Assembly (NCBI RefSeq): GCF_003334315.1
Contig: NZ_QOWR01000104.1
Strand: one strand, 5' to 3'
Source: Escherichia coli
GTDB lineage: Bacteria; Pseudomonadota; Gammaproteobacteria; Enterobacterales; Enterobacteriaceae
DNA length: 3,487 bases
The stretch's first letter is position 1. Each line of letters opens with the position of its first letter. The notes beneath the pieces are model-generated. The model worked only from the letters and a program-made list of their open reading frames with translations. It had not been told where the DNA came from and did not search any database. The position numbers and the translations under genes were made by a program. Positions 1 through 3,487 of this stretch are shown piece by piece.

Positions 1-77
1 CTAGTCTAAAAACTAGTATTAAGACTATCACTAACTTAAGTGATACCAACTGTCTGGAGATTCAGGGGGCCAGTCTA
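1..77 (-). mobile_element. IS2-like (IS3 family) terminal inverted repeat, left end, partial; the element continues beyond the window start
   Basis: The reverse complement of 1..77 reads TAGACTGGCCCCCTGAATCTCCAGACA...TATCACTTAA...GTGATAGTCTTAATACTAGTTTTTAGACTAG. From memory this matches the IS2 end that precedes the insC/orfA start (conserved blocks GGCCCC, CCAGACA, TATCACTTAA, internal TAGACT repeat). A few central bases differ from my recalled copy, so it may be a variant or my recall may be imperfect. The terminal base is at about 77, and the element body lies to the left on the minus strand. Confidence 0.7.
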
Positions 78-490
78 GCTTCATTGATTAACGTCAACCA
101 CTCACCGCTGGCGTAGTTTCGTACGTGAGAGGTATCGCGTAATGCTTCTACCGTCTGTAACCAGATGTCGCGCACTGGGTGACCCGGAGACATTACGTCC
201 ATCACAATCAGCCTACCGCCAGGTTTCAATATCCTATTCACTTCTCGCAGTGCTGCACCAACATCATGCCAGTGATGGGCAGAATAACGGCTGATAACAA
301 TATCAAATGCGTTATCGGCAAATGGCAGACTTTCGGCATATCCCTGGCGGGTGGTGATATTTTTCAGTTGCCGGGCTTCGGCAGCTTGTGCCACGACATC
401 CAGCATGTGGGCAGATAAGTCATACGCCACCACCGCGCTCACGTTTTGCGCAGCGCCAAACGTTGGTCTGCCCTGTGGCAGACCTGACAT
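62..490 (-). CDS. yafE: Class I SAM-dependent methyltransferase (YafE-like), 3'-truncated by the IS2 insertion; likely a pseudogene
   Basis: The 142-aa ORF carries methyltransferase motifs: VVAYDLS (post-I acidic residue), FDIVIS (motif II) and LKPGGRLIV (motif III). The last ~4 codons (RLAP-stop) and the TGA stop at 62..64 are encoded inside the IS2 terminal repeat, so the native C-terminus is missing. My recollection is that intact YafE is about 207 aa. ATG at 488..490. Confidence 0.65.
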   Translation of the reverse strand: MSGLPQGRPTFGAAQNVSAVVAYDLSAHMLDVVAQAAEARQLKNITTRQGYAESLPFADNAFDIVISRYSAHHWHDVGAALREVNRILKPGGRLIVMDVMSPGHPVRDIWLQTVEALRDTSHVRNYASGEWLTLINEARLAP

Positions 491-493
491 ACC

Positions 494-1345
<852 letters not shown>

Positions 1346-1350
1346 CTACT

Positions 1351-1379
1351 GTTATAGGGATTTTAGCTCACTCTTTCAA
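1351..1379 (-). promoter_or_regulatory. Candidate sigma70 promoter for yafD(-yafE): -35 TTGAAA, 17-bp spacer, -10 TATAAC
   Basis: On the minus strand, TTGAAA is the complement of 1374..1379 and TATAAC the complement of 1351..1356, with a 17-nt spacer; each hexamer is a 5/6 match to consensus. The predicted transcription start is near 1343, giving a leader of about 50–70 nt to the yafD start. Confidence 0.35.
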
Positions 1380-1400
1380 CGAGCAATTGTATATTGTTAT

Positions 1401-1416
1401 GTAAGCAAGTGCTTAC
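1401..1416. promoter_or_regulatory. Perfect 16-bp palindrome GTAAGCA-AG-TGCTTAC; candidate transcription-factor operator
   Basis: Seven-bp arms that are exact reverse complements, with a 2-bp spacer. It is centred about 65 bp upstream of the predicted yafD transcription start, a typical position for an activator or LysR-type recognition site. Confidence 0.3.
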
Positions 1417-1464
1417 ACCGGTCAGAATTTTGCTCATTATGGAGAACATTAAATCGCATGACAT

Positions 1465-1479
1465 ATCACGCATCCTGAT
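1465..1479. promoter_or_regulatory. LysR-type box candidate ATC-N9-GAT (T-N11-A motif)
   Basis: ATCACGCATCCTGAT is an interrupted dyad that fits the generic LysR-family T-N11-A / ATC-N9-GAT pattern. It sits about 55 bp upstream of the yafC ATG in the divergent yafC–yafD intergenic region. Confidence 0.3.
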
Positions 1480-1534
1480 GGTTTAATGACAAATAAATTC
1501 AAAATATCTCTTCTATTTTGCAACAGGAGCAAAA

Positions 1535-2449
1535 ATGAAAGCCACGTCGGAAGAACTCGCCATTTTTGTTTCGGTCGTCGAAAGCGGCAGCTTTAGCCGG
1601 GCAGCGGAACAATTAGGGCAAGCAAACTCAGCGGTAAGCCGGGCGGTGAAAAAGCTGGAGATGAAACTTGGCGTTAGCCTGCTTAATCGGACCACGCGAC
1701 AACTTAGCCTGACGGAAGAAGGCGAGCGTTATTTTCGTCGCGTACAGTCAATTTTGCAGGAGATGGCAGCGGCAGAATCAGAAATTATGGAGACGCGTAA
1801 TACACCGCGTGGACTGTTACGGATCGATGCCGCAACTCCAGTGGTGCTGCACTTTCTGATGCCGTTAATTAAGCCTTTCCGTGAACGCTATCCGGAAGTC
1901 ACTTTGTCGCTAGTCTCCTCCGAAACGATTATTAATTTGATCGAAAGAAAAGTGGATGTCGCGATACGCGCTGGTACGTTAACGGATTCCAGCTTACGTG
2001 CCAGGCCGTTATTTAACAGTTATCGAAAAATTATCGCCTCCCCCGATTATATTTCCCGCTACGGGAAGCCAGAAACGATCGACGATTTAAAGCAACATAT
2101 TTGCCTGGGATTCACTGAACCCGCTTCCCTCAATACCTGGCCGATAGCCCGTAGCGATGGACAATTACATGAGGTGAAGTACGGTTTGTCATCCAATAGT
2201 GGGGAAACACTGAAACAGCTTTGCCTGAGTGGCAACGGGATTGCGTGTTTGTCCGACTACATGATCGACAAAGAAATCGCTCGCGGAGAATTGGTGGAGT
2301 TAATGGCAGATAAAGTGTTGCCAGTGGAAATGCCATTCAGTGCCGTCTATTACAGCGACCGTGCGGTAAGTACGCGCATCCGGGCTTTTATCGATTTCCT
2401 TAGCGAGCATGTAAAAACAGCTCCCGGAGGAGCTGTCAGAGAGGCTTAA
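1535..2449 (+). CDS. yafC: LysR-family transcriptional regulator (YafC-like)
   Basis: 304-aa ORF with an N-terminal helix-turn-helix typical of LysR regulators ([23 protein letters not shown]) and a C-terminal co-inducer domain. AGGAG Shine-Dalgarno at 1525..1529, 5 nt before the ATG at 1535. Divergent from yafD. Confidence 0.9.
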
Positions 2450-3249
2450 TCCCATTCAGGAGCCAGACCTTCCGGGCTAACCAGGCGGTCGTTGCAATCC
2501 AGTGCGACGATCGCTTTTTTATCTTCGGCATCAAGCTGTAAATTTTGTGCCTTAAGATTACTTTCCAGGTTTTTACGTTTAGTAGAAGAAGGAATTACTG
2601 AGTAACCTTCCCCCATAGCCCACGCCAGAATCACTTGTGCCGGAGTCGCATTGTGTTTAGCTGCGATACGAGCAATAACCTCATCTTTCAGGGCCTTACC
2701 ATACGCCAGCGTCATATAGGAAGTAATATGGATGCCGTGCTGTTTAGCCCAGGCAACCACTTTACGGTTTTGCAGATAAGGAGAGAGTTCAATCTGGTTA
2801 GTAGCGATGTTTTCAGCACCAACAGCAGCAATCGCTTTTTCCATCAACGGGATCGTGAAGTTGGAAATACCGATCTCACGCGTCAGCCCTTGTTTTTTGG
2901 CTTCCAGCAGCGCCTGCATAAACTCTTCAACAGAGACTTCATCGTTTGGTGACGGCCAGTGGATTAGCGTCAGATCAACATAATCGGTACGCAATTTTTG
3001 CAGGCTCTCTTTCAGACTTGGGATCAATTTGTCTTTGCTGAGATTTTCAATCCAGATTTTAGTGGTGATGTAGAGTTCATGACGTGGCACGCCACTTTCT
3101 GCAATCGCCTGACCTACTGCGGCTTCGTTATCATAGATTTGTGCGGTATCAATTGCGCGATAACCAAGTTCAAGCGCCGTTATCACAGATGAAATAACAA
3201 CGTCGTCTTTCAGACGGAAAGTACCTAAACCAAATGCAGGGATAGCCAT
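2446..3249 (-). CDS. dkgB: Aldo-keto reductase, 2,5-diketo-D-gluconate reductase B-like
   Basis: 267-aa ORF with aldo-keto reductase catalytic residues in the expected context: Asp/Tyr in [10 protein letters not shown], Lys in ITTKIW, His in LIHWP. Shine-Dalgarno AAGAGG about 8 nt upstream of the ATG (complement of 3247..3249). Matches my recollection of E. coli DkgB (YafB). Confidence 0.9.
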
Positions 3250-3288
3250 AATATGCCTCTTTTAATGCTATTTTCGTTAACTGAGGTG

Positions 3289-3317
3289 ATTATGGGCTTC
3301 AGACTGTTGAGGAAAAA
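3289..3317 (-). promoter_or_regulatory. Possible dkgB promoter (-10 CATAAT; weak -35)
   Basis: On the minus strand, CATAAT (complement of 3289..3294) lies about 40 nt upstream of the dkgB ATG. The -35 at a 17-bp spacing (TTTTTC) is poor, so this is tentative. Confidence 0.2.
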
Positions 3318-3371
3318 GAGCGTAAAATGCAGAGGATTTTTGCGATTCTGGCAATAATAGATATACAGACG

Positions 3372-3399
3372 AAAAAAAACCTCGAGCGTTAACTCGAGG
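3372..3399 (-). terminator. Rho-independent terminator downstream of tRNA-Asp (end of the rRNA/tRNA transcription unit)
   Basis: On the minus strand: 7-bp GC-rich stem CCTCGAG / CTCGAGG with a 6-nt loop, followed directly by eight T residues (complement of the A-run at 3372..3379). Confidence 0.75.
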
Positions 3400-3411
3400 C
3401 TTCTTAATAAG

Positions 3412-3487
3412 TGGCGGAACGGACGGGACTCGAACCCGCGACCCCCTGCGTGACAGGCAGGTATTCTAACCGACTGAACTACCGCTC
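3412..3487 (-). tRNA. aspU: tRNA-Asp (anticodon GTC), encoded CCA end; 5'-terminal nucleotide lies just outside the window
   Basis: The reverse complement of 3412..3487 matches the E. coli tRNA-Asp sequence as I recall it, lacking only the first G: GAGCGGTAGTTCAGTCGGTTAGAATACCTGCCTGTCACGCAGGGGGTCGCGGGTTCGAGTCCCGTCCGTTCCGCCA. The anticodon loop CTGTCAC contains GTC. The gene symbol assumes the copy that trails an rRNA operon, as in K-12. Confidence 0.9.

Follow-up and report, generated by a model that had tools for sequence, protein, structure and literature searches.

The question raised by this locus is which element has interrupted yafE at the edge of a K-12-like stretch of E. coli DNA and what the interruption means for the gene. 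The window, i.e. the whole stretch of 3,487 nt analysed here, corresponds to the aspU-dkgB-yafC-yafD-yafE locus of K-12 in reverse complement. Over 78..3487 (as well as over 78..600), its identity to MG1655 and to many other E. coli is 100%. The original prediction had taken the first 77 nt for the terminal inverted repeat of IS2, inserted in yafE and likely inactivating it. We propose a modified reading in which a different, rarer IS2-group element sits in what was left of yafE, a gene that this lineage had probably lost before the insertion. The features of the window are as follows.

1..35, minus strand: leader of the IS between its left inverted repeat (IRL) and orfA, untranslated, with two short palindromes
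36..77, minus strand: IRL of the element, which belongs to the IS2 group of the IS3 family; about 42 nt, as delimited by gapped alignment of both ends of the complete sister element; the outermost IS base is 77
62..490, minus strand: truncated yafE ORF of 142 aa, with 138 K-12-type residues (of a 207-codon ORF), after which the IS end supplies RLAP and the stop codon
78..82, no strand: target pentamer GCTTC (GAAGC in the yafE sense), duplicated at the far IS end in sister assemblies
450..455, no strand: scar of an older 221-bp deletion in yafE, with microhomology GCAGC/GCTGC, from the alignment with E. coli S88
494..1294, minus strand: yafD, endonuclease/exonuclease/phosphatase family, intact, upstream of yafE and the IS and transcribed in the same direction
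1535..2449, plus strand: yafC
2446..3249, minus strand: dkgB
3411..3487, minus strand: the other window end, 76 nt of tRNA-Asp (aspU) plus one flanking base at its 3' side
3412..3487, minus strand: tRNA-Asp (aspU), 76 of 77 nt present, one base lost at the window edge

The genes yafC and dkgB are convergent and their 3' ends overlap by 4 bp (2446..2449), which is the normal K-12 arrangement. An Rfam scan of the window found nothing besides the tRNA-Asp.

Foreign and native DNA meet exactly at 77/78, with 1..77 being foreign to the locus. When 1..600 was compared with 5,426 complete E. coli genomes, every best match began at base 78, and the insertion junction was present in none of these genomes, the best coverage being 87%, i.e. 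78..600. In K-12, the DNA to the left of base 78 is native yafE (...CAGATTG|GCTTCATTG..., with the pentamer as CAGATTG|GCTTC), and the uninterrupted target reads ...AATGAAGCCAATCTG.... The ORF in the window ends in ...LINEARLAP*, whereas the K-12 ORF continues as ...LINEANLIV... to residue 207; codon 138 (GC|T) spans the junction and its Ala is retained. In total, 69 C-terminal YafE residues are removed by the IS and, as a result, the C-terminal part of the methyltransferase is incomplete. These data bear out the earlier description of about 138 native codons followed by four IS codons (RLAP-stop) and of GCTTC at 78..82 as the flanking pentamer. They also agree with its view of a strain-specific insertion that sets the locus apart from K-12, since the junction is missing from K-12 and from all 5,426 complete genomes.

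Both ends of the window, 1..77 (IS end) and 3411..3487 (tRNA-Asp and one base), are 77-mers of repeated DNA, and the latter is common to K-12 aspU, aspT and aspV, including the C after CCA in all three. From these ends, the window is most likely an entire short-read contig assembled with k = 77 that stopped at repeat branch nodes of the de Bruijn graph. Because the contig ends inside the IS, the source genome would have more than one copy of this IS end, and the other junction would lie on a separate contig. Thus, the insertion accounts for the stopping point of the contig.

Rather than matching native yafE of other strains, 1..77 match ends of IS3-family elements at 77/77 positions (E = 1e-31). 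Only about 42 nt of this stretch (36..77) are inverted repeat, and the remainder (1..35) is leader, so that the description of all 77 nt as terminal inverted repeat does not hold. With the 77 nt as query, IS2-type element ends were found at 19,135 places in 4,457 genomes; among 6,800 matching records, about 100 reach at least 99% identity, while the bulk, which is true IS2, lies at 90-95%. The canonical IS2 reference used here, K-12 IS2A (NC_000913.3 381260-382590), matches at 70/77 positions, with the differences clustering at IS nt 28-32, 43 and 45. By contrast, the match is 77/77 to the left ends of complete 1331-bp elements in LH09-a (L002), in strain 5270 (L003) and in the sister contigs L011-L014 that carry the same junction. 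In L002 and L003, PGAP annotates an IS3-family transposase with programmed frameshift immediately leftward, on the minus strand.

The complete elements share the overall architecture of IS2 (K-12 insC/insD). Like IS2, the sister element is 1331 bp long, has a left end of TAGACTGGCCCCC... and a right end of the ...CCAATCCA type, and in L011-L014 and L003 it is bounded by imperfect inverted repeats of 42/41 nt. Its orfA encodes 121 aa from an ATG at IS nt 92, which is 15 nt beyond the window edge, and the window is therefore devoid of IS coding sequence. An A6G frameshift site (AAAAAAG) is present at nt 409, again as in IS2, and together with the PGAP call of a programmed frameshift it gives the organization of the IS3 family/IS2 group, with two overlapping ORFs joined by -1 frameshifting, all of it outside the window. 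In the sister contigs, OrfA has HTH_Tnp_1 (PF01527) and OrfB has PF13276, PF00665 and PF13683 (HTH_21/rve/rve_3); a 5-bp target duplication is a further shared property. However, the sister element is only 81.07% identical to IS2A over 1331 bp, short of the near-identity of at least about 95% that would mark IS2 proper, and for the L003 element the identity is 81% against IS2A and 86% against the L002 element. By the ISfinder convention, isoforms have at least about 95% nucleotide identity. The element here, with 81% over its full length and 70/77 in the window, is therefore a different IS and not an IS2 isoform. Judged by sequence identity, it is a member of the IS2 group distinct from IS2 itself, and it is ISEc27/ISEc36-like according to PGAP labels at the family level. 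What persists of the original prediction is that an IS2-type element is inserted in yafE; the assignment to IS2 itself does not.

The 77 nt of the window are common to two or more IS2-group elements and do not separate them. The L002 element is identical to the ISEc27/36-like element over the first 90 nt, with the first difference at IS nt 91, and the two are 86% identical overall. In other words, element ends are more conserved than bodies, and identification from an end alone is ambiguous. The L002 element (LH09-a chromosome, 1247..2577) adjoins IS26 and qnrS1.

The complete element is known from sister assemblies, which we retrieved from Logan read-level assemblies (k = 31; 8 SRA runs) by exact-sequence look-up of the 142-aa product. 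The exact product was found only in Logan contigs, from 8 runs, and these contigs have 0 mismatches to the window over 1153-3391 nt. L010 (SRR1122540) is a 3391-nt contig common to four runs and identical to the window along its full length. The contigs L011-L014 (SRR25039417-20) likewise follow the window without mismatches and then cross an entire element of 1331 bp, with 100% identity to the one in L003. Leftward of the junction, these four contigs carry orfA and orfB, i.e. the insC/insD-like genes that extension of the sequence had been predicted to reveal, and the two genes directly follow in the yafD-yafE direction, as had been proposed for the orientation of the IS.

For the other side of the element, the order expected for a simple insertion is an IS end ...AAGTGTATGGAAATATAGGGGCCAATCCA followed by GAAGC and CAATCTGATAG. 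The right-junction protein was predicted for a simple insertion with GAAGC duplication and then looked up on record. The predicted partial protein, VYGNIGANPEANLIV..., is on record for SRR25039419 and five other runs; it is the V-initial partial form that is present, and neither the M-initial (GTG start) nor the K-initial form is on record. The corresponding contig L015, from the same run as L011, opens with the last 29 nt of the IS at its right end. GAAGC comes next, after which yafE resumes with CAATCTGATAG... and leads into mltD, gloB, yafS, rnhA and dnaQ. Thus, the left (L011) and right (L015) junctions coexist in one run, SRR25039419. GAAGC is present at both ends of the element, as expected from the 5-bp target duplications of the IS3 family/IS2 group, and other copies of this element type are flanked by 5-bp duplications of GGCAC (L003) and GATTA (L002). 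The proposed GCTTC duplication, to be followed at the second IS end by the remaining half of yafE, was accordingly recovered in L015 (one of four runs).

L011-L014 break 1 base past the right IS end and overlap L015 by 30 nt (1..30). A break at this end only implies a branch there, which may stem from a second right-end copy with a flank starting with G, from a mixed population, or from circle-junction reads.

Taken together, we consider it highly probable (about 0.9) that a 1331-bp IS2-group (ISEc27/36-like) element has undergone simple insertion, with a 5-bp duplication, into the 3' half of a yafE remnant on a K-12-like backbone. The complete element and the simple insertion are read from the sister assemblies, which are assumed to share the event with the window; the window itself ends before any transposase sequence and contains one junction. 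A window that ends within the IS, a contig break that implies more than one copy of the IS end and Logan contigs that branch at the right IS end would also fit a rearrangement, either deletion or inversion, mediated by two copies of the IS, in which the yafE 3' half and mltD would not lie beside the other IS end. However, SRR25039419 has both junctions, its 5-bp duplication is perfect and the yafE 3' end runs on without interruption into mltD, gloB, yafS, rnhA and dnaQ; L015-type contigs occur in 6 runs. We therefore regard such a rearrangement as very improbable.

Canonical IS2 (insC/insD) with a few polymorphisms in its end is very improbable. At each of the 7 positions that differ from IS2, the window agrees with another element, to which it matches at 77/77; about 100 of 6,800 records reach at least 99% on the 77 nt, with the IS2 bulk at 90-95%; and in the sister contigs, where the junction is identical, the element has only 81% identity to IS2A, which refutes canonical IS2 for the sister assemblies. 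This stands against agreement of the ends at 70/77, a shared length of 1331 bp, the same gene layout, frameshift position and 5-bp duplication, and the occurrence of IS2 in yafE of Shigella sonnei, 4 bp off. Finally, the foreign part spans exactly one k-mer (77 nt), as is typical of a graph overlap at a contig end, and the 77-nt end might on this ground be an assembly artefact, i.e. a chimeric join or graph overlap next to an uninterrupted K-12-type yafE. But graph overlaps reflect real read adjacency, and independent k = 31 assemblies from 8 runs have the same junction to the base, four of them crossing the whole IS, which makes an artefact extremely improbable.

With a simple insertion as the preferred reading, the IS2-group element would have transposed into the yafE remnant with duplication of GAAGC (yafE sense), its left end facing yafD-yafE such that orfA and orfB would be read in the same direction. 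As in other members of the family, an OrfAB transposase would be produced by -1 frameshifting at A6G, and transposition would proceed by copy-out/paste-in through a circular intermediate. In IS2 and IS911, copy-out/paste-in involves a figure-eight and a minicircle with a junction promoter.

The orientation of the element raises the possibility of transcription from yafD into the IS. In a scan of 1..1560, promoter and terminator counts were no higher than in shuffled sequence, and between yafD and the IS the scan gave no convincing terminator site on the minus strand. With this stretch free of terminator-like sites, transcription could enter the IS, and the proposed read-through from the yafD promoter into the transposase genes is geometrically possible. 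The predicted RNA fold of the junction and leader was no better than those of shuffled sequences (z = -0.93); in this fold, the flanking yafE sequence seemed to pair with the start of orfA, which was put down to chance.

What did yafE lose by the insertion? Two-piece matches indicate that most E. coli have 220-221 bp more than the window at the yafD/yafE boundary, and a comparison with the intact 256-aa yafE of E. coli S88 identifies a 221-bp deletion in the K-12-type allele that is common to the window. Lost with this deletion are the native RBS and start as well as codons 1-62, which encode SAM-binding motif I (VLDMGCGAGH at residues 49-58 of intact S88 YafE). In the window and the K-12 allele, residues 1-62 are replaced by MSGLPQGRPTFG, read from former intergenic DNA, and motif I is therefore absent. 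The annotated ATG of the 207-codon K-12 ORF (488..490) is likewise located in DNA that was once intergenic, and a perfect 8-bp hairpin at 466..485 (GGTCTGCC-nnnn-GGCAGACC) is three bases away. In line with this, PGAP lists K-12 yafE as a pseudogene, 'missing N-terminus'. In Pfam searches, residues 49-145 of intact YafE match Methyltransf_11 positions 1-95 and the truncated protein still aligns to positions 5-95; the remnant residues that fall on its first positions do not correspond to the glycine-rich loop. The K-12 YafE allele has probably lost activity, although Methyltransf_11 positions 5-95 continue to align. That the insertion likely inactivates yafE was overstated, because the K-12-type allele was already without the 221 bp, the start codon and motif I. 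As the older deletion had taken the start and motif I, yafE was probably already dead in this lineage, the functional consequence of the insertion for YafE is probably nil and no phenotype would be expected.

By a rough estimate, about one quarter of complete E. coli genomes appear to share the deleted allele. The 90% protein cluster of the truncated product has 243 members, and the 15 that were listed are 90-200 aa long; variants in the cluster include a premature-stop allele without an IS, an apparent internal duplication and IS hits. Two loci (L020/L021, 2501..3124) have the same deleted allele with a premature stop (156 aa) and no IS, and two others (L022/L023, 2501..3350) have the same deleted allele with an apparent internal duplication (134 aa plus an ORF of 142 or 154 aa), again with no IS. 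These further-broken alleles are consistent with a drifting pseudogene.

A second IS insertion into this remnant is found in Shigella sonnei, where canonical IS2 (99.6% to IS2A) lies in yafE of CP044151.1 (L016, 3418..4748) and CP044191.1 (L017). The two cases are alike in that the same deleted yafE allele was hit in the same orientation with a 5-bp duplication. However, the S. sonnei insertion involves canonical IS2, has CCAAT rather than GAAGC as target duplication and leaves a truncated product of 139 aa. It is thus an independent event by a different IS2-group element. This IS2 entered 4 bp downstream of the site used by the element described here (window ~74..82), and GAAGC and CCAAT overlap by 1 base in the sequence GAAGCCAAT. 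Two IS2-group elements, 81% identical, within 4 bp give a weak hint of a local target preference, being one coincidence in a neutral region. We speculate, as an unlikely idea, that the 9-bp GAAGCCAAT in yafE is an orientation-specific hot spot for IS2-group transposases. The truncated YafE variants P0003 and P0007 contain no IS and look like the products of a nonsense or frameshift mutation and of a duplication, which leaves the S. sonnei insertion as the one case behind the hot-spot idea. If the idea were true, DNA features common to the site could define the poorly understood target choice of IS2-type elements.

With regard to distribution, the complete-genome set has copies of the element with at least 99% identity in no more than 28 records; among the records listed, most are plasmids of ~29-324 kb and a few are chromosomal. 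Chromosomal copies with a transposase labelled 'ISEc27 family' by PGAP share 100% identity with the complete sister element, and mostly plasmid-borne copies labelled 'ISEc36 family' share 99.4-99.8%; both PGAP labels are at the family level. ISEc36 and ISEc27 are IS2-group elements that occur beside mcr-10 and blaIMI on IncF-type plasmids. The literature places ISEc36 by mcr-10 and blaIMI genes, e.g. in the context hsdSMR-ISEc36-mcr-10.1-xerC (PMC9769640). Similar to this hsdSMR-ISEc36-mcr-10 arrangement, one 100% copy of the element adjoins a gene for a type I R-M subunit M (hsdM). In PMC8417528, 'ISEc27' is described as multicopy in K-12 J53 and yafE is not mentioned; this use of the name may refer to IS2-like copies and was set aside as an identification. 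Because most close copies are plasmid-borne, it is reasonable to suggest that the element arrived on a plasmid and then transposed into the chromosome.

The insertion is an ordinary, strain-specific event of an already-known kind, and as a further IS insertion in a decaying gene remnant it carries little biological weight. The junction, which is present in 0 of 5,426 complete genomes and in 8 SRA runs, can serve as a lineage marker. The case also illustrates how naming an element 'IS2' from its end can mask a different, mostly plasmid-associated IS2-group element that has moved to the chromosome. For yafE itself, the insertion follows a broader theme, in which the gene decays across E. coli and Shigella via deletion, nonsense mutation, duplication and IS hits.

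Follow-up and report, generated by a model that had tools for sequence, protein, structure and literature searches.

Organisation of the yafE locus

The DNA analysed here, referred to as the window, is a 3487-nt stretch from Escherichia coli that corresponds to the dkgB-yafC-yafD-yafE region. It contains the following features:

1–77: end of an IS2-family element (77 nt), IS3-like, interrupting yafE
62–490, minus strand: yafE-derived open reading frame (ORF), 142 codons plus stop, read from the sequence
494–1294, minus strand: yafD, 266 aa, endonuclease/exonuclease/phosphatase family, intact and upstream of the yafE remnant
1535–2449, plus strand: yafC
2446–3249, minus strand: dkgB
3412–3487, minus strand: tRNA-Asp, cut by the end of the window

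The yafC and dkgB genes are convergent and overlap by 4 bp at 2446–2449, where the palindrome TTAA is common to the two stop codons. All 14 of the annotated E. coli yafD loci that were fetched encode one and the same protein (WP_001230983.1), in contrast to yafE, which bears lesions. An Rfam scan of the window matched the tRNA only, with no family assigned to the spacer between yafD and yafE.

The yafE-derived ORF starts ATG TCA GGT CTG CCA CAG GGC AGA CCA ACG TTT, encoding MSGLPQGRPTF, and there are 3 nt between its ATG and the yafD TAA at 494–496. Direct reading of the minus strand agrees with the initial annotation, in which this start was given and the Asp of VVAYDLS was placed at residue 24. 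The sequence features within and beside the ORF are:

488–490, minus strand: ATG of the yafE remnant, inside the former spacer
456–493, minus strand: first 38 nt of the former yafD-yafE spacer, matching the non-coding spacer in strains with the long yafE allele at 100% identity
465–484, minus strand: hairpin 1, GGTCTGCC-ACAG-GGCAGACC, read as codons 3–9 (GLPQGRP)
451–460, minus strand: deletion junction TTTGGCGCTG, a hybrid of the spacer TTTGGCGCTG and the gene TTTGTCGCTG, with the G at 456 being of the K-12 type ('G-type')
419–421, minus strand: Asp24 codon (GAC) of VVAYDLS, the acidic residue ending beta-2, equivalent to D73 of the 256-aa form and retained
78–455, minus strand: surviving native yafE coding sequence, 100% identical to K-12-type strains

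The ORF is thus a composite of three sources. The spacer supplies the ATG, codons 1–11 and two bases of codon 12, native yafE supplies codons 13 to approximately 139 (long-form residues 62 to approximately 188), and the last 5 codons and the stop (62–77) are read from the IS end, giving a product of 142 aa as against 207, a 3' truncation that the initial annotation had not noted.

Full-length YafE is a 256-aa protein, as in E. coli E24377A (WP_000211710.1). The window ORF shares with it the locus 3' of yafD, the beta-2 Asp and the downstream motifs, with 94% identity over the shared 195 residues. Residues 1–60 are absent and are replaced by 11–12 spacer-derived residues, and residues from approximately 189 to 256 are lost to the IS. 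Position 3' of yafD and high identity are therefore as in the YafE orthologous group, but colinearity over the full length is not. The initial annotation had also stated that no upstream frame supplies the missing segment, and this is confirmed. The upstream DNA is yafD; the lost 61 residues are not encoded in the window, with a best E of 0.2 when all of its frames were searched by tblastn; and blastn of the lost 221 bp against the window gives only 8–10-mers.

A 221-bp deletion between imperfect direct repeats

DNA alignment shows that the short yafE allele (624 bp, 207 aa) is the long allele (771 bp, 256 aa) minus 221 bp, the two being otherwise colinear. In a megablast comparison of positions 1–800 of the window with 5426 complete E. 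coli genomes, the match is either one 723-bp piece or two pieces spread over approximately 943 bp. The ends of the deletion lie at a pair of direct repeats, TTTGGCGCTG in the yafD-yafE spacer and TTTGTCGCTG after motif I (codons F60-V61-A62-A63). These repeats are identical at 9 of 10 positions and are embedded in a homeologous stretch, spacer against motif I codons, in which 27 of 36 columns agree. A strong hairpin adjoins them. The deleted length is equal to the repeat spacing (221 bp) and a single hybrid copy of the repeat is left.

The deletion takes out 39 nt at the end of the spacer and 182 nt at the start of yafE. The lost part of the spacer is hairpin 2, which carries the Shine-Dalgarno sequence, and the lost coding part (codons 1–60) comprises four N-terminal helices, beta-1, motif I (LDxGCGxGHAS) and the first turn of alpha-A. 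In the spacing of the repeats and in the hybrid copy that is left, yafE resembles other slipped-strand or microhomology deletions that make a pseudogene with a fortuitous start. Misalignment between the imperfect repeats within the 27/36 tract would have led to the loss of the 221 bp. The resemblance between the spacer and the motif I codons accounts both for a substrate for misalignment and for the motif I appearance of the translated spacer.

Two junction variants exist, which differ at the sole mismatched position of the repeat, TTTGG-CGCTG (G-type) and TTTGT-CGCTG (T-type). The T-type junction is found on at least two yafE haplotypes. A plain direct-repeat deletion pseudogene differs from yafE in this respect, and the event may have occurred more than once. 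The two junctions are consistent either with recurrent deletion or with a single event followed by recombination.

The YafE of strain K-12 (b0210; P30866, YAFE_ECOLI; WP_000016007.1; 207 aa) has the same G-type junction and is identical over 78–490 of the window. It differs in that K-12 yafE keeps its 3' end, whereas yafE in the window has the IS2-family element after codon 139.

Distribution of the alleles and the ancestral state

Of the 5426 complete E. coli genomes, 3810 carry the 221-bp segment. The G-type junction, which is that of the window and of K-12, is found in 1328 genomes and the T-type in 270, including BL21(DE3), ATCC 8739, an O145 strain and FDAARGOS_1250. Together these make up 1598 of the approximately 1616 genomes without the segment. 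Junctions were counted with 38-mers that are unable to seed on the long allele; a 90-nt junction query was discarded, as BLAST joined the pieces across the gap and the alleles could not be separated. The deletion share of approximately 30% does not represent natural populations, as the collection is rich in laboratory derivatives of K-12 and BL21. Two strains may carry further structural variants. In strain A21 only 97 of the 221 deleted bases match, and in strain HS-02 the 90-nt junction query matches in two pieces across 138 bases.

The full-length form, from residue 1 or 2, is encoded at all 80 of the outgroup loci, which come from other Escherichia, Citrobacter, Klebsiella, Raoultella, Salmonella, Enterobacter, Leclercia, Kosakonia and others. 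This makes the deletion the derived state. The intact ancestral state in the outgroups together with defined lesions in the short allele is as expected of a pseudogene or gene remnant.

IS insertion and additional lesions

The junction with the IS2-family element is at 77/78, after yafE codon Ala139, and IS sequence stands where the 207-aa allele has its final 68 codons. Positions 1–77 match ends that flank genes annotated as 'IS3-like element IS2 family transposase' at 91–92% identity, with plasmid copies at up to 98.8%. This terminal match beside a transposase gene supports the IS2-family assignment of a sequence of which the window holds the end only. No complete E. coli genome among the 5426 has this insertion, and the best matches there cover 78–800 only. 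The exact 142-aa product is present only on five short Logan contigs of 3.4 kb or less. The window is probably a contig bounded by repeats, running from the IS to the tRNA/rrn region.

Two of the nine short alleles examined have secondary lesions. In strain 510016 the short allele is of the T-type and has both a CAG-to-TAG nonsense codon and an IS1 insertion. Long alleles can also be damaged independently, as in EC27, where there is a 1-bp deletion within the motif I codons (GGAGCA-GGCAT).

The methyltransferase fold is incomplete

In class I methyltransferases beta-1 is the central strand of the sheet, and beta-2 ends in an acidic residue that binds the ribose of SAM through its hydroxyls. 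Of these features the window ORF has only the second, its D24 being the invariant D73 of the long form. Motif I, D/E-x-G-x-G-x-G after beta-1, is present in the long allele as VLDMGCGAGH at 47–57 and is absent from the window ORF. Thirty orthologues agree without exception at L49, D50, G52, C53, G54, G56, H57, A58 and S59, and in place of these residues the short allele has M-S-G-L-P-Q-G-R-P-T.

Profile searches locate the same defect. Pfam Methyltransf_11 aligns over model positions 5–95 of 95 on the window ORF (84 bits) as against 1–95 on the long form (95 bits), and Methyltransf_25 over 8–97 as against 1–97, so that the core profile is not covered in full. Most NCBIfam methyltransferase models align only from residues 14–20 of the short protein. 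No NCBIfam model reaches its cut-off for either allele and therefore no specific enzyme name can be assigned.

The AlphaFold model of the long form has a pLDDT of 79 and a pTM of 0.81. The models of the two forms compare as follows:

N-terminal part: long form, four helices at residues 6–40; short form, residues 1–9 with pLDDT below 50
Beta-1: long form, 47–50; short form, absent
Gly loop: long form, 51–56; short form, absent
Alpha-A: long form, 57–63; short form, not marked as helix
Beta-2: long form, 68–73; short form, 20–23, as the first strand

In these predicted models the 207-aa form lacks the complete seven-stranded sheet built around a central beta-1. Among solved structures the long form is closest to two class I SAM-dependent methyltransferases, Bacillus subtilis YcgJ (1xxl, 2glu) and B. 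halodurans BH2331 (1vl5), with phmmer E values of 1e-38 and 2e-31 against 1xxl and 1vl5, respectively, and Foldseek TM scores of 0.72–0.83. Long-form residues 45–60 align with the beta-1/GxGxG region of 1xxl (residues 22–37), for which the remnant has no counterpart. Motif comparison, the partial Pfam matches and the structural models thus all bear out the absence of beta-1 and the Gly-rich loop that had been suspected from the sequence. Profile alignment and structure prediction, which had been put forward as checks, reveal no complete SAM-binding fold within the ORF as it stands.

The N-terminus is a translated spacer hairpin

The first 38 nt, GGT ATG TCA GGT CTG CCA CAG GGC AGA CCA ACG TTT GG, open the 77-nt spacer of long-allele strains. 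In the long allele they are followed by a hairpin with a 13-bp stem, which carries the Shine-Dalgarno sequence AAGGA, and then by the true start, ATG ACA ACA CAA (MTTQSHHDHVEKQF...). The stem of hairpin 1, with consensus GGTCTGCC-N3-5-GGCAGACC, is kept in 78 of 78 Enterobacteriaceae spacers, with a variable loop. Reading of these bases as codons is not conserved. Across 81 loci the triplet at the position of the remnant ATG is ATG in 18, GTG in 30 and not a start codon in 33, and in-frame stops occur at variable spacer positions, one instance being VSGLP*, seen in 13 loci. The spacer was likewise considered as the site of a conserved small ORF or leader peptide (MSGLPQGRPTFGAVLLYSNNKRTAQ*, with its stop overlapping the yafE ATG in E24377A), which was rejected, since neither its start codon nor its frame is conserved.

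'SGLPQGR' is thus a conserved G+C-rich palindrome, able to form a hairpin, that is read as protein. The proposal in the initial annotation that MSGLPQGRPTF is a degraded G-x-G-x-G loop is therefore wrong, as its DNA is identical to the spacer of long alleles and the hairpin has no conserved frame elsewhere. G3, G7 and F11 of the remnant are in register with G52, G56 and F60 of the long form. This register results from the chance 27/36 DNA resemblance combined with the microhomology of the deletion.

In the predicted fold of the short-allele mRNA the annotated AUG is paired at the base of hairpin 1, and the sole Shine-Dalgarno-like sequence, AAGG, sits 2 nt from this AUG. The remnant is therefore probably poorly translated.

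The ancestral spacer has structure of its own, with three mutually exclusive conserved helices across 78 spacers:

Locus L001, 2061–2137, minus strand: ancestral yafD-yafE spacer, with four conserved segments, of which hairpin 1 alone survives in the window
Hairpin 1: 99.8% of cells paired
Hairpin 2, which sequesters the yafE Shine-Dalgarno: 78% of cells paired
Alternative helix, in which the 3' arm of hairpin 1 pairs with the 5' arm of hairpin 2 ahead of a U-run: 98.4% of cells paired

The alternative helix has compensatory changes at three pairs, and slid controls give 40–62%. The ancestral spacer may be an undescribed switch acting on yafD and yafE by translational coupling or attenuation.

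Annotation, sequence evolution and published biochemistry

Annotation of the short allele is inconsistent. PGAP, the NCBI annotation pipeline, labels it 'incomplete; missing N-terminus' in FDAARGOS_1250 and EC28 and keeps it as a normal CDS in K-12 and BL21, for which the RefSeq product name is class I SAM-dependent methyltransferase. The 207-codon frame is open in most of the 1598 genomes with a deletion junction, including K-12 and BL21.

Within E. coli the NG86 omega is approximately 0.37 for disrupted alleles and approximately 0.31 for intact long alleles, with values between genera of 0.04–0.11. Private changes are 5 nonsynonymous to 1 synonymous in the disrupted alleles and 16 to 10 in the intact alleles. 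The dN/dS ratio was discarded as evidence of decay, as the intact long alleles are already at approximately 0.31. Q77H, S242F and E251D were also dropped as examples of decay at conserved positions, since intact long alleles have Q77H and E251D as well. Since dN/dS does not separate disrupted from intact alleles, the view that the remnant is non-functional is based upon the missing motif and the published assay.

That assay used the 207-aa form of YafE from MG1655, which was purified to 90%, was soluble, and did not bind SAM in Trp-fluorescence titration, in which the YafS control had a Kd of 0.68 uM for SAM (PMC12096079, NAR 2025). Offered an RNA oligonucleotide, adenosine, AMP or ATP, it methylated none of them (PMC12096079). 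The published absence of SAM binding is what the 221-bp deletion predicts. The authors do not mention the truncation of yafE (PMC12096079), and a literature search found no paper that notes it. In the same study m6A-seq of one replicate gave only 9 peaks for a K-12 yafE knockout, an effect that the authors hold to be non-specific (PMC12096079). This loss of peaks may reflect polarity, strain background or noise.

Origin of the yafE ORF

The ORF in the window is very probably a 5'-deleted remnant of yafE, the gene for a 256-aa class I SAM-dependent methyltransferase. Loss of 221 bp from the ancestral gene took its start codon, Shine-Dalgarno sequence and SAM-binding loop. An ATG in the spacer is by chance in frame with the remaining yafE, leaving an ORF that is open and so annotated as a gene. 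In the window a second lesion, insertion of the IS2-family element, has taken the C-terminal third. The remnant appears to be a non-functional pseudogene.

It is improbable that the remnant is instead expressed by coupling to yafD and retained for some function that is SAM-independent or non-catalytic, for instance the binding of a substrate or partnership in regulation. Its ORF is open in many genomes, K-12 and BL21 among them, and the ATG, being 3 nt past the yafD stop, could permit translational coupling. The over-produced protein is soluble, m6A-seq of the knockout, from one replicate, shows most peaks to be gone (PMC12096079), and there is no excess of dN/dS. However, the short-allele lineages are young and have few private changes, so that little can be read into an open frame. 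The AUG lies within a stable predicted hairpin with no properly spaced Shine-Dalgarno sequence, short alleles have acquired extra knock-outs, and the deleted beta-1 is the central strand, leaving a short-form model that begins at beta-2. An extended version, in which ribosomes that have terminated on yafD re-initiate at the AUG in the spacer, the 207-aa protein, although blind to SAM, is retained non-catalytically and the deletion arose at least twice because loss of the catalytic N-terminus was advantageous to some E. coli lineages, is judged slightly less credible again.

The initial annotation had offered two explanations of its own, an unusually minimal methyltransferase or a mis-placed start. 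An active minimal enzyme, with a diverged G-x-G-x-G N-terminus, is very unlikely. The register of G3, G7 and F11 and a Pfam local alignment that reaches residue 4 are in agreement with it, but the codons concerned are non-coding spacer in long-allele strains and a hairpin without a conserved frame in other genera. In addition, Pro stands in place of the central Gly, beta-1 is absent, and no SAM binding was seen with purified K-12 YafE (PMC12096079). A mis-placed start, with the fold complete from a true start elsewhere, is suggested by the odd N-terminus alone and can be dismissed, as yafD fills the upstream DNA, the lost 61 residues are in no frame of the window, and downstream starts shorten the protein further.

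Implications for the study of YafE

The yafE ORF is an ordinary deletion-derived gene remnant. It also provides a clean example of a translated G+C-rich hairpin that imitates a Gly-rich motif. The yafE of K-12 and BL21 should be treated as a pseudogene, and negative biochemistry on the YafE of these strains, such as that in PMC12096079, is uninformative about the real enzyme. Studies of YafE function need the 256-aa allele, for example that of E24377A, Salmonella or Citrobacter.

Follow-up and report, generated by a model that had tools for sequence, protein, structure and literature searches.

The yafC–dkgB locus and its surroundings

The stretch of DNA analysed (3,487 nt, called the window here) corresponds to the yafE'-yafD-yafC-dkgB-aspU region of Escherichia coli. 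From position 78 to 3487, it is identical to K-12 MG1655 except for one base, and K-12 coordinates are obtained as 232,416 minus the window position. The yafC coding sequence (1535..2449, plus strand) encodes a LysR-type regulator of 304 amino acids with the Pfam domains HTH_1 and LysR_substrate, and dkgB (2446..3249, minus strand) encodes an aldo-keto reductase (AKR) of 267 amino acids with the Aldo_ket_red domain. In YafC, the LysR_substrate domain extends to residue 293 and is followed by a non-conserved tail (residues 294-304). A YafC scan with one genome per species gave 80 Enterobacteriaceae loci, about 70 of which have yafC and dkgB in convergent orientation. Open reading frames, RefSeq annotation, Pfam domains and these orthologues all indicate that two genuine protein-coding genes are arranged tail to tail.

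Both reading frames end in the same TTAA tetramer at 2446..2449. The sequence at 2441..2450 is gaggcTTAAt, in which TAA at 2447..2449 is the yafC stop on the plus strand and the complement of 2446..2448 is the TAA stop of dkgB on the minus strand. This overlap, reported in the first-pass annotation of the window, was confirmed from the sequence, the open reading frames and the K-12 annotation, since dkgB (229,167..229,970) and yafC (229,967..230,881) share an identical 4 nt in NC_000913.3. It also stands that no intergenic DNA is left, and the 3' UTR of each gene is therefore necessarily antisense to its partner. Two opposed stops can be held by TTAA, TTAG, CTAA and CTAG and by no other tetramer, overlaps in prokaryotes are most often 4 bp long, and 58 convergent overlaps are found in E. 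coli (PMC2174442), so that a 4-nt convergent overlap is statistically unremarkable. Of 5,426 complete E. coli genomes, 5,416 carry the 141-nt region around the junction at 95% identity or more.

At the yafE side, an IS2-family element contributes its terminal 77 nt (positions 1..77), with about 88-90% identity to E. coli IS2 copies; matching copies are annotated as "IS3-like element IS2 family transposase". The element abuts yafE at 77/78 and truncates it, leaving an ORF at 62..490 instead of 207 codons, and this junction was found in none of the 5,426 complete E. coli genomes. The gene is intact in NC_000913.3 and is given as a pseudogene "missing N-terminus" in the PGAP annotation of one MG1655 record. 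The start codon of yafE (ATG, 490..488, minus strand) and yafD (494..1294, minus strand) lie 3 nt apart, which suggests that yafDE is a tightly coupled operon divergent from yafC.

At the other side, the tRNA-Asp gene aspU, at the end of the rrnH operon, is directly followed by a strong terminator on the minus strand (3374..3405, U-run 3373..3366) with a 14-bp stem and eight U (−18.5 kcal/mol, z −4.8). The dkgB start is about 120 nt downstream, so any transcription continuing past the end of rrnH would pass into dkgB and on to the yafC junction. A reporter placed in the dkgB locus was reportedly silenced, and its authors blamed the neighbouring rRNA transcription (PMC4191405).

Terminator scan of the window

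Strict terminator sites were defined by a stem of 8 or more contiguous pairs, a minimum of 5 G-C pairs, and at least 5 T in 8. Exactly three hairpin and T-run sites were obtained in the window, all on the sense strand, and each follows the end of a gene (dkgB, yafC or tRNA-Asp) at a distance of at most 70 nt. The hairpins after dkgB and yafC are named hairpin 1 and hairpin 2, respectively. Dinucleotide shuffles gave 0.11 strict sites per window and 0.0016 per 100-nt zone on one strand, and no shuffled window yielded a site of the quality of hairpin 2. An Rfam scan had the tRNA as the sole match, so that neither a known sRNA nor a known riboswitch lies at the junction. The first-pass annotation had argued that the shared stops leave no room for a terminator of either gene. 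This did not hold, since a hairpin with a U-run is found past both stops, inside the coding sequence of the partner gene.

The hairpin downstream of dkgB

Hairpin 1 (2413..2437, minus strand) was characterized by folding, as an inverted repeat and by comparison of loci. It begins 8 nt past the dkgB stop and sits within yafC codons 293-301. The stem pairs 2437..2429 with 2424..2416 through eight Watson–Crick pairs, a perfect 8-nt inverted repeat, and a closing G.U pair, 9 bp in all. On the minus strand it reads GACAGCUCC-UCCG-GGAGCUGUU, followed by UUUACAU, with a tetraloop of the UNCG type and a short U-run of 4-5 U at 2416..2413 (UUUUACAU). Folding in a 46-nt context gave −18.4 kcal/mol and z = −4.8 on this strand. 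The dkgB stop is thus followed by a stable, G+C-rich hairpin and a sense-strand U-run. On the plus strand, the hairpin is followed by CAGAGAGGC, without a U-run, and a classical symmetric bidirectional terminator was rejected on this ground. The consensus terminator scanner missed hairpin 1, probably because greedy stem extension through the G.U pair shortened the tail, and the site was recovered by folding and the custom scan.

The same hairpin is found in other genera. The motif CAGCTCC-N4-GGAGCTG, with an A-run on its upstream (plus-strand) side, is present in Escherichia, Citrobacter, Enterobacter, Leclercia, Lelliottia, Yokenella and Klebsiella, and in the Enterobacteriaceae loci carrying it, the hairpin always lies over the final yafC codons. 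Its core pairs are about 99% paired across loci. Two pairs show double compensatory changes, with U-A replaced by C-G in five sequences and C-G by U-A in one, and the observed covariation score was reached by 0 of 500 shuffles. The loop is UNCG on the dkgB-sense strand in 43 of 52 loci (UUCG in 22, UCCG in 13, UGCG in 7 and UACG in 1), a signature specific to that strand. In Kosakonia and Trabulsiella, a different hairpin is located in the spacer, again with its U-run on the dkgB strand.

The protein encoded across the hairpin does not show the same constancy. The conserved core of YafC ends in ...FIDFLSEH, and a 1-nt indel in the A-run makes the yafC frame through the hairpin vary by genus, with tails such as KQLPKEL* in Leclercia versus KTAPGGAV(REA)*. 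Since the frame varies and the tail is beyond the Pfam domain, the constraint at hairpin 1 is on the nucleic acid and not on the peptide.

Four loci lack dkgB and have yafC facing tRNA-Asp directly (Salmonella enterica subsp. diarizonae and arizonae, Enterobacter sp. ENT03 and C. freundii M-21). The inverted repeat is decayed in all four, and in the two Salmonella subspecies the length of the yafC ORF is kept despite this decay. At these loci, yafC converges with tRNA-Asp, and the rrn terminator hairpin region is common to both. Taken together, the covariation, the UNCG loop, the variable frame and the loss with dkgB show a hairpin that is conserved independently of coding, with compensatory changes. 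From these sequence comparisons, hairpin 1 is very probably the intrinsic terminator of dkgB.

The hairpin downstream of yafC

Hairpin 2 (2483..2520, plus strand), a candidate intrinsic terminator of yafC, was studied by the terminator scan, folding and synonymous recoding. It begins 33 nt past the yafC stop and is located within dkgB codons 243-256. The 14-bp stem pairs 2483..2496 with 2503..2516, including three G.U pairs, around the loop AUCCAG, and the T-run is at 2515..2520 (U6). With a folding energy of −21.6 kcal/mol and z = −5.1, a stable hairpin and a sense-strand U-run are present after the yafC stop as well. When the same 17-residue peptide was encoded by synonymous codons, 1.2% of the recodings folded equally well on the plus strand and 40% on the minus strand. 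Hairpin 2 folds well on the plus strand only, a specificity that fits the three G.U pairs, which become C.A mismatches on the other strand. Within Escherichia, three of four differences in the stem keep the pairing.

The conservation of hairpin 2 could be explained by coding constraint. The stem lies within a conserved AKR motif, the U-run corresponds to two AAA lysine codons, and in the alignment of 61 sequences, covariation did not exceed what column composition alone gives (paired cells: 82.1% observed, 81.8% in shuffles). Among 48 loci whose spacers measure −4 to 34 nt, 31 have a terminator-like site, compared with 0 of the 9 whose spacers measure 35-47 nt (Kosakonia, Trabulsiella and one Enterobacter); over the loci, the correlation between spacer length and hairpin-2 quality is not significant (Spearman 0.21, p = 0.11). 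All Kosakonia and Trabulsiella loci and some Citrobacter either lack the hairpin or have it without the T-run, and no other canonical yafC terminator was found in those loci. On this mixed evidence, hairpin 2 is slightly more likely than not to be the functional yafC terminator in E. coli.

One variant falls in this stem. At position 2508, the window has A where K-12 MG1655 has G, so that DkgB carries Val in place of Ala248 and hairpin 2 has U-A where K-12 has a U.G pair. The collection contains no genome with 100% identity over 2395..2535, and the variant at 2508 is therefore rare, or possibly an error.

Origin of the stop codon overlap

The overlap of both stops is restricted to the Escherichia loci and three others (two Citrobacter strains and Kluyvera cryocrescens). 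Every sampled Escherichia locus has TTAA, except for one with TTAG (L006). In the remaining loci, yafC and dkgB are separated by 6-39 nt, with a few at 46-124 nt. When the junctions are aligned, about 24 nt are cleanly missing from Escherichia compared with Citrobacter, Enterobacter, Leclercia, Yokenella and Klebsiella. As read from this alignment, the Escherichia overlap is a derived state, made by deletion of a spacer of about 24 nt, which most other Enterobacteriaceae retain. The deletion took the spacer together with the ancestral yafC stop in the Escherichia ancestor, and the yafC frame is now extended by one codon into a TAA formed by the complement of the dkgB stop and the next A. The dkgB terminator already overlapped the yafC tail before this deletion.

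The loss of the spacer also accounts for the short distance between the dkgB stop and hairpin 1, which is 8 nt in Escherichia versus 25-43 nt in most other genera with the hairpin. A few lineages with short spacers (Buttiauxella, Cedecea, Pseudenterobacter and relatives) have distances of 8-16 nt. A ribosome terminating at a stop codon represses terminators placed a few bp past it (PMC4824070), and this position, like the short U-run, counts against hairpin 1 as a terminator.

Proposed transcript ends

The convergent yafC and dkgB genes probably keep their terminators, nested in each other's coding ends. From the sequence, conservation and compensatory changes of the hairpins and from the loss with dkgB, we infer termination in vivo and the positions of the 3' ends as follows. 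The dkgB mRNA would end at the U-run of hairpin 1, at about 2410-2416, and the DNA of this hairpin encodes, on the other strand, the dispensable last codons of YafC. Transcripts of yafC most likely pass hairpin 1, because it has no U-run on the yafC strand, and would end at hairpin 2, at about 2517-2523. If both terminators are used, the two transcripts are predicted to be complementary at their 3' ends over about 110 nt (2410..2523, both strands), with dkgB RNA reaching about 35 nt antisense into yafC, and yafC RNA about 75 nt into dkgB. The first-pass annotation had each transcript extending antisense into the other gene; the overlap itself is retained here, and its extent is not open-ended, since the predicted terminators would confine it to this zone.

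This prediction agrees with published RNA-seq data. The dkgB-yafC pair is one of 165 convergent excludons of MG1655 in Table 1 of ExcludonFinder (NAR 2025), which were called where RNA-seq coverage overlapped in half or more of 58 MG1655 samples; for 146 of these pairs, the terminators are also predicted to overlap (PMC12288877). Validation of dsRNA by p19 was not feasible for convergent pairs (PMC12288877). Mapped 3' ends of dkgB or yafC were not found, by gene names and predicted coordinates, in the Term-seq data of Adams 2021, in TERMITe 2025 or in SMRT-Cappable-seq 2018, which is uninformative because both genes are weakly expressed.

Alternative explanations

The main competing view of the yafC end is that hairpin 1 is the sole real terminator. 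Hairpin 2 would then not be a real terminator and would be a by-product of the codons of the AKR motif, and yafC would end by Rho, or by pausing or collision near hairpin 1, acting as a non-canonical bidirectional element. The lack of covariation in hairpin 2 and its T-run of two lysine codons speak for this view, as do Kosakonia, Trabulsiella and some Citrobacter, where neither hairpin 2 nor another canonical yafC terminator was found. In addition, bidirectional terminators between convergent genes of E. coli are reported to differ from intrinsic ones and to require a stem-loop and polymerase collisions (bioRxiv 10.1101/2022.10.23.513370). Against it, no more than 1.2% of synonymous recodings reach the stability of hairpin 2, an effect confined to the yafC-sense strand; window shuffles gave no site of such quality, and three of the four stem changes in Escherichia keep the pairing. 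This view is possible, though doubtful. The end of YafC could also have been misplaced, with an earlier stop, a true intergenic terminator and no overlap. The last 11 residues are outside the Pfam domain and the peptide is not conserved, but there is no in-frame stop before 2447, so that translation must reach the TAA. This candidate was rejected as extremely improbable.

Another alternative, close to the first-pass annotation, is that neither gene has an effective terminator, with deep mutual read-through and antagonism between YafC and DkgB by transcriptional interference or by RNase III cleavage of the duplex, as in a functional excludon. It is in keeping with the coverage overlap in at least half of the 58 MG1655 samples (PMC12288877), with the position of hairpin 1 just 8 nt off the dkgB stop, a distance at which termination can be suppressed by ribosomes (PMC4824070), and with a validated precedent in E. 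coli, the convergent mscL-arfA pair with RNase III (PMC10070815). Nevertheless, the overlap is bounded by two strong and correctly placed hairpin and U-run sites, and overlapping coverage is expected anyway because the coding sequences overlap and the terminators are nested. Moreover, reciprocal-expression data for dkgB-yafC were not found, and both genes are weakly expressed and lack curated Term-seq 3' ends. A functional excludon of this kind is therefore considered unlikely, and nested terminators remain the preferred reading.

With nested terminators, the regulatory consequence of the overlap is probably small. Mutual antisense regulation of yafC and dkgB, as such, is quite unlikely. No pair-specific regulatory experiment for dkgB-yafC was found in the literature, and YafC has been validated by ChIP-exo as a DNA-binding regulator, with no link to dkgB in the text of that report. 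A conditional form may also be conceived, in which Escherichia hairpin 1, being within the footprint of the terminating ribosome, would make dkgB termination leaky and dependent on translation, and so connect an aldehyde reductase to a LysR regulator as a conditional excludon. Antisense transcription into yafC would then rise with dkgB translation, and maybe also with read-through from rrnH. This is very unlikely.

Practical and evolutionary meaning

A stop-stop overlap does not imply that terminators are absent, as they can be held in the codons of the neighbouring gene. Engineering at the yafC-dkgB junction consequently alters both genes. In the strain used for the published ChIP-exo of YafC, yafC has a C-terminal 8-myc tag, and any insertion at the yafC stop inevitably destroys the dkgB stop and separates dkgB from its terminator. 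The standard Keio deletion design keeps the last six codons and no more. By this design, deletion of yafC would remove half of the dkgB terminator, and deletion of dkgB would remove the candidate yafC terminator. Phenotypes ascribed to yafC or dkgB as single genes may therefore include effects of the neighbour. The locus is also a tidy evolutionary example of a terminator hairpin that is translated as a disposable protein tail, in a frame that differs among genera.

Comparison with known systems

Overlaps of this class were analysed in 2007 (PMC2174442) and the dkgB-yafC pair was catalogued in 2025 (PMC12288877), so the arrangement is already known and ordinary. It resembles the 4-bp convergent overlaps described by Lillo and Krakauer (2007) in its TTAA tetramer, its modal length and the fact that terminators are forced into the coding sequence of the partner (PMC2174442). 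Among the 58 convergent overlaps of E. coli in that work, 19 had one terminator and 2 had a terminator for both genes (PMC2174442), and dkgB-yafC seems to belong to the latter, rarer subset.

The similarity to the convergent excludons is direct, since the pair is listed among them and its predicted terminators fit the concept of overlapping terminators embedded in the transcription unit of the neighbour (PMC12288877). That list was made from RNA-seq coverage, whereas the predicted dkgB-yafC terminators described here are located in coding sequence and not in 3' UTRs. The mscL-arfA pair also consists of convergent genes with complementary 3' ends, but there antisense regulation and RNase III processing were shown by experiment (PMC10070815), while dkgB-yafC is known from sequence and RNA-seq coverage. 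Finally, the bidirectional terminators seen by SEnd-seq (Ju et al. 2019), to the extent that they are described in bioRxiv 10.1101/2022.10.23.513370, likewise place a stem-loop at a convergent boundary. Compared with that description, dkgB-yafC differs in having two separate hairpins, each with its U-run on one strand.

Follow-up and report, generated by a model that had tools for sequence, protein, structure and literature searches.

The rRNA operon rrnH of Escherichia coli is arranged in the order 16S, tRNA-Ile, tRNA-Ala, 23S, 5S and tRNA-Asp, with the tRNA-Asp gene aspU as its final gene. Read along one strand, the K-12 genome has 16S, tRNA-Ile, tRNA-Ala, 23S, 5S and tRNA-Asp and then dkgB, yafC, yafD and yafE, with 54 nt between the end of the 5S gene (rrfH) and tRNA-Asp. 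aspU has been described as the distal tRNA of rrnH, and distal tRNAs may also possess promoters of their own (PMC5179076). Two further Asp genes, aspV and aspT, are identical to aspU over 77 nt, and the first base past the CCA is also common to all three. aspV has the same orientation as aspU and lies 8 kb away, and it is aspV, not aspU, that is among the tDNAs most often targeted by islands (PMC7545054). Here we consider a stretch of 3,487 nt (the window, i.e. the whole stretch of DNA that was analysed), which ends within a tRNA-Asp gene, and compare it with these described systems.

The tRNA-Asp gene occupies positions 3412-3487 on the minus strand, with its first base beyond the window edge. 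ARAGORN calls a tRNA-Asp with anticodon GTC at 3412-3488 on that strand, the window stopping one base short of its 5' end, and Rfam family RF00005 matches it with 59.6 bits (E=1.3e-11, gathering score 29), the match being truncated at the 5' end. With both tools, the segment has the cloverleaf and GUC anticodon that define tRNA-Asp(GUC). The 3' CCA is encoded in the gene (3412-3414), and the 76 of 77 nt in view are all identical to K-12. The aspU copy of O157:H7 NE1127 (563-639 of locus L005) carries a T to G change at tRNA position 47, in the variable loop, relative to K-12 and the window. No other credible RNA family was found in the window by Rfam at E values up to 1, where the only match besides the tRNA was a spurious one to Xist.

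Because the three Asp genes are identical, the tRNA sequence alone is not diagnostic, and the gene is instead assigned from its flank; the rRNA genes themselves would lie past 3487, outside the window. Positions 78-3487 show 100% nucleotide identity to E. coli K-12 MG1655, and likewise to many other strains. The 162-nt flank at 3250-3411 occurs once per genome, in 5335 of the 5426 complete E. coli genomes, and in every genome inspected it sits between a 5S-linked tRNA-Asp and dkgB; the order 5S-tRNA-dkgB is found not only in K-12 but also in O157:H7, GPEC403-625, BH100, Ec-FL1-1X, AST85 and K_EC180. This unique downstream flank, a terminator followed by dkgB-yafC-yafD-yafE, is the one by which rrnH and aspU are recognized. 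Were the gene instead aspV, which is free-standing and an island hotspot, or aspT of rrnC, then one of two readings, that of an rRNA operon or that of “no island”, would fail, and the tRNA, identical over 77 nt and one further base, cannot discriminate among them. However, the single-copy flank and its position between a 5S-linked tRNA-Asp and dkgB in the inspected genomes argue against both; moreover, aspV has its own trailer and terminator, which differ from those of the window, and aspT is followed 8 nt downstream by tRNA-Trp. Either identity is thus vanishingly improbable, and the gene is assigned to aspU, the distal tRNA of rrnH, on the identity of its unique flank with the reference genomes.

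Downstream of aspU on the minus strand, a 12-nt trailer (3400-3411) leads from the tRNA 3' end to the stem of an intrinsic terminator of rrnH/aspU (3372-3399), which was delineated by hairpin scan, fold and conservation. The stem arms CCTCGAG and CTCGAGG, at 3393-3399 and 3380-3386, form 7 bp, 5 of them G-C, around a loop of 6 nt, or of 4 nt closed by a U-G pair. They are followed by T8 at 3372-3379 (an A-run on the plus strand), and pairing of the U-run with AAGAAG upstream of the stem can extend the helix to 14 bp. When a 44-nt segment was folded, the minus strand gave -18.5 kcal/mol (z = -4.7, with 0 of 200 shuffles as good) and the plus strand -11.5 kcal/mol. The consensus scan picked up the hairpin only as a plus-strand site, where the tail is only CTTCTTAATA; since it is the tRNA strand that carries the 8-T tail, the hairpin is read as the terminator of the tRNA's transcript. 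Intrinsic terminators are characterized by a G+C-rich stem-loop that runs directly into a stretch of U in the transcript, by conservation and by a place at the 3' end of a transcription unit. The hairpin with T8, conserved and 12 nt past the CCA, has these features and is predicted from its sequence to be a canonical one. The hairpin at 3380-3399 contains two XhoI sites (CTCGAG) on either side of an HpaI site (GTTAAC) and in this respect resembles a synthetic linker, yet it is native and conserved across E. coli.

Conservation was assessed in an alignment of five diverse E. coli sequences (the window, O157:H7, an avian strain, BH100 and Ec-FL1-1X). All five share an identical trailer, identical stem arms and T8, whereas substitutions are frequent straight after the T-run and the next 20 nt are variable. 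Within the tRNA and terminator, O157:H7 departs at tRNA position 47 and at one base of the terminator loop (A to T), with the stem and T8 unaltered. An invariant stem and T8 with variable sequence downstream fits the pattern expected of a functional terminator, while covariation contributes no evidence in this case because the stem never varies. The preliminary description had placed the window end at the tRNA-Asp and terminator of an rRNA operon, which is borne out by the 100% identity and the single-copy flank shared with K-12 rrnH; position 3372, at which it began, is the exact end of the T-tract. It had further stated that the terminator follows the tRNA directly and is itself followed by dkgB. 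This holds as to order, but “directly” is too strong, as a 12-nt spacer separates tRNA and terminator, and a further 122 nt separate the T-tract from the dkgB ATG at 3249.

From established knowledge of rrn operons, we infer that co-transcription, processing and termination take place at aspU in the usual way. Transcription from the rrnH promoters would give a long rrn precursor with aspU at its end, from which the usual tRNA-processing nucleases would cut the tRNA, with the CCA already encoded. The hairpin and U8, twelve bases past the CCA, would then make RNA polymerase release the transcript, and termination at this point would insulate dkgB from very strong rRNA transcription.

The gene beyond the terminator, dkgB (2446-3249, minus strand), encodes 2,5-didehydrogluconate reductase B and is a core gene, identified by its RefSeq annotation and by the NCBIfam equivalog NF008377 (529 bits, cut-off 327). 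Its upstream intergenic region (3250-3371, minus strand) contains a ribosome-binding site AAGAGG and a possible, conserved -10 element CATAAT at 3294-3289, read by eye, and no ORF of more than 34 aa. The scan of this region yielded no sigma-70 consensus promoter for dkgB, and for this reason part of dkgB expression may come from read-through out of rrnH. Two further core genes follow: yafC (1535-2449, plus strand), encoding a LysR-type regulator (NCBIfam NF040888, 520.8 bits, cut-off 470), and yafD (494-1294, minus strand), encoding a member of the endonuclease/exonuclease/phosphatase family (NCBIfam NF003839, 624.6 bits, above the curated equivalog cut-off). yafC and dkgB are convergent, and their stop-codon ends share 4 nt (2446-2449), which leaves no room for a terminator between them. 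The last gene, yafE, likewise of the core set, is a remnant at 78-490 on the minus strand, recognized as a class I SAM methyltransferase from the pseudogene annotated by PGAP in K-12, an alignment with AST85 and methyltransferase family matches. Compared with the intact 771-nt yafE of AST85, its 5' end (~440-460) shows the K-12-type 221-bp deletion, which takes the start of the gene and is bordered by a GCAGCG direct repeat, and an insertion element, ISEc27, cuts the gene at 77/78. yafE is therefore inactivated twice, by the 221-bp deletion and by ISEc27.

tRNA genes can serve as integration sites, and the preliminary description had held that this one carries no integrase, no direct repeat of its 3' end and no foreign DNA or insertion. 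All three statements stand. The ORFs of at least 140 aa, which the integrase search covered, are DkgB, YafC, YafD and YafE' only, and no tyrosine or serine integrase is found among them next to the tRNA. The search for a second copy of the tRNA 3' end, with 26-nt and 16-nt queries and up to 3 mismatches, covered the 3.4 kb downstream of the tRNA and returned self-matches only within the window; the closest non-self match to the last 15 nt differs at 5 positions, and no 9-mer of the tRNA recurs elsewhere in the window on either strand. A repeat finder reported only short two-copy families in the window, as expected by chance. One of these, the 13-nt direct repeat D12 (2117-2129 and 3432-3444; 85%), was considered as an att repeat and rejected as a chance match, as its tRNA copy falls in the T-arm instead of at the 3' end and the other copy is inside yafC. 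Neither strain-variable nor compositionally foreign DNA was found between the tRNA and the core flank, which is collinear with and 100% identical to K-12; GC across the window ranges from 0.42 to 0.55 without a step, and 5326 of the 5426 complete E. coli genomes have at least 80% of the window. Every feature of an island or prophage that was tested is absent at aspU.

A less direct possibility is that the 162-nt spacer, or the block from dkgB to yafE, is a degraded element, formerly integrated at the tRNA and by now without its integrase and att repeat. In K-12, aspU and aspV are identical, full and directly repeated and bracket an 8-kb block from dkgB to dnaQ, which superficially resembles an att-flanked segment, and yafE is decaying by deletion and IS insertion. 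Nevertheless, the block carries the core housekeeping genes dnaQ, rnhA, gloB and mltD, and the share of it that lies in the window occurs in at least 98% of genomes, from all phylogroups, with typical GC, no integrase and no partial tRNA repeat. Both tRNAs are, in addition, complete genes rather than att half-sites. We thus consider a degraded element to be extremely improbable, and read the DNA downstream of aspU as core sequence.

To what extent the junction is kept across the species was assessed with a query comprising the dkgB start, the spacer, the terminator and the tRNA. Of 5426 complete E. coli genomes, 5313 (~98%) have this tRNA-terminator-dkgB junction unbroken, which leaves about 113 genomes (~2%) without it, of which a few, including AST85 and CUVET25-1155, were sampled. 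No integrase-type island at aspU was seen among these few, and the only mobile DNA seen at aspU in the genomes sampled is IS200: in AST85 and ten or more further genomes (at least 11 in all), an IS200 or IS200C copy directly follows the aspU T-run, and insertions of the AST85 type keep the terminator stem and seven T. CUVET25-1155 (NZ_CM172034.1) has yafL joined to speE and only one tRNA-Asp match, and its “complete” record is without ~110 kb that include rrnH, dnaQ and many essential genes. A natural deletion was considered for this strain and rejected; with essential genes absent, the record almost certainly contains an assembly gap.

The IS200 and IS200C copies merit a separate remark. They are found immediately past the T-run of three tRNA-linked terminators, those of rrnH-aspU, aspV and rrnC aspT-trpT, and share one orientation, with the left end GTGCACAGAAAACCCCC abutting the T-run. 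The copies lie at 8295-9001 of locus L002, ~393-1092 of L012, ~9005-9706 of L009 and ~1503-2213 of L013, and the insertion site corresponds to 3372/3373 of the window. Occurrences of IS200C beside a tRNA-Asp without dkgB had been candidates for further aspU cases; they are actually at aspV and rrnC. Terminators have been found to be enriched just upstream of IS200/IS605 elements (2025 preprint, 10.1101/2025.07.22.666184).

The window itself carries mobile DNA only at its far end. Positions 1-77 on the minus strand are the left end of ISEc27, an element of the IS3 family, IS2 group, whose transposase would lie past the window start. These 77 nt are IS2-like, but they match the widespread IS2 copies at 90-95%, and are 100% identical only to a minority of records; the 100% match that was opened, in strain 5270, adjoins an annotated “IS3-like element ISEc27 family transposase”. 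Hence, the earlier view that the sole mobile DNA is an IS2 at the far end is right about the presence and place of a mobile end, but not about IS2 in the strict sense, as the 100% match is to ISEc27. The junction of ISEc27 with yafE (77/78) occurs in 0 of 5426 complete E. coli genomes, and the insertion may be confined to this strain or its lineage.

The two ends of the window also account for its abrupt stop inside aspU. Each end consists of exactly 77 nt of multi-copy sequence, namely the ISEc27 terminus at 1-77 and, at 3411-3487, one shared trailer base together with 76 tRNA bases. Because both ends hold a 77-nt repeat, the end within the tRNA is read as an assembly break, and the window is probably a whole contig from a short-read de Bruijn assembly at k=77, broken at repeats. 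This idea requires a single trailer base common to aspV and aspU in the source strain, whereas two are common in K-12. One may argue that the stop at 3487 marks a genuine breakpoint in the source strain, by rearrangement or by insertion within the tRNA, given that recombination can act on rrn operons and tRNA copies. However, exactly 77 nt of multi-copy sequence at both ends is what marks a de Bruijn contig at k=77, and the 76 tRNA bases in view are undamaged and match K-12 throughout, which makes a real breakpoint highly improbable and leaves an assembly break as the reading we adopt.

Taken together, we are highly confident that the locus represents the 3' end of E. coli rrnH in its normal, unoccupied state. 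As such it is already known, with aspU, the end of rrnH and the intrinsic terminator all belonging to fully described classes. Its significance is small, being that of a textbook rrnH 3' end and a correct negative. In practical terms, the contig can be annotated as having no island at its tRNA and ends that are most probably repeat-induced breaks, and the element at the far end is to be named ISEc27.

Compared with the distal region of rrnH in K-12, i.e. rrfH-aspU-terminator-dkgB (yafB), the window has the same order and the same spacing over its entire collinear part, and the source strain differs in this region by an extra ISEc27 in yafE. Other rrn terminators are of similar build: that of rrnC, after aspT-trpT, is like that of rrnH a G+C-rich hairpin followed by 7-8 T near the last tRNA, although the stem sequences differ. 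The more instructive comparison is with aspV, a known integration hotspot outside the window (PAI-CFT073-aspV; a T6SS island). aspV has the identical 77-nt tRNA and is likewise followed by an intrinsic terminator, but it is outside any rRNA operon and has variable island DNA downstream, in contrast to aspU, which is followed by core DNA in at least 98% of genomes. K_EC180 shows both states in one genome, with IS200C and type VI secretion genes downstream of aspV and an intact aspU-dkgB junction. It is conceivable, and we suggest it only tentatively, as an idea somewhat more apt to fail than to hold, that integrase-borne islands use only aspV, and that the rrn-operon copy aspU is effectively refractory despite its identical attachment core. 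One reason might be that attB recognition takes in part of the trailer; another, that rRNA read-through would overwhelm any island lying between the tRNA and its rrnH terminator. With this idea the genome counts are only consistent. Still, the comparison of aspU with aspV illustrates, in a small way, that an identical tRNA is not enough to make an integration site.
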